Origin: Candidatus Woesearchaeota archaeon | GTDB lineage: Archaea > Nanobdellota > Nanobdellia > Pacearchaeales > GW2011-AR1 | Length of the DNA: 64,000 bases | Direction: 5' to 3' | Assembly: GCA_964545065.1 (NCBI GenBank) | Contig: CAZJEO010000001.1 | Span: 53,338 to 117,337 of the forward strand | Part shown: piece after piece, positions 1 through 64,000 of the stretch | Numbering within the stretch: the stretch's first letter is position 1 | How the letters are laid out: the number at the start of each line of letters is the position of its first letter | Translations under genes and position numbers: made by a program | The notes under the pieces: model-generated | What the model was told of the DNA's origin: nothing | The model's input: the letters and a program-made list of their open reading frames with translations, nothing else | Databases searched by the model: none

Positions 1-133
1 TAGCAATTTCGTCACAAAAATCATCGTAGCTTGGGCTTGGATAAAAAGTATATACGCCGAGGTTTACTAATCCAAAAAGAATCAGCGCCAACGCGATGCC
101 CATTGTTATTTGCATTGGGTTTTTCTTTTTCAT
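1..133 (-). CDS. hypothetical membrane protein, N-terminal part (gene runs off the window edge)
   Basis: Minus-strand ATG at 133..131, open to position 1. Translation MKKKNPMQITMGIALALILFGLVNLGVYTF... has one hydrophobic helix. Too short for the ORF track. Confidence 0.3.
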   Translation of the reverse strand, partial: MKKKNPMQITMGIALALILFGLVNLGVYTFYPSPSYDDFCDEIA

Positions 134-158
134 GACTGTAAGAAATCAGAGTTGTTTA

Positions 159-971
159 TTAATTTTTCTGAATGATTTGAGTGTTTTGAGAAGTGGGTAG
201 AAGAGATATTGATTTTCTTAATTTGTTTGTAATCTGCTGTGTTGCAATTGTCATTTTTTCTTTGTTGCCGGATTTTTGATCTTTATGTATTCTATATTTA
301 AATGTTATAATTGGATATTTAGCTATTTTATAACCAGCTTTAATAATTTGGAAATTAAAATCACAATCTTCAGAATTTCTTAGGTTCTCATCTAATTTTA
401 TTCCTGCATCAATTATTTTTCTTCTGAACATAATACTTGCTCCTGGAATGAATTTTTCTTTATCTAATGCTTTATAGGCCTCTTTAATTTCTTGTTTTCC
501 TTTAGCAAATTTTTTTAATCTTTTTAAGGGCTCTTCTGTATCTGAAAATTCAACAGAGTTGTAAATCTTTTTTGTTCCATTTTCCCAGAATTTGAGAATG
601 TCGCCATAAATCATATCTATTTCAGGATGGTTCTTTAAAAAGAACATTTGTTTTTTTAGTCTTCCTGGGTACATTATGTCATCAGAATCTAAAAAGGTTA
701 TATATTGTGCTTTTGCATTCCTAAGTCCAACATTAATGGAGCTAGCTCTACCCTTATTTGTTTTGCTTTTGAATAATCTTATTCTATTGTCTTTTTTAGC
801 TAATTCTCTAGTAATTTTTAGACTATTGTCTGTGGACGCATCATCAATTATAATTAGTTCAAAATTTTTGAAACCTTGTGAAAGAACTGATTCTATTGTT
901 TCTTTAATATATTTTTCAGAATTATATAAGGGAATGATGACTGAGATTTCTGGAGTTTTAATGTTTTTCAT
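159..971 (-). CDS. glycosyltransferase family 2
   Basis: ORF 159..1049. Shows the GT2 signature ISVIIPLYNSEKYIKETIESVLSQ..ELIIIDDASTDNS and a DSDD motif. Likely start is MKNIKTPE at 971, overlapping the upstream gene end by 14 nt. Confidence 0.85.
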   Translation of the reverse strand: MKNIKTPEISVIIPLYNSEKYIKETIESVLSQGFKNFELIIIDDASTDNSLKITRELAKKDNRIRLFKSKTNKGRASSINVGLRNAKAQYITFLDSDDIMYPGRLKKQMFFLKNHPEIDMIYGDILKFWENGTKKIYNSVEFSDTEEPLKRLKKFAKGKQEIKEAYKALDKEKFIPGASIMFRRKIIDAGIKLDENLRNSEDCDFNFQIIKAGYKIAKYPIITFKYRIHKDQKSGNKEKMTIATQQITNKLRKSISLLPTSQNTQIIQKN

Positions 972-2277
972 TGCTAATTTGAACTGGATTAGAAGTTTGA
1001 GGTTTAATCTGTATTTTATTGTTTTCGATACAGGATCGAAAAATTCCAACTAATCTGTCGGTGGTTTTCTTTACATTAAACCTGCTTTGAACTCTATGCA
1101 TTCCTGCTTTGCCCATTCTCGCTCTTCTTTTTTCATCTGTCATTAGTATTGCTAATTTTTTTTCTAATTCTATGGGTGAATCTGGAGCTATCAAAAAACC
1201 AGTTGTATTATTTACTATTATTTCTGGTACTCCTCCGACACTTGTTCCTATTACAGGCAATCCGCAAGCCATTGCTTCTGTATAAACTAATCCAAATGAT
1301 TCCATTTGTGATGCCATGGCAAAAATGTCTGAGCCATTATAAACAAGGGGCATTTCTTGTAATTCAAATGGTTGCACAATGACTTGATTACCAACCCCAT
1401 GTATTTCTGCTAAATCTTTTATTTTCTGAGTTGCTTCTTCAAAACGTTTTATCCAAGCTTTTGTTCCTTTTGCTGTTGATATTAATAATTTTATATTTTT
1501 GTGTTTTTGAGCAAGCATAGAAAAAGATTCTAAAAGAGTAGTTATTCCTTTAAGTTCAAGAGTTGAATGTGTTTTGCTTCCAGTTATTCTGCTTGCATGG
1601 GTAATTAATAAATCCTTATCTGATATTCCAATTCTTTTTCTTAACCATTCTTTTCCAAGATTTGGCCTAAAAAAGTCTGTATCTACTCCTGGATATGCTA
1701 CAAGTAATTTTTTAACTTTTACTCCTGCATTATATGATTCTTTGTTTACGTTTTTACTAACACTTACTATTTTAGACCACATTAAATCTTTAGTTAAAGC
1801 TTTTTCTATTTCTTTCTGAAAATGTGTATGTCTTCTTAGAATTGCAGGAACTCCTGTTTCTAAAGATACAAGGTTTACAGCAAAAGCATAAGATGGAGGA
1901 GTTCCTCTCTGAAAATTCTCTGCAGAAATTATGTCTATTTCTTTTTGAGTTACTAAATTTTTGAGATAATTATATAATCTTTTCCCCCCAACTTCTTTAT
2001 TGCTAAATTCTGCATTCATAACACGTAAACTATGTATTGTGAGATTGTCTTTTCTTTCTATTCTGTTTTTATCAAAAGATGCTGTAATTACATCTACAAT
2101 ATGCCCTCTTTTGAGTAATTCATTGATTGTAGTATTAAGATATCTTTCTATTCCTCCAATACTATTAGTAGAATAAACAAAAGTAACAAAACAAATTCGC
2201 ATATTTTTGTTTTTTTCTTGAGTTTCCTTTATGGGTGGAGGTTCATCATTATCCTTAGTTTCTCTTTGATCATCCAT
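958..2277 (-). CDS. glycosyltransferase family 4 (GT1-fold)
   Basis: ORF 958..2352. C-terminal motif ESFGLVYTEAMACGLPVIGTSVGGVPEII..TGFL. The start is uncertain (2352, 2277 or 2202). A TATA-like TTTTTTAAAG on the minus strand at 2356..2365 argues against 2352. Confidence 0.8.
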   Translation of the reverse strand: MDDQRETKDNDEPPPIKETQEKNKNMRICFVTFVYSTNSIGGIERYLNTTINELLKRGHIVDVITASFDKNRIERKDNLTIHSLRVMNAEFSNKEVGGKRLYNYLKNLVTQKEIDIISAENFQRGTPPSYAFAVNLVSLETGVPAILRRHTHFQKEIEKALTKDLMWSKIVSVSKNVNKESYNAGVKVKKLLVAYPGVDTDFFRPNLGKEWLRKRIGISDKDLLITHASRITGSKTHSTLELKGITTLLESFSMLAQKHKNIKLLISTAKGTKAWIKRFEEATQKIKDLAEIHGVGNQVIVQPFELQEMPLVYNGSDIFAMASQMESFGLVYTEAMACGLPVIGTSVGGVPEIIVNNTTGFLIAPDSPIELEKKLAILMTDEKRRARMGKAGMHRVQSRFNVKKTTDRLVGIFRSCIENNKIQIKPQTSNPVQISNEKH

Positions 2278-2417
2278 GAAATTATACCTTGTTTTTGCTA
2301 TAAAAAGCTTGTTATTTTTTGTTTGATTGATGAGTAGTGAAATCTTTATCAAAAGCTTTAAAAAAGAACTTCTCGTTTTAATCTCACCTAAATTTAATGA
2401 TTTAGGACAAATTTAAA

Positions 2418-2555
2418 ATGGAAGAAGACGAAAACAAAGAAGAAACTACTGAAGCTACTGATTCAGAAGAAGCAGCTCCAGAAAAACCTGCTTCAGAAGA
2501 ACCTGCAGCTGAAGAACCTGCAGCAAAAGCTGAAGATTCAGAAGACGAGGAATAA
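2418..2555 (+). CDS. small acidic protein (45 aa), hypothetical
   Basis: ATG 2418 to TAA 2553..2555. Translation MEEDENKEETTEATDSEEAAPEKPASEEPAAEEPAAKAEDSEDEE. A TATA-like AAATTTAA lies about 20 nt upstream and a T-rich tract follows the stop. Below the ORF-track length cutoff. Confidence 0.35.
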   Translation: MEEDENKEETTEATDSEEAAPEKPASEEPAAEEPAAKAEDSEDEE

Positions 2556-2715
2556 ATCCTCATTTTTACTAATTCTTTTTTTTATTTTTTTATGGTTTGA
2601 ACTTAAAATTAGCTAGATGGATATGTTGATAATTGAAATTCGCGGGGTTGAGTATGGTAGATTTGCAATCAGATATCAGGAATAAATTTATAATCATCAA
2701 ATCTTTTAGTTAATT

Positions 2716-3621
2716 ATGAGTGTGATCAAAGTTATTTTGGGTTTGTTGTTTTTTCTTTTAGTTGTTGGTTTGCTTATGTTTTATTGGTTTCTTCCTGGAG
2801 GAATTGATTTTGGTTCTCAATCTGGAAATTCTAATTTTAGTGTTGAATATGGTTCTGAAGAGATGCAATTTTACAAGAATATGAGGTTTTCAACGCCGAG
2901 CATTTCTTATAAAATTTTGAATTGCCCGCTGCAGAAAGAGGATGAAATGGAATATTCATTTGAGATTTTATCTAATAAGAGTGTTTTGAATTTTTATCCT
3001 GTTGCAGAAAATGAAGATATTTCTATAACTTGTGATAGTACAAATAGGATTGAAGGAGGTTTGTTTATTGCAGGAGAAGGTGGGCCTACAAATATAACTC
3101 AAGCTGGAGAATTTAATGTTATTCAGCATGGGAAAATTTTATTGATAAGAGAATCAAAATGTGCAAATCCCAATGTTGGTTTACATGAATTGTTCCATGT
3201 TTTGGGATTCAAACATTCTTCTAATAAGAATAATATAATGTACAACATAAGTAAATGTGATCAAGTGATAGGAGAAGATATTATTAGGTTGATAGATGAA
3301 CTTTATTCTTATCCGACTTATCCTGATTTAGTTTTTGAAAATGTTTCTGCGAAAATAGAAGCAAGGTTCCTTAGTACAAATATTAGTGTGAGAAATAATG
3401 GGCTTGCGGATGCTGGTGAGAGTGAGATAATTATTTATGTTAATGGGAAACAGATAAAGAAAGTTGATTTAGAATCTTTGGAGATTGGATTTGGGAGGAT
3501 GATAATTCTTGAGAAAGTTTTTATTTCGTCGCTTGTTGTGGATAGTTTGGAATTTGAAATAAGATATACTGGCGAAGAGTTAGAAAAAGAAAATAATAGA
3601 ATTAAATTAAATATTGATTAG
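2716..3621 (+). CDS. membrane-anchored zinc metalloprotease (metzincin-type HExxHxxGxxH) with a C-terminal CARDB-like beta domain
   Basis: N-terminal TM helix VILGLLFFLLVVGLLMFYWF. Motif HELFHVLGFKH. The C-terminal segment NVSAKIEARFLSTNISVRNNGLADAGESEIIIYVNG resembles CARDB. Confidence 0.6.
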   Translation: MSVIKVILGLLFFLLVVGLLMFYWFLPGGIDFGSQSGNSNFSVEYGSEEMQFYKNMRFSTPSISYKILNCPLQKEDEMEYSFEILSNKSVLNFYPVAENEDISITCDSTNRIEGGLFIAGEGGPTNITQAGEFNVIQHGKILLIRESKCANPNVGLHELFHVLGFKHSSNKNNIMYNISKCDQVIGEDIIRLIDELYSYPTYPDLVFENVSAKIEARFLSTNISVRNNGLADAGESEIIIYVNGKQIKKVDLESLEIGFGRMIILEKVFISSLVVDSLEFEIRYTGEELEKENNRIKLNID

Positions 3622-3832
3622 ACAAATCAGCCGTCTAGGTCTAATTCGTCTATAGCGTTGGTGAGTTCGTCTTCTTGTTCACTTTGTGAAGGTTTTTCCT
3701 CCATTTTTTACCCCTGTTATCTTTTTTTAGAGAAGGTTTAGTTTTTAAATATTTCTATGGGTTGGGAGTTACTCGCCAGTAATTAAAGTTAGTTGGGTAA
3801 AATATAAAATTTAAAATATATTCTGAAATAAT

Positions 3833-3844
3833 AACTTTTAAAAA
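3833..3844 (+). promoter_or_regulatory. BRE/TATA-like promoter element for tRNA-Tyr
   Basis: AACTTTTAAAAA lies 22 nt upstream of the tRNA 5' end and matches the consensus seen before many genes in this window. Confidence 0.4.
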
Positions 3845-3866
3845 CACTTTCTAACTTTTAGTTTTA

Positions 3867-3937
3867 CCCTCCATAGCTTAGTGGTAGAGCGGTTGGCTGT
3901 AGCCCGACATGTCCCAGTTCGATTCTGGGTGGAGGGA
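3867..3937 (+). tRNA. tRNA-Tyr (GUA)
   Basis: Manual cloverleaf. Acceptor CCCTCCA/TGGAGGG, D arm GCTT-AGTGGTA-GAGC, anticodon arm GTTGG-CTGTAGC-CCGAC, T arm CCCAG-TTCGATT-CTGGG. C1-G72 is typical of archaeal/eukaryal tRNA-Tyr. Confidence 0.9.
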
Positions 3938-3938
3938 T

Positions 3939-4268
3939 TTATTTATCAAGAACTTCAAATTTGTCGCTTCTAAAAGTCATTAGATGCGTTTCCCCATCTT
4001 TAGAATATTCTGAACGAAATAGAATAGTATACTCCCCTGATTCTTCGAATATGTAAGTAGGAATATCAACATTTGATAGAATAAAATTTAAAATGAAACC
4101 GGGTACGGGCAATCCTCTGTATTTTATTATTACATCTTTGGTTTTTATATTTAGTCTATTCCTTTCATAACTAAATTTCATAATTCCTCCTTCTTCTAAA
4201 TCCATAGTAAGATCTTTGAATTTTTGAAATTCAAATAACTTCCCTTCTTTCCATAATTCCCATTCCAA
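3939..4268 (-). CDS. hypothetical protein
   Basis: 109-aa ORF in a co-directional gene string. No recognisable motif. Confidence 0.5.
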   Translation of the reverse strand: MEWELWKEGKLFEFQKFKDLTMDLEEGGIMKFSYERNRLNIKTKDVIIKYRGLPVPGFILNFILSNVDIPTYIFEESGEYTILFRSEYSKDGETHLMTFRSDKFEVLDK

Positions 4269-4275
4269 TCCTTTT

Positions 4276-4590
4276 TCAACCGAGATTTTTTGAGGTTAAG
4301 TTTTTTACCTCCCCGGTATAATTTAATGGATCTCCTACTGAATAAGTTCCTAATAAAAAATTAATAGTTACATCTTCTTTTGAAACTGGAGTTGTTTGAT
4401 TTTGTCGGCTTTCGTGATATTCTGTTGATATGTCTTGGGAATTTGATTCTAATTTTTGTTTTGGTGTAGATGAAGCTGGTTTATTTATAAGAGAAAATAA
4501 TATTATTGGAATAAGATACTTTAGGCCAGCTCTCATTTTATTCTTCTGTGGGGGTTGGTTTTGTTGGTTGCTCAACTTCCAAACTCGCAC
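4276..4590 (-). CDS. hypothetical membrane/secreted protein
   Basis: 104-aa ORF. Internal Met MRAGLKYLIPIILFSLI (start 4536) followed by a hydrophobic helix is the more likely start. Confidence 0.45.
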   Translation of the reverse strand: MRVWKLSNQQNQPPQKNKMRAGLKYLIPIILFSLINKPASSTPKQKLESNSQDISTEYHESRQNQTTPVSKEDVTINFLLGTYSVGDPLNYTGEVKNLTSKNLG

Positions 4591-4602
4591 AGGTTATTGA
4601 TA

Positions 4603-5985
4603 TCATTCTATTTTCTCCTTACCACGACTTTGCTCGGCTATAAAGAAAGTCTTGTTAGATTCAGCTTCGCGGATTTCTCCTTCTTTTTCATAAATTGCAG
4701 TAGCTGTTGGTAAAGCGAATTTTCCTAAGACACCGACTTTTGAATAAATTATATATGACAATGTTCTTACTTCTCCTGCTTCGAGTTTTTCAAAATCCCA
4801 TCCGATTCTTCTGGTTTTCTCATCGACTCTTGTTGGTTTTTCTACTCCGAATCTCTCGTGGATTTTTACTAAAGGCGGAAGGCGGTCGATTATGCTTACT
4901 CTTTCAATATATTTCCTAGCACTAACAACAAGAGAAACCTTGAGTGCGAATTCCCCTCCCTTGGCTCTTACAAATGAGACCCTTTTCCTTAGAGCAAGGT
5001 CTGTTTTTGAGAATTTTTTTGTGAGTACTACGATTGCGACTATTAGGAAGATGACCAATAATGGGAGGAGCCAATTTGTTCTTATTTTTATTTCAAGTGT
5101 TTCTCCTGGTTTGATTTCTCTGTTCCAAGTGTAATAAACCTTGAATCCCTGTCTTTCAGCAATATCTGGTGAGGGAGAAAGAGTTGTGAAAAGTCTTGTT
5201 ACAATATTTTTCTTTATGACTGTTTCAGATTCTGTGATTGTGTTTCCTTCATTTGATTTTTTTATTATATTTGTTCTTATGATAAACCCATAATCTTCTT
5301 GTGTTGTTTCTAAAATATCTTTCTCAGAGAATTTCATTACGCCTTCTGTGGTTGCTTGTGACTTTCCAATTATCATTTCTGCTTGAAGTGTGTAAAAGCC
5401 AGCCATGATTTCATTGAAATCTTCCTTGTTCAACTGCACATCAAATGTTTTTCTTTCATAAGGAGCAATTGAAAGGGTTTCATCAAAATTGAAAAATGGT
5501 GACTTGAACTCTATTTCTATATTTTCAAAACCGAAATTAACCTCATTTTTAAAATAGATTTGCAGTGAATTTGATTCTGGGCTGAACTCTCCTGAGCCAA
5601 CACTGAATGCGTCTTTTAGATCAATTATTTTTATAAGCAAGGGAAATTCCTGCTCGCTTTTATCCAGACCCTGAATAAATAATTTAAATGTTACTGCGCC
5701 CCCTTGGCTTAAATCCTCTCGCGGGTAGATTCCAAATTGGACTGTTTTTGTTTCGTCTTGTGCTATATTGATTTTTTCTGTTGGGTAGCTATTTCCTCCA
5801 AAAAAAGTATAGAAGAAAAAATTATCTCCTGTACCATTGTTTGTTACTTCTAAATCAAAAACTGTTGGTCTTTCTAAACCAATGATCATTGTCTCATCTG
5901 AGCTGGTTTTTTCAATATCAAGATCTATTGCAAGAATGCTTGGAATAATCAATAAAATTAATAATATGAATGATATTTTTTTCAT
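4603..5985 (-). CDS. secreted/surface protein with signal peptide and a C-proximal TM helix
   Basis: 460 aa. N-terminal signal MKKISFILLILLIIPSILA, beta-rich ectodomain, TM LLPLLVIFLIVAIVVL, then a ~135-aa tail. Confidence 0.6.
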   Translation of the reverse strand: MKKISFILLILLIIPSILAIDLDIEKTSSDETMIIGLERPTVFDLEVTNNGTGDNFFFYTFFGGNSYPTEKINIAQDETKTVQFGIYPREDLSQGGAVTFKLFIQGLDKSEQEFPLLIKIIDLKDAFSVGSGEFSPESNSLQIYFKNEVNFGFENIEIEFKSPFFNFDETLSIAPYERKTFDVQLNKEDFNEIMAGFYTLQAEMIIGKSQATTEGVMKFSEKDILETTQEDYGFIIRTNIIKKSNEGNTITESETVIKKNIVTRLFTTLSPSPDIAERQGFKVYYTWNREIKPGETLEIKIRTNWLLPLLVIFLIVAIVVLTKKFSKTDLALRKRVSFVRAKGGEFALKVSLVVSARKYIERVSIIDRLPPLVKIHERFGVEKPTRVDEKTRRIGWDFEKLEAGEVRTLSYIIYSKVGVLGKFALPTATAIYEKEGEIREAESNKTFFIAEQSRGKEKIE

Positions 5986-6030
5986 AGAAAATTTAAAATG
6001 GAATTCTATTTAAGGATTTCGGTATTAAAA

Positions 6031-6384
6031 TTAATATAGTTCAGGAGGATTCTCTATTAAAAGGTTACCTGAAGGTATATGATATTTATGGATAAATCCA
6101 TGTAAGTATTCTTGAATAATTCTTCCTGCATGTTTATCTCTCCTAGAGTAATCTAGTGTTCCTGTTATTCCTCCTATTTTTCGCCCTTCCCCTTTTTCAC
6201 AAGTCATTATATCTGCAATAATTCTCGGACCTCTTCCTACGCATTCGCGATTTACTCTTATCATTTCACCTGTTGTAGAAGCAGGCTCTTCAATAACTCT
6301 AAATCCAAATCTTTTTCCACATCCTTGTACAATTTTTTCAATATTTTTTTTCAATTCTTCCATTATTTGTGGATCAGATAACAT
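6031..6384 (-). CDS. hypothetical protein
   Basis: 117-aa ORF with no recognised motif. Confidence 0.5.
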   Translation of the reverse strand: MLSDPQIMEELKKNIEKIVQGCGKRFGFRVIEEPASTTGEMIRVNRECVGRGPRIIADIMTCEKGEGRKIGGITGTLDYSRRDKHAGRIIQEYLHGFIHKYHIPSGNLLIENPPELY

Positions 6385-6445
6385 TATCCCAAAGAAACAT
6401 ATGACATTATAAAAATATATGTGATTAAAAATATATTTTAAAATG

Positions 6446-6949
6446 TTATTTCTTACCTTCTAAATCTAGAAATGCTTTAGCTTGGTTTAAGAATTCGTCA
6501 GATTTGTCAATTATTTTATCTTCAAATTCATTAACTCTTGTTGGGATTATCCATTTTTCATAGACGCTTCTGAGGAATTTTCTTGTTGCTGTTTTTTCGA
6601 ACTTTCCTTCATAATCTTTTACTAAGATTCCATTGATTTTTAATTCTACCTCTCCTTTGTTTGTTTTGAGTTTTGCACCCCCATTCTGGATTTCTACTTC
6701 TGTTAATCCAAGTACCTTGAATTCTATTTTTGCCAGGAATTTGAAGTAATCTGTAAGTTTTCTGACACCTTCCCATTTGATTTTTATTTCTTTCGCGTCT
6801 CCAACAATTTTTTCCGAGTATTTTTTTTCTTCAATTAAGAGGTTTGTTTCTTCTGTGATCCAGTCATAACAGAATAAGTAGAATTCTTTGAATGAGAAAA
6901 TTCCTTTGGATTTAATTTTGCTTGAAAATACAGTGTCTTCTTCTGGCAT
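6446..6949 (-). CDS. hypothetical protein
   Basis: 167-aa ORF with no recognised motif. Confidence 0.5.
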   Translation of the reverse strand: MPEEDTVFSSKIKSKGIFSFKEFYLFCYDWITEETNLLIEEKKYSEKIVGDAKEIKIKWEGVRKLTDYFKFLAKIEFKVLGLTEVEIQNGGAKLKTNKGEVELKINGILVKDYEGKFEKTATRKFLRSVYEKWIIPTRVNEFEDKIIDKSDEFLNQAKAFLDLEGKK

Positions 6950-6998
6950 TCTTAAAAGAAGTAAATTTCATTTAAATATTCTTCGTTCAAAGAGTTAA

Positions 6999-7553
6999 TT
7001 ATGTTGCATTCATGCAGGATTCACATAAGAGATCCCCATTGACAACAGATAAGAGATCGAAATTTCCGCATTCTTCGCAGGTTCCTGTTTTTCTTTTGCT
7101 TGCTTTTTTTAATCTTTTTAGTTTTTCTGATTCTTCTCTGATTTTTGAGAGTTCATCTAGTTCGGGGTAGAATTCTGGGTGAAAATTTAAAATGTCTTTT
7201 GTTGTGATTATTCCCAATAGTTCGCCGTTGTGGATTACAGGAAGTCTTTCAAATTTTACTGTTTTCATTTTTTCGATTGCCTGTGTTATTGTTGCGGTTG
7301 GTTTTATTGTTGCTATTTTTTTTGGTGAAATATCAATTGCTTTTATTTGTGATAAATCTTCTTTTGATTTTTTTATTAATGCCCAAAGAATGTCTTCTTG
7401 GGCTATGAATCCAACGAGTCTTTTTTTGTCAACGAGAAGTATGCTCCCTACTCTTTTTCTGACCATTTTTTTGGCGCATTCCAAGAGATTTGTGTTAGGT
7501 TTTACCATGATAGGTTCTCTTGTCATGATATCTATAACAAGTCTGTTATGCAT
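6999..7553 (-). CDS. CBS-domain pair protein with a C-terminal zinc ribbon
   Basis: Two CBS-like repeats (IMTREPIMV..., VGSILLVD; LPVIHNGELLGIITTKDIL) and a CEECGN...CESC ribbon. Confidence 0.75.
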   Translation of the reverse strand: MHNRLVIDIMTREPIMVKPNTNLLECAKKMVRKRVGSILLVDKKRLVGFIAQEDILWALIKKSKEDLSQIKAIDISPKKIATIKPTATITQAIEKMKTVKFERLPVIHNGELLGIITTKDILNFHPEFYPELDELSKIREESEKLKRLKKASKRKTGTCEECGNFDLLSVVNGDLLCESCMNAT

Positions 7554-7617
7554 GTTATAATTAGATGCTTCAAATTTATAAGTTTTTATATCTGGGAATG
7601 TATCTTTTGATTACAAT

Positions 7618-7630
7618 AATGTTTAAATAA
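7618..7630 (+). promoter_or_regulatory. BRE/TATA-like promoter of the thermosome gene
   Basis: AATGTTTAAATAA lies 18 nt upstream of ATG 7648. Confidence 0.4.
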
Positions 7631-7647
7631 CTAAATCTTGATTTGAT

Positions 7648-9261
7648 ATGATGGCAGAAAAACCAGTTGTTCTAATGCCCGAAGATATTCAGCGAATCAT
7701 GGGGAAGGATGCACAGAGAAATAACATCATGGCTGCGCGGATGGTGGCAGAAGTTGTGAAGACGACTCTTGGGCCGAAGGGAATGGACAAGATGCTTGTG
7801 AGTCCGACAAACGAAATTATAGTTACAAACGATGGTGTGACAATTCTCGAGGAAATGCAGATTGAGCATCCTGCTGCAAAGATGATGGTTGAGATTGCAA
7901 AGACTCAGGAGAGCGAGGTTGGTGATGGGACTACAACTGCTGTGATGATTGCTGGGAAACTTTTGGAAAATGCTGAAAAGCTTTTGGATAAGAAGATTCA
8001 TCCGACTGTTATAACTAAAGGATATAAGATTGCGGCTGAGAAGTGCCAGAGTATTTTGAAAGATATTTCATTAAAGATAACTCCTGAGGACGAAGATGTG
8101 TTGAGGCAGATTGCGATGACTGCGATGACTGGTAAGGGTGCAGAAGGTTCAAAGGAAAGACTTTCAGAGATAATTGTAAAAGCAGTTAAACAGATTAAAA
8201 ATGGTGATAGAATAGAATTGAATGATATCAAGATTGAAAAAACAAAAGGCGATGGGATTGCAGATACAGAACTTGTTTCAGGAATTGTTTTGGACAAGGA
8301 AAAAGTTTCTGCAGATATGCCTGCTGCTGTTGATAATGCTAAGATTGCTTTGATTGATTTTCCGTTGGAGTTGAAGAATCCTGAGATTGATACAAAGATT
8401 TCAATTTCTTCGCCAGACCAGTTACAGAATTTTATTGCTCACGAAGAAAAGACAATTAAGAACATGATAAATAAGGTAAAAGAGACTGGTGTGAATGTTA
8501 TTTTTTGTCAGAAGGGAATTGATGACTTTGCGCAGTATTTGCTTTCTAAGGCAGGGATTTACGCTTGTAGGAGAGTTTCTAAGAGTGATATGGAAAAACT
8601 TGCAAAGGCTACTGGTGGCAGGATTGTTAGTAATTTAAGTGAGCTTTCTGCTTCTGAGTTTGGAAAGGCGCAGATTGTTCAGGAAGTGAAACAGGGCGAG
8701 GATTTTTTTACTTATGTTGAAGGATGTCAGAATCCAAAGGCTGTGACTATTTTGATTCACGGCGGAAGTGATCATGTTATAGATGAAATTGAAAGAGCTA
8801 TGAGAGATGGATTGGGGGATGTTGTGTCTTCTTTGAAATCTGGATTAGTGGTTCCTGGGGGAGGTGCGATTGAAATGGAAATTGCAAAAAGATTAAGGGA
8901 GTTCTCCCAAGGTTTGAGTGGACGAGAGCAACTTGCTGTTGAAGAGTTTGCTTCTGCTTTGGAAGTTATTCCTACTGCTCTTGCAGAGAATGCAGGTATG
9001 GATCCAATTGATATTTTGACAGAACTTAAATCGAAGCATGATGCTGGGGAAAGAAATGCGGGGTTGAACTTATTTACAAATAAGGTTGAGAATGTGTTAG
9101 AAGCAAGAATTATTGAGCCGTTTGAGTTGAAGAGTCAGGCGATTAATTCTGCGAGTGAAGTTGCAACAATGATTCTAAGAATAGATGATGTTATTGCTTC
9201 TGAAGAAAAAAGAGGTGGTGCGCCTTCGGGTATGCCTCCTGGAATGGGCGGAGATTTTTAA
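7648..9261 (+). CDS. ths: thermosome subunit (group II chaperonin)
   Basis: 537 aa. Motifs [28 protein letters not shown] and a C-terminal [11 protein letters not shown] tail. Confidence 0.97.
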
Positions 9262-9653
9262 TTATTGTCCTGTTGATTTTGCAAGTCCATTGCTTCTGAA
9301 AGAGTTAGCTTAGTTATTTCCCCATGTTCATATTCTCCTTCCAAAGCAATAAGGTTTTTATTCCAATCTATTCCCCATTCTATTAACAAAGTTGAGACTG
9401 CACCTGGCCAGTTTTCATAAGGGGAGGTTAAAAAAGTAAATTTTGCATCTTCATATCCATCTCTGTTAGTATCAAATCTTAATTCTTTCATATCGTAGGT
9501 ACGTTCTCCTAATTGGTACTTACCATTTGATATACCTATTAATCTTGAAAGATCTATACTCGGAGGAGTTGGGTATGTTCTTTCTGGATTAGCGAATAGA
9601 GAACTTGTTGCGCAAGATAATCCTGCTACTAAAAGTAATGTTTTTAATCCCAT
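9258..9653 (-). CDS. small secreted protein (possible lipoprotein)
   Basis: 131 aa. Signal MGLKTLLLVAGLSCATSS. Last gene of a three-gene secreted-protein string. Confidence 0.5.
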   Translation of the reverse strand: MGLKTLLLVAGLSCATSSLFANPERTYPTPPSIDLSRLIGISNGKYQLGERTYDMKELRFDTNRDGYEDAKFTFLTSPYENWPGAVSTLLIEWGIDWNKNLIALEGEYEHGEITKLTLSEAMDLQNQQDNN

Positions 9654-9655
9654 TT

Positions 9656-11077
9656 TTATTTCAAGCCAAACAATCTCTTAAAAAAATCTTTGATTGATTG
9701 TATTAGTTGTTGGAACCATGAAAGTTCTTTTTCTTCTACTTCTTCATCATCTAAGTAAATTGTTTTAGGTTCAAATTGTGCTAAGTATTGAGATTGAGCA
9801 TCTGTTGTATCGTCGTCTAATGAAGAGTAACCAACTGATTTCTTTTTATCATCATCTTCTGGTTCTTCTGATGTGTCGATTGAGAATGTCACGCTTTCAC
9901 TTGCTGAATTTCCGCTTGTATCTTCTGCGTAGAATATTACTGTGTGTGTTCCATCTTCAAGATTTGTTAAAGTATATGTGAAAATGTGATCTGACGGGTT
10001 GGTCATTGGTATGCTTGCTGTACCATCTAAACTAAATGTTCTTATAGGAACATCTTCATCTGTGATTATTCTTAGATTTATTGTGCTAGTGTTATATTCT
10101 ATTGCTTCTGGAGACATTATGTTGATTGTTGGAGCTGTTGTGTCTGGGACAGTTGTGTCTACTGTGAATGTTATTGTTTCTGTTACTGAGTTTCCTGAAT
10201 CATCAATTGCAGTAACTGATAAAGTATTTGTTCCTTCAACAGAAGTTATGCTTACATCTTTTGTGGTTCCTGAAACACAAGATACTGTAACAGAAGATGC
10301 TCCATTGATAATGTACGAGCATGAATCTAAGTTTGTGTCTGTTGCGATGAAATTGAAATATTCTACTGGAGCATTATATGTTTGCCCGTTGTTTGGTGCG
10401 ATGATGTTTACTATTGGGTCTGTTGTGTCTGGAGCTGAAGCAGAAACAATTACTGTTCTTGTAACTTCTGTTGCATCATTTCCAGCTGCATCTTGAACAT
10501 TATAAGTTACTGTGTAAGTTCCAGCAACACCTGTGTAAACTGGATTGTAAGTTACTATGCTAGATGTTATATTTCCATCAACATTATCCTCTGCTGTTGC
10601 ACCCGGATCTATGTATGTTGCTCCTACTGCTAGTTCAACTTCATCAGCTCCTAAAAGAGTTATTACAGGAGCAATTGTATCTGGTTCTGGCTCAGGTTCT
10701 TCAGCAGGGTTTACTGTTAAAGATAAATAGCTAGGATCTGTAAATTCATCAGAACCTATAATTTCTATTTGATAAGCTCCTGGAGAATATGTGCCTGGAA
10801 TTGTGTAAAGATTATAATTGCTATGTTCACTAACTGGGGAAAGAGAATTACCATTAATTGTCACACTTAATGTTTCTGGAGGAGTGATGAAGTCAACTTC
10901 AAAATTAACACTTGTTCCTTCAATTATTGTTACTCCAATTATAAAACCAAATTCATCTAGTGTTGTTGAGAGATAATCTGGAGAATCGTCAAATGAGCCA
11001 TAAACAAGTACAGCACTTGCAAAACTAAGCATGAATACAATCATTACTGATGCTAATATGATTTTTGATGATTTCAT
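9656..11077 (-). CDS. secreted surface protein with tandem Ig-like (HYR/DUF5011-like) domains
   Basis: 473 aa. Signal peptide, then DTIAPVITLLGADEVELAVGATYIDPGATAEDNVDGNITS...TYTVTYNVQDAAGNDA, typical of HYR/DUF5011 Ig folds. Acidic linker and an amphipathic C-terminal helix. Confidence 0.65.
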   Translation of the reverse strand: MKSSKIILASVMIVFMLSFASAVLVYGSFDDSPDYLSTTLDEFGFIIGVTIIEGTSVNFEVDFITPPETLSVTINGNSLSPVSEHSNYNLYTIPGTYSPGAYQIEIIGSDEFTDPSYLSLTVNPAEEPEPEPDTIAPVITLLGADEVELAVGATYIDPGATAEDNVDGNITSSIVTYNPVYTGVAGTYTVTYNVQDAAGNDATEVTRTVIVSASAPDTTDPIVNIIAPNNGQTYNAPVEYFNFIATDTNLDSCSYIINGASSVTVSCVSGTTKDVSITSVEGTNTLSVTAIDDSGNSVTETITFTVDTTVPDTTAPTINIMSPEAIEYNTSTINLRIITDEDVPIRTFSLDGTASIPMTNPSDHIFTYTLTNLEDGTHTVIFYAEDTSGNSASESVTFSIDTSEEPEDDDKKKSVGYSSLDDDTTDAQSQYLAQFEPKTIYLDDEEVEEKELSWFQQLIQSIKDFFKRLFGLK

Positions 11078-12465
11078 TCTATTCTTGGACTCCTATAGGA
11101 AAATCCTTGGACAATGGTTAATTGATTTTTGTCGACATTCACGTCCATAGTTGTTCTAGAACCAACTCCTGATTTTAGAACTCCTTCTAATCCCATTCGA
11201 ATTGATTTAGACCATTCTGATTCTGGAATCGAATTTTGGTTTGATTTTATTATTGTTCCATCAGATTTCATTAATTCTTCTAATCTAGACTTAATCCAGT
11301 TAGTATAGTGTATTGCCCCACCAAATAATATTTTAAGTTGTTCTGCTCCAAATGTGAAATCTAATGCTCCTCCAACCATTCTTTTTTCTAATTCTTCTGT
11401 GATTCTGTGTCCATTTATTCCTCTTGGGGAAGGTTCTGTTGTTATTTCTTCAAGAATTCTATTTGCATAAATTGCTCCAAGAACTGACAAAGTAATTCCA
11501 AAATTGTTTTCTTTTATTGCAGGTTCCCAAGAAAATCCGAGTTCTCCATATCCAAATTCTTTTCCTCCAGATCCTCCAATATTAAATGCAACTCTTGATC
11601 TTTCTCTTAAAAGAATTCTTCTTAATATTTTTTCGTCAATTGGTGGTTCATAAAGTTTTGTATCTGATTCTTGAACTGTTGTTTCATCCATCCTTATACC
11701 ATCATCTATTTTAATTGTAGTTGGTGCAGTCTTTGCCTCTTCTTGATAATCTGGCTTAGGTGGCATTATTCTTGATTCGTTAGATGTAGCTAACACAGCG
11801 TCCATTACCTTTGGAAGGTTTGGTTCGGGATAGGTTATTCCTGTGAGTAATTGAGAATTTTGTGCTAAAGGATATTCTGGCGTACGAAGTCCAATACTTG
11901 GTTCATCAGGTTCTTCTTGAATGTCTGGGTAGGTTTCTTGCATTACTTTAATAAATTCAGATGCATATTGTGGGGTATCTTCATATTTTGCTAATCTTGA
12001 TTCTGCTGATGCTAATTTTTCTAATAAGTTTGCGTTTTTTAATCCGTCTCGAGCTAAATTTTCTTTCACTTTGATGAATGCGTTTTTTAGAGATGTAGTA
12101 ATAGTATAACCAAATTCAGGATTCATTTTATCATTGTCTCCTTCATCTGGTTCTCTGTTTTTGTTTCTATCATAAACCCAAGTTCCATCTGGCCTCATTA
12201 AATATTCATCATCAGTGCCTTTCTTGAAGACTCTTCCATTTCTTCTGACTTCAATTGTTTTATCAGAATAACCAAATTCAAGAATTGCTTTATCTGGATT
12301 ATCATAGAAACCTTCTGTCATTCCTCTTGGTGCACTATAAGCTGTTGGATTAATTATTGGTCCATCTGAATATTCTTGAAGTCCTTCAGCATGAATTCCT
12401 TTACCAGCAAATGCTAAAGCTCCTACAAGACTTAAAACTTTAGTAATTTTTCCCATGCGTTTCAA
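11074..12465 (-). CDS. secreted hypothetical protein
   Basis: 463 aa. Signal MKRMGKITKVLSLVGALAFAGKGIHA. Its stop overlaps the next start (ATGA at 11074..11077). Confidence 0.55.
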   Translation of the reverse strand: MKRMGKITKVLSLVGALAFAGKGIHAEGLQEYSDGPIINPTAYSAPRGMTEGFYDNPDKAILEFGYSDKTIEVRRNGRVFKKGTDDEYLMRPDGTWVYDRNKNREPDEGDNDKMNPEFGYTITTSLKNAFIKVKENLARDGLKNANLLEKLASAESRLAKYEDTPQYASEFIKVMQETYPDIQEEPDEPSIGLRTPEYPLAQNSQLLTGITYPEPNLPKVMDAVLATSNESRIMPPKPDYQEEAKTAPTTIKIDDGIRMDETTVQESDTKLYEPPIDEKILRRILLRERSRVAFNIGGSGGKEFGYGELGFSWEPAIKENNFGITLSVLGAIYANRILEEITTEPSPRGINGHRITEELEKRMVGGALDFTFGAEQLKILFGGAIHYTNWIKSRLEELMKSDGTIIKSNQNSIPESEWSKSIRMGLEGVLKSGVGSRTTMDVNVDKNQLTIVQGFSYRSPRIE

Positions 12466-12523
12466 AGAAAAAAGTATTTTATAAACTTTTCTATACTGTT
12501 GTTATTCTATAGTTACTGCAAAA

Positions 12524-13381
12524 TTAGGCTAATGTGGCATATAGAACGCAAGCTACAATAACCCCTGCTGCTACGATGTTCTTCATTTTTATTTTTTCTT
12601 TTAAGAAAATGCGTGCGAAAGCGTAGATGAATATTGGTCCTAACATAAGTATTAGAGTTGTAAAGATTACACCTATGTTGAGATATCCATAATAAACTAT
12701 GATTCTGTAAGCAACCCAAGCCACTCCTGTCAATAAAATTTTGAGACGGACAGATTTGTCTGCTTTCTTTAAACTTGGTCTGAAGAGAGCTAAACTAAAT
12801 AATAAGATAGCTGAACTTCGGAGAAAATAGAAACTGATTGGAGAATAGAAATCAAGAATTAATCTTGTTATAACTAATTCTAATGCAAAGAAAAAGCTTC
12901 CGATGATTGCTGCTATGAAATATTTATTGAAACTTAAATGATGTTTTTTTATGTGTGTTAAAAGCAAGGCTGCTCCAGCGATTATTGCTGGGATAATGAC
13001 TTTTAGATTTCTTTCAAAAAGATTTTCAAAGAAGAAACTAAAACCAATTGCTAAAAGTATTACAAATAATGGTTCGAGAACTTTGGCTGGTTCAAGGTTG
13101 CTGACTTTTTCCCATTTCATAGAATAGAATGTAAAAAGATTTGCGATAATGGAAAACACAATAATTGATCCAAAGATTAGTATGTTTTTTAATTGCAAGG
13201 CTTGTGCGTCAAGTTTCCAAAAGAAATAAACAAATGGTAACATAACAATTACAATTGCTAGGAATTCTAAGGTTTGATATAATTTAATGTTGATTTTCTT
13301 TTTTTGTAAAACTAGCTTTTGTAGAATTGTGCCCGTTGCTAATGCAAATGCTCCTATGATGGGGATATGTATTGGTATCAT
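12524..13381 (-). CDS. EamA/DMT-family transporter
   Basis: 285 aa with about 10 hydrophobic helices in two repeated halves. Confidence 0.7.
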   Translation of the reverse strand: MIPIHIPIIGAFALATGTILQKLVLQKKKINIKLYQTLEFLAIVIVMLPFVYFFWKLDAQALQLKNILIFGSIIVFSIIANLFTFYSMKWEKVSNLEPAKVLEPLFVILLAIGFSFFFENLFERNLKVIIPAIIAGAALLLTHIKKHHLSFNKYFIAAIIGSFFFALELVITRLILDFYSPISFYFLRSSAILLFSLALFRPSLKKADKSVRLKILLTGVAWVAYRIIVYYGYLNIGVIFTTLILMLGPIFIYAFARIFLKEKIKMKNIVAAGVIVACVLYATLA

Positions 13382-13525
13382 TCTCTTTTAGATGATATGG
13401 GAAGGGTGTTTAAAAGAATTTTGAATAGTAAAACTTTAAAACCCATTCCACTTTTAAAAAATAAGGTCCATCTTGTAATGGACCTTGAAAAGCTTTCATG
13501 GATAGGAAAGATAGTAACTGTCCAA

Positions 13526-13597
13526 GGTCCATTAGTCCAATGGCTAAGACGACTCGTTTACACCGAGTAGACTCAGGTTCGATTCCTGGATGGACCA
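13526..13597 (+). tRNA. tRNA-Val (UAC)
   Basis: Acceptor GGTCCAT/ATGGACC, anticodon arm ACTCG-TTTACAC-CGAGT, T arm TCAGG-TTCGATT-CCTGG. Confidence 0.88.
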
Positions 13598-13640
13598 TGA
13601 ATCCCTAAATCTTTTTAAATTAATTATATAAGAATTATAT

Positions 13641-14081
13641 ATGCAATATTTAGAAATGACATTAGAAGATAGTTTAGAAGGGATTTTTGATGTTGGAGAA
13701 GAATCATTTAATGAATTTTATCCTAGAGATAAATTTCTCAAAAGATTGCAAGATAGAAAATATTGGATTTATGTGGCAAAAGAAGAAGAGATAGTTGGCT
13801 TTAAAATATTCTATGAAGATGAAGATGGACAAATTTATAATTGGTTAGATGGTATTAAGCCTTCATATGGGAGGAGAGGTCTTGCTTCTGTTTTGATGAA
13901 TATGGAAATTGATTTTGGAAGACAAAATGGATATTCTAAAATAAAATTAAAAACTCATGAAGGACATCCTGAAATGATTGATTTATGTAAAAAATTTGGT
14001 TTTGTTGAAATAAGAAGAGAACCTCATCATTGGAAAGAGAGTATTGATAAAGAAGCTATATTTTTTGAGTTAACTTTATGA
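13641..14081 (+). CDS. GNAT-family N-acetyltransferase
   Basis: 146 aa. The RRGLASVLM acetyl-CoA motif A-like segment and overall size fit GNAT. Confidence 0.6.
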   Translation: MQYLEMTLEDSLEGIFDVGEESFNEFYPRDKFLKRLQDRKYWIYVAKEEEIVGFKIFYEDEDGQIYNWLDGIKPSYGRRGLASVLMNMEIDFGRQNGYSKIKLKTHEGHPEMIDLCKKFGFVEIRREPHHWKESIDKEAIFFELTL

Positions 14082-14100
14082 TCTAGTTTATGACGAAATC

Positions 14101-14109
14101 TTTATATAA
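14101..14109 (+). promoter_or_regulatory. TATA box of tRNA-Gly
   Basis: TTTATATAA lies 22 nt upstream of the tRNA 5' end. Confidence 0.45.
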
Positions 14110-14131
14110 TTTATTTATGAATCAGGTGTAA

Positions 14132-14277
14132 GCGCGGATAGTTTATTGGTAGAATATCTCGTTGCCAATGAGAACCACCAGCGGGTTCTTCACAATTCCT
14201 GCAACCCAGCAGGAAGCTGTAGAATGAATGGTGGAAGCAAAAACGAGGTGAGCCGAGTTCGATTCTCGGTCCGCGCA
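14132..14277 (+). tRNA. tRNA-Gly (GCC) with a 75-nt intron after position 37
   Basis: Acceptor GCGCGGA/TCCGCGC, D arm GTTT-ATTGGTA-GAAT, anticodon stem TCTCG/CGAGG, loop TTGCCA|intron|A, T arm CCGAG-TTCGATT-CTCGG. Spliced length is 71 nt. Confidence 0.85.
14168..14242 (+). other. tRNA-Gly intron (canonical 37/38 position, relaxed bulge-helix-bulge)
   Basis: TTGC (14162..14165) pairs with GCAA (14237..14240), followed by the 3-nt bulge AAA (14241..14243) next to CGAGG. The 5' side is irregular. Internal helices are CCACC/GGTGG, AGAACC/GGTTCT and TTCCTGC/GCAGGAA. Confidence 0.7.
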
Positions 14278-14385
14278 TAACTTTTCGAGAATCTTACCCA
14301 AGGAGGGCACAAGAACCTCTTCGAGGCACTCTCCGAGTTTCCCAAGGGATGATACTTCGTAGGCCTCGATTCTCGGTCCGCGCAT
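14278..14385 (+). other. GC-rich tRNA-Gly pseudo-3'-half with an insert in the T loop (unknown function)
   Basis: Perfect 20-nt repeat of the tRNA 3' end (14259..14278 = 14366..14385). It is preceded by CGAGG and CCGAG-TTT and by the 28-nt insert TTTCCCAAGGGATGATACTTCGTAGGCC, which is also found after tRNA-Trp. Confidence 0.6.
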
Positions 14386-14423
14386 TTAGGAACTTTTAAA
14401 TAGCCGTGATTTATTTTTTCACT

Positions 14424-15980
14424 ATGGAATCAGACAAATCTGAAGATAGAGACATACCTGAGATGAATCTTAATAAAAAGTATTCTAGCAAACTTCCTGA
14501 AATTCCCCAGACACCAGACAAAATTCAAAAGGAAATGGAGAAAGTTAAGAAAGATCTTGAGAAATTGAAGAATTTTATTGTTAAGAAATATTCTTTTACT
14601 CAGGCGATTGGAATCTTGCCGCCAATGTCAATTAAGTTGTTTGTCGAGGAGGAAGAAGTTCCCAAGGAAACAGAAAAGTATGTTCATTTGTATATGATTG
14701 TTCCTGAAGAAAAATTTAAAGAAATACCAAAAATAAAGAAAGAGATTGTGGCTCATATTGAATCAATGAATGAGAAAATTTGGCTTCATATTAAAACTCC
14801 AGTTGATCTTTGGGAAGTTTGTCTTGATAGTAAATTTGATTTGGCCAGCGCAATTGGGATGTCTTTACCTCTTTATGATAAAGGAATTTTGGGAGCATTG
14901 AGGGTAGCAGAAATTCACAAATCATTGGTTTTACAAAAGTTTGAAAAATATGTTGTTAGCTATGTTATTGGGGGAAGTTTAGTTAGGGGAGAAGCTGTAA
15001 AGACTTCTGATGTTGATGTTTTTATAATTATTAATGATACTGATGTGAAGAGAATGCCGAGGTTGGAGTTGAAGGAAAGGTTAAGGGGAATTATTTACCA
15101 GTATGTTGCTGAAGCTTCTGCGCTTGCTGGTGTTAAGAATAAACTTGAACCGCAAATTTATCTTTTGACTGATTTTTGGGAAAGTGTAAAGGATGCGCAT
15201 CCTGTTATTTTTACTTTTATTAGAGATGGAATTCCTCTTTATGATAGGGGAACATTCATGCCATGGAAAGCTTTGTTGAAAATGGGTAAGTTAAAACCGT
15301 CGCCAGAGGCGATTGAGATGTTTATGTCAATGGGGGATAAGACTGTTACTCGAGCAAAAGCAGGTTTATTAGATATTGTGATTCATGATCTTTATTGGGG
15401 GGTTTTAACTCCAAGCCAGGCAGTTTTAATGCTTTATGGTTTGCCCCCACCAACACATAAGACTGCTGCCAATGAAATGAAAAAGATTTTTGTTGATAAA
15501 GAAAAAATGTTAGAATTAAAGTATGTTAAAATTCTTGAAAAAATTGTTGGAATTTACAAGGATTATGAGCATGAGAAAATAAAGGACATTAAAGGTGCTG
15601 AAGTTGATAAGCTGATTAAAGATACAGAAGATTATTTGAAGAGGTTGAAAGAATTGAGAGAGCAAATTGAGAAGCGAACTTCTGAGAAAACAATTGAACA
15701 AATTTATGCGGACACTTTTAGTGTTTTGAAAGGAATGCTTGGAAATAAAACGCAAAAAGCAATGGTTGAAAGTTTTGAGAAAGATTTGGTTAAGAAGGGC
15801 AAGATGCCACCGCACAATTTGAGGATTTTGAAGAATATTATTTCTGCACGAGTAGATTTTAAAAAAGGAAAGTTGAACGTCCATAAAGTTGATGATGCTC
15901 GAAAACAAGCTTCGATTTTGATGAATGATTTGATTGAATATAATCAGAGATGTGATTTGGCTAATGGGAAGAAAAAATAA
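14424..15980 (+). CDS. nucleotidyltransferase-domain protein (pol-beta superfamily) with a long helical C-terminal region
   Basis: ORF 14406..15980. NTase motif GGSLVRGEAVKTSDVDVFIIIND. ATG 14424 sits 22 nt after AACTTTTAAATA (14391..14402). Paralogous to 17469..18329. Confidence 0.7.
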   Translation: MESDKSEDRDIPEMNLNKKYSSKLPEIPQTPDKIQKEMEKVKKDLEKLKNFIVKKYSFTQAIGILPPMSIKLFVEEEEVPKETEKYVHLYMIVPEEKFKEIPKIKKEIVAHIESMNEKIWLHIKTPVDLWEVCLDSKFDLASAIGMSLPLYDKGILGALRVAEIHKSLVLQKFEKYVVSYVIGGSLVRGEAVKTSDVDVFIIINDTDVKRMPRLELKERLRGIIYQYVAEASALAGVKNKLEPQIYLLTDFWESVKDAHPVIFTFIRDGIPLYDRGTFMPWKALLKMGKLKPSPEAIEMFMSMGDKTVTRAKAGLLDIVIHDLYWGVLTPSQAVLMLYGLPPPTHKTAANEMKKIFVDKEKMLELKYVKILEKIVGIYKDYEHEKIKDIKGAEVDKLIKDTEDYLKRLKELREQIEKRTSEKTIEQIYADTFSVLKGMLGNKTQKAMVESFEKDLVKKGKMPPHNLRILKNIISARVDFKKGKLNVHKVDDARKQASILMNDLIEYNQRCDLANGKKK

Positions 15981-16024
15981 TTATTAGCAACTTTTAAAAA
16001 CTAAATTTCTTGATAATAATTATA

Positions 16025-16279
16025 ATGAAAGGAAAAGTTATTCAATTTAGGCGTGGAAGACATGTGATTCATGAACGGCACTTTTTGATAGAAGTTGGTA
16101 CGAAAAATAGGGAAGAAGCTGAGAAGTTTGTGGGAAAAGAAGTTGAATGGAAGTCGCCTGCTGGAAAAGTGATTAAGGGAAAAATTGCAGCGCCTCATGG
16201 AAACAATGGATTGGTTCGAGCTATTTTTGAAAAAGGTTTGCCTGGGCAAGCTGTTACAACAGAGGTTGAAATAAAATAA
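16025..16279 (+). CDS. rpl35ae: 50S ribosomal protein L35Ae
   Basis: GKVIQFRRG...WKSPAGKVIKGKIAAPHGNNGLVRAIFEKGLPGQA matches archaeal L35Ae. ATG 16025 follows AACTTTTAAAAA (15989..16000). Confidence 0.92.
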   Translation: MKGKVIQFRRGRHVIHERHFLIEVGTKNREEAEKFVGKEVEWKSPAGKVIKGKIAAPHGNNGLVRAIFEKGLPGQAVTTEVEIK

Positions 16280-16280
16280 A

Positions 16281-16826
16281 ATGCCACCATTAAGAAAAGC
16301 TACAGCGTATTCAAAGAAGAAAGTTACCCCATATACTAGGGTTAGCAAGAAAAAGGGAAAGTCTTACATTAAAACTGTTCCGCAGCAGAAAATTGTTAAG
16401 TTTGCAATGGGGAAACATAAATCTTTTGCTAATGGGAGATTGCTTCATACTTTGACAATGATTTCTACAGAAAATGTTCAAGTTCGGCATAATGCTCTTG
16501 AGGCTTGTAGGCAGTTTGTTAATAAGAAACTTGAGACAGAACTTAAGGGGCAATATTATTTTAGAATAATTCCTTATTCACATCATGTTCAAAGAGAGAA
16601 TAGAATGCTTACTGGTGCAGGAGCAGATAGAATGCAGACAGGAATGCAATTATCTTTTGGGAAGGCTATGGGAAAATCAGCTATTGTAAAGAAAAATACT
16701 CCTCTGTTTTTCGTCGCTGTTCAGAATCCAAAGGCAGCTGCTTTTGCTAGGAAATTGTATAAGCAGATTAAGTCTAAGCTTCCTGGAAAAACTAGAGTTC
16801 TTTACGAGATTAAGAAGAAAGCATAA
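16281..16826 (+). CDS. rpl10e: 50S ribosomal protein L10e (uL16)
   Basis: 181 aa. ENVQVRHNALEACRQ... and GAGADRMQTGMQLSFGKAMG are typical of L10e. Confidence 0.92.
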   Translation: MPPLRKATAYSKKKVTPYTRVSKKKGKSYIKTVPQQKIVKFAMGKHKSFANGRLLHTLTMISTENVQVRHNALEACRQFVNKKLETELKGQYYFRIIPYSHHVQRENRMLTGAGADRMQTGMQLSFGKAMGKSAIVKKNTPLFFVAVQNPKAAAFARKLYKQIKSKLPGKTRVLYEIKKKA

Positions 16827-16888
16827 TGTTTAATTCTTTAGTGGTAACATTTAGAAAAGTTTATAAAGTAGAAATGTGAGAGAATAAT

Positions 16889-17452
16889 ATGACAAATGAA
16901 GAAGAAAAACCAGATATGAAGAGATATGATTATCTTGGATTAGTTGCACAATTAAACGAAGCAGATCAAATTTATACTTTGGCAGCTATGGATAATTATG
17001 TAGATGGTTTGCAAGAAAAAGATTTAAGAGAAAATAGTAAAGCTCAATTGAGGTCATCAAAACAAGGATCTGGATTAGAACATGCCATTGAAGCATCTTC
17101 TGAAAAATATGTAACTAATCGTAATAAAACTACTTTAAAAGATTTTTGTGATATTTATTCTGTAGATGAGTTTACAAGAAAATCACTTGAGAGTTATTCT
17201 AAAAGAACAATTGGAGATATAGAGAAAGAATATAGTTCTTTAACAGAAATAGTTAAAAGTAAGACAGGTAATTTTACTAAAGAACAAAAAGAAGATGCTA
17301 AAAAGAAACTTGAAGAGTATAATCCAGTTATGGCTAAGATAAAATTTGTTGAAGATGAAAGATTTACAAATTTGAAAATTGACGCCATTAAAAGAACAAA
17401 GCAAAATATGGAAGAGGAAGAAAAAGAGAAACAATTGGCAAACGCTGCTTAA
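16889..17452 (+). CDS. hypothetical coiled-coil protein
   Basis: 187-aa charged, helical ORF with no recognised motif. Confidence 0.5.
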   Translation: MTNEEEKPDMKRYDYLGLVAQLNEADQIYTLAAMDNYVDGLQEKDLRENSKAQLRSSKQGSGLEHAIEASSEKYVTNRNKTTLKDFCDIYSVDEFTRKSLESYSKRTIGDIEKEYSSLTEIVKSKTGNFTKEQKEDAKKKLEEYNPVMAKIKFVEDERFTNLKIDAIKRTKQNMEEEEKEKQLANAA

Positions 17453-17468
17453 TTATTTTATAGAAAAA

Positions 17469-18329
17469 TTACTTGACATATTCATTTACTAACTTAGCCA
17501 TTGTTTTCATGAAGTCTTCTGTTCTGTCTTGCCACATATCTATTTCAACACCTTTTAAATCATTGATGTCGCCGTGGGAAATCTTTTTGTGGAGCATGAG
17601 TAAATCGCGGTACCATAAAGTATATTTCATTTTTAGTTTTCCTGCGTTGACAAAAGTTTCTTTTAGGTCAATTGAGATATGTTCTGGAGAAGCGGGCGGG
17701 ACATTTGCAGCAATGAGAGCTGCGTGAGCAGAATCAACCATTGCCCAATACAAGCCTTCGATTGAATTTAGTTCAGCTGCTTTGCTTCTTAGAATGTGTT
17801 GAGGGGCTCTTTGCAAACAATTGTAAATTGCTTCTGGTGTTGATTTTATTTTTCCTTTTACTAATAAGTATTTTAGAGGTTCGAAAAATCCTGCGAGGTC
17901 AATCATTGCTTCACCGTGGCGGATGACATTTATTACAACAGGGTCTCCGCGCATTAAATCTTCCCACCATGTACTTAATTTTATCGTATTAATGTGTAAA
18001 TGTTTTTGGTAAGGATTTGCTCGAAGTAGTTTGTCAAGTTCTTCCCGGTACCATGCGATTAATTCCTGGTCCCATTTTATTGAAACATCGTCAAGAATTA
18101 TAATTATATCAATGTCAGAGCCGGCTGTTGAGGTTTGCTTGACTGAAGATCCGAAAAGAACAACAGATTTAATCATCTTGTTGTATTTTTTATAGAGCTT
18201 TGTGGCAAAATCCATCGCTATCTCTGATTCATTTTTTAACTGTAGGCTTGGGACACTTTTTCCCTCTGGAATTCTCTTTTGAGATTTCTTCTTTGGCTTG
18301 CTTGGAGATTTAGATTTTTTCTTCACCAT
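17469..18329 (-). CDS. nucleotidyltransferase-domain protein with a helical (HEPN-like?) C-terminal domain
   Basis: 286 aa. NTase motif FGSSVKQTSTAGSDIDIIIILDD. The C-terminal LYWAMVDSAHAALIAANVPP parallels LYWGVLTPSQAVLMLYGLPP of 14424..15980. Confidence 0.7.
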   Translation of the reverse strand: MVKKKSKSPSKPKKKSQKRIPEGKSVPSLQLKNESEIAMDFATKLYKKYNKMIKSVVLFGSSVKQTSTAGSDIDIIIILDDVSIKWDQELIAWYREELDKLLRANPYQKHLHINTIKLSTWWEDLMRGDPVVINVIRHGEAMIDLAGFFEPLKYLLVKGKIKSTPEAIYNCLQRAPQHILRSKAAELNSIEGLYWAMVDSAHAALIAANVPPASPEHISIDLKETFVNAGKLKMKYTLWYRDLLMLHKKISHGDINDLKGVEIDMWQDRTEDFMKTMAKLVNEYVK

Positions 18330-18387
18330 CTTTTATGTTTGTAGTAAGTTTGAAGAGTTTTTAAAAGTTTTGAAGAAAAGGATAACT

Positions 18388-18435
18388 CCTCGCTTCGCTC
18401 GGAAATCTATTATGTTAATATCTAGATTCGCGAGG
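18388..18435. repeat. bipartite GC-rich intergenic motif, copy 1 (CTCGCTTCGCTCG-N22-AGATTCGCG)
   Basis: CCTCGCTTCGCTCGG at 18388..18402 and TAGATTCGCGAGG at 18423..18435. Lies in a divergent intergenic region, with the same orientation and spacing as the copies at 31041.. and 36880... Confidence 0.6.
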
Positions 18436-18562
18436 ATGAACAGATATTGTAAACAAGATTATATCCCAGCATGAATTCTTGGAATAAGGTATTTTAATCT
18501 TAGGGGCGGAAAATTTTGTTTTAAGTTAAATATTTAAAACTAGTTCTGTTTAAAAAATTGAG

Positions 18563-19093
18563 ATGGTGAAAAAAACAGTTTGTATTATTACTGGACCTTG
18601 TGGTGTCGGAAAATCTACAATATCTAAGTTATTGGCGAAACATATCAAAAAAAGTGCCTATATAGGTGTAGATATTTTACGGGAGGAGATGATTAAAAAC
18701 GGAAAAGTTAGTCCATTTTCTTACAAAGGGGAATCAAAAAGACAAGTAGATCTTGGGACAAAAAATTCTTCTGATTTAGCGAACAATTTTCTTAGAGCAG
18801 GATTTAATGTTTTTATTGATGATGTTCTTGAAAGGAAACAACAAGTAAAAGATTATATTAAGTATCTTAGTTCTTCCAAAATCCATATATTTCTTCTGTT
18901 ACCAAATAAAACGATTATTAAAAAAAGAGATTCTCAAAGGAAGAAGAAGGATAGGATGGGTAAAAGAGCATTAGAACTTCACGATATATTTACAAAAAGA
19001 ATTCCTGAAGAAAATTGGCATGTTCTAGACACAAGTAATCAGACAATAAAAGAAACTGAAAAAGAAATCTTAAATATTTTAGAGATAAAATGA
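18563..19093 (+). CDS. P-loop kinase-like protein (AAA_33-like)
   Basis: Walker A GPCGVGKST at the N-terminus; 176 aa. Confidence 0.6.
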   Translation: MVKKTVCIITGPCGVGKSTISKLLAKHIKKSAYIGVDILREEMIKNGKVSPFSYKGESKRQVDLGTKNSSDLANNFLRAGFNVFIDDVLERKQQVKDYIKYLSSSKIHIFLLLPNKTIIKKRDSQRKKKDRMGKRALELHDIFTKRIPEENWHVLDTSNQTIKETEKEILNILEIK

Positions 19094-19854
19094 AAAAAGT
19101 AAATTATCACATTCATACCACCGGCTCTGATGGAAAATTAAGACCTGAAGATTGGATAAAACTTGCAATAAAAAAGAAATTTGATATTTTAGGAATTACA
19201 GACCATTATACTATCCCAAAAGGTTTTAGAAAACCAAATAATGAAATGTACTCTTATTATTCTGAAAAACATTACAAAAAATTAATTGAATTAAGAAATA
19301 AATATAAGGATAAAATTAAAATTTTTGTTAATGTTGAATTTGATTGGTTTGAGGAGTATAAAGATTGGTTAAAGAAAGAAGCAACAAGAAGAAGATATGA
19401 TTTAAGATATATTTCAGTCCATTATATAAAAACAAAGAAAGAATATATACCATTAGATTGGACAGAAGAAGGTTTTCAAGACATGATCAAAAGTTTTGGA
19501 ACAGTAAAAAAACTTGTTAAGTGGTATTATTCATCATTAAGAAAAGCCATTAATCTCGGATGTTTTGATGTTGTGGCTCATTTAGATATAGTCAAAATTT
19601 GGAATAAAAATAAAAAGTATTTCTCTGGAAAGGAAAATTGGTATAAATTGGAAATCCAAAAAACATTAAAATTAATTAAAAAGAAAAATATGAAGCTTGA
19701 TTTAAATATATCAGGTTTTAGAAAACCTTGTGCTGAACAATATCCTAGCAAGGATATTTTAGAAGAAGCTAAAAAAATGAAAATTCCTCTTTTGGTTGGA
19801 ACCGATGCTCACAAAGCAGAGGAATTAGAAGCAGGACTAAATCTAATTAAATGA
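19090..19854 (+). CDS. PHP-family phosphoesterase (histidinol-phosphatase-like)
   Basis: YHIHTTGSDG, GITDHYT, VAHLD and GTDAH metal-ligand motifs. The start overlaps the upstream stop (ATGA). Confidence 0.75.
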   Translation: MKKVNYHIHTTGSDGKLRPEDWIKLAIKKKFDILGITDHYTIPKGFRKPNNEMYSYYSEKHYKKLIELRNKYKDKIKIFVNVEFDWFEEYKDWLKKEATRRRYDLRYISVHYIKTKKEYIPLDWTEEGFQDMIKSFGTVKKLVKWYYSSLRKAINLGCFDVVAHLDIVKIWNKNKKYFSGKENWYKLEIQKTLKLIKKKNMKLDLNISGFRKPCAEQYPSKDILEEAKKMKIPLLVGTDAHKAEELEAGLNLIK

Positions 19855-19952
19855 AAAATTTGGGTGAAACCAAGTAACATATAATTATTATGAATAAACC
19901 TAATTGAAATTTTAAGACACTTAGAGATGGTGAAGTTATAATCATTTAACAT

Positions 19953-21770
19953 TCATTCCATCGGCTTACCGCTCATTCTAGAACCTTGTGCTCCTGGCAT
20001 TTGTCCTCCGAGTTCTACTGGTAATTGCATGAAGCCTGCTCCAAATGTTTCATAATTCATTTGAGGAAGCCATTGTCCTGATAAACCTCCCATATATCCT
20101 TGTTGTAATCCTTGTGCCTGATTCCAGTAAGGTGCCATGTCCATTGAATAAATAGGAGAACCAAATGCTTCCAGAGTTTCTTTGAATGGTGGTGTTTTGA
20201 AATGCTGCCACCAGTTTCCGGCTTCGATAATTTTCTTTGCATCAAATCCTTCTTTTCCTATTTTTTCGAGAATTTCTTTTATTGGAACATTTCCCATACC
20301 CATTGGAAGTTCTGTGTGCTCGAATCCGAAGTTGTCTGATAGGTGGATGTGTTTTACAAGAGGAGCAACTGCTTCTGTTTCTTTTACAATGTCTTTATCT
20401 TCATAGCCGTATTTTCTGAGCATGTTAATATGCCCAACATCCCAGGTTACTCCAAGAATCTTATCTGCTGCTTGCTGCGCTTGCTTTTTTGACATTCCTA
20501 AACCTCTTTGGTCTTTAGGTAGATTATAACTATCGGGTTTTGTTGCTCTTGTAACAAATTCTTCTCTTGCTTTCTCAACAATTTCCTTGAGTTCTTCTCC
20601 TGTGCTGAATCCTCCACCTGCAGGAGGATTTTCAATACTGATTATTGGTGAATTGTTCCCGAATTTTTTATAAGAATCAAATGCAATATTTGCGAATGTT
20701 TGAATGGTTTTTCCTTTGGCAAATGAGTCAATTTCTGTGAACATTTCTGGGAGGGTAATATCCTTCAAAGTTCCAATTCCTTCATCAATAACTTCTCTTT
20801 TTAGTATTGCTTTATCATGCGTGCTTTTTGACTTATTTATTTCTTCTACTTTTTGTGCTATTCGTTCTCCTAGTTCTTTTATTGTTTCTTTATCCTGATC
20901 TGTTGCTGCGTATTCATATGCTGATTCATAAACTCCCTTAAATTCTCTGTATGCATTATTGAGGAATGTGTCTGCCATGGTGAATGCGTGCTTCGCTCTT
21001 TTTTCTTTTTCATTGATTTCTCTTCCTTGTGCTTCTTCTAATTCAGCTATGACTGCTGTTTTTTCATATGTATCGATTAATTCACCTGCTCGTTCATTTT
21101 CATATGAGAGGTGACTAAGATTTTGAAGCCAAGAATCTTCATTTACTTTGTTAAGTTCTTTTTGAATTATATCCTGCTCTGTTTCAGTTTTTTTTCTCTC
21201 TTCTCCGGGGAAATGTTTTTCTTCTTTTATTGGGATTCTGTTAATCCCGCCTGTTTCCTTATTGATGATGAGCATTTCCTCTGCTTTTTTTCCTTTTTCT
21301 CCTATTTTTCCAGGAAGCATTACAGAAGAATGGAAAGTTACTGGGATGTTTCCGTCGGGATTTATTTCATGGCTTTTTTCAACTGCTGAGAACATCTGAC
21401 GCTCTGCTGCTTTTCTGTTTGTTTCTGTGAATCCTTCTTTCTGAGTGAGTCCTGATGCTTCTACAATTGGACCGTGAACAGAGATATCGACTCCTGTTAA
21501 TTTAGAAAGTCTATTGAGTTCCTTTAAGTGTTGTTTTGGAATTGATTCAAATACTTCTGGAGTTACTGCAGATATTTCCATGTGCTTAACTCCTGATGCA
21601 AGTTTTGCAGATGTATCCTGTAAGACATTTGCTGTTCGCGGGTCTGTTGTTAAACCAAAGCCGCCCGCATTTACCTTGTAGCCTGTGAAAACATCACCAT
21701 AAGTAGGTTTTAGAGAAGAGTATCCTCCCTGATAAATGCTACTTAAAGTATAACCACCTATTTTTGCCAT
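19953..21770 (-). CDS. xylose-isomerase-like/EndoIV-like TIM-barrel protein split by a ~250-aa charged insertion, with a G/Q/M-rich tail
   Basis: 605 aa. The N-terminal part has ISVHGP and VTFHSS; the C-terminal part has WDVGHINM and HIHLSDNFG (sugar phosphate isomerase/AP endonuclease 2 type ligands). The middle is Glu/Lys-rich and helical. The tail is MGGLSGQWLPQMNYETFGAGFMQLPVELGGQMPGAQGSRM. Confidence 0.5.
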   Translation of the reverse strand: MAKIGGYTLSSIYQGGYSSLKPTYGDVFTGYKVNAGGFGLTTDPRTANVLQDTSAKLASGVKHMEISAVTPEVFESIPKQHLKELNRLSKLTGVDISVHGPIVEASGLTQKEGFTETNRKAAERQMFSAVEKSHEINPDGNIPVTFHSSVMLPGKIGEKGKKAEEMLIINKETGGINRIPIKEEKHFPGEERKKTETEQDIIQKELNKVNEDSWLQNLSHLSYENERAGELIDTYEKTAVIAELEEAQGREINEKEKRAKHAFTMADTFLNNAYREFKGVYESAYEYAATDQDKETIKELGERIAQKVEEINKSKSTHDKAILKREVIDEGIGTLKDITLPEMFTEIDSFAKGKTIQTFANIAFDSYKKFGNNSPIISIENPPAGGGFSTGEELKEIVEKAREEFVTRATKPDSYNLPKDQRGLGMSKKQAQQAADKILGVTWDVGHINMLRKYGYEDKDIVKETEAVAPLVKHIHLSDNFGFEHTELPMGMGNVPIKEILEKIGKEGFDAKKIIEAGNWWQHFKTPPFKETLEAFGSPIYSMDMAPYWNQAQGLQQGYMGGLSGQWLPQMNYETFGAGFMQLPVELGGQMPGAQGSRMSGKPME

Positions 21771-21808
21771 CTTTGATTAAATAAAGTTTCCTTTATTTAT
21801 TAATTTAT

Positions 21809-22408
21809 CTACAAGTTAACTTTCCTGTATTTTTTCTGCTCTGGTTCAAAAGGCATCCGTCTTTCTTGTTCAAGAGTTTCTGTTGTGAATCTTGGTTCAT
21901 TGTTCTCTTGAATTTCAATCCGAGGCTCTGTTCCGCGCATTAAAACTTCCTGATTTCTTCCAGTTAATCTTGTTGATTCTAATACAGGAGCACCAATACT
22001 TTCATATTTTTTTTCAGATGTTTTTGTCCTTCTGAAATCATTGTATCGTGGTTCATTCTCTGAAATTGGTGAAGTAGTGTAATCAATTCTTGTTTGGTCC
22101 TCTTTATTTTCTTGTTGGGAATTAGGGAGGTTTAATTCTAATGCTTTTTGTGTTTGGACTCTTTCAAGAACTGGTGCACGAGAATTTGTTTCAATTTGAG
22201 TAAAGGATTGTTCAAATCCAGATTCTTCAATTTTATCTGCTTCTTTAATATTTTTTTCTAAAGGAGAACCACCAGCGGGTTCTTCCCAGTTCCTGCGACC
22301 TAACAGGAAGTTGATTTCAGATTTTTTTTCGACTATCTTTTTCTTTTTTTTAATCTCTTTGATTTTCTTTTGTTTTGTTTTAGAAATCCCTTTCTTTTTC
22401 TTTGGCAT
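21809..22408 (-). CDS. Lys-rich low-complexity protein, hypothetical
   Basis: 199 aa. N-terminus MPKKKKGISKTKQKKIKEIKKKKK, repeated APVLE motif. Sits between two co-directional genes with gaps of 2 nt (upstream) and 38 nt (downstream). Confidence 0.5.
   Translation of the reverse strand: MPKKKKGISKTKQKKIKEIKKKKKIVEKKSEINFLLGRRNWEEPAGGSPLEKNIKEADKIEESGFEQSFTQIETNSRAPVLERVQTQKALELNLPNSQQENKEDQTRIDYTTSPISENEPRYNDFRRTKTSEKKYESIGAPVLESTRLTGRNQEVLMRGTEPRIEIQENNEPRFTTETLEQERRMPFEPEQKKYRKVNL
22264..22313. repeat. copy of the tRNA-Gly-intron two-hairpin module inside a CDS
   Basis: 44/50 nt identical to 14170..14219. The first 22 nt (GAGAACCACCAGCGGGTTCTTC) are identical. Same + orientation, so antisense to the host mRNA. 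Confidence 0.85.
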
Positions 22409-22410
22409 TA

Positions 22411-23841
22411 TTAAGTGAAACTTTCCATTCCATGAGCATCCTTGTAAATATCAAATAAATTAAAAGCAGTATCTTTTGATTTGCTTGCTGCAAAAGGTCT
22501 GATGTTTTCTTTTTCAATAAAATTATCTACTTTGATGATAGAATCTTTTTTATCTTTTCCTTTTTTTGTTTCTTTTTTATCATATTTTCCAATTAATGCA
22601 AAAAATGGGTTTGATTCATCTTGGGATTTCTCTTTCTTTTTTTTGGCCTCGGGTTTTTCTTCCTCTTCTAAAAAGAAATCAATTTCGTCTTGCAATTGCT
22701 TTAAACTTTCATCAGTTGCTCCTTCAATCAAAGTTAAGACATCGCCAACATCTGAATTTGCTAATTCTTTTTCTAATTTTTCTAACTCTTCTTCGTTTAA
22801 TGCATATCCTCTAAAGGTTATGTTGGCTTTTCCTCCAAAAGCATAATGCGCTTGCTGACCTGCCTTCTGAGGTATTCCTCTGAATGTGAAATCAATTAAA
22901 ACACAGCTGTAGTATTTTCTTTTTAATGATTTTTGAATTCCTGCTTCTGAAAATTCTTTTGGCAAATTTCCTGCTATTGCTTCATCCTTAACGTCTATTT
23001 CATGTTTGCCCAACAAAGTTAATTCAAGAAGAATTGTATTGAATACTTTTACTAATGCTGGTTCTCTTGCATTTTCTTTTGATTCGAGTTGCTGTGCTGC
23101 TTTTAGATATGGCTTTGCCCATCGTGAATAAAGTTTCAAGCTATTGACCTGACTTCTTAGATAATTTCTTTCAATTTCATATCTTTTTCTTAGTTCTTTT
23201 TCAGATTGGTCTAGCCATGCATTGAATTCCATTACTCTTGGTTTTAGGATTCTTCTCACTCTGTCGTTTAAGTCTAATTTGTCAACATCTTTTGCCTCTT
23301 TTGCTACGAGAAATGCATCAATGAGGGTTTGGAAACCTGCTTGGCCAAGTGCCATTGCTTTAATACTTGAGTTTTGTTTGGCTATATCTACTTTGTCCAT
23401 CCAGAGTTGTTTTAATGCGAGTGTTGCAGCATCTTTTTTACTTTCATCTTTTGATTTTAATCCCTCGTAATGATCTAATCTTATTCTGAATTCCTTTAAA
23501 TCATAGATAATATTTAGGACGCTTCTTAAAACAGTGTTGACATCTCCGAGTATTTTTGTTGCTTGTTGCTGCATTATTGTTGCTCTCTGTCCAAGTTCTG
23601 CAAAGTGTCCTGAACCAGGAGTAGATGAAAAGTTGTCTATGATCTTTTCTGGGCTTAACCCGTAGTCTGTCATTAAATCAACAATGAAAAAGTAAACTGG
23701 CTCAAGCGTTTCTGTTGAGGAATCATATTCAAGAACATGTTCTGTTTCTGGTTCTCCTTTTTTCTTATAGTATGGTGAAACATCTTGGATTATTTCAAAT
23801 ACTGATTTTATTTTTGTTTCTTCCTCTTCTGTTTTTGCCAT
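22411..23841 (-). CDS. hypothetical protein (476 aa, helical core, acidic/Lys-rich C-terminal region)
   Basis: Long ORF and first gene of the 23841..19953 string. I recognise no motif. Confidence 0.6.
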   Translation of the reverse strand: MAKTEEEETKIKSVFEIIQDVSPYYKKKGEPETEHVLEYDSSTETLEPVYFFIVDLMTDYGLSPEKIIDNFSSTPGSGHFAELGQRATIMQQQATKILGDVNTVLRSVLNIIYDLKEFRIRLDHYEGLKSKDESKKDAATLALKQLWMDKVDIAKQNSSIKAMALGQAGFQTLIDAFLVAKEAKDVDKLDLNDRVRRILKPRVMEFNAWLDQSEKELRKRYEIERNYLRSQVNSLKLYSRWAKPYLKAAQQLESKENAREPALVKVFNTILLELTLLGKHEIDVKDEAIAGNLPKEFSEAGIQKSLKRKYYSCVLIDFTFRGIPQKAGQQAHYAFGGKANITFRGYALNEEELEKLEKELANSDVGDVLTLIEGATDESLKQLQDEIDFFLEEEEKPEAKKKKEKSQDESNPFFALIGKYDKKETKKGKDKKDSIIKVDNFIEKENIRPFAASKSKDTAFNLFDIYKDAHGMESFT

Positions 23842-23876
23842 TAAGATTTTAAAGATAAGGAGTTTAAAAAATGTTT

Positions 23877-24440
23877 CTAATTTTGAGGCTTAAAAATTCT
23901 TATTGCTTCATCTAGTGACTGAAGATTTATTGGTTTTGGTCTATAAATTCCATTTTCTTTAATATAAACGCTAGAGAAATCTAATCCTTTACCAACTTCC
24001 TTAAATTTATGGCCATCAAGACAATATTTATTATTTAATGTGAATCCTTCTTTTGGTTCATAAGATCTCCAATGTTCATTAACAAAGATATCTGCAAAAA
24101 TATGCCCCTGAATCCCTTTAATACTTGTATCCTCTAACCATTTTTCATCGAATGTCTCTACATATTTTGTTGGAATTCCCAATTCTCTTGCTAAAACTAT
24201 AAATGCTAATGCTACGTCAGTACATCCAGTTACATAACCTGATTCTAGAATCTCCGAGGCAGTTCTTTTTCTAAAAATATTATCTTTATCAGAATCATCA
24301 CATTTCAAATTTGCAACATATCCACTTACTGCTCCCCATGGAGTTCTAGTAGATTGTTTTAATTCTCCAGCGATTTCTCTAACAAGATCATCTTTCTTGG
24401 TAAATTCTCCTTCTTCTAGGAAATTCAAATCTTCAATCAT
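23877..24440 (-). CDS. transglutaminase-like (papain-fold) domain protein
   Basis: TGCTDVALAFIVLARELGIPTKYV and GHIFADIFVNEHWRSYEP resemble the Cys and His/Asp segments of the transglutaminase core. Confidence 0.55.
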   Translation of the reverse strand: MIEDLNFLEEGEFTKKDDLVREIAGELKQSTRTPWGAVSGYVANLKCDDSDKDNIFRKRTASEILESGYVTGCTDVALAFIVLARELGIPTKYVETFDEKWLEDTSIKGIQGHIFADIFVNEHWRSYEPKEGFTLNNKYCLDGHKFKEVGKGLDFSSVYIKENGIYRPKPINLQSLDEAIRIFKPQN

Positions 24441-24519
24441 GATATTTGGGTATATTTACTATATTTAAGGCTTTCCAATTGAATAACTAAATTTAAAAAG
24501 AAAAAAATAAAATAATTTT

Positions 24520-24759
24520 ATGGTAAGTATGTTGGAGTTGTATATTTTATCTTTAAAGAATGTATTAAGACCTGGAACTAAATATTTTATAGGAAAATGT
24601 GATAGACAGATAGAACCTGTTGAAGGTGGAGGGGTTCCTCTGATTTTTGATGATCAAGAGAGAGCTTTTGAAGAATGCCGTAAATATTCTACCGAACATC
24701 CTGAACTAGATGTTGGAGTTTATGAGATAAGAATTTGTAGGGTGATTAATTCAGAATAA
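24520..24759 (+). CDS. hypothetical protein
   Basis: 79-aa ORF, 20 nt after a TATA-like ATTTAAAAA. Confidence 0.45.
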   Translation: MVSMLELYILSLKNVLRPGTKYFIGKCDRQIEPVEGGGVPLIFDDQERAFEECRKYSTEHPELDVGVYEIRICRVINSE

Positions 24760-24793
24760 CTAAATTTAAAAATGAGAGATGCTTTTGTTTAAT

Positions 24794-25138
24794 ATGGTTT
24801 TGTTTAAATCAAAGAGAAAAGATAGAGTGTTGGATTTGACTGAGAAATATCGGAAACAGTTGGATGCGGCGACACAACGGGCATCTAGTGGTGAAGCGAG
24901 TTCTTCGCAAACAGGTGATTCTTCTGAATTTAATTTTCTTGGTAGCATGGCTTCTGGTGCTCAACCTGCTGGAGAGGCTGAAGAACCTATTTCTGTGAAT
25001 GTTGAAGAAAGGAAAAGGAAATTGACCAAGAGACTTGTTGATATGACTAACCAGATAGAAGGTTTATCAAATCAGATTTATCATTTGCAGCAGAGAGTTG
25101 AAGTTCTTGAGAGGAAATCTGGAATTGGGGTTGAATGA
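24794..25138 (+). CDS. hypothetical coiled-coil protein
   Basis: ORF 24779..25138. ATG 24794 (MVLFKSKRK) lies 21 nt after the duplicated promoter element. C-terminal heptads LVDMTNQIEGLSNQIYHLQQRVEVLE. Confidence 0.5.
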   Translation: MVLFKSKRKDRVLDLTEKYRKQLDAATQRASSGEASSSQTGDSSEFNFLGSMASGAQPAGEAEEPISVNVEERKRKLTKRLVDMTNQIEGLSNQIYHLQQRVEVLERKSGIGVE

Positions 25139-25200
25139 ATTTATCTCTTTTAAGTGATAACAATCGGAAGTTTTATAAATCATTTTTCTTGTAGAAAACC

Positions 25201-26121
25201 ATGAAAATAATTCATATGTCAGATATACATGGAGATTTAGAGACTTTTGACGTTGCATTAGAGTATGTTTTAGCAAGCGATGCAGAAGTTTTAGCAATAA
25301 CAGGAGACCTTTCAGGAAAAGTTTTTTCTCATGAAGAAGAAAAGCCGTTTGTAGAGACGACTCAGAAACTTCAGTCTATAGCTCAACAATTTATTGCTAC
25401 AACTAAAGGGAATGTTAGAACCTTCCATGATGCAGCGGAATTTTTAGTGTCGGCGAGGGTAGAGGCACCTGTAGAAATAAAACAATGTGCAAGAGATTAT
25501 CTTAATTTTGAAAACATAGCAAGAGAAAGAATGTTGCAAACCTATACAGGATTTAAAACAAGATTTGATGATTTAGGAAAAAAGGTTTTATTAGTTCCTG
25601 GAAACTGGGATGGAAAATGTATAGATGATGTATTAGCTCATGAGAATATTCATAGTAAATATTTTGAAGAAGTTGAAGGAGTTAGATTTATTGGTTATGG
25701 TGGAGCTTATGAACCTCCAAAAGTATTGCCGCCTTATTTAACAGTAAAGTTTGACAGAGATGATGCTTATTCTCATTTGATCAAGTATGAAGCTGAAATA
25801 GCATTAATGCACACAATGCCAAGAGGTTTTGGAGATAATGCAACACATCCTGGAGAATATAGCTTACTTGCTTATATGTATAGAAATCAACCAGATTTAA
25901 TTTTGGTAGGACACACGCATACACCATTTATAATCAAAGATGAAAAAAGCGGAGTAATGGTTGTAAATCCAGGGAATTTAGGAAAATATAATGATGAATC
26001 CTTTGGAACTTTTTTAGAAATTGAAACTGATGAATATTCTGTTAGGCCAAAGGCCCTTCATCAAGTTATGGGTAGTTCTATTATAACTGAAGAATTAAGT
26101 GAAAACGTGCCAGCGCGATAA
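25201..26121 (+). CDS. metallophosphoesterase (calcineurin-like)
   Basis: Motifs MSDIHGD, ITGDLSG, PGNWDG and GHTHTP. Confidence 0.85.
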   Translation: MKIIHMSDIHGDLETFDVALEYVLASDAEVLAITGDLSGKVFSHEEEKPFVETTQKLQSIAQQFIATTKGNVRTFHDAAEFLVSARVEAPVEIKQCARDYLNFENIARERMLQTYTGFKTRFDDLGKKVLLVPGNWDGKCIDDVLAHENIHSKYFEEVEGVRFIGYGGAYEPPKVLPPYLTVKFDRDDAYSHLIKYEAEIALMHTMPRGFGDNATHPGEYSLLAYMYRNQPDLILVGHTHTPFIIKDEKSGVMVVNPGNLGKYNDESFGTFLEIETDEYSVRPKALHQVMGSSIITEELSENVPAR

Positions 26122-26295
26122 GATTTATTAATCCTGCTTTCTATATTTTTAAAAAGAAGTGATCAGTCGTCTTCGTTGTTGGAATTTTCTTCGTCAGATT
26201 CACTTTCTTCAGGGTCTGATGTTGTAACATGGCCGACAGGTATGCTTCCATTTACCATAAATATCAGATGAATTAAATGTATATAAATTGTTCGA

Positions 26296-28095
26296 ATGAG
26301 GAAAAAAGTTAAAAAAATAGAAGAAGAAAGGAAAATAGATTTCAAATATAATCTTAAAGAGTATTGGGAAATTTTGAAGCGGCATAAAATAAAGTTTTTT
26401 TTGCTTTTGTTTATCACATTAATTGTTGAGGCATTGTTTTTGGTAGATAAATTTTTATTTAAAATTATTATTGATGATGGAACAGAATTTGTTGCTGGAA
26501 ATTTGGAGAAACCTATTTTTGTTCAAACATTGATTGTTATTGCAGGAATTTTTCTTGGGGTTTCGTTAATAAAAGTTATTGGGAAATGGTTGAATGTTCT
26601 TGTTTTAGCTGCCTTGAATACTAATCTTGTTTTGGAATTAAAAAGAAAATATTTTGACCACATACTTAGCTTGTCACATAATTTTCATAGCACTCATAAA
26701 ACTGGTTCGTTGATTTCACGGTTGATTCGTGGTTCTGGAGCAATAGAAAACCTGACTGATATTGCTGCGTTTAATTTTGCTCCGTTGATTTTTCAGTTGG
26801 TAATTGTGGGGGGTGCTTTGCTTTATTTTAATGTAACGTCGGCACTAGTTATTTTAATTGTTTCAATTACTTTTGTGGGTTATAGTTATTTGATTCAACA
26901 ATTGCAACAAAAGCATCGGTTGAAGTTGAATGAAGTTGAGGATAGAGAGAAGGGATTTGTTAGTGATATTTTTATGAATGTTGATTCGATTAAATATTTT
27001 GGAAAAGAGAATTTGATTAAAAGAAGATTTGGGGTTTTTGCTCGAAGGTCGCGGCTTTTTTCGCTTAAATATTGGAATTATTTCAAATGGTTTGATTCTG
27101 GACAAGTATTGATTCTTGCTCTTGGAACTTTTTTCATGGTTTATTTTCCATTGATGGAATTTCTTGATGGAGGAATGACTATTGGAACTTTGGTTTTCAT
27201 TTACACGGCTTATGGAAATGTTGTTGGTCCGATGTTTGGTTTTGTTTGGGGAATGAGGGGGTTCTATAGAGCAATGGCTGATTTGCAGGATTTGTTTAGT
27301 TATGGAAAAATCAAGAATGATGTTAAAGATAGAAAGGGTGCTAAGAATTTGAAAATTGAAAGAGGGAAGATTGAGTTTTCAAATATTGGATTTAATTATG
27401 GAAGGAGGAGAATTTTTAGAAACTTCAACCTTGCGATAAAACCTCATGAAAGAATTGCACTTGTTGGGCATTCTGGTTGTGGGAAAACGACTTTGATTAA
27501 ATTGCTTTATCGATTGTATGATGTTAAATCAGGGGCTATTTTAATTGATGGAACAGATATTGAAGAATTTAAACAAGAATCTTTGAGAAATGAATTGGGA
27601 ATTGTGCCGCAGGAGACTGTGTTATTTGATGATACGCTTTATAGGAATATTGCTTTTTCAAATCCAAAGGCTTCGCGAAAAGAAGTTATGCGGGCGATTA
27701 GGTTTGCGCAATTACATAAAATAATTAAGAGTTTTCCTCTAAAAGAAAATACTATTGTTGGGGAGAGAGGAGTTCGATTGTCTGGGGGAGAGAAGCAAAG
27801 GGTTTCGATTGCGCGGGCGATTTTGGCGAATAAGAAAATTTTGATTTTGGATGAAGCTACTTCTGCCTTGGACTCTGAGACAGAACATGAGATTCAGAAG
27901 AGTTTGGCAAAATTGTTAAAGGGTAGAACTTCCATAATTATAGCGCATAGACTCTCGACAATTATGGGAGCTGATAGGATTATTGTTATGAAAAAAGGAA
28001 AGATTATTCAACAAGGGAAGCATCGAAGTTTGATTAGGAAGCCAGGGGAATATAAGAGACTTTGGAATCTTCAAAAAGGAGGCTATATTAGGTAA
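26296..28095 (+). CDS. ABC transporter, fused permease/ATPase (MsbA-like exporter)
   Basis: Six-TM N-terminal half, Walker A GHSGCGKTT, signature LSGGEKQRVSIARA, Walker B ILILDEATSALD. Confidence 0.92.
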   Translation: MRKKVKKIEEERKIDFKYNLKEYWEILKRHKIKFFLLLFITLIVEALFLVDKFLFKIIIDDGTEFVAGNLEKPIFVQTLIVIAGIFLGVSLIKVIGKWLNVLVLAALNTNLVLELKRKYFDHILSLSHNFHSTHKTGSLISRLIRGSGAIENLTDIAAFNFAPLIFQLVIVGGALLYFNVTSALVILIVSITFVGYSYLIQQLQQKHRLKLNEVEDREKGFVSDIFMNVDSIKYFGKENLIKRRFGVFARRSRLFSLKYWNYFKWFDSGQVLILALGTFFMVYFPLMEFLDGGMTIGTLVFIYTAYGNVVGPMFGFVWGMRGFYRAMADLQDLFSYGKIKNDVKDRKGAKNLKIERGKIEFSNIGFNYGRRRIFRNFNLAIKPHERIALVGHSGCGKTTLIKLLYRLYDVKSGAILIDGTDIEEFKQESLRNELGIVPQETVLFDDTLYRNIAFSNPKASRKEVMRAIRFAQLHKIIKSFPLKENTIVGERGVRLSGGEKQRVSIARAILANKKILILDEATSALDSETEHEIQKSLAKLLKGRTSIIIAHRLSTIMGADRIIVMKKGKIIQQGKHRSLIRKPGEYKRLWNLQKGGYIR

Positions 28096-29303
28096 TGAAA
28101 GACTTGGGAAAAAAAGCTCGGGCATATGCTTTGAAAAATGCTGTGGCACATGGCGGGAAAGCTATGCAAGGAAATGTTATTGCTGGTTTGTTTAACGAAG
28201 GTTTGAAGAAAAATGAAGTTGGAAAATATGTTAAAGATATTTCTAAAATTGTTTCTGAGGTGAATAAATTATCTTTAGATGAGCAGAAGAAAGAACTTGA
28301 GGGAGATAAAGAAATTATAAGCGAGAGAAAAGTTCGTGAAGGTTTGCCTGAATTGCCTGGTGCTAAAAAAGGAAAGGTTATAATGAGATTTGCTCCAAGT
28401 GCTTCTGGAGGATTTCATATTGGACATGCTTTGACTTCAAGTATTTCTTTTGATTATGTTATGAAGTATGGTGGAATTTTTTATGTAAGAATTGAAGATA
28501 CAAATCCAGAGAATATTTACAAGCCTGCTTATGATATGATTAAGAAAGAGAGCAAGTGGCTTTTTGATGGAAAGGCAAAGGTTGTGATTCAATCTGACAG
28601 AATGGAATTGTATTACAAATATGTTGAGAAATTGATTAGGAAAAATGCTGTTTATGTTTGTACTTGTGAATCTGAAACTTTCAAATATTTTGTTTCTGAA
28701 AAAAAGAATTGTCCTTGTCGGAAATTAGATGCTAAGGAGAATATGGAAAGATGGAAAAAGATGTTAAGTAAATCTAAAGATGCGTTTAAAGGGGGGGAAG
28801 CTGTTTTGAGATTTAAATCAAACATGAAAGATAAGAATCCTGCGATGAGGGATTTTCCTTTGGCAAGAATTAATTTGACAGAACATCCTAGACAGAAAAA
28901 GAAATATCGTGTTTGGCCGTTGATGAATTTGGCTGTGACTGTTGATGATATTGAAATGAAGATGACGCATATTATTCGAGCGAAGGAACATCGAGATAAT
29001 GAGAAAAGACAGAGGATGATTTACAAAGCGTTGGGCAAGGAGAAACAATTTCCCTGGACTGGTTTTTTAGGAAGATGGAAGTTTACTGACATGGAATTGT
29101 CTTCTACAAAGTTTACCCAGGGAATTAGGGAAGGAAAGTATTCTGGATGGGATGATCCACAGTTACCTACAATTGCTTCTTTGAAAAAGCAGGGCTATAA
29201 GCCAGAAACTTTTTGGAAATTTGCAGAGCACATTGGTTTTTCAGAGAATGATAAAGTTATTGACAAAAAAGAATTCTTTAGATTGTTGGATAGTTTTAGA
29301 TAA
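28095..29303 (+). CDS. gltX: glutamyl-tRNA synthetase, catalytic core only (C-terminally short)
   Basis: Archaeal-type N-terminus AYALKNAVAHGGKA, FAPSASGGFHIGHA (HIGH), RIEDTNPE, GWDDPQLPT. Ends at 402 aa where archaeal GluRS normally continues with the anticodon-binding domain. Confidence 0.75.
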   Translation: MKDLGKKARAYALKNAVAHGGKAMQGNVIAGLFNEGLKKNEVGKYVKDISKIVSEVNKLSLDEQKKELEGDKEIISERKVREGLPELPGAKKGKVIMRFAPSASGGFHIGHALTSSISFDYVMKYGGIFYVRIEDTNPENIYKPAYDMIKKESKWLFDGKAKVVIQSDRMELYYKYVEKLIRKNAVYVCTCESETFKYFVSEKKNCPCRKLDAKENMERWKKMLSKSKDAFKGGEAVLRFKSNMKDKNPAMRDFPLARINLTEHPRQKKKYRVWPLMNLAVTVDDIEMKMTHIIRAKEHRDNEKRQRMIYKALGKEKQFPWTGFLGRWKFTDMELSSTKFTQGIREGKYSGWDDPQLPTIASLKKQGYKPETFWKFAEHIGFSENDKVIDKKEFFRLLDSFR

Positions 29304-29358
29304 GTTACGTCGGCATAGAAATGTTTTTAAATTAGAATATACTTTATAGAATATTAAA

Positions 29359-29363
29359 GGAGG
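29359..29363 (+). promoter_or_regulatory. Shine-Dalgarno-like GGAGG before the pilin gene
   Basis: AAGGAGGT lies 5 nt upstream of ATG 29369. A TATA-like GTTTTTAAAT is at 29323..29332. Confidence 0.45.
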
Positions 29364-29368
29364 TTAAT

Positions 29369-29830
29369 ATGATTAATAATAAAAAGGGTTTGTCAGCGAT
29401 TGTAACTACTCTTTTAGTGATACTTTTGGTTTTAGTTGCTGTTGGTATTGTTTGGGGAGTTGTAAGCAATATTTTTCAGGGTGGAGAAGAAACTGCTGAA
29501 TTGAGTGAAATGTGTTTATACACAGATGTTCGAGTAACTGCTGCAACATGTACACCCGCACCTGCAGGCATATGTTCTATTAGTCTAGATAGAACTGGTA
29601 TAACTGATGATGCGCTGGGTGGAGCAAAACTAGTTTTTGAAAATTCAACTGGGACTAGATCTTCAGTAGTAGATTTTCCAGGAGATATAGAAAAATTAGT
29701 TGGTAGCACTAATTTGACTCTAAATAGTGGGATTGCAAATGCAACTAAAGTGGAGGTTACACCTTACTTTATAGATGCTTCTGGAAACGACGACATTTGT
29801 CCAGGAAGTCCAACAAAATTTAGTTTTTAA
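29369..29830 (+). CDS. archaeal type IV pilin-like protein (class III signal peptide)
   Basis: MINNKKGLSAIVTTLLVILLVLVAVGIVWGVV shows a KG/LS prepilin-peptidase-type site followed by a hydrophobic helix. Confidence 0.75.
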   Translation: MINNKKGLSAIVTTLLVILLVLVAVGIVWGVVSNIFQGGEETAELSEMCLYTDVRVTAATCTPAPAGICSISLDRTGITDDALGGAKLVFENSTGTRSSVVDFPGDIEKLVGSTNLTLNSGIANATKVEVTPYFIDASGNDDICPGSPTKFSF

Positions 29831-31007
29831 TTTTATTTTTTATAACGACGTAAACTTCGTCGTTTTTTCTTACTTTTTTTAATTTTATTCCGATTTCATC
29901 GCCTTTGTTTGCTTTTTGAACTTCTTTGTTTTTTATTTCAATATGCTGGATTTTTGATTTTTTTATTCCAGTTGTTTTACCAATTATGATAATTTCGTCA
30001 CCGACTTTTACTTGTGAAGAAACTTTTATTGTTGCTACGCCGAGTTTTGAAAAATAGTGGAGGACTTTTCCTATGAAATGTTTTTTCTCTGTTGCTTCAC
30101 TATTTTCTGTATTTGTGAAATCGTCGCTTGTTGGAATCTTGTTGTAGAATCCTGATGAGAATTTTCTGTTGTAAACTTTTTTTAATTCTTCGATGGAATC
30201 TTTTAATTCTTGGGGAGATAAAGTTTTATCAAGAGCTTTTCTATAAATTTTCACGACTGTATCAACATAACGTGCATCCCTGTTTCTGCCTTCGATTTTG
30301 AAACTTACTATTCCTGTTTGTTTCATTTTTTCTATGAATGGTAAAGTGCAAAGGTCTTTTGCTGAGAAAACTTTATTGTTGTTTACTTTTAGTTCATTGC
30401 CTTCTTCATCTTTTACTTGGTAAGTTCTTCGACAGGGGTGTAAACATTCTCCACGGTTGGCTGATTTATTAAATAAGAATTGTGATGTGAAACATCTCCC
30501 TGAAACAGAGACGCACATTGCTCCGTGGCAAAAGCATTCAGGATCAATTATTTTTGAGATTTCTTTAATTTGTTTTAAGTTTAATTCACGTGCAAGGACT
30601 GCTCTTTTTGCTCCGAGATTTTTGTAGAATTTTGCTGCTTCAATGTTTGAAACAGATGCTTGAGTTGAAACAAAGAAAGGGATTTTGTATTTGTTGCATA
30701 ATTTGATTACTGCTAAATCCCAACAGATGATTGCATCAACTTTTCCCCTGACTTTTTTGATTACTTTTTCTAATTGTTTTATTTCTTGGTTGTAAATTAT
30801 TGTGTTTAAAGTCAAGTATCTTTGGACGTTTTTTGGTTTGCATATTTTTTCTATTTTATCTAAGTCTTTGATTGTGAAGTTTCTTGCTGTTGCTCGCATT
30901 GAAAATTCTTTTAAGCCGAAATAAACTGCGTCTGCTCCTGCGTTTACAGCTGCGACTAGCATTGGAAAATTTCCTGCTGGAGCGAGTAGTTCGTATTTAT
31001 TTTTCAT
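29820..31007 (-). CDS. peptidase U32 family protein
   Basis: ELLAPAGNFPMLVAAVNAGADAVYFG start and a conserved Cys-rich core (CFCHGAMCVSVSGRC). Confidence 0.85.
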   Translation of the reverse strand: MKNKYELLAPAGNFPMLVAAVNAGADAVYFGLKEFSMRATARNFTIKDLDKIEKICKPKNVQRYLTLNTIIYNQEIKQLEKVIKKVRGKVDAIICWDLAVIKLCNKYKIPFFVSTQASVSNIEAAKFYKNLGAKRAVLARELNLKQIKEISKIIDPECFCHGAMCVSVSGRCFTSQFLFNKSANRGECLHPCRRTYQVKDEEGNELKVNNNKVFSAKDLCTLPFIEKMKQTGIVSFKIEGRNRDARYVDTVVKIYRKALDKTLSPQELKDSIEELKKVYNRKFSSGFYNKIPTSDDFTNTENSEATEKKHFIGKVLHYFSKLGVATIKVSSQVKVGDEIIIIGKTTGIKKSKIQHIEIKNKEVQKANKGDEIGIKLKKVRKNDEVYVVIKNKIKN

Positions 31008-31114
31008 GGTTTTTGGATATTGATATTAGTATATAAATTGCTCGCTTCGCTCGATTGATAGAATAGATAATTTAGATTCGCAGGGTTTTCAGTTATCAGT
31101 TACGTTGATTTGCG
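31008..31114. repeat. repeated promoter cassette, copy 2 (TATA + CTCGCTTCGCTCG-N20-AGATTCGC)
   Basis: 25 nt at 31030..31054 are identical to 36869..36893. The flanks are also similar. The minus-strand TTTATATA lies 22 nt upstream of ATG 31007. Confidence 0.7.
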
Positions 31115-31129
31115 AACTTGGGTGAGTAA

Positions 31130-31549
31130 TTAATCAAGGTATTTTTCTGGATTACAGAAATATTCTAGAAGTAAATTAGCATAAATAACTAAGTCCATTG
31201 TTTTAACTTCTTGGGGTTCTACCCATGTAAATTCAGAATGTTTTTTTGGATCTAGAGTAATATCTTTTTGTGGTGCTTCAAGAAGATAAATTTTGCAATG
31301 GCTATCATAATTTTTATCTGTTATTCTTAATTCTGGAAGTTCTTTTATTATTTTGCAATCTAACTCTGTTTCTTGTTTTGTTTCTCTTAAAATTGTTTCT
31401 TCAGGAGTTTTACTTTCTTCAATTTCTCCTCCAGAACATTCCCATTTTCCTATGTTTTCTGGAAAATATGCATCTTCTGCTTTTTTGAGTAAAAGATATT
31501 TTCCATTGTGCCTTATGAGTGCTTTTGCAATTTTTATTTCTGTTACCAT
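31130..31549 (-). CDS. NUDIX hydrolase
   Basis: Nudix box GGEIEESKTPEETILRETKQETEL. Confidence 0.85.
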   Translation of the reverse strand: MVTEIKIAKALIRHNGKYLLLKKAEDAYFPENIGKWECSGGEIEESKTPEETILRETKQETELDCKIIKELPELRITDKNYDSHCKIYLLEAPQKDITLDPKKHSEFTWVEPQEVKTMDLVIYANLLLEYFCNPEKYLD

Positions 31550-31612
31550 AGTTTAGAGGGGTAATTAAGATATATAAATTTTTAAAATTTGTATAGCAAC
31601 TCTTTTAAGATT

Positions 31613-32761
31613 ATGTTTCTTATTATAACTATGGGAGTTATCGTAAAAAAAGGTGATAAAAAGATTACCTTGGAGGAAATAAAACGAAATATCAAATATT
31701 TTTCGTGGGCATGTGCTTTGTTTGCTTTGATGATTTGGATTTTTTTTATATGGATGTTTTTTAATACCCAAAATTATTCATTATTTTTTATCTATTTTTT
31801 AATAGCTATTTTTATTGTTATTTTTGTTCAACGAATGATTTTTTGTTATGTAATTAAAAAAGCAAGAAAAAAACATAAAAAATTTCTGAAAGATTTGTTG
31901 ATTTTTAAAGTAAATAGGAAAAGGTTTTTCACAATTTCTGGATTAACTCTTTTTTCAAGTGTGATTTTTTTTATTGCGTTAATGATGTTGGTGGTCCCAA
32001 ATATTGAAATTGTGCAGGCAGAGCAAATAGTTTTTTGGGCTCATCGTGGAAATTCTGTTGATTTTATTGAGAATACAATTCCTGCTTTTGAAGATGCTGT
32101 GGAACAGGAAAAATACAAATTTATAGAATTTGATGTTCAATATACTAAGGATAAAAAAATAATTGTTTTCCATGATGCAAATTTATTTAGATTACAAAAG
32201 AAACTTTATTCTATTGAAAAATTAACATATGAAGAGTTGCTTAATGTTAGTGATTATTATGTACCTCTTTATTCTGAAGTTATGGATATAATTGCTACAA
32301 AAAAACCAGTTAGTCTTGAAATAAAATCTCAGGGGAATTTCTCAGATGATAAAATTCTTGTGGATTTTCTTGTTGAAGATTGCAAAAAAAGAGGAGTTTT
32401 TAATACAACCTTATTCATTTCTATTTCTTCAGATATTATTGAATATATTTCTGAAAAATATCCTGATGCTGAAACAGGGAAAGTTTACTATGTTGTTTCT
32501 AGTAGTTTTTTGAATTTTGATGTTTTTACCTCCCAAATTTATGAAGAAGCAGAAAGGATTGGTGCAGATTACATTATGCTTCATGCAAGTAATTTGAAGA
32601 ACTATAATTCCTTGAGAAATATTAAAGCTAAGGACCAGACAATAGTTTTTTGGTATTTGACTAATGATCAGATATATGTTGTTAATCCCAAGGAAGAAAG
32701 TTGGTTAACAGGTCGGATAATAAAGAAATTTAAATCTCCTTGCTTTTGGTGGTGTGATTAG
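31613..32761 (+). CDS. membrane-anchored glycerophosphodiester phosphodiesterase (GDPD)
   Basis: ORF 31589..32761. N-terminal TM helices, then WAHRGNS..ENTIPAFEDA..FEFDVQYTKD..IVFHD. ATG 31613 follows a TATA-rich stretch. Confidence 0.75.
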   Translation: MFLIITMGVIVKKGDKKITLEEIKRNIKYFSWACALFALMIWIFFIWMFFNTQNYSLFFIYFLIAIFIVIFVQRMIFCYVIKKARKKHKKFLKDLLIFKVNRKRFFTISGLTLFSSVIFFIALMMLVVPNIEIVQAEQIVFWAHRGNSVDFIENTIPAFEDAVEQEKYKFIEFDVQYTKDKKIIVFHDANLFRLQKKLYSIEKLTYEELLNVSDYYVPLYSEVMDIIATKKPVSLEIKSQGNFSDDKILVDFLVEDCKKRGVFNTTLFISISSDIIEYISEKYPDAETGKVYYVVSSSFLNFDVFTSQIYEEAERIGADYIMLHASNLKNYNSLRNIKAKDQTIVFWYLTNDQIYVVNPKEESWLTGRIIKKFKSPCFWWCD

Positions 32762-32848
32762 TTTGTATTGTTTTGTATAATTTTAATTAAAAGTTTGAGT
32801 ATAAACTTTTAAAAAATTGTATACATGATAGTTAAGTTTAAAAATTCT

Positions 32849-33283
32849 TTACAAAGAAGAAAGTATTTTTTTAACACTCTCTGTTATAGGATACTTTTCT
32901 AATTCCTCTTTTTCAGCCCAAACATGACTATCATGTTCAGTTAGCTTAACTTCTCCGTCATCTTCTACAACTACTATGAAATTAAATTGTCTTGTTTTTT
33001 TTCCACTTTTAGATTCGTAATCAAAGTGTCCTAAGTAATCTATAATTTCTTTTATTTTTAATCCTGTTTCTTCTAAAACCTCCCTAATTAATGCTTGATC
33101 AAGAATCTCTTCTTCTTCAACTTTCCCACTTGCTAATTCAAAAATGCCCCCCATAAAGTCATCTTTTGGTCTTTTTAATAATAAAAATCCACTGCCTTTT
33201 TTTATAACTGCTCCAACTACAAATCTGCTTATTTGATCTCCTAAGGCTTTTTCTACCAGTTCGTTATAAAATTTTTCGTCCAT
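32849..33283 (-). CDS. NUDIX hydrolase
   Basis: Nudix box SGKVEEEEILDQALIREVLEETGL. Confidence 0.85.
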   Translation of the reverse strand: MDEKFYNELVEKALGDQISRFVVGAVIKKGSGFLLLKRPKDDFMGGIFELASGKVEEEEILDQALIREVLEETGLKIKEIIDYLGHFDYESKSGKKTRQFNFIVVVEDDGEVKLTEHDSHVWAEKEELEKYPITESVKKILSSL

Positions 33284-33437
33284 TTATTTTTATTAGTTAG
33301 TTAAGTTTAAAAATACTATTTTCCTTGCAAAATTATGATAGCTAAGTTAAATTATGGGTATTGTCCCCATCATTGTTAAGAAAGATTTCTTTAGCTGCGC
33401 AAATATTTTTATACCTTATTCAACTGAATTAAATTAT

Positions 33438-33509
33438 GGTGACTGTAGTTTAATGGTAGAACGTGTGGTTGTGGTCCGCAAGACGAGGGTTCGATTCCCT
33501 TCTTTCACC
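33438..33509 (+). tRNA. tRNA-His (GUG) with encoded G-1
   Basis: G-1 opposite C73; D arm GTTT-AATGGTA-GAAC; anticodon arm TGTGG-TTGTGGT-CCGCA; T arm GAGGG-TTCGATT-CCCTT. The acceptor stem GTGACTG/CTTTCAC has two adjacent pyrimidine mismatches (5:68, 6:67). Confidence 0.7.
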
Positions 33510-33526
33510 CTTTTGGAGAAAAGAGA

Positions 33527-34714
33527 ATGAAAAAAAATAGCACCCAAGGGCGTACCCCGAAAAATTCTTTTCAAGAATTTTTACAAAGGGCAAAAATAAC
33601 TAAAGGATTTAGAGATTATACTGGAGAAGAAGCTCAAAAAAGAGCAGAGATTCGAAAGGCTTTGGTTGAGATTTTTGAGACATATGGGTTTGAGCCAGCT
33701 GAGACTCCGATTATTGAGAGTGAGGAATTTGTGAAGGGTGAGAATGCGCAGGATGAATCTGTGAGCGATATTTTTAAATTGCAAGATAAGGGGAAGCGGA
33801 AACTTGCGTTGCGTTATGAATTGACTTTTCCGTTGCAAAGAATTATGAAGAATAAGAAACTTCCTTATAGAACTTATAGGATTGGGGAAGTTTTTAGGGA
33901 CGAGCCTGTTTCAGCAAATCGTGTTAGACAGTTTACTTCTTGTGATGCAGATATTATTGGCGTGCAAAATATTGCAGAAGAAGCAGAGATTTTTTCATTG
34001 ATTAAAACTATTTTGGATAAGCTCAATATAAAATTTACAATTTATGTAAACAATAGAAAACTGTTGAACGAAATTTTAAATGAACAGAAAATTAAGAATG
34101 TGTCTGAGGTTGTGAGAATTTTAGATAAGCTTGATAAAAAACCAGAGAAAGAAGTGAAAGAAGAATTGAAGAAATTTGGGGCAGAGAAAATTGTGGGTAT
34201 TTTGAAAAAGCCAGAAAACTATTTTAAGAAATATGACTCTTATAAAGAAATTATTGCATTGCAAAAATATTGCAAGTATTATAATGTTAAAATTAAATTT
34301 GTTCCTAATTTAGTGCGTGGGTTGAGTTATTATAATGGAACTATTTTTGAAGTGAAGTCAGATATTCGGGAAACGATTATTGGCGGAGGCGCGTTTGTTT
34401 TTAATAATGTTCAGTCGATTGGGTTTGGAGTTAGTATAGAAAGATTGTCTGCTGTTTCAAAGATAGAAGTTGAAAAATTAGAAACTTTGATTATTAGTAT
34501 TGGACAAGATAGAGAAGCGATAAAATTATCTGAAAGACTTCGTGCGAAAGGAAAGAATGTTTTGATTTATTATGGGAAGCCGTCGAAGGCCATGGAATAT
34601 GCGAACAGCAAAGGAATTGGTGAAGTTATTTTTGTTGGAAAGAAAGAAGTTGCAAGTGGAAAGTTTAAGATTAAGGATATGAAGAGTGGTGGGGAGAGAG
34701 TTTTGAGGGTTTGA
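33527..34714 (+). CDS. hisS: histidyl-tRNA synthetase
   Basis: Class II motifs LALRYELTFPLQR and RIGEVFRDEPVSANRVRQFTSCDADIIG, with a C-terminal anticodon-binding-like domain. Begins 18 nt after tRNA-His. Confidence 0.85.
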   Translation: MKKNSTQGRTPKNSFQEFLQRAKITKGFRDYTGEEAQKRAEIRKALVEIFETYGFEPAETPIIESEEFVKGENAQDESVSDIFKLQDKGKRKLALRYELTFPLQRIMKNKKLPYRTYRIGEVFRDEPVSANRVRQFTSCDADIIGVQNIAEEAEIFSLIKTILDKLNIKFTIYVNNRKLLNEILNEQKIKNVSEVVRILDKLDKKPEKEVKEELKKFGAEKIVGILKKPENYFKKYDSYKEIIALQKYCKYYNVKIKFVPNLVRGLSYYNGTIFEVKSDIRETIIGGGAFVFNNVQSIGFGVSIERLSAVSKIEVEKLETLIISIGQDREAIKLSERLRAKGKNVLIYYGKPSKAMEYANSKGIGEVIFVGKKEVASGKFKIKDMKSGGERVLRV

Positions 34715-34716
34715 AG

Positions 34717-35763
34717 ATGGTAAAAGACCATTATTTACCAAGATTAATAATTAGAAATTTTACTGATTCTTCTGGAAGAATTTATCTCTTTAGTAAAAAA
34801 GATAAAAAGATTTATGGTCCTTGTGACCACTATAACCAGTTACAAAAAAATGATTTTTATAGCAAAAAAACAATAAGTGAATTAGAGGAAATATTCCCCC
34901 ATATTAAAATAAATCCAATTTTCCAAGATAAAAACTTAAACTTAGATAAAAATATTGAATTATATCTTGAAAGACCAATTGGAAAAATATTCTCAAACAT
35001 TATCGAGGAAATTCTTAAAGGAAATTTTCCAAAAGTTTCAGATGAAAATTTTAATTTGATAAAAGAATACTTTATAATCCAGCACTTAAGGACTCCTATG
35101 CAAAAAGGAATTTCTATAAAAGTTCATGATAAAACTTTAAAATTACCTTCAAACATAAAAGAGATTATTATGGAACAAGAATATCAGCGAGAAATTGATC
35201 CAAAAAATTATGTAAATAAGAATTTTTCTCATTTAAACTCAAAACAAAGAAGAGCAAAAGTTAATGAATTTCGGAAGCTCCTTAAAAAACGCCTTAAGCA
35301 AGATCCAAATTTTATCAAAAATATAAGAAACTCTAAAAAAATAGAAGAGATTCTAAACGAAGAAGTAAAAAAGTCCGAAGAAGAGCTTGAAAGAATACGA
35401 ACACATCCAGACAAACATTCTTCTGAGATTTTAGATTTTAATTTAAGAAATATCTTTTCAAAACGTGTTGATGTTAATTTGAAAGATAGAAATATAAAAT
35501 TTTTAATAAACAATACAGAAATTCCTTTTACTCTATCTGATACTGGGACAATGATGATCTATTGGAATTATGGAATTAAAAAAGAATTGCATCTTTATTT
35601 ACCAATTCATTCAAAAATTTTGATAGAATTTTCACAAGATTCAGAAAAAATGAAATTAGTAGATGAAGATTTTGTCAAGGAGATTAATAATCTCAGTGAA
35701 GATGATTCTCTTATCAATGTGTATTCATCTGATTTAGAAGCATTAAAATTGTTAACCAAATAA
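34717..35763 (+). CDS. DUF4238-like protein
   Basis: The N-terminal HYLPRLIIRNF resembles the HxVPxxYLxxF signature I associate with DUF4238. The rest is Lys/Asn-rich. ATG lies 3 nt after the hisS stop. Confidence 0.5.
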   Translation: MVKDHYLPRLIIRNFTDSSGRIYLFSKKDKKIYGPCDHYNQLQKNDFYSKKTISELEEIFPHIKINPIFQDKNLNLDKNIELYLERPIGKIFSNIIEEILKGNFPKVSDENFNLIKEYFIIQHLRTPMQKGISIKVHDKTLKLPSNIKEIIMEQEYQREIDPKNYVNKNFSHLNSKQRRAKVNEFRKLLKKRLKQDPNFIKNIRNSKKIEEILNEEVKKSEEELERIRTHPDKHSSEILDFNLRNIFSKRVDVNLKDRNIKFLINNTEIPFTLSDTGTMMIYWNYGIKKELHLYLPIHSKILIEFSQDSEKMKLVDEDFVKEINNLSEDDSLINVYSSDLEALKLLTK

Positions 35764-35770
35764 ACCATAA

Positions 35771-35841
35771 TCATTTAACTTTAATTTCCATCTTCCAACT
35801 ATCCCCTTCTCCCCAGATGATTTTGGACTCTTTTCAAAATG
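35771..35841 (-). pseudogene. relic 3' end of a Dph6-like gene
   Basis: The minus-strand reading ..FEKSPKSSGEKGDSWKMEIKVK* parallels the C-terminus ..FKKSLKIKSKEIFGEKNSWRMEIKVF* of 36179..36847. DNA at 35779..35841 is similar to 36187..36249 (22/24 identical at the start). Confidence 0.65.
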
Positions 35842-35890
35842 TATTTCCTTTTATACATTTTTTTATAAACTATGGATTTATTATAAAAAG

Positions 35891-36172
35891 ATGGTAGATA
35901 AAATAGATTGTGTTGAGAGAGGAGATTTAGTCGAGCTTGTTCTTAAGGTAAATGCTCGGAAAATTTTAGAAGCGCAAGAAATTTTTGTTCTAGATAGAAG
36001 TGGCGGAACTAATACTCCTGGAAGGCGTTATGTGGGTTATACAGTTGAAGTTACATCCGATTCTATCTCTTTGGCTCAAGGTTGGGACGAGATAAATGAT
36101 AAAATTCCAGACAGGATTGGAGGAACTCGATTTTATTTTAATGCTATAGAGGTTTATTCTAAGAAAGAATAG
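35891..36172 (+). CDS. hypothetical protein (93 aa)
   Basis: ORF bracketed by the Dph6 3' relic and the intact Dph6-like gene. No recognised motif. Confidence 0.45.
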   Translation: MVDKIDCVERGDLVELVLKVNARKILEAQEIFVLDRSGGTNTPGRRYVGYTVEVTSDSISLAQGWDEINDKIPDRIGGTRFYFNAIEVYSKKE

Positions 36173-36178
36173 ATTAAA

Positions 36179-36847
36179 CTAAAAAACTTTAATTTCCATT
36201 CTCCAACTATTTTTCTCCCCAAATATTTCCTTGCTCTTTATCTTCAATGATTTTTTGAATAATGGACAATCTAAAACAAAGGTTTCGAATTCTCCGCCTT
36301 CTCCTGCTTCGTGGATTTTGTATTTCTCGTTAAGAATTTTTACATCTTCAATAAATTCTTGGTTGATTTCTCTTCCGAGCCAAGATTCATCTAAAGGGTA
36401 TGCTGCCACCCCAATGATAATTATTTTGAAATTGTTTTTTACGAGTTCATTCAAGTATTCTATTTCATTTTTTTGCCATAATGGATTGAAACATTTTAAA
36501 TCAAGTTTATCACAAATCTTTTGGATTCTTGTGGCTTGGTAAACACTTCTTAATGCTCCTGTTACGATTGTATCGATTTGAAATTCTTGTTTTGCTTTTT
36601 CAATTGCATCTTCTAAATCTTGGAGCTCGATTTCTTTTTCTCCTTTTGTTTTGTGAATCAATAATGGAATGTCTATAACTTCTGCTTGTTTTTCTGTAGC
36701 TGTCATAGAAGGAGTGTGGAACATGTAACTATGGGGATTTTCCGACCTTATTGAAATAAGACAAGCTAATTCATATCCTGCTTGCTTTGCTAAATAAGCT
36801 GAATAACACGAATCTTTTCCGCCGGAGAATAGGATGGCTGCTTTCAT
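36179..36847 (-). CDS. diphthine-ammonia ligase-like PP-loop ATPase (Dph6/MJ0570 family)
   Basis: AILFSGGKDS PP-loop and the EAGEGGEFETFVLD C-terminal motif. Confidence 0.8.
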   Translation of the reverse strand: MKAAILFSGGKDSCYSAYLAKQAGYELACLISIRSENPHSYMFHTPSMTATEKQAEVIDIPLLIHKTKGEKEIELQDLEDAIEKAKQEFQIDTIVTGALRSVYQATRIQKICDKLDLKCFNPLWQKNEIEYLNELVKNNFKIIIIGVAAYPLDESWLGREINQEFIEDVKILNEKYKIHEAGEGGEFETFVLDCPLFKKSLKIKSKEIFGEKNSWRMEIKVF

Positions 36848-36931
36848 GATTTTTGGTATTGAAATTGATATATAAATTGCTCGCTTCGCTCGAGATATAA
36901 GAATTGATAATCTAAATTCGCGTTGATTTCG
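36848..36931. repeat. repeated promoter cassette, copy 3 (TATA + CTCGCTTCGCTCG-N21-AAATTCGCG)
   Basis: Near-identical to 31008..31114. The minus-strand TTTATATA (36869..36876) lies 21 nt upstream of ATG 36847. Confidence 0.7.
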
Positions 36932-37045
36932 TATAACACCCTAAATATATAAATTTTATGATAAAGATTTCGTATAATGGGTAGTTATGTACAATATTAC
37001 TCGGCAGGCATTAAATTTATATAATTCATCAAATATTTTCTACAT

Positions 37046-37591
37046 ATGGAACCGTTAAAGATAATCCAAAAGTATTACCAAATAGATTCTAAATCTTATC
37101 AATTTTTAGTAGAGCACAGCAAAGCAGTAACTAAAAAAGCTATTGAAATAGCAAAAAAAGTTCCACATCTTAATCCTGATTTGAAATTCATTGAAGAAGC
37201 TTCAATGCTACATGATATTGGAATTTTTTTAACCAATGCTCCTGACATTAATTGTTTTGGGAAAAAACCTTACATTTGTCATGGTTATCTAGGAAGAGAA
37301 ATTCTAGAACAAGAGGGTTTTTCAAAACATGCATTAGTTTGCGAAAGACATGTGGGTGTAGGAATTTCAATTAAGGATATTAAAGAACAAAAATTACCGA
37401 TTCCAAAAAGAGATATGCTTCCAATTTCAATAGAAGAACAAATAATCTGCTTTGCTGATAAATTCTTTTCTAAAAATAAGGAATTTTTGTTTAAAGAAAA
37501 AAGTCTTGATAAGATTAGAACAAGTTTATTAAAATTTGGTAATAATAAAGTGAAAATATTTGATGAATGGATTAAAAAATTTAGATACTAA
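37046..37591 (+). CDS. HD-domain phosphohydrolase
   Basis: HSKAV...MLHDIG (H..HD) and CERHVG motifs. Confidence 0.7.
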   Translation: MEPLKIIQKYYQIDSKSYQFLVEHSKAVTKKAIEIAKKVPHLNPDLKFIEEASMLHDIGIFLTNAPDINCFGKKPYICHGYLGREILEQEGFSKHALVCERHVGVGISIKDIKEQKLPIPKRDMLPISIEEQIICFADKFFSKNKEFLFKEKSLDKIRTSLLKFGNNKVKIFDEWIKKFRY

Positions 37592-37765
37592 TGCCCGCTT
37601 GCGTCATACTGTGCCTACGCTTTGCTTCGGCATTTTTTCTTGCAGAAAAAACACATAACAGCGATTAAGAGACTTCGCCTTGCAGACTCCATCCAAATTT
37701 CTCACTATGTTCGAAACTTCTCTAAATCGCGATGTTAAACATAATAAGGATTCTTCTTATTAAAA

Positions 37766-38737
37766 TTAAATCCCCCCAATCGGATCACTAAATTCTTCAT
37801 CAACTTTTTTAACTCTTTCTTGATCTAGCTCTTTAAGTTCTTCTTCAAGTTCTGCTTTTAGTTCTGCAAAAGGATCTTCATTGTGTTTAAGGAAAACATC
37901 TTTGAGCCAGATGTAAATTTCGTCAAAATGATTTTCTTGATGGAGCCAAATCTTTTTCTGATTTTCTAAATGCAAAAGAGGCAAGAGCGAGATTATTTTT
38001 TCTTCTCTATCTTCCCCAATCAATTCATTAATTGAGATTTTTTTCTTTATTTCTTCGTCTTGTAAATGCTTGAAGAGTTTATTATAAAGTTCTTTCATTT
38101 TGTCCTTGGTACTGAATTTCTTTTTTGGAAGTGAGAAAGAACTTTTTCTTACAGCGTTATTGTTGATTGTTATTTTTTGGATTCTTCTATTTTCTGTTGT
38201 AATTGCCTTGTTTAATGATTCAATTAATTCTTGTAATGTTACTTTTTTGAATCTTGGAATCGGACTTCTTAGAACGAGCTCTGGAATTTCTTCATCAAGT
38301 TCTATTCTTTCTAAAGCGTATTTTTTCTCTTCTTTTTTTCCAAATAGAATTTCATCTATGCTTTTTATGTAGGTATTTAGAAGAATTTCTGATTTAATCT
38401 TCAAAAATAATGATGCTGCGAGCAAAACTTTACTTGAAATAAAAAAATCTGCTTCTTCCATTTTTCTTACTTTTTCGAGATATTTCTCTGACAAGATTAT
38501 AATATCAATATCCCATGCGTCCAATTGTTCTGTATTAATCAAATCATAGATGATTTCTTGCCATCCTAGCTCTCTACTAAAGAGTAAATCGTGGATTTGG
38601 TCTTGTTTTACTGAATGAAGAACCTCCTGCGGGTTCTTTCCAGCTTCTTGCTTCCGACCTTGCTCGTATTGATTGCTATGTGCTCTTGCAAAATCGCTCG
38701 GCATCCCAGTAGAAGTTGATGAATCACCTTCTTTCAT
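37766..38737 (-). CDS. scpA: segregation and condensation protein A (kleisin)
   Basis: The core LLFSRELGWQEIIYDLINTEQLDAWDIDIIILSEKYLEKV...LLAASLFLKIKSEILL is typical of ScpA. There is an unusual ~45-aa N-terminal extension. Confidence 0.75.
   Translation of the reverse strand: MKEGDSSTSTGMPSDFARAHSNQYEQGRKQEAGKNPQEVLHSVKQDQIHDLLFSRELGWQEIIYDLINTEQLDAWDIDIIILSEKYLEKVRKMEEADFFISSKVLLAASLFLKIKSEILLNTYIKSIDEILFGKKEEKKYALERIELDEEIPELVLRSPIPRFKKVTLQELIESLNKAITTENRRIQKITINNNAVRKSSFSLPKKKFSTKDKMKELYNKLFKHLQDEEIKKKISINELIGEDREEKIISLLPLLHLENQKKIWLHQENHFDEIYIWLKDVFLKHNEDPFAELKAELEEELKELDQERVKKVDEEFSDPIGGI
38618..38660. repeat. diverged copy of the intron hairpin module inside the scpA 5' region
   Basis: AAGAACCTCCTGCGGGTTCTTTCC compared with the intron AGAACCACCAGCGGGTTCTTCAC: same stem AGAACC/GGTTCT, 18/20 over the hairpin. 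+ orientation, so antisense to the scpA mRNA. Confidence 0.55.
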
Positions 38738-38770
38738 GAAATATAATGGGAATTTTATTTTATAATTGTT

Positions 38771-38805
38771 TGTAGTGCCTACATGTAAAGGAAGTGTAGT
38801 GCCTA
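38771..38805. promoter_or_regulatory. two direct TGTAGTGCCTA repeats upstream of the scpA TATA region
   Basis: 11-mers at 38771..38781 and 38795..38805 (24-nt period), directly distal to the minus-strand ATTATAAAATAAAA and about 35-70 nt upstream of ATG 38737. Confidence 0.4.
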
Positions 38806-39055
38806 ACTGAAAAATAAATTTACTACTTTAGTAGGATTACCTCTTGTCATTTTTTAAGGGTAACAAAACAGAAAGGTTTAAATAGAACTGGACATTCAAT
38901 ATTCTATCACCTCTTTTTCCCCAGGAGAAGCTTCAGGTCATCTTTTTGAAGGCTTGAAGAATCTCCCAGGGTTATATTATAATCTAGATAAACCAAAAAT
39001 GGAGGAGAGAACTTAATTGATACTGCTCCTAGGTTTTATAGTCCTTTTTTTAATA

Positions 39056-40129
39056 TTAAAGCTGTTTCATTAATTCTTTGAAATTTACTTTTGCAAGACC
39101 AATCATAGTATCTGCAGCACCATAATAGATTTTTAATTTATCTTTATCAACAACGGCTCCCTCTGGAAATACAACATCTCTTACATCGCCTTCTTTCTCC
39201 CATTTAAGCTCTGGTTTAAACAAAGGTTTGCTTAATCGATTAATTTCTGTTTCAGGATTTTTCAAATTGAGAAGTGCGGCTCCTGCAGAGTAAACCAATG
39301 GCAGTCTTTTGTTTCTAAATTTATGGACATGCCCATTAACCTTGTACATTGTTTTCTGATGGGCTGAAAATTTTTCCTTAATTAATTCAACACCATGATA
39401 AATTAAAAGCCATCCGCGTTTTGTTTTTATGGGAACAGCGCCTGCACCAATGTGCTCCGCTTCCCAATTATATCTTCTATATAATGAAATTTTATCTTCA
39501 TATTCTCCTAAATTTTCAATATACTCTTTCCAAAAAGAATCGTCCTGGAGATCTGAAAAATTTTTAAATTTTACAATTTGTATATCTGGTAAAAACCTAT
39601 GAAGCATAACAAATTTTCCATTAATTTTTTCAGGGAACAAAACAGCATCTTTATCCCACAAATAACTTTTAGATTTGGAAATTTCTTGTGTTTTCCATTT
39701 GTCTCTGTATTTTTTTATTTTCACTAATTTTCTTGCTTCTCTAATTGAAACGCGCGGACTGATTATTCCTTTTTTCTTCCAGTCTCTTAAATTTTTTGAA
39801 ACAGCATAAACAATTCCTGCATTTTTCCCGTCAAATCCAGTATATAATAAATGATATATATTTCCTATCTTTACTATCCTTGGATCTTCAACGCCTTTTT
39901 TTTCATATTTTTCTGTGGGGCGAATTAAGGGTTTAGAATTTCTTTCAATAATCTTACCGTCTTTTATTTTAACATAACCTAAGGATGAAATCTTGTTGGG
40001 TGCAACGCCCCGATAAATTAAATGCTCTATACCTTTTTCTTTTATGACTGTGGGATTTAGAACTGCGTGTGACTCCCATTTATTCTTTGTTGGTTTTAAG
40101 AATAATTCTTTTTTAACCCTTATAGCCAT
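39056..40129 (-). CDS. GH130-family glycoside phosphorylase/hydrolase (DUF377-type)
   Basis: HAVLNPTVI, GVEDPRIVKIGNIYHLLYTGFDG and YYGAADT are typical of the GH130 five-bladed propeller. Confidence 0.75.
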   Translation of the reverse strand: MAIRVKKELFLKPTKNKWESHAVLNPTVIKEKGIEHLIYRGVAPNKISSLGYVKIKDGKIIERNSKPLIRPTEKYEKKGVEDPRIVKIGNIYHLLYTGFDGKNAGIVYAVSKNLRDWKKKGIISPRVSIREARKLVKIKKYRDKWKTQEISKSKSYLWDKDAVLFPEKINGKFVMLHRFLPDIQIVKFKNFSDLQDDSFWKEYIENLGEYEDKISLYRRYNWEAEHIGAGAVPIKTKRGWLLIYHGVELIKEKFSAHQKTMYKVNGHVHKFRNKRLPLVYSAGAALLNLKNPETEINRLSKPLFKPELKWEKEGDVRDVVFPEGAVVDKDKLKIYYGAADTMIGLAKVNFKELMKQL

Positions 40130-40992
40130 CTCAATCCCTTAAAATCAAATTTAAAATTAATAACTTGGTTTTTAAATTTTTTAACAAGCTTTTTTTTATC
40201 TCCTAAAAATAAAATACTTCCCCCGCCCCCAGAACCGCAAATTTTGGCTCCGATAGCTCCGCTTTTCATCCCTGTATCAATAATTTTTTCTATTTTTGGT
40301 GGGATAATTGATTTATGCAATAATTTTCTTTCTTTTGTTTCTTCATTCATTAACTCTGCGAATTTTTCCAAATCTTTTTTTATTAAAGCATTTTTCATCT
40401 CTTTTGCAATCTTTTTTATTCTGAGTAGATTTTGGGTATTTCTTCCTTTTTTCAAATTATCCATCATGAATTTATTTGAATTTCCTGAAAAATGAGGTTT
40501 TCCTGTATAGACCAGTACAAGATTATTTTCGAACTTTCTTATAAAACTTTTATTAAGATTTAATCTTGTTACCTTAACATTTTCTCCTTTAAATTCTAAA
40601 AAATTTATTCCTCCAAAAGCTGCTGCATATTGATCTTGTTTTCCTCCGACCAATCCGATTCCCTGTTCTAATGAATAAACTCTGTCTGCTAATTCTTTTT
40701 TAGTTTTGAAAGTAATGCCTCCTTTTTTCTTTAATTTTATTTGGGAGATTAAAGCGAGCCAGACAAGATTCATAACTCCTGATGTGCCGAGGCCAGAAGA
40801 AGTGGGGGTATTGCCGGTATATTCTAAATGGACTTTTTCATTTGTTTTGATTATGCTTCCAGTAACATATCTATTAATGCAGGCGTTTAGGACTGCTCCG
40901 CCGTGCTTGTGGGTGAATGGATAAATGTCTGTGGTTCCTCCTCCAAAATCAATTCTTACTGGCGCTATCACCTTCTTTATCGCCTCTTTCAT
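40120..40992 (-). CDS. GHMP-family sugar kinase
   Basis: APVRIDFGGGTTD and the GHMP motif PTSSGLGTSGV. Confidence 0.75.
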   Translation of the reverse strand: MKEAIKKVIAPVRIDFGGGTTDIYPFTHKHGGAVLNACINRYVTGSIIKTNEKVHLEYTGNTPTSSGLGTSGVMNLVWLALISQIKLKKKGGITFKTKKELADRVYSLEQGIGLVGGKQDQYAAAFGGINFLEFKGENVKVTRLNLNKSFIRKFENNLVLVYTGKPHFSGNSNKFMMDNLKKGRNTQNLLRIKKIAKEMKNALIKKDLEKFAELMNEETKERKLLHKSIIPPKIEKIIDTGMKSGAIGAKICGSGGGGSILFLGDKKKLVKKFKNQVINFKFDFKGLRWL

Positions 40993-41093
40993 AGATATAA
41001 TTGCTAAGTTTATTTTAAATATTCTTTGTTTATCTGGTAAAATTATAGAAACTTTTAAATAATAGATTCGTTTAATAATATAAAGAGGAGAAA

Positions 41094-41843
41094 ATGTTTA
41101 ATCTAACAGGAAAAATAGCTATTGTTACTGGTTCTGCGAGGGGAATTGGACAATCTATTGCAGTGGAATTGGCAAGACAGGGGGCTAATGTGGTTGTTAC
41201 TGATATTATTTCTGGGGATGCAACTGTCAATAAAATTAGAGCATTAAAAAGAAAATCTTTTTTTGTTAAGGTGGATGTTTCTAAGAAAGAGGAAATTGAG
41301 AATGTTGTTATGGAGACTATTAAGAAATTCAGAAAGATTGATATTCTTGTGAATAATGCAGGAATTTTCAAGCCAAGTCCGAGCGAAAATTTAAGTGAAG
41401 AAGATTGGGAAAAAACAATTGATGTTAATTTAAAGGGTTATTTTTTGTTTGTTCAAGCTGTTGGGAAATATATGTTAAAGAAAAAGAAAGGATGTATAAT
41501 TAATATTGCTTCTGTTGCTGGGATAATGGGATATGCTCAAGCAGTAGCTTATTGTGCAAGCAAGGGTGGAATAAATTTATTAACAAAGTCATTGGCAGCA
41601 GAATGGTCTCCATTGGGAATTAGGGTGAATAGTATTTGTCCGGGAATAATAGAAACAGCGATGACAAAAGACATTCTTGCAGATAAAAAAACAAAACAAG
41701 GAATGATAATGAAAGTTCCATTAAGGAGAACAGGCAAACCAATAGATATTGCTGGAGGAGCAGTCTTTTTAGCATCAGATGCTTCGTCGTATATAACAGG
41801 ACAAGAATTAGTTATAGATGGTGGCTGGACTTCTGCTTTGTAA
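41094..41843 (+). CDS. short-chain dehydrogenase/reductase (FabG-like)
   Basis: TGSARGIG, NNAG, YCASKGG. Confidence 0.9.
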   Translation: MFNLTGKIAIVTGSARGIGQSIAVELARQGANVVVTDIISGDATVNKIRALKRKSFFVKVDVSKKEEIENVVMETIKKFRKIDILVNNAGIFKPSPSENLSEEDWEKTIDVNLKGYFLFVQAVGKYMLKKKKGCIINIASVAGIMGYAQAVAYCASKGGINLLTKSLAAEWSPLGIRVNSICPGIIETAMTKDILADKKTKQGMIMKVPLRRTGKPIDIAGGAVFLASDASSYITGQELVIDGGWTSAL

Positions 41844-41845
41844 AT

Positions 41846-42481
41846 TTAGGAACAGAGTTCTCTTAATTTTTTCTCAGGATTTTTAGCTTTTGTTATTGCA
41901 GAAGATATGGCTATTCCAGAAGCTCCTAGCTTCATTGCTATCTTAACGTCTTCCTTATTATGAATTCCTGCTCCAACAATGAATTTTGTTTTTAACTCTT
42001 TAGCAATTTTTTCAATTAAATCTGGCTTGGCCTTGGAAACTGAAACTTTTCCTCCAACTAATTCAGGCGGTTCGATTATAAGGTAATCTGGTTTTAATTT
42101 TTTTATCTTTTTAGCCTCTGTTAAATTCTTTGCAAAGACTGCTGTCTTTAGATTTAGATTTTTGCATCTTTTAATTGTCTTTTTTAGAACTGAAAATTTC
42201 AGAGGATGTTCTGAATGATTTAGGAATGTTCCTTTAGCTCTGTCTTTTTTTATAGCTTCAGGTAAAATAGAACCTGTGTGTTTTCCTGGCTTAAAAAAAT
42301 CAAGATGCTGGCTATAAACTCGTAGTTTGGTTGCTTTTGCAATTTCATAAATATCAGATGCCTGCACACCGACGATAATATTCTTATCAACCTTCTCTAT
42401 TTTCTTAGCTAATGCGATAGCTTTCTTACCTTGCTGATATGTTTTAAAATTTATTACGATTAGAGGTTTCATTATTTCCAA
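41846..42481 (-). CDS. tpiA: triosephosphate isomerase (short archaeal type)
   Basis: 211 aa. INFKTY, LNHSEH, and IEPPELVGG / VGAGI motifs. Confidence 0.8.
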   Translation of the reverse strand: MEIMKPLIVINFKTYQQGKKAIALAKKIEKVDKNIIVGVQASDIYEIAKATKLRVYSQHLDFFKPGKHTGSILPEAIKKDRAKGTFLNHSEHPLKFSVLKKTIKRCKNLNLKTAVFAKNLTEAKKIKKLKPDYLIIEPPELVGGKVSVSKAKPDLIEKIAKELKTKFIVGAGIHNKEDVKIAMKLGASGIAISSAITKAKNPEKKLRELCS

Positions 42482-43218
42482 AGAATCTTTTTGATTTTAT
42501 TTGTGATTTTCAATGGCTCTTTGCTTTGCCAGACATTTCTTCCGATTGCTAATCCGATTGTTCCCGCTTTTATAATTTCTCTTACTTGTTTTAATAAAAC
42601 TTTTTCTGTTTTTTTCATTCCTCCAGAGATAACAATTTTTGTTTTGCCAGCAGATTTAACTGCCCAGCTCAAATCTTTTGGGTTTCCAGAATATTTTATT
42701 TTTATCATATCTGCGCCAATTTCAAGCCCTACTCTCGCGGCATAAGCCATTAATTCTTTGTTTGATTTTCTTTTTACTGCTTTCCCTCTTGGATAAATCC
42801 AGGCAATTGTAGGAAGATTTTGTTTATGAGCTTGTCTTTGTATTTTTTCAAATTCTTGCATCATGATTGTTTCATGCTGGCTTCCGATATAAATTGTGTA
42901 ACCAACTGCAGAAGCTCCAAGTTTAACCGCTTCTTGGACTGTGCATAATTGTCTTGAGACTGGCTCTCCTTTTACGAGATTTGTTTTGCCATTTAATTTT
43001 ACTATAAGAGGAACTTTGCTGTTTACTATTTCTTTTTTGTATTTTTTTGCAATTCCTTTTTGGAGAATGATTCCAGTATACTTTCCTTTTTTTGCTATGT
43101 CAATTATGTATTTGGGGTCAACATTCTTATCATTAAAATCTGTTGGACCGTGTTCTAAACCCTGATCATAAGCAAGGAAAAGCCCTTTTCCTTTTCGTAA
43201 GATTTTGTTTAAATTCAT
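42472..43218 (-). CDS. fba: class I fructose-bisphosphate aldolase (archaeal DhnA/FbaB type)
   Basis: LAYDQGLEHGP; the Schiff-base region MIKIKY; 248 aa. Confidence 0.75.
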   Translation of the reverse strand: MNLNKILRKGKGLFLAYDQGLEHGPTDFNDKNVDPKYIIDIAKKGKYTGIILQKGIAKKYKKEIVNSKVPLIVKLNGKTNLVKGEPVSRQLCTVQEAVKLGASAVGYTIYIGSQHETIMMQEFEKIQRQAHKQNLPTIAWIYPRGKAVKRKSNKELMAYAARVGLEIGADMIKIKYSGNPKDLSWAVKSAGKTKIVISGGMKKTEKVLLKQVREIIKAGTIGLAIGRNVWQSKEPLKITNKIKKILWK

Positions 43219-44108
43219 TTTAATTTCATCCTCAATAAATTATTTTTAGCTCCAAAGTGTCTTATGACTGATTCGGATTCTTTGAGAGCGAGAGCCAAAC
43301 TCTCTTCAATTGTTTTGTTAGCTATCTGGCCTGCAACAAACCCTGAAGCAAAGGCATCACCTGCTCCTGTTCGTTCTACTACTTTTATTTTGTGCGGTAG
43401 AAGAGAATATTTTTTCTTTCCGTCATAAGCTTGGATTTTTTTATTCTTATCTGTGATAACCACGATTCCTTTAGTAAGTTCATGTAATCTCTCAAGAAGA
43501 TTTTGTTTTTTCTTCGTAAGCATTTCTGCTTCTTGTTTGTTTAAGATTAGGATGTCAGATAACTTGAGTAAAGGGGAAATGTTTTTTGATTTGATTAAAT
43601 AACTACTTGGATTAAATGCAAATTTTGTTCCTTGTTTTTTTAAGGAGCGAACAAGTTTTATCTGAGTCTGAAAACTTTGACCAAGTAATGAAGAACAATA
43701 AAGCCATTTTGTTTTGAACTTTTTAATATCATTTAAACTTATATCGTCGTTAATTCCCTTGTATGTTAGTATTGTTCTGCTTTTTTCCTTGCTGTCAAGA
43801 ACAATTGAATATCCTGATTTTGCTTTTTTTTGTTTTCCAAGAAAGCTTATTCTTTCTTTTTTTAATAATTTTAAAATATTATTTTCATGCTCACCACTTC
43901 CGACTTTACAAATACAACCTGTTCTCAAACCAAATCTTGAAAATGCTACAGCTGTGTTTGTTCCTCCGCCTCCGATATCAAATTTCAAATCTTTTACTAA
44001 AATTTTAGCTCCAATAGGATAGCGGATAAAATTCTTTTTTTCGGGGAGGTCTGTGTCTACAAAAATATCTATGACTGCTGAACCGAAACTAACTATATCA
44101 AACCTCAT
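43215..44108 (-). CDS. PfkB-family carbohydrate kinase
   Basis: GGGGTNTAVAF and TGAGDAFASGFVAG. Confidence 0.85.
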   Translation of the reverse strand: MRFDIVSFGSAVIDIFVDTDLPEKKNFIRYPIGAKILVKDLKFDIGGGGTNTAVAFSRFGLRTGCICKVGSGEHENNILKLLKKERISFLGKQKKAKSGYSIVLDSKEKSRTILTYKGINDDISLNDIKKFKTKWLYCSSLLGQSFQTQIKLVRSLKKQGTKFAFNPSSYLIKSKNISPLLKLSDILILNKQEAEMLTKKKQNLLERLHELTKGIVVITDKNKKIQAYDGKKKYSLLPHKIKVVERTGAGDAFASGFVAGQIANKTIEESLALALKESESVIRHFGAKNNLLRMKLK

Positions 44109-44220
44109 TTTCTTAATTTAATTAACAAACACAAACTTAAAAACCTAATGAGTGGTGAGTTGAAGGAGAATTTATAAAGTTAAAAATCCTGAAGTGAGTA
44201 GAAAATGAAAAGAGGGTCAT

Positions 44221-46431
44221 ATGAATCGTGATGAAGATTCAAAAGTATGTTGCTTTTTGGGCAACTTTCCGCCGAGAGAATGTGGAATAGCTACATTCAC
44301 AAGAGATCTCACCTATGCAATGAACAGGAAATTCAATCCCAAATTAAAGTCGCGAATTGTTGCATTGAATGAAGAAGGTTCTTTTTATAATTATAATAAC
44401 AAAGTAATTATGCAATTTAATAAAGATAATATTGAAGAGTACATAGATTATGCGAAGAAAATTAATCGGTTAAAAAATATTAAGATTGTGTGTATCCAGC
44501 ATGAGTTCGGCATATTTGGGGGAGAGTATGGAAATTATATCATTCCTTTTTTAGAAACAATTGAAAAACCAGTTGCAATAACATTTCATAGTGTGCTTCC
44601 AGATCCAGATCCTATAAGAAAAAGAATTGTGCATCACATATGTTCTAAGTGCGATGCTATCATTGTAATGGCAAAAAAAGCAGTTGAAATACTGAAAGAA
44701 GATTATGGAGTAGATGGGGATAAAATCCATGTTGTTTATCACGGAATCCCGAATGCCCCGTTTCAAAATTCTGAAATAAGCAAAAAAAATCTTAACCTTA
44801 GTGGAAAAATAGTTCTTTCAACTTTTGGTTTGTTGAGTAGAGGCAAGGGACAAGAATATATGATTGAAGCGCTCCCAAAATTAGTCGAAAAATATCCTAA
44901 TATTCTTTATTTGATTATCGGGGAAACTCATCCAAACATAAGAAGAGAAGAGGGGGAGTCTTACAGAAATGAGCTTATGAAAAAAGTTAAGAAACTTAAA
45001 TTGGAAAACAATGTGAAATTTTACAACAAATATTTGCCCCAACAAGAGATAATAAATTATCTTTTGGCAACAGATATTTATGTTTGTACAAATCTAGATC
45101 CTAACCAGATAGTTTCTGGAACACTTTCTTATGCTATGGGGTGTGGTAAGGCTGTTGTTTCAACCCCGATTATATACGCAAAAGAAATCCTAGCAGAGAA
45201 CAGGGGGGTCGTAGTCAAATCTAAAAATCCAAAATCTTATGCAGATGCTATTGATGAGATTCTTTCAGATAAAGAATATAAAGAATCACTCGAGGGGAAT
45301 GCGTATACATTTAGTAGAGCAATGGTTTGGTCAAATGTGGCTGCACATTATTTGTCAATCTTCAATCAGATTGTTTCATTGAGAGAAGAAACTGTCAAAA
45401 AATTCCCTCCAATAAAATTAAATCACTTGAAGAATCTAACAGATGATTTTGGGGTTTTGCAATTCGCAAAAATAATTGAACCAGATAAAACCTCAGGATA
45501 TACGATTGATGATAATTCCAGAGCACTGATAACAACTATCCTTCATAACAAGCTTTTCAAATCAAAACAGTCATTAGATTTATCCAGAATTTATTTAGAT
45601 TTTCTAGAATATGCTAGAGACGAAAGTGGTTGGTTTAATAATGTCATAAAAGACGGGAAAATGATTGATGACAGCGAAGATGCTTTTGGAAGAGCACTAT
45701 GGGCATTGGGTTTTTTGATTGATAAATGTGGGGATGAAAAACATCTTGAGAAAAGCAAAAGAATTTTTGAAGAATCTATGGAACATCTTGATAAAGTTAA
45801 TTCTCCAAGGTCCAAGGCTTTTTGTTTAATGGGATTGTATTATTACCACAAGAAATATCCAAATGATGAAAATTTGGAAAAGATAAAAAACCTGACAAAT
45901 TTTCTGGTGGAATTATATGAAGAAGAATCTTCTGATACTTGGCATTGGTTTGAGAATCAAGTTACTTATTCGAATTCAAAACTTTCAGAAGCATTATTTT
46001 TAGCGTATGAACTTACTAAAGACGAGAAGTATCTTGAAGTCGCTAAAAAGACCTTGGATTTTTTATCTGATATCTTGTTTATCGACGGTAAACTTTCTCC
46101 CATAGGACAGAATGGGTGGTATAACAAAAATGGAAAGAGGGCCTTTTATGATCAGCAACCAGTAGATGCTTCTGAAATGGTTCAGACATATTTGATTGCT
46201 TATCACATAACTAAAGATCCAAAATATTATGATAATGCTATTCTTGCATTTAATTGGTTTTTGGGAAAGAATCATTTGAATCAGATGGTATATGATGAGA
46301 GGACTGGAGGATGTTATGATGGTGTTGCAAGAGAATCTGTAAACTTAAACCAGGGTGCAGAGTCAACTATCTCTTATCTTACGGCTAGACTTTTTCTAGA
46401 AGCAGTTAACAGAAATGAAGAGCTGATTTAG
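44221..46431 (+). CDS. GT4 glycosyltransferase fused to a C-terminal alpha-helical (six-hairpin-like) domain
   Basis: The N-terminal ~380 aa have GT4 features (GIATFTRDL, sugar-donor half). The C-terminal ~350 aa are helical repeats with W/Y-rich turns (WHWFENQVTYSNSKLSEAL). Confidence 0.65.
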   Translation: MNRDEDSKVCCFLGNFPPRECGIATFTRDLTYAMNRKFNPKLKSRIVALNEEGSFYNYNNKVIMQFNKDNIEEYIDYAKKINRLKNIKIVCIQHEFGIFGGEYGNYIIPFLETIEKPVAITFHSVLPDPDPIRKRIVHHICSKCDAIIVMAKKAVEILKEDYGVDGDKIHVVYHGIPNAPFQNSEISKKNLNLSGKIVLSTFGLLSRGKGQEYMIEALPKLVEKYPNILYLIIGETHPNIRREEGESYRNELMKKVKKLKLENNVKFYNKYLPQQEIINYLLATDIYVCTNLDPNQIVSGTLSYAMGCGKAVVSTPIIYAKEILAENRGVVVKSKNPKSYADAIDEILSDKEYKESLEGNAYTFSRAMVWSNVAAHYLSIFNQIVSLREETVKKFPPIKLNHLKNLTDDFGVLQFAKIIEPDKTSGYTIDDNSRALITTILHNKLFKSKQSLDLSRIYLDFLEYARDESGWFNNVIKDGKMIDDSEDAFGRALWALGFLIDKCGDEKHLEKSKRIFEESMEHLDKVNSPRSKAFCLMGLYYYHKKYPNDENLEKIKNLTNFLVELYEEESSDTWHWFENQVTYSNSKLSEALFLAYELTKDEKYLEVAKKTLDFLSDILFIDGKLSPIGQNGWYNKNGKRAFYDQQPVDASEMVQTYLIAYHITKDPKYYDNAILAFNWFLGKNHLNQMVYDERTGGCYDGVARESVNLNQGAESTISYLTARLFLEAVNRNEELI

Positions 46432-46434
46432 CAA

Positions 46435-47019
46435 ATGGTGAAAATAAAAAAGGTCTTGGTGATTGTTGCTCATCCTGATGATGAAACTATTTGGATGGGA
46501 GGAACTTTAATTAAGAACAAAAAGTGGAAAACCGAAATTATAAGTCTATGCAGGAGAGACGACGAAGATAGATCTCCTAAATTTAAAAAAGTGTGTGAAA
46601 TTCTTGGGGCGAAAAATTACATGTCTGATTTGGAAGATGAGAAATTAAGAGATATATCTGTTGGAGAGATTATAAAAAGAATTAGGAAATTTACCGACGG
46701 AAAATATTATGATTATGTCTTCACACATGGGGAGAGTGGTGAATATGGACATAAGAGACATTTTGATGTAAGTAAGGCTGTGGTTCAAATGGTAAAAGAA
46801 AAACAATTAGCAGCAAAAGATATTTTTTTCTTTTCGTATCTTAGAGAAGGCGTGTTATGCAAACCCAACCCGAGTGCAGATAAAATTATAAAGTTTGATG
46901 AAAATATCTTAAACATGAAAAGAGAATTAATTAAAGATGTGTATGGCTTTGGCGAAGAAAGTTTTGAATTCAAATCAACAGAAAAAATAAATGTTGAATC
47001 TTTTGATAGATTAAAATGA
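46435..47019 (+). CDS. PIG-L/LmbE-family deacetylase
   Basis: VIVAHPDDETIWMGG and HGESGEYGHKRH. Confidence 0.85.
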   Translation: MVKIKKVLVIVAHPDDETIWMGGTLIKNKKWKTEIISLCRRDDEDRSPKFKKVCEILGAKNYMSDLEDEKLRDISVGEIIKRIRKFTDGKYYDYVFTHGESGEYGHKRHFDVSKAVVQMVKEKQLAAKDIFFFSYLREGVLCKPNPSADKIIKFDENILNMKRELIKDVYGFGEESFEFKSTEKINVESFDRLK

Positions 47020-48155
47020 AGTTCTTGGTTTTATTTCCGTATCCAACAGAGCCAGATGGACAGAGTTTGCAAGGAGAGGCTCTTTACAAAGGAATTTTAG
47101 AACAAGGTCATCAAGCAACACCGTGCCATTTTAGAGGCAGTATGCAAAAAACATTTTATATGAAAAATTCAAAACCAGATGTTGTTTATGGTATTGGATT
47201 TTGGGGGAATGTTCCAGAAGTTGTGCAAGAACCTCAAGAATATGGGTTAACTGTTGTACCATGGTTTAATGCTGATGGTTGGGTAGCTAATTATCAAGAA
47301 GAATTTGAAAAACTTCCTTTGATGTTCACCACAAGCGAATGGGTGAGATCAATTTACAAAAGAGATGGGGTGGATGTAAGTAAAATAATTCCTATGCCTG
47401 TTGGAATTGATACAGATTTATTTAAGCCTTTGAATAATCATAATTTTGATAAAGATATTAAAGAGATGCTTGGGATTAAAAAAGAAGAAAAAATGATTCT
47501 GACTGTGGGGGGAGATGTTACGTCAAAAGGTGCTCAGGAAATGTTTAAGGCTCTTGCTAATGTTGACAAGGAGTTCAAGGACTGGAAGTATGTATGCAAA
47601 ATCTGGCCGAGCAGATGTTCGAATGAATGGAGAAAATTTGAAGAAGAGTTGATAAATGATTTGGGAATACAGGACAAGGTTATTTTTGTGGAGGATACTT
47701 TCTCACATGAATTCATGGTTCATCTTTTAAATGCGTGTGATATTTATGCTGCTCCTTCGAGAATTGAGGGTTTTGGGATGATACAAGTTGAAGCAATGGC
47801 TTGTGCTAAGCCCGTCATATCAATAAATAAAATGGGTCCAGCAGAAACAATAATCCATAATAAAACAGGTTTTTTAGCAAAAGCTTCAGAAGAGGTTAAG
47901 CTTGAAAGGGAATGGGTTTATCCTAGCATGGGATTTGATGAGAAAAAAATTGTGGAGTTTAATTCTCCGAAGACTTTTGCATACAGGGCAGATGTAAATG
48001 ACTTAACTAAATTTACATTGGACTTGTTGACTAATTCTGAATTATGTGAAACAATTGGTAAACAAGGGCGAGAGCATGCGGTTAAAAACTTTGATTATAA
48101 AATAACTTCAAAAAAGATGGTTGATGTTACAAAAGAAAAACTTGGGCTTGATTAG
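47016..48155 (+). CDS. glycosyltransferase family 4
   Basis: IEGFGMIQVEAMACAKPVIS...TGFL. Confidence 0.8.
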   Translation: MKFLVLFPYPTEPDGQSLQGEALYKGILEQGHQATPCHFRGSMQKTFYMKNSKPDVVYGIGFWGNVPEVVQEPQEYGLTVVPWFNADGWVANYQEEFEKLPLMFTTSEWVRSIYKRDGVDVSKIIPMPVGIDTDLFKPLNNHNFDKDIKEMLGIKKEEKMILTVGGDVTSKGAQEMFKALANVDKEFKDWKYVCKIWPSRCSNEWRKFEEELINDLGIQDKVIFVEDTFSHEFMVHLLNACDIYAAPSRIEGFGMIQVEAMACAKPVISINKMGPAETIIHNKTGFLAKASEEVKLEREWVYPSMGFDEKKIVEFNSPKTFAYRADVNDLTKFTLDLLTNSELCETIGKQGREHAVKNFDYKITSKKMVDVTKEKLGLD

Positions 48156-49942
48156 ATTAAAACTTTTTTCTTTTTCAAACTTTGGTATGCCATCATATAC
48201 ATGCCAGCGTCCCATGCTTGTAACATGCCGTGGCTCTCTTTTGTTAAAGGGTTTATCCATTCAGGAAAGGAATTTCCTTTTAGATTAGATTCTGCTAATT
48301 TTCGTAATTCTTTTTCAGCTTCCTTAAATTTTTTAATTTTTATTAAAGCGAGAACGTAAAATCCCCCAATGTATGGCCAAATTCCTGCATTCGCATAATG
48401 ATAAGGTTTTCCAGCATCACAATCTAAATAATAATCTTGCCAATATTTTTCTCCTTTTCTTATTGGGGGGTAAATTGATTTAACAGGGTAAGGTTTGTTA
48501 ATGTTATTTTTCCTAATGTGGGAGAGAATCTTTTTGGATTTTTTATTATCAGCTAATTCGAAAACAATAGAAAGTAAATTTCCTAAAGAATCAAACCATT
48601 CTCCGATTTCTTTGTACTTGTTATGGTTTTTCCATCTGTAAGCATAATAAAAATTTCCATTCCATAATTCATAATCATTTTTTTTATTTACCGCGCTTTT
48701 TAATTTTTCTGCTTTTTTCTTATCTTTGATTAAATTTAGAACTAAATAATAGAGGGCTTGTGTGTTTATTGTCCTTCCATATTTATGTGGGAAAGCATCT
48801 TGCCAATCTGTAGTTGGAAGTTGCTCTAACATGATATCTTCTCCCATATCTTGATAACTTAACCAGGTAATTGCTTTTGTGATTGATTTTTTATATTTTG
48901 CGAATAAATCCCCACCATATCTTTTTTTGTAAATATGGTGTCCGATGATAAACCACAGACTTGAATCAATTGAGAGATAGTCTACTTTTGGTTTTTTGTC
49001 TAAGTTATAAACCGCGTTAGGTATCTGGCCTTTTTCACTTTGATATTTAGCAAGAGTCGTTAAACTTTTTTTAAATTGTTCTTTAATAGAAGGGTCTTTC
49101 TCTAAACTTGCTCCGATAAGTGAAATCATACTATCTCTTGACCAAACACCGCGATATCCTTGCTTGCCGCCAGAAGCATACAATCCATATTTTGTTGAGC
49201 ACTCTTTGATTACTTCTTTTGCTTTTTCATATGCTTGTTCTAAAATATCTCCCCCCACCTTATATGATTTTTTTAATAAACAACCTGCTTTATTATCTAT
49301 TATTACTGTCAAGTTTTTATGTCTTTTTAAAAAACTGACTGGGCAATTCTTGTTAGCGTCGTCGTCTAGCAAACATTTTATGGCTTTTGATTTTGCTTTT
49401 CCAGATGCTAAGAGGATTAATTTCTTTGCAGACATTATTGTTGAAATTCCCATGGTCAATGCTTTTTTTTGATTTACTGTTACTATTCTTGTCTTAGAGT
49501 TTAGACTAGAACCTGGCTCATTAAAAGCTATGTGTCCGTTAACTCCAACACCCAATATTTGAACATCAATTTTATTTTTCTTAATTTTAGTTTCATAATC
49601 CTTGCTTTCTTTTTCAGGATTTTTTGCTTCACCATTTAGGAGATTGATATTACTCTTTTTGATATTGATATTGTTGAATAAATTATTGAACAAATAATAG
49701 TTGTAGCTTTTTTTATCTGTTTTCTTTATCAGATAGTATTCGTCAAGGTTAAAGGCTTTAACTTTTGAAAAATTAATTTTCTTTTTCTTGTATGCTTTTA
49801 TTAATTCTTTATATAAACCTAAAGGAGTAGCTCCTGTTGCAAAACCGATTGTAAGGTTTGGCTTTTCTAAAATTTCATCTATTAGGATTCTACTAGCTTT
49901 TTCTGATAACTCTTTATAATCTTTAACTTTGATAACATCCAT
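48152..49942 (-). CDS. fusion of a NagB-like sugar-phosphate deaminase/isomerase domain with a GDE_C/GH100-like (alpha/alpha)6 glycosidase domain
   Basis: The N-terminus has GFATGATPLGLY, NLDEYY and VNGHIAFNEPGS. The C-terminus has GVWSRDSMISLIGASL and W-rich helical repeats. Confidence 0.65.
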   Translation of the reverse strand: MDVIKVKDYKELSEKASRILIDEILEKPNLTIGFATGATPLGLYKELIKAYKKKKINFSKVKAFNLDEYYLIKKTDKKSYNYYLFNNLFNNINIKKSNINLLNGEAKNPEKESKDYETKIKKNKIDVQILGVGVNGHIAFNEPGSSLNSKTRIVTVNQKKALTMGISTIMSAKKLILLASGKAKSKAIKCLLDDDANKNCPVSFLKRHKNLTVIIDNKAGCLLKKSYKVGGDILEQAYEKAKEVIKECSTKYGLYASGGKQGYRGVWSRDSMISLIGASLEKDPSIKEQFKKSLTTLAKYQSEKGQIPNAVYNLDKKPKVDYLSIDSSLWFIIGHHIYKKRYGGDLFAKYKKSITKAITWLSYQDMGEDIMLEQLPTTDWQDAFPHKYGRTINTQALYYLVLNLIKDKKKAEKLKSAVNKKNDYELWNGNFYYAYRWKNHNKYKEIGEWFDSLGNLLSIVFELADNKKSKKILSHIRKNNINKPYPVKSIYPPIRKGEKYWQDYYLDCDAGKPYHYANAGIWPYIGGFYVLALIKIKKFKEAEKELRKLAESNLKGNSFPEWINPLTKESHGMLQAWDAGMYMMAYQSLKKKKVLI

Positions 49943-49944
49943 TT

Positions 49945-51078
49945 TTATTTTAGTGCTTCTAAACCAGGAAGTTTTTTTCCTGCAATATAATTAAGAAGGG
50001 CTCCTCCTGAAAGGCTGATGTGGTTGAATTTGGTTTTTGGGATTTTTGATTTTTCAATTGCGTCGCTGAGGTGCCCACCACCAATGATTGAGAATCCTTT
50101 GTTTTGTGCTATTGCTTTTAAAATTTCAAACGTGCCTTTTGCAAATTGTTTTTCTGAAGTAGCACCTGCTGGACCTTTCATGTAGATTGCTTTTGCATTT
50201 TTGATTTCTTTTTTGAAAAGCTCTTGAGTTTTTTCTCCAATGTCAAATATTTCATATTGGCTTGGGAATTGTTCTAGCAAAATTTCTTTTCTTTTGCCTT
50301 GAATTTTAACAGCAAAATCCAAAGGAGTTTGCACATTTTTTAATTTCTTTTTTAATTTCTTTAAAACACTTGAATAGGTTTTGATTTCTTTTTTTAGATA
50401 TTTATTTTGCTCTCCTAGATTTTTTCCTTTTGCAATAGTGCAAACCTGCCCGAATAAACCACAAGCAAGAACTTTATTCCCCTTTAGCAATATTAAATTG
50501 TCCTCTGGTTTTGCTCCTCCCAAAATATAAAGGCATTTTCTTAATTGAATTTTTTTTAATGCTGTGATTTCTTTTTCTAAAAGTCTGCCTGCACAACCTG
50601 GCATGTATTTTGGAAAGCTAACAATAGAGGTTTGCTCTCTGTGAGAAACAGAGAATGCATCATTAACATAGATTATGTCTTTGAAATTGAGAAAGAATTT
50701 GACAAGTTTGTTTTTTCCTGGATGAAACTCTTCTTTTAAGAATCTTAAATTTTCCAAGAGGATTGCATTTCCTGGTTTTAGATTTTGAATAGCGTTTGTT
50801 GCTTTTTTTCCAATAGTGTCTGGGATGAATTTTATTTTTGTATACTTATTTAATATTTTTGTATGTTGTTTAAGAGAAATAAAATCACTTTTGCCAGGCC
50901 TTCCTTGGTGGCCGATTATAATAACTTTTGCTTTTTTTCTTTTGAGTTCTGAAATTGTTTGTACAGATTCTTTAATTCTTTCAGAGAGAATGACTTTTTT
51001 GTTTTTAACATCTGAATCTAAATCTGCTCTCAAAAGAACTATTTTATTCTTGAAATCAAAATTCGAAAGAGTTTTCAT
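49945..51078 (-). CDS. pgk: phosphoglycerate kinase
   Basis: LLRADLDS, IGHQGRPG, NLRF, and GGGHLSDAI in place of GGGD. Confidence 0.8.
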   Translation of the reverse strand: MKTLSNFDFKNKIVLLRADLDSDVKNKKVILSERIKESVQTISELKRKKAKVIIIGHQGRPGKSDFISLKQHTKILNKYTKIKFIPDTIGKKATNAIQNLKPGNAILLENLRFLKEEFHPGKNKLVKFFLNFKDIIYVNDAFSVSHREQTSIVSFPKYMPGCAGRLLEKEITALKKIQLRKCLYILGGAKPEDNLILLKGNKVLACGLFGQVCTIAKGKNLGEQNKYLKKEIKTYSSVLKKLKKKLKNVQTPLDFAVKIQGKRKEILLEQFPSQYEIFDIGEKTQELFKKEIKNAKAIYMKGPAGATSEKQFAKGTFEILKAIAQNKGFSIIGGGHLSDAIEKSKIPKTKFNHISLSGGALLNYIAGKKLPGLEALK

Positions 51079-52001
51079 TTTTCCTTGAATTTATCAATGT
51101 AATTAAAAGCTGCCAAAGCTGCCTTACAGCCTTCTCCTACTGCTACAGCTATTTGTTTAGCTGGAATATCTGTAACATCTCCAGCCGCAAATACTCCTGA
51201 AACATTTGTCATGTTTTCTTTCTGAGTAATTGTGTTTCTAAAAATCATTATTTCCCCCCATTTATTTTTTTTGATAATCTTTGCGAAATCTGATCTTGAA
51301 ACAAGCCCAATCTCAATAAAAACAGAATCAAGCTTGAGTGTTTTTTCTTGTTTGTCAACTTCATATTTTATAGCATTAACAACCTTATTTCCAAGAATCT
51401 CTTTTGTTTTAGCATTTCCAATGAATGTAATTTTTTTATTTTGTATAACCTTGTCTCTTAAATAAGGTTCTCCTGCAATTTTTGGAGTTAAATCAAAAAG
51501 GTAAATCTTTTTTGCATATTTGCTCAAAACTAAAGAAGAGTCTAATCCAGAATTTCCACTTCCAATAACTGCCACTATTTTATCTTTGGTCAAGGGGGCA
51601 TCACATGTTGCGCAATAATGAACTCCTTTGTTTAAGAATTCTTTTTCTCCTGGGATATTGAGTTTTTTGGATTTTTTTCCAGAAGCAATTATGATTGTTT
51701 TTGTTTCATATATATTTTTTTTTGTTTGGACTGTAAGGATTTTGTGTTTTCTTCTTATATCCACCACTTCTCCTATTCTTGGTTTAATATTATAATCACC
51801 AATATGCTTTTGAAATTTCTTAACAACTTCTATTCCAGGTAAATCTGGTAAGCCAGGATAATTATCAACATCAGAACTCCAACTTATCTGGCCTCCGATG
51901 TCTAAACTTAATACTAAGAATTTTATTTTTCTTCTTGCAGCATAAATTGCAGCTGTCATTCCTGCTGGACCTGCTCCAATAATAATCAAATCATATAACA
52001 T
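51075..52001 (-). CDS. trxB: thioredoxin-disulfide reductase
   Basis: IIGAGPAGMTAAIYAAR, redox CATCDA, GSGNSG. Confidence 0.9.
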   Translation of the reverse strand: MLYDLIIIGAGPAGMTAAIYAARRKIKFLVLSLDIGGQISWSSDVDNYPGLPDLPGIEVVKKFQKHIGDYNIKPRIGEVVDIRRKHKILTVQTKKNIYETKTIIIASGKKSKKLNIPGEKEFLNKGVHYCATCDAPLTKDKIVAVIGSGNSGLDSSLVLSKYAKKIYLFDLTPKIAGEPYLRDKVIQNKKITFIGNAKTKEILGNKVVNAIKYEVDKQEKTLKLDSVFIEIGLVSRSDFAKIIKKNKWGEIMIFRNTITQKENMTNVSGVFAAGDVTDIPAKQIAVAVGEGCKAALAAFNYIDKFKEK

Positions 52002-52002
52002 T

Positions 52003-52983
52003 TTATTGTAATATTTTTAGTAGTTCAACCATTCTAGAGCTGTATCCATATTCATTATCATACCAACTTAGAACCTTGACCATGTTTCCTATGACTTGTG
52101 TTGAAGAGCCGTCAACAATTGAACTATTAGAATTCCCAATAATATCTGAAGAAACAATTTCATCTTCTGTATAAGCTAAAATTCCTTTTAGTTTTCCACT
52201 GGCAGCTTTTTTGAGAGTATTATTAATTTGTTTTGCAGTTGTTTTTTTATTAAGTTCAACAACAAAATCTACTATAGAACCACAAGCTACTGGAACTCTC
52301 ATAGCTAAACCATCTATTTTTCCTTTTAAGGATGGAAGAACTTTTGATGTTGCTGTTGTGGCTCCGGATGTTGTTGGAATTATGTTTCTTGCAGCAGCTC
52401 TTGATCTTCTTAATTTTTCATGAGGGACGTCTAAGATTTTTTGGTCATTTGTATAGGCGTGAACAGTTGTCATGAATCCTTTTTTGATTCCAAAAGAATC
52501 GTTTAAAATTTTAGCGAGCGGGGCTAAGCAATTGGTTGTGCATGAAGACATTGAGATAATTTTATCTGTTTTTTTTAATTTGCTTTCATTTACTCCTAAA
52601 ATTATCATGTTATCTGCATTATCGCTGTTGGCTGAAATAATTACTTTTTTTGCTCCGGCATTTAAATGTAATGCTGCTTTTTCTCTGTCACAGAAAAATC
52701 CTGTTGATTCTATTACTACATCCACCCCTAATTTTTTCCATGGAAGTTTTTCTGGGTTTTCTTCTGAAAGTATTTTTATTTTTTTTCCTGCTATTTTGAT
52801 AAAATCTTTTCCAGCTTCAACTTTTTTATCATAATTTCCATAAACAGAATCATACTTTATCAAATATGCAAGAGTCTTTGGATCTGTTAAATCGTTTATA
52901 GCCACAAAATTTATTCCTTTTTCAAGGCCAATTTTTAAAACCAATCTTCCAATTCTGCCTAATCCATTAATAGCTACTTTCAT
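52003..52983 (-). CDS. gap: glyceraldehyde-3-phosphate dehydrogenase, type I (bacterial/eukaryal type)
   Basis: INGLGRIGR, SCTTNCLAP, WYDNEYGYS. Confidence 0.9.
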   Translation of the reverse strand: MKVAINGLGRIGRLVLKIGLEKGINFVAINDLTDPKTLAYLIKYDSVYGNYDKKVEAGKDFIKIAGKKIKILSEENPEKLPWKKLGVDVVIESTGFFCDREKAALHLNAGAKKVIISANSDNADNMIILGVNESKLKKTDKIISMSSCTTNCLAPLAKILNDSFGIKKGFMTTVHAYTNDQKILDVPHEKLRRSRAAARNIIPTTSGATTATSKVLPSLKGKIDGLAMRVPVACGSIVDFVVELNKKTTAKQINNTLKKAASGKLKGILAYTEDEIVSSDIIGNSNSSIVDGSSTQVIGNMVKVLSWYDNEYGYSSRMVELLKILQ

Positions 52984-53036
52984 TTTATCCTCTTTTATAT
53001 TCTTTATAACGAGTGTGATTTAATAAAGTTTTCTAC

Positions 53037-53852
53037 CTATTTAATTAAGAGAGCTGCTCCAAGAATTCCAGGATGTTCTAAGGTTGTCCATTTAATTTCG
53101 GGTTTCTCTGGAATTATCGTATATTTTATTGCTTGCTTTTTTATCATGTTCAGAAAAACACTGCCTGTTTCTTTTACTCCTCCAGATATTACAATAATTT
53201 CTGGATCAAATACTGAAATTAAACTTGCAATTCCTTGTCCAAGACCAATACTAAGTTCTTTTAAGAATTTTTTAGCCCTAGGATTTTTCATTTTCAACAA
53301 ATCTTTAATTAGGGTTTTCTCACCAAACGCTTTTTTATATCTTTTTTTTATATCTTGCCAAACATCTTCAAAATCTCTTTCTTTATCAAGATGAATATGA
53401 CCTAATTCTCCTCCATATCCTTCACCTGTTTCAAGTTTTCCATCAAGTATTATTCCCCCTCCAATACCTGTGCCCAATGTTAATACAATGAAATTATTTT
53501 TCTTGCAACCAAATTTTGCTTCTGCTAGTGCAACACAACCCGCATCATTTTCTACTTCAACTCTTTTCTTAAATTTCTTTTTGAGAATTCTTTTTAGATT
53601 GAGTGTTTTAAATGGGAGATTTGGAGGATTTTTGATTATCCCATTTTTTAAGGGACCTGCACTTGCAACACCAATTGCTTTTACATCTTTTGTCATTAAT
53701 GATTCAATTGAAGAAAATAATTCTTGTACTAATGCCTTTTTGGTTTTTGGAGTTTCTTTTTTTATGTATTTTGTAATTTTATTATTTTTTACAATTCCAA
53801 CTCTCAAAAATGTTCCTCCCAAATCTACTGCAATAATTTTATTTCCTGCCAT
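53037..53852 (-). CDS. ROK-family glucokinase
   Basis: IAVDLGGT, LGTGIGGG, GELGH. Confidence 0.8.
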   Translation of the reverse strand: MAGNKIIAVDLGGTFLRVGIVKNNKITKYIKKETPKTKKALVQELFSSIESLMTKDVKAIGVASAGPLKNGIIKNPPNLPFKTLNLKRILKKKFKKRVEVENDAGCVALAEAKFGCKKNNFIVLTLGTGIGGGIILDGKLETGEGYGGELGHIHLDKERDFEDVWQDIKKRYKKAFGEKTLIKDLLKMKNPRAKKFLKELSIGLGQGIASLISVFDPEIIVISGGVKETGSVFLNMIKKQAIKYTIIPEKPEIKWTTLEHPGILGAALLIK

Positions 53853-54171
53853 ATTTATCCTCTAGCCTGATTTCATCATGCTCTTCAAATTTTCCTGTTG
53901 AAATTTCTAAAACTTCTACTTTTTTATTCTTAGCAAATAATCTATGAGCAGTATTTTTATTAACTATTATTGTGTCGCCTTTTTTTACTCTGATTTTTTT
54001 CTTGCCAACCTGGGCATAGCCCGGAGTTAAAAAATACAATGTCTCTTTTCTTTTTTTGTGTTTTTGCAGACTTAAAATCTGATTTGGATTAATTGTTAGA
54101 AGTTTGACAGTACATTTTTTATTAAGGATAAATCTCTTAAAATTTCCCCACGGTCTTTTCACCTCTTTCAT
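53839..54171 (-). CDS. cupin-domain protein (type II phosphomannose isomerase C-terminal-like)
   Basis: KRPWGNF...LSLQKHKKR.E....G; 110 aa. Confidence 0.65.
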   Translation of the reverse strand: MKEVKRPWGNFKRFILNKKCTVKLLTINPNQILSLQKHKKRKETLYFLTPGYAQVGKKKIRVKKGDTIIVNKNTAHRLFAKNKKVEVLEISTGKFEEHDEIRLEDKYGRK

Positions 54172-54217
54172 AATTAGGAAAGAATAGAGAATTTTAAATA
54201 ACTTCTGTTTTGATATT

Positions 54218-54445
54218 TTACGCTGCTACTTCAACTTTAGCATTTTTCTTACTTTCAAATTCAGAATAATGACATTTACCGCAGTAAAGTCTTCCTTGAG
54301 AATTCATTAAAAATATTCCTGGTCCACATCTTGGACAAGTTTTTTCTCTAACGACTTTGTTACCTTCGATTTTGTATTTAGTATATTTTTTGCTAGTTGG
54401 TTTATTCTTGTGTGCTTTCTTTCCTTTTTTTTCTTTTTTAGCCAT
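54218..54445 (-). CDS. rps27ae: 30S ribosomal protein S27ae (eS31)
   Basis: CPRCGPGIFLMNSQGRLYCGKC zinc ribbon. Start MAKKEKKGKK at 54445, 1 nt after the S24e stop. Confidence 0.9.
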   Translation of the reverse strand: MAKKEKKGKKAHKNKPTSKKYTKYKIEGNKVVREKTCPRCGPGIFLMNSQGRLYCGKCHYSEFESKKNAKVEVAA

Positions 54446-54446
54446 G

Positions 54447-54941
54447 TTAATTTGTCTCGCCTGACGGCTCGTCATTATTTTTATTATCTAAATCATTTTT
54501 TTCATCATTAGTATTATTATCTTCTGCGTCAGCAGGCTTTTGTTCAGTAGGTTCTTCTGAGGGTTTTTCAACTGGCGCTGGTGTTTCTGCAACAGGTTTT
54601 GGTACTGGTTCTGTAGCAGGTGCTTCTTGAGCAGGAATTTCTGCTGGAGCTTCTGTTGGAGCTTCACCTTCTTTGGGTTCTGCTGATTTTTTCTTTTTTT
54701 GTTCAACAGCTTGTTTTTCTTCTGGTGAATCATAAATGTTTGCATTAATTGTAAAAGTTTTAGAACCAAATCTTCCGTGGATTCCTTTTATACTAATGTT
54801 TTCTGGCTGGGATGAAAACTTTTGTGCGATTAATTCTATGATTTCTTTTTCACTCGGAGTAACTTCTGCTTCTACATTGAATTTTATTTCTTTTCTGTTG
54901 AATAACGGGTTTTGATTTTCTTGAATTATTTTAATTTCCAT
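54447..54941 (-). CDS. rps24e: 30S ribosomal protein S24e (eS24) with a ~65-aa Pro/Glu/Ala-rich C-terminal extension
   Basis: MEIKIIQENQNPLFNRKEIKFNVE...IKGIHGRFGSKTF matches S24e. The tail is EAPTEAPAEIPAQEAPATEPVPKPVAETPAPVEKPSEEP.... Confidence 0.9.
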   Translation of the reverse strand: MEIKIIQENQNPLFNRKEIKFNVEAEVTPSEKEIIELIAQKFSSQPENISIKGIHGRFGSKTFTINANIYDSPEEKQAVEQKKKKSAEPKEGEAPTEAPAEIPAQEAPATEPVPKPVAETPAPVEKPSEEPTEQKPADAEDNNTNDEKNDLDNKNNDEPSGETN

Positions 54942-54946
54942 TAGAA

Positions 54947-55135
54947 TTACCTTGTTTTAATTGCAAAATTTCCTTTACTTTTGATATTTATTTTTGAAGC
55001 AATTTCTGATTTTTCTGGGTCGAGAACAACTATCCTTCCCTTGAAGCTTTCTGTTGATTCCTTAGATTCGCATCTGGGACATTTATCTCCTTCATAGATT
55101 GCATTACAAATTTTACATGCTTTTTCTTTTGGCAT
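54947..55135 (-). CDS. spt4: transcription elongation factor Spt4 (RpoE'')
   Basis: 62 aa; CKICNAIYEGDKCPRC zinc ribbon; position next to rpoE'. Confidence 0.85.
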   Translation of the reverse strand: MPKEKACKICNAIYEGDKCPRCESKESTESFKGRIVVLDPEKSEIASKINIKSKGNFAIKTR

Positions 55136-55755
55136 TATTTCTTCCCCTTCTTAGCTTTTGGTTTTTTTCCAGCTTCTTTAGCTGCTTCTGCTTTTATTGC
55201 TTTTTCATCGTCTTTCTTTTTCTTTGCAGCGTCTTCTTTAATCCAGTCAAGTTTTCCTAATCCTGGTTGTCGCATTGTCAATCCTATTTTGAGTTCTCCG
55301 CCCTTGTAACTTATTGCTACAATTCTTGCCAAGCAAAGTTCTCCTGATTTTAAGCTTCTCTTTGAGGCTTTTCCTAATAATGAGTTTGCTTTGCTGAAGC
55401 TTACGTAATCGTCCATTGTTTGCGAGATGTGAATCATTCCATTCATAACTCCCATATTGATGAATGCCCCGAAATTTGTAATTTCTGAGATTATTCCAAA
55501 AACAAGTTCGTGCATTTCTGGTTTCCATGCGAGCAATTTGAATCGTGATTTGTAGTACGCTGCTCCGTCGCCAGGTATAATTACACCTTCTCCTACTTCT
55601 AAAACTTCGATTATAGAAACGACTTTTCCGAGTTCTTTATTGTAATGACCCATATAAGTTTCTATAAGTTGTTTACCTACAGAGTCAGAAGTAGGTAATC
55701 CAAATAGCTTTGGTTCTACTCTTATATGGTCTTCAACTTCAGTTAAGTAAAACAT
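55135..55755 (-). CDS. rpoE: DNA-directed RNA polymerase subunit E' (Rpo7) with a Lys-rich tail
   Basis: N-terminal MFYLTEVEDHIRVEPKLFG fold plus an S1 domain (GIISEITNFGAFINMG). C-terminal KKKKDDEKAIKAEAAKEAGKKPKAKKGKK. Confidence 0.9.
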   Translation of the reverse strand: MFYLTEVEDHIRVEPKLFGLPTSDSVGKQLIETYMGHYNKELGKVVSIIEVLEVGEGVIIPGDGAAYYKSRFKLLAWKPEMHELVFGIISEITNFGAFINMGVMNGMIHISQTMDDYVSFSKANSLLGKASKRSLKSGELCLARIVAISYKGGELKIGLTMRQPGLGKLDWIKEDAAKKKKDDEKAIKAEAAKEAGKKPKAKKGKK

Positions 55756-55803
55756 TTTATAAAATTTAGAGTAAGAATTGGTTTTTAAAGGTTATGACTG
55801 GAC

Positions 55804-56172
55804 TTAAACAATCTCTAACTTCTTTTTACCACGAATAACTAATCTTTGGCCTTTGACTTTTTGTTTTAATTCTTTGTCAAGTGTTGCTACGATTACGTCG
55901 TTTTCTTTTGAATATGCGACAATTCCATTATCTGTGTTTTTGGTTTTCAAATCTATTTTTTTGAATTTTGATTGTTCCAAAAGTTTCAAGGCTAATGTTG
56001 CTTCGTCTCTGAACCGAAGTTTCTTTTTTGATTTTGTAATTCTTTCTATTTCTTGTATAACCTGTTTTGGAATTATGATGTTTAATCCTTGAAATGTAAG
56101 TTCCTCTATAAAATCTATTTTATTTCTAATGCCTGTTAAGATAAAACTTGTATCAAGTAAAACTTGTTTCAT
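55804..56172 (-). CDS. PIN-domain protein (Fcf1/VapC-like)
   Basis: LLDTSFIL at the N-terminus, VATLDKEL near the C-terminus; 122 aa. Confidence 0.7.
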   Translation of the reverse strand: MKQVLLDTSFILTGIRNKIDFIEELTFQGLNIIIPKQVIQEIERITKSKKKLRFRDEATLALKLLEQSKFKKIDLKTKNTDNGIVAYSKENDVIVATLDKELKQKVKGQRLVIRGKKKLEIV

Positions 56173-56224
56173 AAATTTACAATGTCTAAGAAACTTTTAA
56201 ATATTGCCTTTGAGTTTTTAATTT

Positions 56225-56785
56225 ATGAAAGAAAGAGGGCATGTTTTGAAGATATTAAAAGAGACTAAAAAAGCCTTAGGAAAAGGGGATGCTGATAGAT
56301 TAAAAGAATTGAGTAATCAAACGATTCATACTTCTTCACTTGACCAAGATCCAATTCATGTTGCTGTTGCAGTTATAACTTATTCTTTAAGTAAAATTAT
56401 TGAGAGAAAAGATTACCAGAAATATCCTCAATGGAAGAACTTTTATAGAACAAACATAGATTTAATTGACAAAACAATTAACGCATTAGTTAAAAGTGAT
56501 GATACCAAGGTGAGGAATTATTTAACTCTGATGAGAAAATCAATTGACAAGTTGTCTGGGAAACTAAAAATATATATTCAGGATGTTTTTAGGAAAGCCG
56601 AGATTAACAAAGCTTCGAGAATTTATGAACATGGTATTTCTATGGAGAGGACTGCAAGTTTGTTGGGGGTGACAATGTTTGAACTTGCAGAATATGCTGG
56701 ACGGACTGGTATTTCAGATGTCCCACTAGCGAAAACTCAGGGCGTGAAAGAAAGATTGAAAGTTGTGGAGGATATTTTTGGATGA
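56225..56785 (+). CDS. hypothetical protein with a C-terminal HTH-like segment
   Basis: 186 aa. ISMERTASLLGVTMFELAEYAG looks like a helix-turn-helix. Promoter-like AAACTTTTAAATA at 56191..56203. Confidence 0.5.
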   Translation: MKERGHVLKILKETKKALGKGDADRLKELSNQTIHTSSLDQDPIHVAVAVITYSLSKIIERKDYQKYPQWKNFYRTNIDLIDKTINALVKSDDTKVRNYLTLMRKSIDKLSGKLKIYIQDVFRKAEINKASRIYEHGISMERTASLLGVTMFELAEYAGRTGISDVPLAKTQGVKERLKVVEDIFG

Positions 56786-57405
56786 AATTATATTTAGTGC
56801 GTCATGCGCAATCTAAAAGAAATGCGAGGCAGAAATCTAGTGAAGATGCAGAACTGAGCGAAATTGGAGAGGAGCAGGCAAGAAGGCTTGGTGGTTATTT
56901 TCATGAGGTTAAATTAGATAAAATTTATTGTAGTACTTTGAAAAGGGCAAGGACAACTTTTAGAGAGATAAAACCTTTTGTAAAAGATGTTTCTGTGAGT
57001 TACACCTCAAAGATAGTTGAGCATAAGATAGGAATTTATGAAATTGGAATAAGAGACAGGGGTGATTGGAAGAAATATGCTGAAGATGCGAAAAATGCGG
57101 GAGTTCCTTTTCACTTGTTTAAACCGAAGTATGGAGATAGCTTATTGGAGACGTACCAAAGGGCAGGGGAATTTTATATAAATCTTTTAAAAAAGCATGG
57201 GAAAGATAAGGTTCTTGTTGTTGGACATGGGCTTTTTAATATGCATTTGATTTTGAATATTTTGGGTTTGGATTTAAATGAATCCCAATATTATTCTTTA
57301 AGCAATGCTAGTGTTAGTACATTAAATATTGATGAAAAAGGCGAGGTTGAGAATTTTCATATTAATGATTACAATCATTTAATTCGAGAGGGAATGAAAA
57401 AATGA
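56782..57405 (+). CDS. histidine phosphatase family protein (phosphoglycerate-mutase-like)
   Basis: LYLVRHAQS (RHG-type motif), later GHG. The start overlaps the upstream stop. Confidence 0.75.
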   Translation: MKLYLVRHAQSKRNARQKSSEDAELSEIGEEQARRLGGYFHEVKLDKIYCSTLKRARTTFREIKPFVKDVSVSYTSKIVEHKIGIYEIGIRDRGDWKKYAEDAKNAGVPFHLFKPKYGDSLLETYQRAGEFYINLLKKHGKDKVLVVGHGLFNMHLILNILGLDLNESQYYSLSNASVSTLNIDEKGEVENFHINDYNHLIREGMKK

Positions 57406-57860
57406 AAGAAGAACTTTTGGAATTTATTGCTTATGCAAAGAAGAAAGGTTATGCTGATTCAAATTCTGTTTGGAAAAAAATTAAGGGGGGAGGAAAGAGA
57501 TGTATGATTAAAAAAGGAGATTTTACTTATGTAGATACATATTTTGGAGGATTGATAGATAGTGGACAAGAAATAATTTCATATAAGGAAAAAGTTGTTT
57601 GGATTATGGCTTATAGGGGAGGAAGTTTAAATGAAAGTTTATCTGGAAAGGCATTTGATTTTCTAAAAGAATGTATTGGAAAAACTCCTAAAAATTTTCC
57701 TGCGAGAGGACCAAAAAAATTTACAAAAGGCCAGTGGAAATATCAAAACAAATGGAAAGGAAACATTTGGGGTTTTGTTGGAGAAGAGTATATTTATCAT
57801 AGTGGGAAAAAAGTTTGTTTTAGAAATTATTTGGGAGGTTTAATTAAGAATAAAAAATGA
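57402..57860 (+). CDS. hypothetical protein (possibly DUF5680-like)
   Basis: 152 aa. Pattern YVDTYFGG...GQEII...VWIMAYRGG. The family assignment is from memory only. Confidence 0.4.
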   Translation: MKEELLEFIAYAKKKGYADSNSVWKKIKGGGKRCMIKKGDFTYVDTYFGGLIDSGQEIISYKEKVVWIMAYRGGSLNESLSGKAFDFLKECIGKTPKNFPARGPKKFTKGQWKYQNKWKGNIWGFVGEEYIYHSGKKVCFRNYLGGLIKNKK

Positions 57861-58072
57861 AATTTAAATTAACAGCGTTAGAGAGAAAAAAATACTTGAT
57901 GCCTGAAGAGAGAGATTGGATTATTCTTAAAAAAATAAAAAAGTTAGAGGAAAAGAAATTAAGTAAAGAGGATAAATTATTAGTTAAGTTAATAAAAACC
58001 CAGCTTGAAAAAGATTGGAGAAAACCCTTGATAATTAAGTTAGATAAATTGTCAAAAAAATATAAAAAATGA
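57857..58072 (+). CDS. hypothetical small protein
   Basis: 71-aa Lys-rich ORF, translationally coupled on both sides. Confidence 0.4.
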   Translation: MKFKLTALERKKYLMPEERDWIILKKIKKLEEKKLSKEDKLLVKLIKTQLEKDWRKPLIIKLDKLSKKYKK

Positions 58073-58752
58073 AAGCAATAATCTTTGACGCTAGTACTAT
58101 AATTACATTTTCAATGAATGGGTTTTTGCCAGAGTTGAGAAAACTAAAGGAGATTTTTGGTGGGAAGTTTTTGATAACCCAAGATGTTAAGTGGGAAGTT
58201 GTTGACAAGCCGATGAAAATAAATCGGTTCAAACTTGAAGCATTGAGTGTTGAAAAACTTATCAGGGAAAAGGTTTTGGAGATGCCTATTTCCTTGAAGA
58301 TAGATGAAAATTTGATATCAAAGAAAACAGATGAAATTAAAGAAGTTGCAAATAATCTTTTTGAAGCACGGGGGAAGTTTCTCCATTTGATTGATTCTGG
58401 TGAAGCTTCTTGTTTGGCTTTGAGTAAAATTTTAGAAGAGAAAGGGATAAAAAATGTTGTTGCAGTTGATGAAAGGACGATGAGAATGCTTGGGGAAAAG
58501 CCAGAGAATGTAGAGGAATTATTAGAAAGAAAGTTGCATACTAAAGTTGTTTTGAAGAAGGAGAATTTTGGAATTTTTGAAGGGTTTAAATTTATCCGTT
58601 CATCAGAATTGATTTATATTGCTTACAAGAAAAAACTTTTTGATTTGGAAAATGGTATTCTTGAGGCTTTGCTTTATGCTGTGAAATCAAAAGGGTGTGC
58701 AATTTCAAGTGACGAGATTAAAGAGATTGTTCGGATGAATCGGAAGGGTTAA
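58069..58752 (+). CDS. PIN-like domain protein
   Basis: IIFDASTII at the N-terminus and LIDSGEASCLAL; 227 aa. Confidence 0.55.
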   Translation: MKAIIFDASTIITFSMNGFLPELRKLKEIFGGKFLITQDVKWEVVDKPMKINRFKLEALSVEKLIREKVLEMPISLKIDENLISKKTDEIKEVANNLFEARGKFLHLIDSGEASCLALSKILEEKGIKNVVAVDERTMRMLGEKPENVEELLERKLHTKVVLKKENFGIFEGFKFIRSSELIYIAYKKKLFDLENGILEALLYAVKSKGCAISSDEIKEIVRMNRKG

Positions 58753-58834
58753 AAATAAGATATTTCTTGTAAAATAGTACTCGCGAGCCCACTCGCAATC
58801 AAGGGCGATTGAGAAGGCTTCGTGAACGTCGCTC

Positions 58835-58905
58835 GGGTGCGTCGTACACTGGTAGTATACCTGCCTCCAGAGCAGATGAAGGGGGTTCGATTCCCTCCGT
58901 GCCCA
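58835..58905 (+). tRNA. tRNA-Trp (CCA), intron-less
   Basis: Acceptor GGGTGCG/CGTGCCC (two G-U pairs), D arm GTAC-ACTGGTA-GTAT, anticodon arm CCTGC-CTCCAGA-GCAGA, T arm GGGGG-TTCGATT-CCCTC. Confidence 0.8.
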
Positions 58906-58975
58906 TCGGGCTCTCACCCCAAGGGGTTTCCCACAGGGATGACCTACTTCGTAGGCCGCGATTCCCTGGTGCCCA
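58906..58975 (+). other. GC-rich tRNA-Trp pseudo-3'-half with an insert in the T loop (unknown function)
   Basis: AGGGG-TTT + insert TTTCCCACAGGGATGACCTACTTCGTAGGCC (58927..58957) + GCGATT-CCCT-GGTGCCCA mimics the tRNA-Trp T arm and acceptor 3' strand (1 deletion, 1 substitution). The insert matches the one after tRNA-Gly. Confidence 0.6.
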
Positions 58976-59140
58976 TTTCTGTAATAAATAAGGTAAATAA
59001 AATGTCATTTGATGGTTTGCATGTAATTTGTAGTAAGCATTTAGTGGAAACCCGGTATTGTTGCATTGAGATGAAATGGGTTTGCACAAAGTGCGAGCTG
59101 GAAGGGGAAGTTTTATAAATCAAGTGTGTTGCTTTTGGAT

Positions 59141-60781
59141 ATGAGTGGAGAAGAAATAACAAATCCTGAAAATCAAAATACAGATGCTGGAATTTACCAT
59201 CTTGTTCCTGAAAAAGGAACAGAAATTATCTTGAAGGGCTTGCACGTGGAAGTTAAAAATGGGAAAAGATTACTTGAAGCAGAAATTACTAATGGTGATG
59301 GCAATAATTTGCCTATTCTTAGGAATGAAAGGGCTGTAGTAGAACTTGTTCCTGAGGTAAAACAAGAAGTAAGTTATGAAGCCAAACCAATTGAGATAAA
59401 GGAAATTGTAGAATGCCCTGATTTTGGATTTGAAAATTATGAATTTACTGAAAAACAGAGAAAATCAATCATTAAAATTTTAAGGCCAATGCATTTTGGA
59501 TTGGATAAAAGAGAACAAAATAAATTTGGAGAAATTATAGAACTTCAAAGACATGTTTGGATTGATAATGATAGAAAAGATAAGAAAAAATTGAGGAATA
59601 TGGTTGGCGAATTTCATGATGGATATCCTGGTCGTGTGAGAAGACTTATTTCCTATAAAGAAAGGAGAGCAGCCAAAATTATTCTTCCAATAGCACTTAT
59701 TAGTGCTTTGGCAGGATATAGGACTCTTCCTAGGTTATTGTCTTTCTCGCCAGCACCAGTTAATATAGAGTCTATTGTGAATCAAAAATATGGTGAGTTT
59801 ACCGAAGCAATTGCTCTTGCAAATGAACAAAGAAGACCTGCGAGGGCATTGTTAGTTGGAGGTGCTGAGGGTGCAAATGATGATCCTCCTAAAGATACTG
59901 ATCCTGAAGGACATTATAGATTGGCACAATGGCTTACTGCGGGTTGGATGCTCGAAAGCGGATTAACAAATGATGAGATTAAATTTATGGGGCATAATCC
60001 AAGAAGCATTCCAATAACAGAAACCAAGGCCTATGAAGATTTTATTAAGAGAAACGCAGGAAATGAAAATATATTGAGAATTATGGATTTAGCATTAGAA
60101 AAATTAGTTGTTGATGGAGGTTCAAATTACTTAGGGGTTGTTGAAGATTTGGAAAATTTAGCTGGAGAAAGAGCAGTTATTGGGTTTTTTGGTTCAGAGA
60201 ATCATGAATTTGTGGTTCCTGGGGGAAACTTGGGATCTGTAGAAGTTAACAAAATAATGCAACAAGTTGGATATCCTGAGAGTTCGATTTTTATAAGTGG
60301 GGGGAGAAATGGATCTTCTTATATTTCTTCATTGAATATGCCAAATTCATTAGAGATTAGTACTCAGTCAAGAAGTGGTTCTAGTGTGATTAAAGATTCA
60401 AGGATTATAGAGGACTTGGTTAATTCTTATCTTGAAGATCCTGAACAATCTATTCTTGGTATGTTAAATGGTGTTTTGTCTAGAGACCCAAAAGGGTATG
60501 GTGGTGATTTTGTGGCTAAGGATAAAAGAGCATATATGATTAGCTCTACTTCTTTTGGGAATCCTATATTTTTTAGACCCGGTCAGTTTGTCACGGGGGA
60601 GAATCTATCTTTCCTTGAAGATGGAACTCTTAGAGATTCCTTTGGGGTAACAGAAAATGGAAGAATTTATACAGGAAAGTCTGAAGAGCTAACTATTCCA
60701 ATAAATCCAGATACTGGATTACCATATGAATTGAATTTTATGCATAGACCGCTTAGTCATTTTATTGGTGTAAGTCAATAA
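59141..60781 (+). CDS. hypothetical protein (about 546 aa)
   Basis: ORF 59126..60781. ATG 59141 lies about 20 nt after GTTTTATAAATC (59110..59121). One predicted TM (IILPIALISALAGY). No recognised catalytic motif. Confidence 0.55.
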   Translation: MSGEEITNPENQNTDAGIYHLVPEKGTEIILKGLHVEVKNGKRLLEAEITNGDGNNLPILRNERAVVELVPEVKQEVSYEAKPIEIKEIVECPDFGFENYEFTEKQRKSIIKILRPMHFGLDKREQNKFGEIIELQRHVWIDNDRKDKKKLRNMVGEFHDGYPGRVRRLISYKERRAAKIILPIALISALAGYRTLPRLLSFSPAPVNIESIVNQKYGEFTEAIALANEQRRPARALLVGGAEGANDDPPKDTDPEGHYRLAQWLTAGWMLESGLTNDEIKFMGHNPRSIPITETKAYEDFIKRNAGNENILRIMDLALEKLVVDGGSNYLGVVEDLENLAGERAVIGFFGSENHEFVVPGGNLGSVEVNKIMQQVGYPESSIFISGGRNGSSYISSLNMPNSLEISTQSRSGSSVIKDSRIIEDLVNSYLEDPEQSILGMLNGVLSRDPKGYGGDFVAKDKRAYMISSTSFGNPIFFRPGQFVTGENLSFLEDGTLRDSFGVTENGRIYTGKSEELTIPINPDTGLPYELNFMHRPLSHFIGVSQ

Positions 60782-60825
60782 TTATCCTACGAAACTTTTA
60801 TAAAGACATATGAAATAATATTCAT

Positions 60826-61161
60826 ATGAATAATAAATCATGCTCATGTAATGCGTATTTGAATCATAATTCTTATCATGTATTTTTTACTAATCTTGCT
60901 AATGAATTAAAGATTGGGATAATTCTTGAATTGCGAAAAGGCGACAAGAATGTGTCAGAGCTTACTGAAGAACTTGATGTTGAGCAGAGCAAGGTTTCGC
61001 ATGCGTTGAAAAATCTAAGGGCGTGTAATATTGTTGATGTTGAAAGCAAGGGCAAGGAAAGAATTTATTCTCTGAATAAAGATACGATTCTTCCGATGTT
61101 GAATCTTATTGACAAACATGCGAATGATCATTGTAAGGGGAGGTGTGGAGTTAGGGGATGA
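60826..61161 (+). CDS. ArsR/SmtB-family HTH transcriptional regulator
   Basis: LANELKIGIILELRKGDKNVSELTEELDVEQSKVSHALKNLRACNIV (winged HTH). Promoter-like GAAACTTTTATAAAG at 60791..60805. Confidence 0.75.
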   Translation: MNNKSCSCNAYLNHNSYHVFFTNLANELKIGIILELRKGDKNVSELTEELDVEQSKVSHALKNLRACNIVDVESKGKERIYSLNKDTILPMLNLIDKHANDHCKGRCGVRG

Positions 61162-61892
61162 AACAGATATTAAAAAAGATTAAGCAAATTGAGACAGATA
61201 GAAAAATAAAAGTATTATTTTTAATTGAGTCTGGAAGTAGAGCATGGAAGTGGGAAAGTCAAGATAGTGACTATGATATTAGAGGTGTTTACATTCAAGA
61301 TTATCTAAAAGTAGAGGAAATTGATAAACAGATTAGTGTTGTTGATGAAGAATTAGATATTGTTTTATGGGATTTTAGAAAATTTTTAAGATTATTAAAA
61401 AAATCAAATCCTTCTGTTTGGGAATGGCTAAGTAGTGACATTGTTTATCTTGAAAATAGTTTAAGGAAAAACTTAATTAATATTTTTAAAAAAGGTTTTA
61501 ATGAACAAGCTCTTAAACAGCATTATGCTTCAATGGCGAGACAAAATTTTGAAAAGTATATTAGGAATTCAGGAGATAAAGCTAATTTAAAAAAATATGT
61601 CTATATTTTGAGAAGCATTGCTTGTATTCTTTGGATAGAGAAATATAAATCGCCCCCTCCTAAAGATTACAAGAAAGTTGCAATATTATTACCAGAAGAT
61701 GTTCAAAAATTTTTTAATAAAATTGTAAAAGATAAAGAAAAATCAGAAGATTTAACTGGGAAGAGAAATAAAGAAGTAGAAAAATATGTTCTTGGTTTTT
61801 TTAATAAAAAGTTTGATAAAACAGAAGGTTCTTTTGATGATGAAAAAATAGATAGGTTGTTTAAAAAAATAGTTAAGGAGAATCTAAAATGA
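61158..61892 (+). CDS. RlaP-like nucleotidyltransferase (PF10127-type)
   Basis: LFLIESGSRAWKWESQDSDYDIRGVYI matches the family signature as I recall it. The start overlaps the arsR-like stop. Confidence 0.6.
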   Translation: MKQILKKIKQIETDRKIKVLFLIESGSRAWKWESQDSDYDIRGVYIQDYLKVEEIDKQISVVDEELDIVLWDFRKFLRLLKKSNPSVWEWLSSDIVYLENSLRKNLINIFKKGFNEQALKQHYASMARQNFEKYIRNSGDKANLKKYVYILRSIACILWIEKYKSPPPKDYKKVAILLPEDVQKFFNKIVKDKEKSEDLTGKRNKEVEKYVLGFFNKKFDKTEGSFDDEKIDRLFKKIVKENLK

Positions 61893-62353
61893 AAATAGAA
61901 TTTAAAGAAATGAAATTATCTAAGGATGGAATATCTGTTGAAATAAAAGGGAAATCTATGAGTTCATTTTCTTTTGGAAAAGATGTAGATATTAAAATGT
62001 CTATTCTTCAATTGGCTAAAGTGTGGGGAACAGATAGAAGTGTTGGAGATGAACTTGAAAACGGGGAGGGATGGGGTTCAAAAGAATTAGAAGAAAAATG
62101 TGATGAAACAAAGGGTGAAATTAAGAAGTTTCCAAATGTAAAATTCTGGGATAAGGAAATTGAATGTTATGATAATGGTGGCCCACATGAAAGGGAGGAT
62201 ATGATAACAGTTTATGGAGAAGACTTGTCTGGTTGGAATAATGAAGGAATCAGTATCAAGATGAAGAAAGAAGTTTATGAAAAAGAGATTAATGGGAAAA
62301 AATTCAAGGTTATATTAAATCCGATGACAATTACACTAAAAGTTGAAAAATGA
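61889..62353 (+). CDS. hypothetical protein
   Basis: 154-aa ORF, translationally coupled on both sides. Confidence 0.5.
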   Translation: MKIEFKEMKLSKDGISVEIKGKSMSSFSFGKDVDIKMSILQLAKVWGTDRSVGDELENGEGWGSKELEEKCDETKGEIKKFPNVKFWDKEIECYDNGGPHEREDMITVYGEDLSGWNNEGISIKMKKEVYEKEINGKKFKVILNPMTITLKVEK

Positions 62354-63090
62354 AACAAGAAAAAGTTAGCTTTGAAAATAGTGAAGGGAAAAGATTAGCT
62401 GGAATATTGCATATTCCAGAACAGGAAACTAAAAAGATAGTAATAATTGCTCATGGATTTACTATGCATAAAAGAAGAGAACACTATATTGAAATAGCTG
62501 ATAAATTACATGAGAACGATATTGCGTTGCTAAGATTTGATTTTGGAGGAAGTGGTGAAAGTTATGATACTGAGATTGATCTTGATAAACAAGTTGATGA
62601 TTTAAATTCTGCAATAAAATTTGTTAAAGACAGAGGATATAATGAAATTGGGCTTATTGGTGAAAGTCTGGGAGGGTTGGCCTGTCTTAAAGCAAATCTT
62701 CAAGAAGTTAAAACTGCTGTTCTTTTAGCTCCTGGCATTCATTCAAAAGTTCCAACTTATATTAAGAGACATCCTGAAAAAAAAGTAATGCTTGACGAAA
62801 AGGGATTTGTTGAAAAAGAAAAAGATGGAAAAACTTTTATTCTCCCAAAAAAATATTTTGATGATAGGTTAAATGTCAACCAAGAAGAACTTGTTAAGGA
62901 ATTATCTATTCCTGTTCTTATTTTGCATGGAGATAATGATGGGATAGTTCCGTTAGAACACTCTGAGGGTGCAAGAGACAAAAATAAAAATATAAAATTA
63001 GAAATTATTGAAAATGCTGGACATGATGTAGGAGAGGAAAAAGAAGCGCAAATTAAGATTATTAATTGGTTCAAGGAGGAGTTGAAATGA
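62350..63090 (+). CDS. alpha/beta hydrolase
   Basis: HGFT, nucleophile elbow GESLGG, HGDNDGIVP, AGH. Confidence 0.8.
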   Translation: MKQEKVSFENSEGKRLAGILHIPEQETKKIVIIAHGFTMHKRREHYIEIADKLHENDIALLRFDFGGSGESYDTEIDLDKQVDDLNSAIKFVKDRGYNEIGLIGESLGGLACLKANLQEVKTAVLLAPGIHSKVPTYIKRHPEKKVMLDEKGFVEKEKDGKTFILPKKYFDDRLNVNQEELVKELSIPVLILHGDNDGIVPLEHSEGARDKNKNIKLEIIENAGHDVGEEKEAQIKIINWFKEELK

Positions 63091-63794
63091 AACCAAATAA
63101 TAAAGAAATGAAAATTATTGAATCTGCTTTACTTAAAATTTATTTTAAATATAAAAATAAAGGATTATTATCAATTTATTTATGGGGGACTGTATTAACT
63201 AATGATTTTAATCCAGATTCAAGCGATATTGATAGTATAGCAATAGTTAGTAGTAAGGCAAATAAAAAAGATAATAATGAAATTAATAAGTTTCTAAAAG
63301 ATTACTGCCCAGAATATAAGGATTTTAAATTGAACTATCTTTATTTAGATGAATTGGATGGAAAGAGAATAAAAAGTAGACTCGCAAGAGTTATGGATCC
63401 TCGATTATTATTGCTAGATTTTAAAAACTGGAAACATGTATCTGGAAAAAAATATTCGAGAAAAGATTTTAAATTAAAGGAGATAAATTTAGATGAAGCA
63501 ATAAAATTAAATTTGTTTATAGCAAAAAAAAGATTCTTACCTTTATTCAAAAAAGATAATTTTGAACATACCCAATATTTTGTGAAACGTCTTATCAAAA
63601 TTTGTTACCATCTAAATCAAAGAGATTTTGGAAAACATAATTTTAGATATAATGAATTATTAAAGAAATCTCCAAAAGAGAGAAAGAAAGTTGTTAAAAT
63701 TTTATTGGAGATTAAAAAAAGTAAATGGGATGAATCTTTAATGAAAAAGAACTTTTCTTTTTTGAGGAATTTTATTGAAGAGGTTGATATATGA
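63087..63794 (+). CDS. nucleotidyltransferase-domain protein
   Basis: ORF 63066..63794. ATG 63087 is preceded by GGAGGAG and overlaps the upstream stop (ATGA). NTase motif WGTVLTNDFNPDSSDIDSIAIV. Confidence 0.65.
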   Translation: MKPNNKEMKIIESALLKIYFKYKNKGLLSIYLWGTVLTNDFNPDSSDIDSIAIVSSKANKKDNNEINKFLKDYCPEYKDFKLNYLYLDELDGKRIKSRLARVMDPRLLLLDFKNWKHVSGKKYSRKDFKLKEINLDEAIKLNLFIAKKRFLPLFKKDNFEHTQYFVKRLIKICYHLNQRDFGKHNFRYNELLKKSPKERKKVVKILLEIKKSKWDESLMKKNFSFLRNFIEEVDI

Positions 63795-64000
63795 AAACCC
63801 TATACCTAGACAACGCTGCAACAACGCGAGTTGATGATGAAGTCTTGAAAGAAATGATTCCTTATTTTAGTGAGAAGTATGGGAATGCGTCTTCTCAGCA
63901 CATGAAGGGACAGGAAGCAAAGCAGGCAATGGAAAAAGCGAGAAAGATTATTGCAAAGGCTATTGGTGCGCGGGGTCATGAAATTATTTTTACTGCGGGG
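63791..64000 (+). CDS. cysteine desulfurase (NifS/IscS-like), N-terminal part, runs off the window
   Basis: MKTLYLDNAATTRVDDEVLKEMIPYFSEKYGNASSQH...EIIFTAG is a typical class V aminotransferase N-terminus. The ATG overlaps the upstream stop. Confidence 0.8.
   Translation, partial: MKTLYLDNAATTRVDDEVLKEMIPYFSEKYGNASSQHMKGQEAKQAMEKARKIIAKAIGARGHEIIFTAG

Follow-up and report, generated by a model that had tools for sequence, protein, structure and literature searches.

The tRNA-splicing machinery is universal in archaea. In Thermoproteales, closely similar introns occur in different tRNA isoacceptor genes, which points to intron gain after speciation (Fujishima et al. 2010; PMC4090602, in its account of intron gain); the same account describes the mechanism of this transposition as unknown and states that the need for a bulge-helix-bulge motif limits the sites at which introns survive. 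Transposition of tRNA introns has been inferred in that group. In another case, which concerns one locus in a population, intron gain and stray tRNA fragments were tied to a recombinase-encoding integrating element of 1.8 kb (Sugahara et al. 2012; PMC3293823). Outside tRNA genes, Rickettsia palindromic elements (RPEs) are short palindromes that reside in frame in protein genes and are translated, with no encoded transposase (PMC1166351, PMC10969869), and the REP/RAYT repeats and IS200/IS605 derivatives are 20–40-nt, strand-specific imperfect hairpins lacking terminal inverted repeats (PMC3733652). Finally, the free tRNA introns of yeast known as fitRNAs have been shown experimentally to be complementarity-dependent regulators (bioRxiv 10.1101/2025.11.19.689297).

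The window, i.e. the whole 64,000-nt stretch of archaeal DNA analysed here, has a GC content of 32.5% and matches scaffold_81 of the ENA assembly ERZ23499938 (ZHAO22-1), which was assembled from SRR8799001. It contains three copies of a short repeat, hereafter E, one in the intron of a tRNA-Gly gene and two lying antisense in protein genes. The explanation that best fits the data, to which we assign a probability of roughly 0.6, is that E is a non-autonomous mobile hairpin repeat that is tolerated where it forms a relaxed bulge-helix-bulge intron or is inserted in frame. This reading draws on family membership, sharp ends, covariation, presence or absence at three sites and a recurring intron architecture, all of which were established by sequence comparison. 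No account of E was found in Rfam or in literature searches on this repeat or on archaeal tRNA-intron mobility.

E shares features with each of the systems described above. The transposed introns of Thermoproteales are the closest in behaviour, since in both cases similar sequences are found in unrelated tRNA genes; however, E also occurs outside tRNA genes (within the reading frame of protein genes and where genes start or end), its introns all interrupt the tRNA at the canonical 37/38 site, and the family spans several phyla including DPANN. RPEs, which are about 100–150 bp long and are not known from outside Rickettsia, also come close and resemble E as in-frame, translated insertions in small genomes, whereas E is 38–54 nt long, archaeal and cross-phylum and doubles as a tRNA intron. 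The REP/RAYT repeats are similar in size, strand-specific hairpin, lack of a short target duplication and numerous copies, but E lacks their GTAG/CGTC head, is often intragenic and has no RAYT/TnpA gene near its copies or in the window. The case reported by Sugahara et al. likewise combines intron gain and stray tRNA fragments at one locus, with duplicated tRNA ends beside the inserted DNA, but the E inserts are 54–100 nt long and encode nothing. As with fitRNAs, a tRNA intron with long complementarity to mRNA is involved, here known from sequence and explained by repeat insertion. The present case differs in that a single module of 38–54 nt, common to archaeal phyla, combines these behaviours.

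The tRNA-Gly(GCC) gene lies at 14132..14277 on the plus strand and is interrupted at the canonical position 37/38, as indicated by Rfam, the aragorn intron search and exon alignment. RF00005 matched 14132..14277 (+) with 46.4 bits, and aragorn with intron search returned tRNA-Gly(gcc) i(37,75). Default ARAGORN did not find a tRNA-Gly gene at 14132..14277, and Rfam adds it as the fifth tRNA of the window; annotators may note that default tRNA finders overlook such genes and that translated sequence in small DPANN genomes includes repeat inserts. The 75-nt intron (14168..14242, +; aragorn and exon alignment) has boundaries that can be shifted by 1–2 nt because A residues flank them. Its intron-specific tail (14223..14242, +), defined by GCAA pairing and by the same layout in four other E-bearing introns, includes GCAA at 14237–14240, which is complementary to TTGC (14162–14165) in the anticodon loop; next in the sequence come AAA and CGAGG, a strand of the anticodon stem. 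The GCAA pairing, the 3-nt bulge and the anticodon stem together form the predicted 3′ half of a bulge-helix-bulge motif. In an hBHBh′ check (two 3-nt bulges and a 4-bp helix), the 5′ bulge adjoins hairpin P1 of E, not a helix continuous with the 3′ strand, and unconstrained folds of the precursor differ from the hBHBh′ layout. The intron itself folds at −27 kcal/mol.

The tRNA-Gly gene is intronless in three close relatives (L110, L111 and L112), to whose genes the window exons are identical at 71/71 positions, while the genes flanking tRNA-Gly are ~87% identical in these genomes. Because the exons show no change against a background of ~13% differing sites in the neighbouring genes, and because a TATA-like sequence (TTTATATA) is located ~35 nt upstream, the gene is very likely functional; if so, its intron must be spliced, as the conservation of the exons suggests. 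Two other roles for the intron were considered. Intron-borne C/D box sRNA, which combines C (RUGAUGA) and D (CUGA) boxes with a guide, is known from the haloarchaeal tRNA-Trp intron, but Rfam gave no such match up to E = 10 at 14100–14300, and only weak look-alikes (AUGAGA and UUGA) were seen by eye, so that the tRNA-Gly intron does not qualify as such a host. Inspection by eye for a ribozyme revealed no core motifs. Rfam searches of the window at the gathering threshold, and of 14100–14300 at E ≤ 10, recovered tRNA only and gave no match for E.

Copy 1 of E is a long form spanning 14169..14222 (+; nhmmer E = 1.7e-12, with covariation counts), and starts at the 5′ splice site of the tRNA-Gly intron. 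Its core (14169–14206, +) lies within the intron and contains hairpin P1, in which AGAACC (14171–14176) pairs with GGTTCT (14184–14189) on the plus strand; the core is followed by a tail hairpin (+) made of CAGC (14207–14210), the loop AGGAA and GCTG (14216–14219). Copy 2 (54 nt; 22262..22315, +) lies antisense in a 199-aa ORF and was matched by the profile at E = 4.6e-11. The 22-nt sequence GAGAACCACCAGCGGGTTCTTC occurs exactly at both 14170 and 22264, and copies 1 and 2 share 42/47 identities (blastn E = 2e-10). Copy 3 is in two parts: the left part (38617..38644, +), identified by nhmmer and by an intact orthologous copy in L114, corresponds to core positions −2..25; it is separated by a nested 56-nt insertion of a different small repeat (38645..38700, +) from the right part (38701..38720, +), which comprises GCATCC and a decayed tail hairpin, CAGTAGAAGTTGAT. 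A profile built from 39 distinct cores of family members from elsewhere gave exactly three matches in the window, all on the plus strand, and no further E copies were found with it in 20 kb of added flanks from the same assembly.

That these three copies are alike by chance or low complexity is next to impossible. Copy 3 is indeed marginal when compared with the intron alone (18/20, blastn E = 0.2), but it matches the profile at 38618–38645 with E = 3e-8, alongside the profile E-values given above for copies 1 and 2; moreover, a second match to the 22-mer appeared in 0/100 shuffles, and copy 2 is secured by blastn as well. The first-pass annotation had described a tRNA-Gly intron with TTGC/GCAA pairing, an AAA bulge and an irregular 5′ half, a module recurring at a second site with its first 22 nt identical, and extra copies in plus orientation inside minus-strand ORFs but in different frames, and all of this was borne out by Rfam, aragorn, the exact match and blastn. 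Its looser third copy is real according to the profile, but the limits of 38618–38660 were wrong, E being split as described above. The AGAACC/GGTTCT hairpin that it proposed forms in the isolated element, but it gives way to other pairings when the whole pre-tRNA is folded to minimum free energy.

E belongs to a larger family. When each prokaryotic species, represented by one genome, was scanned with the 20-mer AGAACCNCCNGCGGGTTCTT, 107 loci were returned, and ~66 copies in 32 archaeal species-level genomes, which are low-GC MAGs, share an extra 18 nt of core. The carriers are 13 Woesearchaeota, 3 Pacearchaeota, 4 Nanoarchaeota, 3 Iainarchaeum, 1 Aenigmarchaeum, 1 Parvarchaeota, 4 DHVE2/Aciduliprofundum, 2 Bathyarchaeia and 1 Thermoplasmata. 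The 20-mer matches in high-GC bacteria lack the extended core; in the seven loci translated, the 20 nt encode a conserved GGKNPLVVL stretch of aldehyde dehydrogenases, and the 20 nt shared with bacteria are attributable to coding convergence, not to an origin of E from aldehyde dehydrogenase genes. No match to the 20-mer was obtained in IMG/VR viral contigs.

The edges of the core are sharp, with conservation beginning 2 nt before the 20-mer and ending 16 nt after it, which yields a 38-nt core with the consensus T[GA]AGAACC[TA]CC[AT]GCGGGTTCTT[CA][AT]CA..TCC[AT]GC[AG][AT]CC. About a quarter of the copies carry an optional 16-nt tail hairpin (NNNC-AGGAA-GNNN), giving the 54-nt long form. P1, within which AGAACC and GGTTCT are found, is an 8-bp hairpin at the start of the core, and the first two nucleotides of E lengthen it and covary with positions 19–21 (TA..TA or TG..CA). 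The 4-bp stem around the AGGAA loop of the tail shows compensatory changes (CAAC/GTTG, CAGC/GCTG, CGGC/GCCG and GCGC/GCGC), with 3/4 tail pairs changed on both sides; in 14 long copies, 98% of cells are paired compared with 89% in shuffles, and 0/500 shuffles reach the observed value. In addition, covariation between core positions 6 and 29 points to a lone Watson-Crick pair (T/A 43, A/T 15, other 4). G·U pairs occur only when the plus strand is read, and the plus strand is therefore the structured strand, which is the intron sense strand.

Up to nine copies are present in one MAG, some at contig ends, and tandem copies 54, 68 or ~90 nt apart as well as nested and truncated copies were observed. 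High copy number and contig-end, tandem, nested and truncated copies are typical signs of a proliferating repeat. A CRISPR array was considered for the DHVE2 copies spaced by 90 nt and discarded, as the sequence between copies is conserved and Tandem Repeats Finder reported no array. A conserved protein motif (EEPAGGS, KNPLEVL or RTSSGFF) is excluded by the use of several frames and orientations and by variable positions without codon periodicity, and a viral 2A-like peptide by the absence of NPGP and by a likeness that requires two frames.

With respect to what moves E, a Pfam search detected neither a transposase or integrase nor a reverse transcriptase or HUH protein among most ORFs of ≥70 aa in the window, which are housekeeping ORFs, and no recurrent transposase-like ORF was found near E copies in 65 archaeal loci, where only housekeeping and synteny families recurred. 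E has no terminal inverted repeats: its ends, TGAGAACC and GGAAGTTGAT, are not inverted repeats of each other, and the palindrome is internal. Target-site duplication was absent from three clean empty/filled comparisons. E is thus not a classical MITE, for which terminal inverted repeats and a fixed duplication would be expected, and no related transposase accompanies it in the window or the 65 loci. E does share with REP or IS200/IS605-derived repeats a strand-specific imperfect hairpin in multiple copies, but the GTAG/CGTC head is missing (the core starts with T[GA]AGAACC) and no associated Y1 (HUH) transposase gene flanked by repeats was seen in the window or the 65 loci.

The intron architecture recurs in other tRNA genes. 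Five sense-oriented E-bearing introns were identified, in tRNA-Gly (the window and L113), tRNA-Arg (L026 and L005) and tRNA-Pro (L097). In all five, E begins 0–1 nt after the 37/38 junction, and the final 4 nt complementary to anticodon-loop nucleotides 32–35 are followed by 2 nt; the loop/tail pairs are UUGC/GCAA, UUGC/GCGA, CUUC/GAAG and UUCG/CGAA, and this arrangement corresponds to the 3′ half of a bulge-helix-bulge motif. On the 5′ side of these introns, the bulge runs directly into P1. In the single antisense E intron (tRNA-Ser, L061), P1 likewise adjoins the splice-site helix, but from the 3′ end of the intron. E is found at the canonical splice position in at least four tRNA species and also occurs at the 5′ and 3′ ends of tRNAs. 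This layout suggests that P1 replaces the outer helix of the bulge-helix-bulge motif and that, in tRNA genes, only those insertions survive in which P1 abuts the splice site and a matching 4-nt tail is present. DPANN endonucleases have been reported to carry an L3 loop.

Copies 2 and 3 are located in minus-strand protein genes. Copy 2 resides in ORF A (21809..22408, −), the lysine-rich ORF of 199 aa, which has no Pfam match and is conserved in synteny; it forms an 18-codon in-frame insertion at about codons 31–49 and is read as NWEEPAGGSP. Exactly these 18 codons are missing from the two closest ORF A orthologues (~80% identity), which have G in place of EINFLLGRRNWEEPAGGSP, and the gap at the DNA level is 54 nt, which corresponds to E in its long form; the target is not duplicated. 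Copy 3 resides in the ScpA gene (37766..38737, −), in an N-terminal extension preceding the Pfam domain (residues 66–277), and is read as AGKNPQEVL, in a frame different from that of copy 2 in ORF A. The closest named ScpA homologues are from Pacearchaeota and Nanoarchaeota MAGs, and most ScpA orthologues (290–295 aa) begin with M-x-K-E-E-K-N-SVKQ and lack the insert. An orthologue from a TARA sample (P0006, locus L114; 84% identity) contains an intact long-form E at the same site (profile E = 3e-12), and comparison of the two genes indicates that the ScpA copy of the window is the same insertion, later split by the 56-nt repeat. A relative of this second repeat lies upstream of scpA in L114.

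Alignment of orthologues, which the first-pass annotation had proposed as a check, thus revealed insertions in both ORF A (54 nt) and ScpA, in the manner of RPEs: in-frame inserts (18 codons in ORF A and an N-terminal insert in ScpA) that are missing from orthologues. Its claim that conservation is at the nucleotide level and not at the protein level also stands, given the two frames used and the orthologues without the segments. Judged by these comparisons, all three window copies are presence/absence polymorphisms. Conversely, L110 possesses an E copy of its own in a ~99-nt insertion that separates an ABC-transporter gene from one for a class I aminoacyl-tRNA synthetase (Pfam tRNA-synt_1c). 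In the window and in L112, the stop and start codons at this site overlap as TAATG; in L110, TGA, the first three bases of E, now acts as the stop codon.

Under the preferred explanation, E would spread within and between archaeal genomes, with copies kept only at sites where they do little harm, and its movement would take place at the DNA level by means of an enzyme acting in trans. In tRNA-Gly, E would have entered exactly at 37/38 with P1 abutting the 5′ splice site, and a short locus-specific tail would provide 4 nt pairing with nucleotides 32–35 followed by the 3-nt bulge; the insertion would then be read as a relaxed bulge-helix-bulge intron and E removed by the splicing endonuclease. 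In ORF A and ScpA, E would be accommodated antisense and in frame in poorly conserved N-terminal tails and translated. E therefore bears on how archaeal tRNA introns arise, and its filled and empty sites in close relatives make the origin of a tRNA intron testable.

The history of the tRNA-Gly intron is not necessarily simple. A metagenome scan for E joined to a Gly anticodon loop identified one further genome, L113, whose genes are ~75% identical to those of the window at the nucleotide level and which is more distant than L110–L112. The intron of its tRNA-Gly gene is 60 nt long, shares the position of E and has a similar end, GCAAGCAAAAA, and the presence of E in the same tRNA weakens the notion of a simple recent intron gain in the window. 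The intron may be older than the split and have been lost in the L110 clade, in which the tRNA-Gly gene is inverted between conserved flanks; alternatively, E may have entered the tRNA-Gly site twice. Neither loss nor double entry is clearly favoured, because the E copies of the window and L113 differ at covarying positions.

The first-pass annotation offered two readings, a small mobile hairpin element and an intron-derived antisense regulator. The former agrees with a multi-copy family that occurs in both orientations and varies in presence among close relatives. According to the latter, the excised, possibly circular tRNA-Gly intron would regulate the ORF A and ScpA mRNAs in antisense by lowering their translation or stability. 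The predicted duplexes are strong, at −80.7 kcal/mol with the ORF A mRNA (shuffles, −28.6 ± 4.3) and −51.1 kcal/mol with the ScpA mRNA (shuffles, −25.4 ± 4.3), and the two target segments are placed alike, copy 2 ending 95 nt after the start codon of ORF A and copy 3 ending 77 nt after that of ScpA. Furthermore, free introns in yeast repress mRNAs to which they are complementary over long stretches (bioRxiv 10.1101/2025.11.19.689297), and the complementarity seen here, a 22-nt perfect match with 42/47 overall, is of the fitRNA kind. However, this complementarity exists because two insertions of one repeat lie opposite the genes, and it follows automatically from repeat copies on the strand opposite to a gene. 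The targets are recent or patchy insertions missing in orthologues, L110–L112 lack the intron and close relatives lack the ORF A copy as well, and the partner copies are not co-conserved, as ORF A relatives without the insert attest. The self-fold of the intron would also compete with pairing, and copies of the family occur in both orientations in many unrelated genes, a MITE-like pattern at the family level that contradicts a private antisense module. Such regulation is not needed to account for the duplexes and is very unlikely; the antisense pairing looks like a by-product. Incidental cross-talk may occur, given the example of yeast, but nothing in the data suggests that it accounts for the existence of these sequences.

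A further reading keeps the intron at the centre but makes it mobile as RNA: the excised intron, its ends set by the splicing endonuclease and joined by the RtcB ligase, would be copied into DNA or reverse-spliced and so be reinserted elsewhere, giving rise to copies in genes and in other tRNAs. This is quite unlikely overall, although several observations would suit it. The sharp 5′ end of E coincides with the 5′ splice site in 5/5 sense introns, the structured strand, on which alone the G·U pairs occur, is the intron sense strand, and the family is restricted to archaea with no dedicated transposase seen in the window or the 65 loci; intron transposition between tRNA genes is, moreover, documented for Thermoproteales in the account of intron gain in PMC4090602. 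On the other hand, no reverse transcriptase was found in the window, the 3′ ends of the introns are locus-specific, unlike the right ends of non-tRNA copies, only 6 of ~67 copies are in introns, and the same review favours gain at the DNA level. The reading that E is a self-contained mobile intron module, needing only the archaeal splicing endonuclease, a ligase and some copying step, is likewise quite unlikely. If true, it would explain the archaea-only range, the cross-phylum identity and the match between 5′ end and splice site, and would provide a live example of the creation of new archaeal tRNA introns; the freed intron RNAs could then act in trans on antisense copies within mRNAs.

Returning to E as a mobile hairpin repeat, 67 copies were classified by location. 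Six are in tRNA introns and 16 are no more than 150 nt away from a tRNA gene, four of them abutting a tRNA 5′ end, so that about a third of the family is in or near tRNA genes; all 10 of the downstream copies have an antisense orientation relative to the tRNA. Another 17 are inside ORFs, mostly in the first 130 nt and in both orientations and at least four frames, and 28 are intergenic, often in contact with a start or stop codon. At six loci, the reverse strand of E supplies GGAGGT 6–8 nt ahead of the ATG of the adjacent gene, and at others the first three bases of the forward strand, TGA or TAA, are used as a stop codon; these sequences probably make insertion between tightly packed genes harmless.

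For a selfish repeat, it is unusual that 38 nt are nearly identical in different archaeal phyla, and this could reflect a selected function. E might accordingly be a cis-acting module under selection (a site bound by a conserved archaeal protein or a signal for RNA processing or translation initiation) that was only secondarily duplicated. The near-invariance of the core across phyla, the covariation including the lone pair at positions 6 and 29, the placement of GGAGGT and of TGA/TAA stops, the uniform antisense orientation just downstream of tRNA genes and the intergenic spot common to L064, L065 and L084 would all be in keeping with this view. It is nevertheless unlikely, as presence and absence differ among close relatives at every window site, coding sequences contain copies in both orientations and in no fewer than four frames, a proliferating repeat would typically show the truncated, nested and tandem copies and the contig-end breaks that were observed, and Rfam has no match.

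The surroundings of some copies have features of their own. At five loci, a left flank of variable length (11–32 nt) has a second copy directly on the right side of E, and the spacer at these loci contains 5–9 nt complementary to the end of the left flank; such a spacer appears to follow the logic of the 4-nt intron tail on a larger scale. At the spot common to L064, L065 and L084, which are Woesearchaeota/Nanoarchaeota MAGs, E is embedded in homologous flanks, and its presence at one shared intergenic position in three MAGs therefore suggests either long retention or a hot spot for insertion.

The mobile hairpin repeat proposed here (E; 38-nt core with an optional 16-nt tail hairpin) is accompanied in some loci by duplications of its own flanks. 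In six loci from other assemblies (L051 730-830, L072 2565-2660, L082 6990-7110, L031 1985-2080, L084 6310-6400, and L087), a sequence X of 11-32 nt from the left flank is followed by E, the end of X in reverse complement, an A/T-rich spacer, and X again. X is either one end of a tRNA (the 5' end, or the 3' end from T54) or the start of a gene, and the inserted stretch is again ~54 nt in L051 and L072. A 127-nt tRNA intron in L005 (5834-6034, minus strand; anticodon loop CUUCGGA, read as Arg-TCG) has two 33-nt units in tandem after its E; each unit consists of exon-like GTTCGGAAA and an internally deleted E, with the deletion falling between the two AACC repeats of E. These tandem units point to slippage and duplication around E. 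Tandem arrangements were also identified in DHVE2/Aciduliprofundum MAGs (L034 3830-3990, L070 1200-1350, L063, L057, and L059), where E lies within ~90-nt tandem units and is flanked by perfect hairpins (CCTTTCTTTTAAAGAAAGG) and GTTTC..GAAAC hairpins. These copies usually follow a tRNA gene at a distance of 45-140 nt and are antisense to it in every case; a degenerate relative, GGGAACCGCCAGCTCGCGAGAGCCTCCTGCAACC, is found close by.

E also resides beside or between protein-coding genes. In L110 (6020-6125), a close relative of the window genome, the TGA stop codon of an ABC-transporter gene comes from an E copy. This copy and 45 A/T-rich nt lie between two genes whose ends overlap (TAATG) both in the window and in another relative, L112. 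In four genomes, E is located just downstream of an orthologous gene for a 455-476-aa protein (L064 576-613, L065 6437-6474, L084 6326-6363, and window 22262-22315), and the flank GTATAACTYGSCATTG is common to three of the four. Either one copy has been retained here since ancient times, or the site is a hot spot for insertion. The window gene belongs to a three-gene cluster (19953-23841, minus strand) encoding a 605-aa xylose-isomerase-like TIM barrel protein, a 199-aa lysine-rich protein, and the 476-aa protein, for which no Pfam match was found; synteny of this cluster extends across several Woesearchaeota and Nanoarchaeota MAGs.

Among 62 copies of E, a lone Watson-Crick covariation was detected between core positions 6 and 29 (T/A in 43, A/T in 15, and other combinations in 4), which correspond to 14177/14200 and 22270/22293 in the window. 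There are no pairs neighbouring this one. Neither the terminal hairpin P1 nor the tail hairpin accounts for it, nor does any reading frame. When E is read on the reverse strand, two of its frames yield NF.LL and AG[DT].KNP, which superficially resemble viral 2A peptides (NFDLLKLAGDVESNPGP). Because the NPGP motif is absent and two frames are required, this resemblance was regarded as a coincidence.

The orientation of the tRNA-Gly gene between conserved flanking genes is inverted in the window (14084-14394) relative to L110 (18924-19107), L111, and L112, close relatives with an intronless tRNA-Gly, and the whole of the surrounding intergenic region, including the promoter, is unrelated to theirs. 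The intron-containing tRNA (14132-14277) was missed by ARAGORN at default settings and is overlapped by a spurious 80-aa ORF (14143..14385, minus strand), which corresponds to a gene of 80 residues called at L001 18024-18266 in the public assembly.

An insert of ~88 nt lies 3' of tRNA-Gly (14278-14384). It includes CGAGAATC (the T arm in inverse complement), a second, degenerate tRNA 3' half, and a hairpin module, GGGATGATACTTCGTAGGCC (14346-14365), followed by an exact 19-nt duplicate of the tRNA-Gly 3' end (14366-14384) with the native TTT trailer. The same module occurs as GGGATGACCTACTTCGTAGGCC (58936-58957) in the region (58906-58975) directly following tRNA-Trp (58835-58905), and an imperfect duplicate of the tRNA-Trp 3' end comes right after it (58958-58975). 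This shared arrangement suggests that GGGATGATACTTCGTAGGCC and GGGATGACCTACTTCGTAGGCC belong to a second small repeat family linked to duplicated tRNA 3' ends.

The E copy in the ScpA gene of the window is interrupted by a nested 56-nt insertion (38645-38700) with the ends GAGCGATTTYRCRAGA and GAGYRAGGTCGSRAGCA, which keeps the reading frame. In L114, a relative whose scpA has an intact E, an insertion of related sequence lies upstream of that gene (2905-2966), and the two look like members of a third small repeat family.

Follow-up and report, generated by a model that had tools for sequence, protein, structure and literature searches.

The 108 nt at positions 14278-14385 of the window (the whole 64,000-nt stretch of DNA that was analysed) belong to a lineage-specific family of non-coding modules that are attached to tRNA genes in Pacearchaeota and Woesearchaeota, and form one copy of it. 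The trailer is neither a broken tRNA half nor a normal intron; its DNA behaves like an insertion with target duplication, and its modelled fold possibly includes a non-canonical K-turn. The module family is apparently undescribed, and no description of it was found in the literature searched. The explanation favoured here, tentatively and with slightly less than even confidence, is a miniature insertion/duplication module that is derived from the T arm, targets the tRNA 3' end and has been retained as a structured trailer RNA.

The tRNA-Gly(GCC) gene lies at 14132-14277 (Rfam RF00005, 46.4 bits) on the forward strand, as do the trailer parts and the tRNA-Trp gene of the window described below. 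Its exons, with limits taken from the intronless orthologue in L040, are at 14132-14167 and 14243-14277. They flank a 75-nt anticodon-loop intron (14168-14242) for which a canonical bulge-helix-bulge (BHB) was read from the sequence, with a UUGC/GCAA central helix and bulges CA|A and AA|A. Because of this intron, the gene was not called by ARAGORN. The initial annotation had reported that the last 20 nt of the gene recur perfectly downstream, and TCGATTCTCGGTCCGCGCAT was indeed present exactly twice in the window, at 14259-14278 and 14366-14385, with zero matches expected in the shuffled window. The stretch had also been described as GC-rich within AT-rich DNA, in agreement with a GC content of 0.50-0.54 over 14200-14400 compared with about 0.27-0.33 in the flanking DNA. 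Likewise, the second copy had been said to have no 5' half of its own; the only exact match in the window to the 12-nt gene start (GCGCGGATAGTT) was at 14132, all other matches having 2-3 mismatches.

The duplicated segment, CTCGGTCCGCGCAT, comprises the T-stem 3' strand, the acceptor 3' strand, the discriminator and one further base, and its first copy is at 14265-14278. Its left limit at about tRNA position 61 was inferred from L013 and L018, in which the tRNA reads CGAAT and the copy CGATT. CGATT therefore belongs to the module, and the apparent split T loop is therefore the junction of the T-loop-like end of the module (CGATT) with a target duplication of 14-15 bp. At 11 loci the copy starts near C61 and extends 1-2 nt beyond the discriminator, giving a length of 14-15(16) nt.

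Between the two copies in the tRNA-Gly trailer, a left arm, TCGAGAATC (14285-14293), is the reverse complement of GATTCTCGG, that is, of the T-loop 3' part and the T-stem 3' strand, and pairs with 14368-14376 in the minimum free energy (MFE) fold. It is followed by TTAC and the mini-hairpin CCCAAGG (14294-14303), which in the family alignment fit the motif (A/T)TCT(C/T)ACC and its small hairpin. A nested second hairpin unit, AGGGCACAAGAA-CCTC-TTC-GAGG-CAC-TCT (14304-14332), was recognized from homologous units in the L030/L046 trailer, in one L018 intergenic region and in the L048 trailer, where it stands in place of the main hairpin. The pentamer CGAGG (14322-14326), formerly taken for an anticodon-stem relic, is really the 3' arm of this unit (AGAA-CCTC-TTC-GAGG-CAC, 14312-14329). 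The idea of a second copy of the whole tRNA 3' half is thus replaced by a duplication of only about positions 61-74. The reading of CCGAG-TTT (14333-14340) as a copy of the T-stem 5' strand and the start of the T loop was confirmed, and corresponding segments are present at tRNA-Val (AGCAG), tRNA-Trp (GGGG) and L015 (TGCGG). The conserved core, CCCAA GGGATGA TAC-TTC-GTA GG CCTC (14341-14367), is supported by GGGATGA invariance, hairpin covariation and a covariance model match (14320-14384, 35.5 bits, E = 3e-6). Its main hairpin is 2 nt shorter (TAC/GTA plus unpaired GG) than the family consensus CCTAC/GTAGG. The module's own GATT and the second copy of the 14-nt tRNA 3' end (14368-14385) complete the exact 20-nt repeat and are followed directly by TTT.

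An almost identical insert had been noted at the T-loop position after tRNA-Trp, and the insert was found there in a trailer at 58906-58975, behind the tRNA-Trp(CCA) gene at 58835-58905 (ARAGORN; Rfam 52.5 bits). By sequence comparison and covariance model match (58904-58975, 75.3 bits) this trailer reads TCGGGCTCTCA, CCCC-AA-GGGG, TTT, CCCACA, GGGATGA, CCTAC-TTC-GTAGG, CCGC, GATTC and CCTGGTGCCCA. Its 3' copy is imperfect (CCCTGGTGCCCA vs CCCTCCGTGCCCA in the gene), and this idiosyncratic copy is common to the window and L005. The trailer is identical to its L005 orthologue at 68 of 72 positions (94.4%), while tRNA-Trp itself has 91.5% identity and the third codon positions of the adjacent ORF only 69%. 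This difference between the trailer and third codon positions suggests that the folded module is under constraint. In addition, a 23-nt core is identical between the window Trp trailer and the tRNA-Arg trailer of L001. Hairpins are of one type per genome, as seen for the Trp and Gly trailers of the window and for both modules of L004.

About 13 distinct low-GC contigs of Pacearchaeota/Woesearchaeota carry the module, which either follows a tRNA gene or occupies its T loop; the tRNAs concerned are Arg, Val, Ser, Leu, Trp and Gly. This sample of loci is biased in that most were retrieved with the motif itself. The order of elements is constant. It begins with a spacer that measures 1-7 nt except in L004, where it has about 60 nt. 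The T-loop 3' part and T-stem 3' strand of the tRNA follow as an inverted copy, with tRNA-specific left arms also present in L013 (GAAAGGATTC), L004 (GTAGAATC) and L034 (AGGAATC). Next come UCUCACC with its mini-hairpin, UUU, a CCC/GGG mini-hairpin and AUGA (the GGGAUGA block), then a covarying hairpin of 3-6 bp with a UUC loop and CCNC-GAUU, the block 3' of the hairpin being CCNCGAUU. The module is followed by a direct copy, 14-15 nt long, of tRNA positions from about 61 to 73(+1-2). GGGATGA was invariant in 14/14 members, and TTTCC and CCNCGATTC were also invariant blocks. Modules were always on the tRNA strand with no promoter-like sequence between them and the tRNA, and the upstream tRNA was left intact at trailer loci. 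In L015 the insert sits in the sole T arm of an otherwise intact tRNA-Val(GAC), while L033A and L011 are pseudogenes. The acceptor-strand copy has decayed, with the hairpin kept, in L002, L013, L018 and L033.

An exact-pattern scan of GTDB genomes recovered a tRNA-Arg(TCG) trailer with an 18-nt exact copy of its own tRNA 3' end in a Woesearchaeota MAG. A scan of metagenomes gave 38 loci; among the matches listed, all low-GC ones were true members (tRNA-Ser, n=3; Val; Leu; Trp, n=3; and Val(GAC)), and the high-GC matches were chance occurrences in unrelated sequence. A covariance model run over 285 kb, a search of the kind that the initial annotation had proposed, recovered exactly the known members, exactly two of them in the window and others on other contigs. 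A second proposal, that other tRNAs be inspected for the same trailer, yielded tRNA-Arg, Val, Ser, Leu and Trp besides Gly. Within the window, modules were present on two of the five tRNAs. Rfam at gathering thresholds detected these five tRNAs only in the window and no family for the module. In E-value mode there was no match to the Gly trailer and one sub-threshold match to the Trp trailer, the C/D-box RNA sR55 on the opposite strand (10.4 bits vs a gathering score of 35, E = 8.7). The strict motif had no match in viral contigs; a looser left-part pattern had at least 120, none of which, among the matches listed, carried the rest of the module. No protein gene was consistently near modules.

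These distributions bear on the simplest explanation, a chance or one-off local duplication of no wider meaning, for which only the small size of the repeat speaks. With zero chance matches expected for the 20-mer, and with the same architecture at no fewer than eight different tRNA species on the roughly 13 contigs from several assemblies, it is practically negligible. The motif, whose lack of further copies was to have counted against the initial annotation, recurs at many tRNAs and contigs.

The small YUUCG hairpin (triloop UUC) of the initial annotation is supported, with nine distinct stems that were all paired and compensatory changes at three pairs. Over the alignment, 94% of hairpin positions were paired, both-side changes fell at the three pairs (16 cells), and shuffling of arms or columns reached the observed values in 0/5000 and 0/500 trials. 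The pseudo-T stem was 80% paired over 14 members, with both-side changes at four pairs. MFE Z-scores of single trailers (-0.8 to +0.2) were uninformative, and MFE structures disagreed among members. Opposite each other, AUGA and GAUU could adopt a G.A/A.G/U.U register; the Watson-Crick (NC) part was 94.6% paired without compensatory change. The C stem of this candidate K-turn is supported by covariation. However, its bulge, CCNC, has 4 nt (6 nt in tRNA-Gly) rather than the canonical three, RNAalifold favours a plain Watson-Crick register over the K-turn register, and the L048 variant lacks the G of UGA.

The K-turn/box C/D core is bound by L7Ae, and the euryarchaeal tRNA-Trp intron holds a C/D guide. 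The module resembles this core in that AUGA:GAUU may form A-U, U.U, G.A and A.G pairs beside a Watson-Crick hairpin and in that the motif is linked to a tRNA transcript. It differs in its longer bulge, in lacking the RUGAUGA/CUGA pair and guide regions, in the absence of Rfam C/D detection and in the G of UGA missing from L048. A box C/D or H/ACA guide sRNA was rejected, there being no CUGA, no second box pair, no conserved ACA and no guide complementarity. A hammerhead-like core was considered as well, as GGGAUGA, the stem and GA resemble a C box or hammerhead domain 2, and was rejected in the absence of C3/U4 and GAAA.

A rival explanation is a dedicated functional RNA. The trailer would be processed to a small structured RNA, possibly as an L7Ae/K-turn RNP, that carries an anti-T-arm segment together with the tRNA 3'-strand copy and acts on its own tRNA or gene, with possible roles in T-arm or 3'-end maturation or quality control, or as a scaffold-plus-guide RNA for an enzyme. 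Consistent with this are a trailer as well conserved as the tRNA itself when the window and L005 are compared, the invariant blocks and covarying hairpin, the GC-rich composition in an AT-rich genome and the constant placement on the tRNA strand without an intervening promoter-like sequence. The left part is antisense to the whole T arm, with only U55-C56 mismatched, and the layout is reminiscent of guide RNAs, a conserved scaffold leading into 14-20 variable nt at the 3' end. However, the module is not essential, since only some tRNAs have it (two of five in the window) and strains whose tRNA is identical can lack it. The decay of the acceptor-strand copy in four loci, the replaced hairpin and lost G of L048, the non-canonical K-turn geometry with its 4-nt bulge and the lack of an Rfam match, of C/D or H/ACA boxes and of a constant protein neighbour also argue against a dedicated RNA, which is considered unlikely. 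A bolder proposal, quite unlikely, is that of a new class of small structured RNAs, encoded by the trailers and linked in cis to tRNA genes, in which a scaffold (possibly an L7Ae K-turn RNP), an anti-T-arm segment and the tRNA 3'-strand copy act on their own tRNA or gene. Such an RNA might direct T-loop modification, quality control or repair. Alternatively, it might serve as scaffold-plus-guide to an RNA-guided recombinase or nuclease acting at tRNA 3' ends, a role that would also explain the spread of the module.

Comparisons among relatives point to insertion. L047 and L048/L050 have an identical flanking protein and identical tRNA-Trp, with the trailer only in L048/L050; L047 and L048 also differ downstream. 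At the 3' end of tRNA-Gly, L174 (filled) carries a 56-nt insertion that L173 (empty) lacks. The two loci are collinear on either side of it, and its last part is a 10/12 copy of the tRNA end, although the conserved hairpin is absent from this insert. In L012, tRNA-Val is followed by a 480-nt island with two small ORFs and then by a displaced tRNA-Val fragment bearing the insert. Third copies stand in tandem in L001 and L045, and the second hairpin unit is nested in L030 as it is in the window tRNA-Gly trailer. The locus is prone to recombination, the order and orientation of tRNA-Val and tRNA-Gly varying among close relatives. In L041 an integrase-like ORF with a weak Pfam integrase match abuts a truncated tRNA-Val, and in L040 an unrelated spacer of 108 nt precedes an exact 18-nt copy.

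Much of this would also be expected if the repeats were relic att sites, the remnants of a larger tyrosine-integrase element that recombined in the T loop and became CIME-like after internal deletion. The tRNA would be the regenerated target, the second copy the displaced fragment and the module an attP arm, and the full-length element, with integrase and cargo, would be bounded by an end with GAATCTCACC and an end with GGGATGA-hairpin-CCNCGATT. A regenerated tRNA with a displaced fragment is the textbook signature of islands in tRNA genes (PMC4383910; PMC1762012), such as the genomic islands catalogued as integrated at tRNA genes by Islander (PMC4383910) and mycobacteriophage Ms6, whose attB is in the T loop of a tRNA-Ala (PMC1762012). 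As in such islands and prophages, the loci have an intact tRNA followed by a direct-orientation, displaced copy of its 3' part, with identity from the T loop to or just past the tRNA end, and also tandem accretion and synteny breaks. The true island with cargo in L012, the L041 ORF, the inversions and variable gene content at tRNAs of close relatives and the L040 copy all favour an att origin.

Only 50-110 nt separate the copies, however, with no integrase between or beside any module-bearing pair. In the window these intervals are non-coding and measure 87 nt and 53 nt, and cargo lies between copies only in L012, where neither of the two small ORFs is an integrase. Independent deletions would not yield the same 50-70 nt layout at 10 or more loci with different tRNAs, and compensatory hairpin changes are not expected of double-stranded att arms. 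The covarying conserved hairpin, the inverted copy of a T-arm strand and the interruption of the displaced T loop by 28 nt likewise set the module apart from tRNA-integrated islands. In the window, the variable genes are located beyond the second copy and not in the interval that separates the two, and a search for a third att copy at the other end of the gene block next to tRNA-Trp found none. Conservation of the Trp trailer far exceeds the neutral level, as under purifying selection. The relic att duplication proposed in the initial annotation is upheld in part, by the empty and filled sites, the displaced tRNA-Val fragment and the tandem copies, and weakened by the want of an integrase between copies; as a full account it is unlikely.

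Casposons offer a second comparison. The casposase of Aciduliprofundum boonei recognises its target via a TpsiC-loop segment of a tRNA gene, integration leaves a 15-bp duplication at the tRNA 3' end, and mini-elements consisting of the ends only integrate in vitro (PMC5137440). The duplication of 14-15 bp found here is of similar length. In A. boonei, however, it overlaps the tRNA by 5 bp, whereas here it is almost wholly inside (positions 61-74). Moreover, no Cas1 or PolB was detected among the scanned ORFs, there are no clean terminal inverted repeats but only imperfect internal ones (GAATC-TCA-CC and GG-TGA-...-GATTC), and the left arm follows the sequence of the local tRNA. A Pfam scan of 18 ORFs (14 of the 50 window ORFs of at least 180 aa, plus four from related loci) detected no transposase, casposase or Cas1; its only recombinase-like match was the weak integrase one in L041, where the tRNA is in a different state. 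The module is also like MITE and REP elements in being short, non-coding and palindromic, in the similarity and nesting of copies within a genome and in its variable presence among strains. It differs from them in its strict location at tRNA 3' ends, its low copy number (two in 64 kb), its construction partly from the sequence of the target and its conservation in place.

Non-canonical T-loop introns occur in Thermoproteales. In Caldiarchaeum, a tRNA-Thr gene has been disrupted and has gained an intron through mobile-element recombination (PMC3293823). Like these archaeal cases, the present loci combine tRNA fragments beside intact or intron-bearing copies, T-loop insertion and a heterogeneous population at one tRNA locus. 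The 28-nt insert could be a non-canonical tRNA intron at 55/56, with the window copies as decayed exon-intron relics: excision of the 28 nt restores UUCGAUU, archaeal T-loop introns and intron gain by such recombination are known (PMC3293823), and in L015 the insert occupies the sole T arm of a tRNA-Val(GAC) whose anticodon intron has a perfect hBHBh' motif. However, when all registers restoring UUCGAUU were tried, neither a 3-4-3 BHB nor a relaxed hBH/BHL form was found. With splicing at U55|U and N|C56, the central helix would have to pair an invariant intronic strand, AGGC, with T-stem positions 50-53, which differ from tRNA to tRNA. Only one near-BHB can be drawn (GGGA/CCNC, bulges UGA and GAU), and its splicing would give a 14-nt loop instead of the restored T loop. 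Clean BHBs are formed, by contrast, in the anticodon introns of the window tRNA-Gly and of L015. The decayed T-loop intron suggested by the initial annotation is not supported. Only in L015 does removal of the insert leave a complete gene giving a canonical tRNA. A 5' half is missing from the window copies, L033A and L011 are evident pseudogenes, the extra left-arm sequence of trailer copies is unexplained by an intron, and the same insert is found in many tRNAs, mostly in non-functional partial copies. An intron is thus very unlikely. The 3' half of a split tRNA was likewise rejected, with no second 5' half in the window and with Trp, Arg and Ser copies that begin only at the T stem. BHB-type release of a trailer at two identical tRNA ends fails for tRNAs other than Gly, for which it is workable only because GCGC is palindromic.

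Under the favoured explanation of a miniature insertion/duplication module, what inserts at the T loop or 3' end of tRNA genes would be either the module itself or a larger element that has since been reduced to it. Insertion would duplicate the target, either by staggered-cut transposition of the casposase type or by att-type site-specific recombination. Insertions in a sole functional T loop would be purged by selection, which would restrict the surviving copies to the dispensable duplicate of the 3' segment, to redundant genes and to pseudogenes. The module would be co-transcribed as a 3' trailer of the tRNA, as the lack of a TATA-like sequence between them and the T-run after the second copy suggest. 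Selection would keep the fold, in which the covarying hairpin flanked by GGGAUGA and CCNCGAUUC is closed by a helix of the left and right arms. Several observations count against this explanation, among them the absence of a transposase, casposase or integrase adjoining any module in the scanned ORFs, and termini that do not form clean terminal inverted repeats. Both the left arm and the copied T-stem 5' strand match the local tRNA, which is impossible for an element of fixed sequence, so that secondary conversion or selection must be invoked. An element of 50-110 bp is too small for excision as a DNA circle, and the clean empty/filled pair concerns an insert without the conserved hairpin. In addition, the in situ conservation of the Trp trailer points to a function at the level of the host that an insertion scar does not predict.

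If the favoured explanation is true, Pacearchaeota and Woesearchaeota carry a miniature structured module aimed at tRNA 3' ends, which accounts for orphan tRNA 3' fragments and for GC-rich islands behind tRNAs in AT-rich, streamlined genomes, and which flags hotspots of gene gain, loss and inversion. A core of 45 nt has been maintained with compensatory changes, at an evolutionary rate as low as that of the neighbouring tRNA. This hints either at a new trailer-borne RNA function or at an RNA or ssDNA structure that is needed for the insertion mechanism. The family provides a natural series for the origin of T-loop insertions and tRNA fragments, with empty, filled and tandem sites, an insert in a complete gene and decayed relics. 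The module can also mislead tRNA callers, to which it presents partial T arms and T loops with a 28-nt insert.

Five tRNA genes were identified by Rfam in the window, which is archaeal and AT-rich and whose proteins have source records named Candidatus Pacearchaeota. One of these, tRNA-Gly(GCC) at 14132-14277, was not called by ARAGORN because of a 75-nt intron in the gene. The repetition of its 3' end, described in the initial annotation, was confirmed and is far beyond chance: the 20-mer TCGATTCTCGGTCCGCGCAT is exact at 14259-14278 and at 14366-14385, with 0 matches expected in shuffles. The GC content of the gene and its trailer (a structured hairpin segment followed by a copy of the tRNA 3' end) was high as described, at 0.50-0.54 vs approximately 0.3 in the surroundings. 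The same insert follows tRNA-Trp (58835-58905) as TTT-CCCACA-GGGATGA-CCTAC-TTC-GTAGG-CCGC-GATTC, with the Trp 3' end repeated imperfectly after it (trailer at 58906-58975). No second tRNA-Gly 5' half was present, the 12-nt start of the gene having its single exact copy in the window at 14132. CGAGG at 14322-14326 had been read as an anticodon-stem strand and is really the 3' arm of a second hairpin unit inside the trailer, AGAA-CCTC-TTC-GAGG-CAC; L030 (L-numbers denote related low-GC loci, most of them retrieved by the motif) also has a second unit, and the unit is found again in the L030/L046 and L048 trailers and an intergenic region of L018. Of the proposed 3' half with a split T loop, the 3'-end duplication stands; what was taken for a half fits a module plus a target duplication better.

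The module belongs to a conserved family attached to tRNA genes. When GTDB genomes, one per species, were scanned for the exact pattern, a single locus was detected, in a Woesearchaeota MAG; there the module lies behind tRNA-Arg(TCG) and precedes an exact 18-nt repeat of that gene's T-loop-to-3' end. A looser pattern applied to metagenome contigs gave 38 loci; the low-GC matches shown (GC 0.28-0.36) were all true members, and high-GC matches were rejected as chance matches in unrelated sequence. The check suggested in the initial annotation, whether other tRNAs carry the same trailer, was positive for several tRNA species on related contigs, with members 3' of tRNA-Ser(TGA), Ser(CGA), Ser(GCT), Leu(TAG), Val(TAC) and Trp. 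Members within a T loop were found in a complete tRNA-Val(GAC) (L015), a tRNA-Trp pseudo-copy adjoining an intact copy (L033) and a decayed tRNA-Val fragment (L011/L012). A covariance model with eight trailers as input, searched over 285 kb of related sequence, recovered exactly the known members, exactly two of them in the window. No Rfam family matched the module, and neither Rfam 15 nor the searched literature contained a description of the family. On viral contigs the strict motif had no match, and the module was absent from the looser left-part matches listed (at least 120).

From 5' to 3', the module consists of a spacer of 1-7 nt after the discriminator (approximately 60 nt in L004); a left arm, the reverse complement of G57-N65 of its own tRNA (TCGAGAATC for tRNA-Gly, GAAAGGATTC in L013, GTAGAATC in L004 and AGGAATC in L034); TCT(C/T)ACC leading into a mini-hairpin, the 3' strand of which is in many cases identical to the T-stem 5' strand (Gly CCGAG, Val AGCAG, Trp GGGG); TTT; CCC-loop-GGG; ATGA; a hairpin of 3-6 bp with a TTC loop; CCNC; GATT; and the T-stem 3' strand, acceptor 3' strand and discriminator with 1-2 extra bases. 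GGGATGA was invariant in 14 of 14 members.

The hairpin covaries. Nine distinct stems were observed, every one paired, with pair 2 being A-U in ten members and U-A in four, and pair 3 occurring as U-A, C-G, A-U or G-C. Shuffling arms among members reached the observed pairing in 0 of 5000 trials; a formal count gave 94 % of cells paired and both-sided changes at three pairs. The candidate K-turn-like register first proposed (A-U, U.U, G.A, A.G) is sterically possible, and 94.6 % of its Watson-Crick part was paired, the changes there all being one-sided (G-C/G-U). Three features speak against a standard K-turn: a bulge of 4 nt, CCNC (6 nt in the tRNA-Gly copy, whose stem has lost CC); the preference of RNAalifold for GGGAU:AUUCC, a plain Watson-Crick pairing in which G57 is bulged; and, in the L048 variant, GGGATA with a different, longer hairpin.

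Constraint was assessed against L005, a relative with the same upstream gene and the same tRNA-Trp locus. Identity was 86.7 % over the last 240 nt of the ORF (69 % at third codon positions), 91.5 % for tRNA-Trp and 94.4 % for the 72-nt trailer, which had four differences vs approximately 20 due in a neutral scar. Both trailers share an idiosyncratic 3' copy, CCCTGGTGCCCA, that differs from both tRNAs. The module is thus constrained and conserved in situ at one locus. In L002, L013, L018 and L033A the acceptor-strand copy has decayed and the hairpin core is retained; the 3' side of the L004/L006 solo module has drifted toward AT. A dedicated functional trailer RNA, a reading for which this conservation speaks, is considered unlikely.

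The tRNA 3' end is duplicated over approximately 14-15 nt. In 11 loci the copy ran from approximately C61 to 1-2 nt past the discriminator, 14-15(16) nt, and a downstream copy of the last 14 nt was found at 11 of 27 distinct tRNA loci, a biased sample. L013 and L018 have CGAAT in the tRNA vs CGATT in the copy, and CGATT is therefore the module's own end rather than duplicated tRNA. Modules also show insertion-like polymorphism. L047 and L048/L050 have a 100 % identical flanking protein and identical tRNA-Trp, with the trailer only in L048/L050, and L173 and L174 are collinear either side of a 56-nt insertion exactly at the tRNA-Gly 3' end, the last bases of which match the tRNA terminus at 10 of 12 positions. 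In L012, approximately 480 nt with two small ORFs separate an intact tRNA-Val from a displaced tRNA-Val fragment downstream (identity GAATAGACAGCAGTT plus CGATTCTGCTTAGGACCATT) with the insert in its T loop. Third copies lie farther downstream in L001 and L045. The same hairpin type recurs within one genome (window Trp and Gly; both L004 modules), and a 23-nt core is identical between the window Trp trailer and the L001 Arg trailer.

The empty and filled sites, the displaced fragment in L012 and the third copies support the att-type, insertion-duplication origin suggested initially. That the modules are purely att relics of larger elements is nevertheless doubtful, given the constraint on the trailer. 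The nearest precedents are of three kinds: att duplications made by integrases at tRNA T loops (PMC4383910, PMC1762012); integration by a casposase, in which the TpsiC-loop segment of tRNA-Pro is read and 15 bp are duplicated at the gene 3' end (PMC5137440); and fragment and intron formation driven by mobile elements at a tRNA locus (PMC3293823). All of these lack both a hairpin conserved within the displaced T loop and inverted arms specific to the local tRNA, and no recombinase was tied to the module. The reading tentatively preferred, at a little under even chances, is a composite of target-duplicating insertion at the tRNA 3' end and a selected structured trailer. The module, or a larger element with the module as its minimal remnant, would insert at the T-loop/3' end in a reaction that duplicates the target; it would survive only where an intact tRNA remains, and would be transcribed together with the tRNA as a structured 3' trailer, its fold being under selection.

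Genuine introns offered a comparison for the proposal of a decayed T-loop intron. The anticodon intron of the window tRNA-Gly is a textbook bulge-helix-bulge (BHB; central helix UUGC/GCAA, bulges CA|A and AA|A), as is that of L015 (UUGA/UCAA, bulges CUA and AAU). The T-loop insert does not fit a BHB intron, the partner of the variable T-stem 5' strand being a fixed AGGC. The sole near-BHB at the insert (GGGA/CCNC) was rejected, its splicing product being a 14-nt loop. L015 is the sole otherwise intact gene with a T-loop insert, and its tRNA-Val(GAC) is dispensable or dying, or else is processed by some other route. A T-loop intron is considered very improbable. A split-tRNA half was also rejected, as the trailer copies are without a D arm or anticodon arm.

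Several minor observations were made on these genes. The tRNA-Gly(GCC) gene has a 75-nt canonical BHB intron (14168-14242), the orthologues in L040, L044, L173 and L174 have none, and those in L006 and L045 have different introns, a pattern of rapid turnover in intron content. The anticodon intron of tRNA-Val(GAC), on the minus strand of L015, is a perfect hBHBh' motif, includes ACCCCAAAATGGTTTCC, similar to the trailer's ACCCCAAGGGGTTTCC, and on standard cleavage is predicted to leave an unusual U at position 37. Within the first approximately 250 nt of the oriented L034 locus (minus strand), tRNA-Ser(GCT) is present from the anticodon loop on, as a 3' half only, and at least 19 nt of its 3' end recur exactly in the trailer that follows. 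Within approximately 180 nt no 5' half was found, and this could be a split or disrupted tRNA. After tRNA-Gly in L045 (minus strand, 6120-5990), whose trailer type is without the conserved hairpin, a 28-nt direct repeat, CCCGGCTTGCGCATATATTGGACGAGAA, occurs twice and reaches 15 nt past the tRNA end, with a third partial copy next. The miniature island between tRNA repeats in L012 (624-1220) has overlapping small ORFs, which, from their sequence, are a candidate toxin-antitoxin pair. A small unit, CACAAGAA with a CCUC/GAGG-type hairpin, occurs at 14304-14332 in the window, approximately 1850-1885 in L018 and 8690-8735 in L048; the L018 site is intergenic, close to tRNAs, and the others are in trailers. 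By its appearance the unit is a duplicate of the main hairpin unit that has diverged.

At the tRNA-Trp locus, a 55-nt GC-rich block (58780-58834) lies between a promoter-like AT-rich region and the gene. Within it are a CAATC...GATTG inverted repeat and GGCTTCGTG, reminiscent of the trailer module. The block is missing from the orthologous loci L005, L046 and L047 and may be another small insertion, in the 5' leader. Immediately 3' of the trailer, a 38-aa Cys-rich ORF (MSFDGLHVICSKHLVETRYCCIEMKWVCTKCELEGEVL; 59002-59118) is missing in the trailer-less strain L047 and conserved in L048/L050 (83.5 % nt identity), where it follows the variant trailer.

Gene content between the EamA and nucleotidyltransferase genes (window 13526-14424) varies among relatives with 83-92 % protein identity, and the order and orientation of tRNA-Val and tRNA-Gly vary between the window, L040, L044, L006, L173 and L174. 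Small genes there include a GNAT gene in the window, a 78-aa ORF in L040 and DUF5654 and DUF378 ORFs in L006. The tRNA-Gly of L040 is inverted and intronless; an unrelated spacer of 108 nt separates it from an exact 18-nt copy. In L041 (146-1500), and also in L042 and L043, tRNA-Val(TAC) is cut off directly after the anticodon loop and abutted by an ORF of 418 aa whose matches to tyrosine integrases (Phage_integrase and SAM-like N-terminal) are weak; this is probably an integrated element with its far end off the contig.

Follow-up and report, generated by a model that had tools for sequence, protein, structure and literature searches.

A 22-base match between a gene for a Lys-rich protein and the intron of a tRNA-Gly gene exists because the gene and the intron each hold a copy of one repeat, which is very likely mobile. 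The window, that is, the whole stretch of 64,000 nucleotides that was analysed, belongs to the 782-kb genome (27 contigs, 32% GC, assembly 85% complete) of a Woesearchaeota/Pacearchaeota-type DPANN archaeon, here called the source genome (G000). The repeat is a small (54-75 nt), GC-rich, two-hairpin cassette that is dispersed in archaea of this type and probably behaves there as mobile DNA. No earlier account of an element like this one from DPANN archaea came up in full-text literature searches, and this family of mobile hairpin cassettes, which resembles Rickettsia palindromic elements (RPE) and miniature inverted-repeat elements (MITEs), is apparently undescribed. We propose that it would be a non-autonomous cassette, defined by its structure and sieved by selection to harmless or useful sites.

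The block in the Lys-rich ORF

The following features were assigned to the Lys-rich ORF.

21809..22408, - strand: host gene, encoding a Lys/Glu-rich protein of 199 aa, no Pfam family
22262..22315, - strand: element copy in the host ORF, 54 nt or 18 codons, in frame, reading INFLLGRRNWEEPAGGSP
22264..22284, + strand: hairpin 1 of the block, GAGAACC / loop ACCAGCG / GGTTCTT
22290..22309, + strand: hairpin 2 of the block, TTCCTG / loop CGACCTAA / CAGGAA

The sequence GAGAACCACCAGCGGGTTCTTC matched the window at exactly two places, 14170-14191 and 22264-22285, both on the + strand and with 22 of 22 bases identical; the identity of the two sites had been reported in a preliminary description of this DNA. 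No further match was found in the window with up to three mismatches allowed, and none of 100 dinucleotide-preserving shuffles contained a match of this type. The description had also traced the similarity through the second hairpin; between 14153-14219 and 22247-22313 it amounted to 81% over 67 nt, TTCCTGC/CAGGAA included. The block starts 94 nt past the first base of the start codon, and the translation of the host ORF across the repeat is ..SEINFLLGRRNWEEPAGGSPLE... On the mRNA strand, the loop and 3' arm of hairpin 1 read GCTGGTGGTTC, which is Shine-Dalgarno-like. Hairpin 2 is confined to the subfamily of the source genus and a few other genera.

Whether orthologues contain the block had been left to an alignment in the preliminary description. 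The Lys-rich gene is conserved in the congeners, downstream of a 476-aa gene, and by way of this conserved upstream gene the orthologues of all four congeners (G001-G004) were obtained among 24 relatives that were fetched. None of the four carried the block.

G000, occupied site: ..KKKKKIVEKKSE[INFLLGRRNWEEPAGGSP]LEKNIKEADKIEESGF..
G001, empty site: ..KKKIIKKEST-LEKEIEETEE..
G002, empty site: ..KKEIEEIS-LEKKVEEEKE..
G003, empty site: ..KKEIEKSE-LEKNIEKIGK..
G004, empty site: ..KKKKKIIEEESE-LEKNIENTEE..

The 54-nt block forms a clean insertion between the conserved flanks SE|LEKNI with the frame kept, and no target duplication was found around it. By this sequence comparison, the copy is shown to be a lineage-specific, exactly in-frame insertion in a low-complexity N-terminal region, and it is most likely a neutral, tolerated passenger.

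The 50-nt core of the block matched a copy on contig C5 of the source genome and a copy in G001 at 47 of 50 positions each, and the intron copy at 44 of 50. The perfect 22-mer is the family consensus, common to four source-genome copies and one congener copy. The 22-nt identity is therefore shared descent of two family-consensus copies and not a dedicated pairing site.

Copies in the source genome

At least eight copies of the two-hairpin element were detected in the source genome by BLAST and regular-expression searches. Besides the block described above, these included the following.

~14167-14230 including its extension, + strand: copy in the tRNA-Gly intron (BLAST/regex)
38617..38724, + strand: diverged copy in scpA with a nested ~60-nt insert, 28.2 bits with the covariance model
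2 nt upstream of the ATG of the ribosomal protein S10 gene: leader copy
1 nt upstream of the ATG of the RNase HII gene: leader copy
membrane-type ORF of 381 aa on contig C5, 2 nt before its ATG: C5 copy
contig C17, 4405-4510: copy downstream of a RelE-like ORF (a name taken from reading the C-terminal sequence alone), carrying a 53-nt nested insert
5' end of the tRNA-Lys(CTT) intron: diverged copy (AAAACCACCTGCGGGTTTTT...)

The scpA gene lies on the - strand with its ATG at 38737, and the element copy is inside its 5' end. The scpA orthologues of G001-G004 lack about 36 extra N-terminal residues. The cassette was absent from the S10 upstream region in G001, G002, and G004, and from the RNase HII upstream region in G001-G004. 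At these empty sites a TATA-like box lies ~22 nt away from the ATG, which indicates that both genes are leaderless there, and in the source genome a cassette of ~66 nt sits exactly between the TATA position and the ATG of both genes. On these comparisons, all testable source-genome copies are lineage-specific insertions.

The nested inserts of the C17 and scpA copies (~53-60 nt, between the hairpins; window 38640-38700 in scpA) share the motifs CCTYGCTCG / CTTGCTC, and window 31011-31054 and 36850-36893 contain related GCTCGCTTCGCTCGA repeats. This pattern is suggestive of another family of small modules, which inserts into copies of the first cassette. Separately, the 22.6-kb contig C10 has 43.5% GC, compared with 31-35% elsewhere, and among its genes is a second tRNA-Val(TAC). 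The contig is possibly foreign or a contaminant from binning.

Distribution and structure of the family

A covariance model (R1) was built from an alignment of eight copies (A2). It matched 53 of 201 genomes of the same taxonomic family, representing 51 of 191 genera, and single genomes contained as many as 13 copies. A pattern search found the element in four relatives. The preliminary description had taken absence of the block from all relatives, their tRNA-Gly introns included, as a pointer to a strain-specific accident. The four congeneric orthologues do lack the block, and the tRNA-Gly genes of 11 relatives have no intron; the block is nevertheless no strain-specific accident but a single insertion from a mobile repeat family that is widespread.

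The conserved core consists of hairpin 1 (RARAACC, loop WCCWGCG, GGTTYTY) followed by ACAAYTCCWGCAWCC; in many genera this core is joined by another hairpin, whose stem is variable and whose loop, TTGCCTCCGA, is conserved. At pair 6-22 of hairpin 1, the 33 aligned members showed A-U in 15, G-C in 15, and no pairing in two. The covariation score of hairpin 1 exceeded those of all 500 shuffles and all slid controls, and both stem variants were found within single genomes. The stem covariation and the coexistence of both variants are better explained by the folding of a strand than by a shifting palindrome to which a protein binds. Which strand folds was also sought from G-U pairs, and this was uninformative, pair 4-24 favoring the + strand and pair 5-23 the other. 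In a search of window 13400-23000 against Rfam, the only matches at E<=1 were two tRNAs and none was to the element.

Element copies at non-orthologous loci of two congeners were up to 98% identical (49/50). In comparison, the third positions of identical four- and six-fold codons of S10 and RNase HII were 54-69% identical between G000 and G001. Because the identity of the element is far above this synonymous-type identity, the family is young or active, or was homogenised recently, in each lineage. Tandem arrays of the element occur, and several copies in other genomes lie at contig ends. A contig pattern search with AACCNCCNGCGGGTTNT was abandoned as too unspecific, its matches being mostly chance bacterial ones; the archaeal matches included Pacearchaeota and Nanoarchaeota.

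Copies at start codons

In 15 of 59 non-redundant copies (25%), an ATG that opens an ORF of at least 100 aa was found 0-3 nt past the foot of hairpin 1, compared with 0.94% at random positions of the same DNA. These start-adjacent copies were always oriented with the reverse complement of GAGAACC... in the mRNA, so that the loop and 3' arm read GCWGGWGGTT (GGAGGT/GGTGGT) 5-8 nt before the ATG. The 3' end of the 16S rRNA is GGATCACCTCCT. Among the long ORFs of the source genome, 8% are preceded by an SD-like motif and 46% by a TATA-like box at -35..-15. Upstream of a leaderless ATG, the hairpin-1 loop of the cassette would thus supply a Shine-Dalgarno sequence 5-8 nt before the start, and we infer that a leaderless gene would in this way acquire a structured, SD-bearing leader.

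The S10 start of G003 (L030) carries a different subfamily member of ~100 nt at exactly the same site as in G000. This independent hit points to the start site as a preferred, not only a tolerated, target. The L030 cassette begins with ATGCC, a near-duplicate of the ATGTC start of S10.

In front of RNase HII and the C5 gene, an upstream ATG opens a short ORF through the cassette, with ATGTT and ATGAA, respectively, repeated on both sides. A reading of the cassette as an upstream ORF or start duplication fits these two genes, but not the S10 and Lys-rich ORF copies, and the pattern is not general for the source-genome subfamily. At the empty RNase HII site of G001 (L039), ATGcaATGTTAAT contains an extra ATG 5 nt before the start and no cassette; this could be the footprint of a lost cassette or chance.

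In four genera the cassette is located just past the stop codon of the 476-aa gene, and the last ~18 nt of that gene (ATGCCGAGTTATACATAG, encoding MPSYT*) recur as a direct repeat that flanks it. No such copy was found at this position in the source genome. The copies are:

G004: L003/L068
G029: L001/L065
G124: L100
G131: L094

It was considered whether the family is primarily a cis-regulatory RNA of the host, a structured 5' leader for SD presentation or ribosome standby, of which the ORF and intron copies would be misplaced by-products. Such a leader would account for the quarter of the copies that stand 0-3 nt before an ATG in mRNA sense with GGAGG/GGTGG 5-8 nt upstream, for a loop conserved over 51 genera on covarying stems, and for a placement before tRNA-His that recurs in two genera. 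Indeed, the conservation of the loop together with the recurrent placement before tRNA-His and after the 476-aa gene could reflect a host function instead of mobility. It leaves unexplained, however, the presence or absence of copies at orthologues within a genus, the near-identity of non-orthologous copies, the tandem arrays, and the copies in tRNA introns and coding sequence; in addition, a tRNA gene needs no SD. Exaptation after insertion would also be compatible with a mobile cassette. As the primary explanation, a host leader RNA is therefore considered unlikely.

Copies in tRNA introns

The interrupted tRNA gene of the window comprises the following features.

14132..14277, + strand: tRNA-Gly(GCC) gene, interrupted at 37/38 (Rfam tRNA 46.4 bits; ARAGORN with introns allowed)
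14168..14242, + strand: 75-nt intron of this gene (ARAGORN i(37,75))

The intron consists of an element copy plus ~12 nt that provide GCAA, paired to UUGC of the anticodon loop. This is the only Gly-GCC gene in the 85%-complete source assembly. No intron was present in the tRNA-Gly(GCC) genes of 11 relatives, three congeners included, which read ..TTGCCAA|CGAGG... Since the congeners have an uninterrupted gene, the intron is demonstrably a recent insertion.

The predicted exon-intron motif has a 4-bp helix (UUGC/GCAA) and a 3-nt 3' bulge, AAA, at the 3' splice site. At the predicted 5' splice site, a 9-nt loop takes the place of the 3-nt bulge; the motif is thus bulge-helix-loop-like, a relaxed form and not a strict bulge-helix-bulge. 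With the anticodon stem enforced, this structure reached -31.0 kcal/mol, compared with a constrained minimum free energy of -32.9 kcal/mol. The intron body is predicted to form a rod, CCACCA...UGGUGG, that is tipped by hairpin 2 (z = -3.5). The source genome contains one EndA ORF, of 180 aa. On this folding model, a cassette in an anticodon loop would be removable as a 37/38 intron through the relaxed bulge-helix-loop motif.

A tRNA gene was located within 110 nt of 14 of 32 element loci. In other genera, element copies form or fill the 37/38 introns of tRNA-Arg(TCG), tRNA-Leu(TAA), and tRNA-Ile(TAT). The tRNA-Lys(CTT) introns of G000 and G003 are built from different cassette subfamilies, and this intron is absent from G001 and about 12 other genomes. 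The 37/38 introns of tRNA-Lys(CTT) in further genomes are unrelated in sequence between genera (L262-L291). This patchy presence and the unrelated sequences indicate that tRNA-Lys(CTT) introns were repeatedly gained and lost. In two genera, a copy was also found 2 nt ahead of the tRNA-His 5' end (L052 in G137 and L090 in G081). The tRNA-His site of G081 holds a tandem pair of cassettes, and an IS200-type tnpA lies ~250 nt away.

A second copy of the 3' half of tRNA-Gly was seen ~100 nt past the gene, at window 14278-14384. It reads CGAGG...CCGAG TT[26-nt insert with CCCAAGGGATGA]TCGATTCTCGGTCCGCGCA, and its last 17 nt equal 14261-14277. In G020 and G009 the 3' end of tRNA-Gly is likewise duplicated, 70-100 nt downstream.

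The host ORF is on the - strand and the intron on the + strand, so that the tRNA-Gly intron RNA has its complement in the Lys-rich mRNA, a point already made in the preliminary description. It had further proposed that this mRNA could fold into the same hairpins or pair with the intron RNA. Both are energetically possible: the mRNA segment of the block was predicted to fold into two hairpins at -19.4 kcal/mol, with a z of just -1.6 compared with shuffles, and the duplex with the intron RNA at -80.7 kcal/mol. A specific relation between the intron and the ORF was not borne out, the 22-mer being the family consensus.

Extended to the other copies, this proposal becomes a trans-antisense system in which the excised, possibly circularised, tRNA-Gly intron pairs with the Lys-rich mRNA and with the S10, RNase HII, C5, and scpA copies, coupling their translation or stability to the processing of pre-tRNA-Gly. 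Predicted intron-mRNA duplexes of -81 to -96 kcal/mol, the strongest with the S10 leader, compare with about -47 kcal/mol for the separate folds and -24 kcal/mol for shuffled targets. The region paired to the intron covers the SD-like motif in the leaders and abuts the ATG, and four of five intron copies in the family are oriented antisense to the gene-associated copies. Pairing between the intron and mRNA is thus physically possible as modelled. It is, however, not conserved, the intron being absent from 11 of 11 relatives and the ORF block from four of four congeners, and the copy in the Lys-rich ORF is not specially matched to the intron copy. Because neither partner is present at the orthologous sites of the relatives, any such interaction would be a species-specific by-product, and we regard a regulatory system of this kind as very unlikely.

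Copies within coding sequence

Intragenic copies that are read through are a minority; few of the 59 copies span real ORFs. Two of the at least eight source-genome copies are intragenic, and they are read in different frames. As had been noted in the preliminary description, the scpA copy is read in a frame other than that of the Lys-rich ORF (..GKNPQEVL..). Copies would persist where they do no harm, and in coding sequence a copy would survive only where the reading frame is kept and the surrounding segment is tolerant and disordered, as in the Lys-rich ORF.

A selected peptide module, in which the 18 residues INFLLGRRNWEEPAGGSP give the Lys-rich protein a function, would agree with the exactly in-frame insertion. 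By hand count over the eight copies of A2, nine of 15 variable columns also fall on third positions of the EEPAGGS frame, with p ~0.03 before correction for three phases and with the same phase being third on both strands. This bias could hint at a past coding constraint or at loop geometry; as a sign of coding constraint, it was set aside as suggestive only. The orthologues, however, do not have the block, and the frame of the element relative to a downstream ATG varies with spacings of 0-3 nt. Since the two coding copies differ in frame and the majority of copies do not lie in coding sequence, the peptide is not the conserved thing, in line with the earlier argument that it was not the target of selection, and a functional peptide module is highly improbable. 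An assembly or binning artefact caused by the repeat in a metagenome-assembled genome is scarcely credible: family copies at contig ends elsewhere indicate that the repeat does break assemblies, but the block lies inside a 208-kb contig, in exact frame and with both flanks orthologous to four congeners.

Features related to mobility

The cassette is multicopy and shows presence or absence at orthologous sites, as classical MITEs do. No terminal inverted repeats were found: one end (..AWT GAGAACC..) does not recur in inverted form at the other (..CAGGAAGTTGA), and the element consists of two or three internal hairpins. There was no target-site duplication of fixed length either. Flank matches of 5 nt were observed at RNase HII (ATGTT), the C5 gene (ATGAA), and scpA (ATTCA), and duplications were inconsistent across loci, with none at the Lys-rich ORF or S10. 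Other genomes showed direct repeats of 15-30 nt at some loci, derived from gene ends, for example, the ~18-nt repeat from the 476-aa gene and a flanking repeat of 17 nt at L062. At L077 the flanks seem to share a repeat of 25 nt, but this locus is part of a tandem array of the unit.

As to a parent autonomous insertion sequence, no pair of hairpin 1 and hairpin 2 split by a gene was found in G000. The transposase screen covered the Y1 (IS200/IS605) family with the PF01797 profile and yielded no mobilising enzyme: Y1 transposases were absent from G000 and G004. PF01797 was present in 62 of 201 genomes of the family and co-occurred with the element in 21, compared with 16 expected, which is a weak association. 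A Y1 transposase was therefore rejected as the mobiliser, being absent from the source genome and showing no convincing association across the 201 genomes. The IS200-type copy beside the element in G081 was likewise rejected as a relative, its end hairpins being unrelated. A search of IMG/VR with a tighter pattern revealed no viral carrier; the one match was a chance one in GC-rich DNA, with neither hairpin nor tRNA.

A bolder form of the mobile-cassette explanation, speculative and rather improbable in our estimate, would have the cassette home to the first transcribed bases (leaderless start codons and the 5' end of tRNA-His) and to anticodon loops through neither a classical transposase nor an integrase. 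It would thereby create canonical tRNA introns de novo and turn leaderless genes into SD-led ones, and excised introns with anti-SD-like CCWCC loops could titrate the leaders.

Discussion

Among the known systems closest to the cassette are the RPE (Ogata et al. 2000, as summarised in PMC10969869). RPE are short palindromic or hairpin repeats, dispersed in a reduced genome, that interrupt unrelated protein genes without loss of frame and are translated as extra residues, and that also occur in non-coding and RNA-gene contexts. The cassette shares with them the in-frame palindromic repeat that does not disrupt the ORF (Lys-rich ORF and scpA). Unlike RPE, which measure ~100-150 nt, the archaeal cassette measures ~54-75 nt, is intragenic in a minority of cases, stands mostly at start codons or in or beside tRNA genes, and forms tRNA introns. 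The large intragenic share with one conserved peptide frame that would mark an RPE-like repeat was not found, and there is no sequence relationship between the two.

In Thermoproteales, transposed tRNA introns (Fujishima et al. 2010, as summarised in PMC4090602) resemble the cassette in that near-identical intervening sequences occupy non-homologous tRNA genes, which for both implies gain at the DNA level after speciation. The cassette differs from them in its occurrence also in leaders and coding sequence, in empty congener sites that document the gain directly, and in lineage, being found in DPANN and not in Crenarchaeota.

Correia elements (CREE) and promoter-proximal bacterial MITEs (PMC10969869) are, like the cassette, small and non-autonomous and lie preferentially just upstream of genes, where they alter expression signals. 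Correia elements are bounded by terminal inverted repeats, duplicate a TA target, and contain promoters and an IHF site; in contrast, the cassette lacks both terminal inverted repeats and a TATA box and contributes an SD-like motif. The REP/BIME elements with RAYT and the palindrome-associated elements derived from IS200/IS605 (PMC3733652) are similarly hairpin-defined and orientation-specific and lack a classical target-site duplication. The cassette differs from them in having no GTAG/CGTC tag and in not being restricted to extragenic DNA, and no cognate Y1 transposase was found in G000 or G004.

The mechanism by which introns were "transposed" in Thermoproteales is unknown (PMC4090602), and a preprint on Asgard tRNA introns (2026) treats the route of intron arrival as still open. 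For the gain of tRNA introns, the dispersed repeat family described here offers a concrete and testable source. The cassette also suggests a route by which leaderless genes gain SD-bearing leaders, and its in-frame copies would make it an archaeal counterpart of 'selfish DNA in protein-coding genes'.
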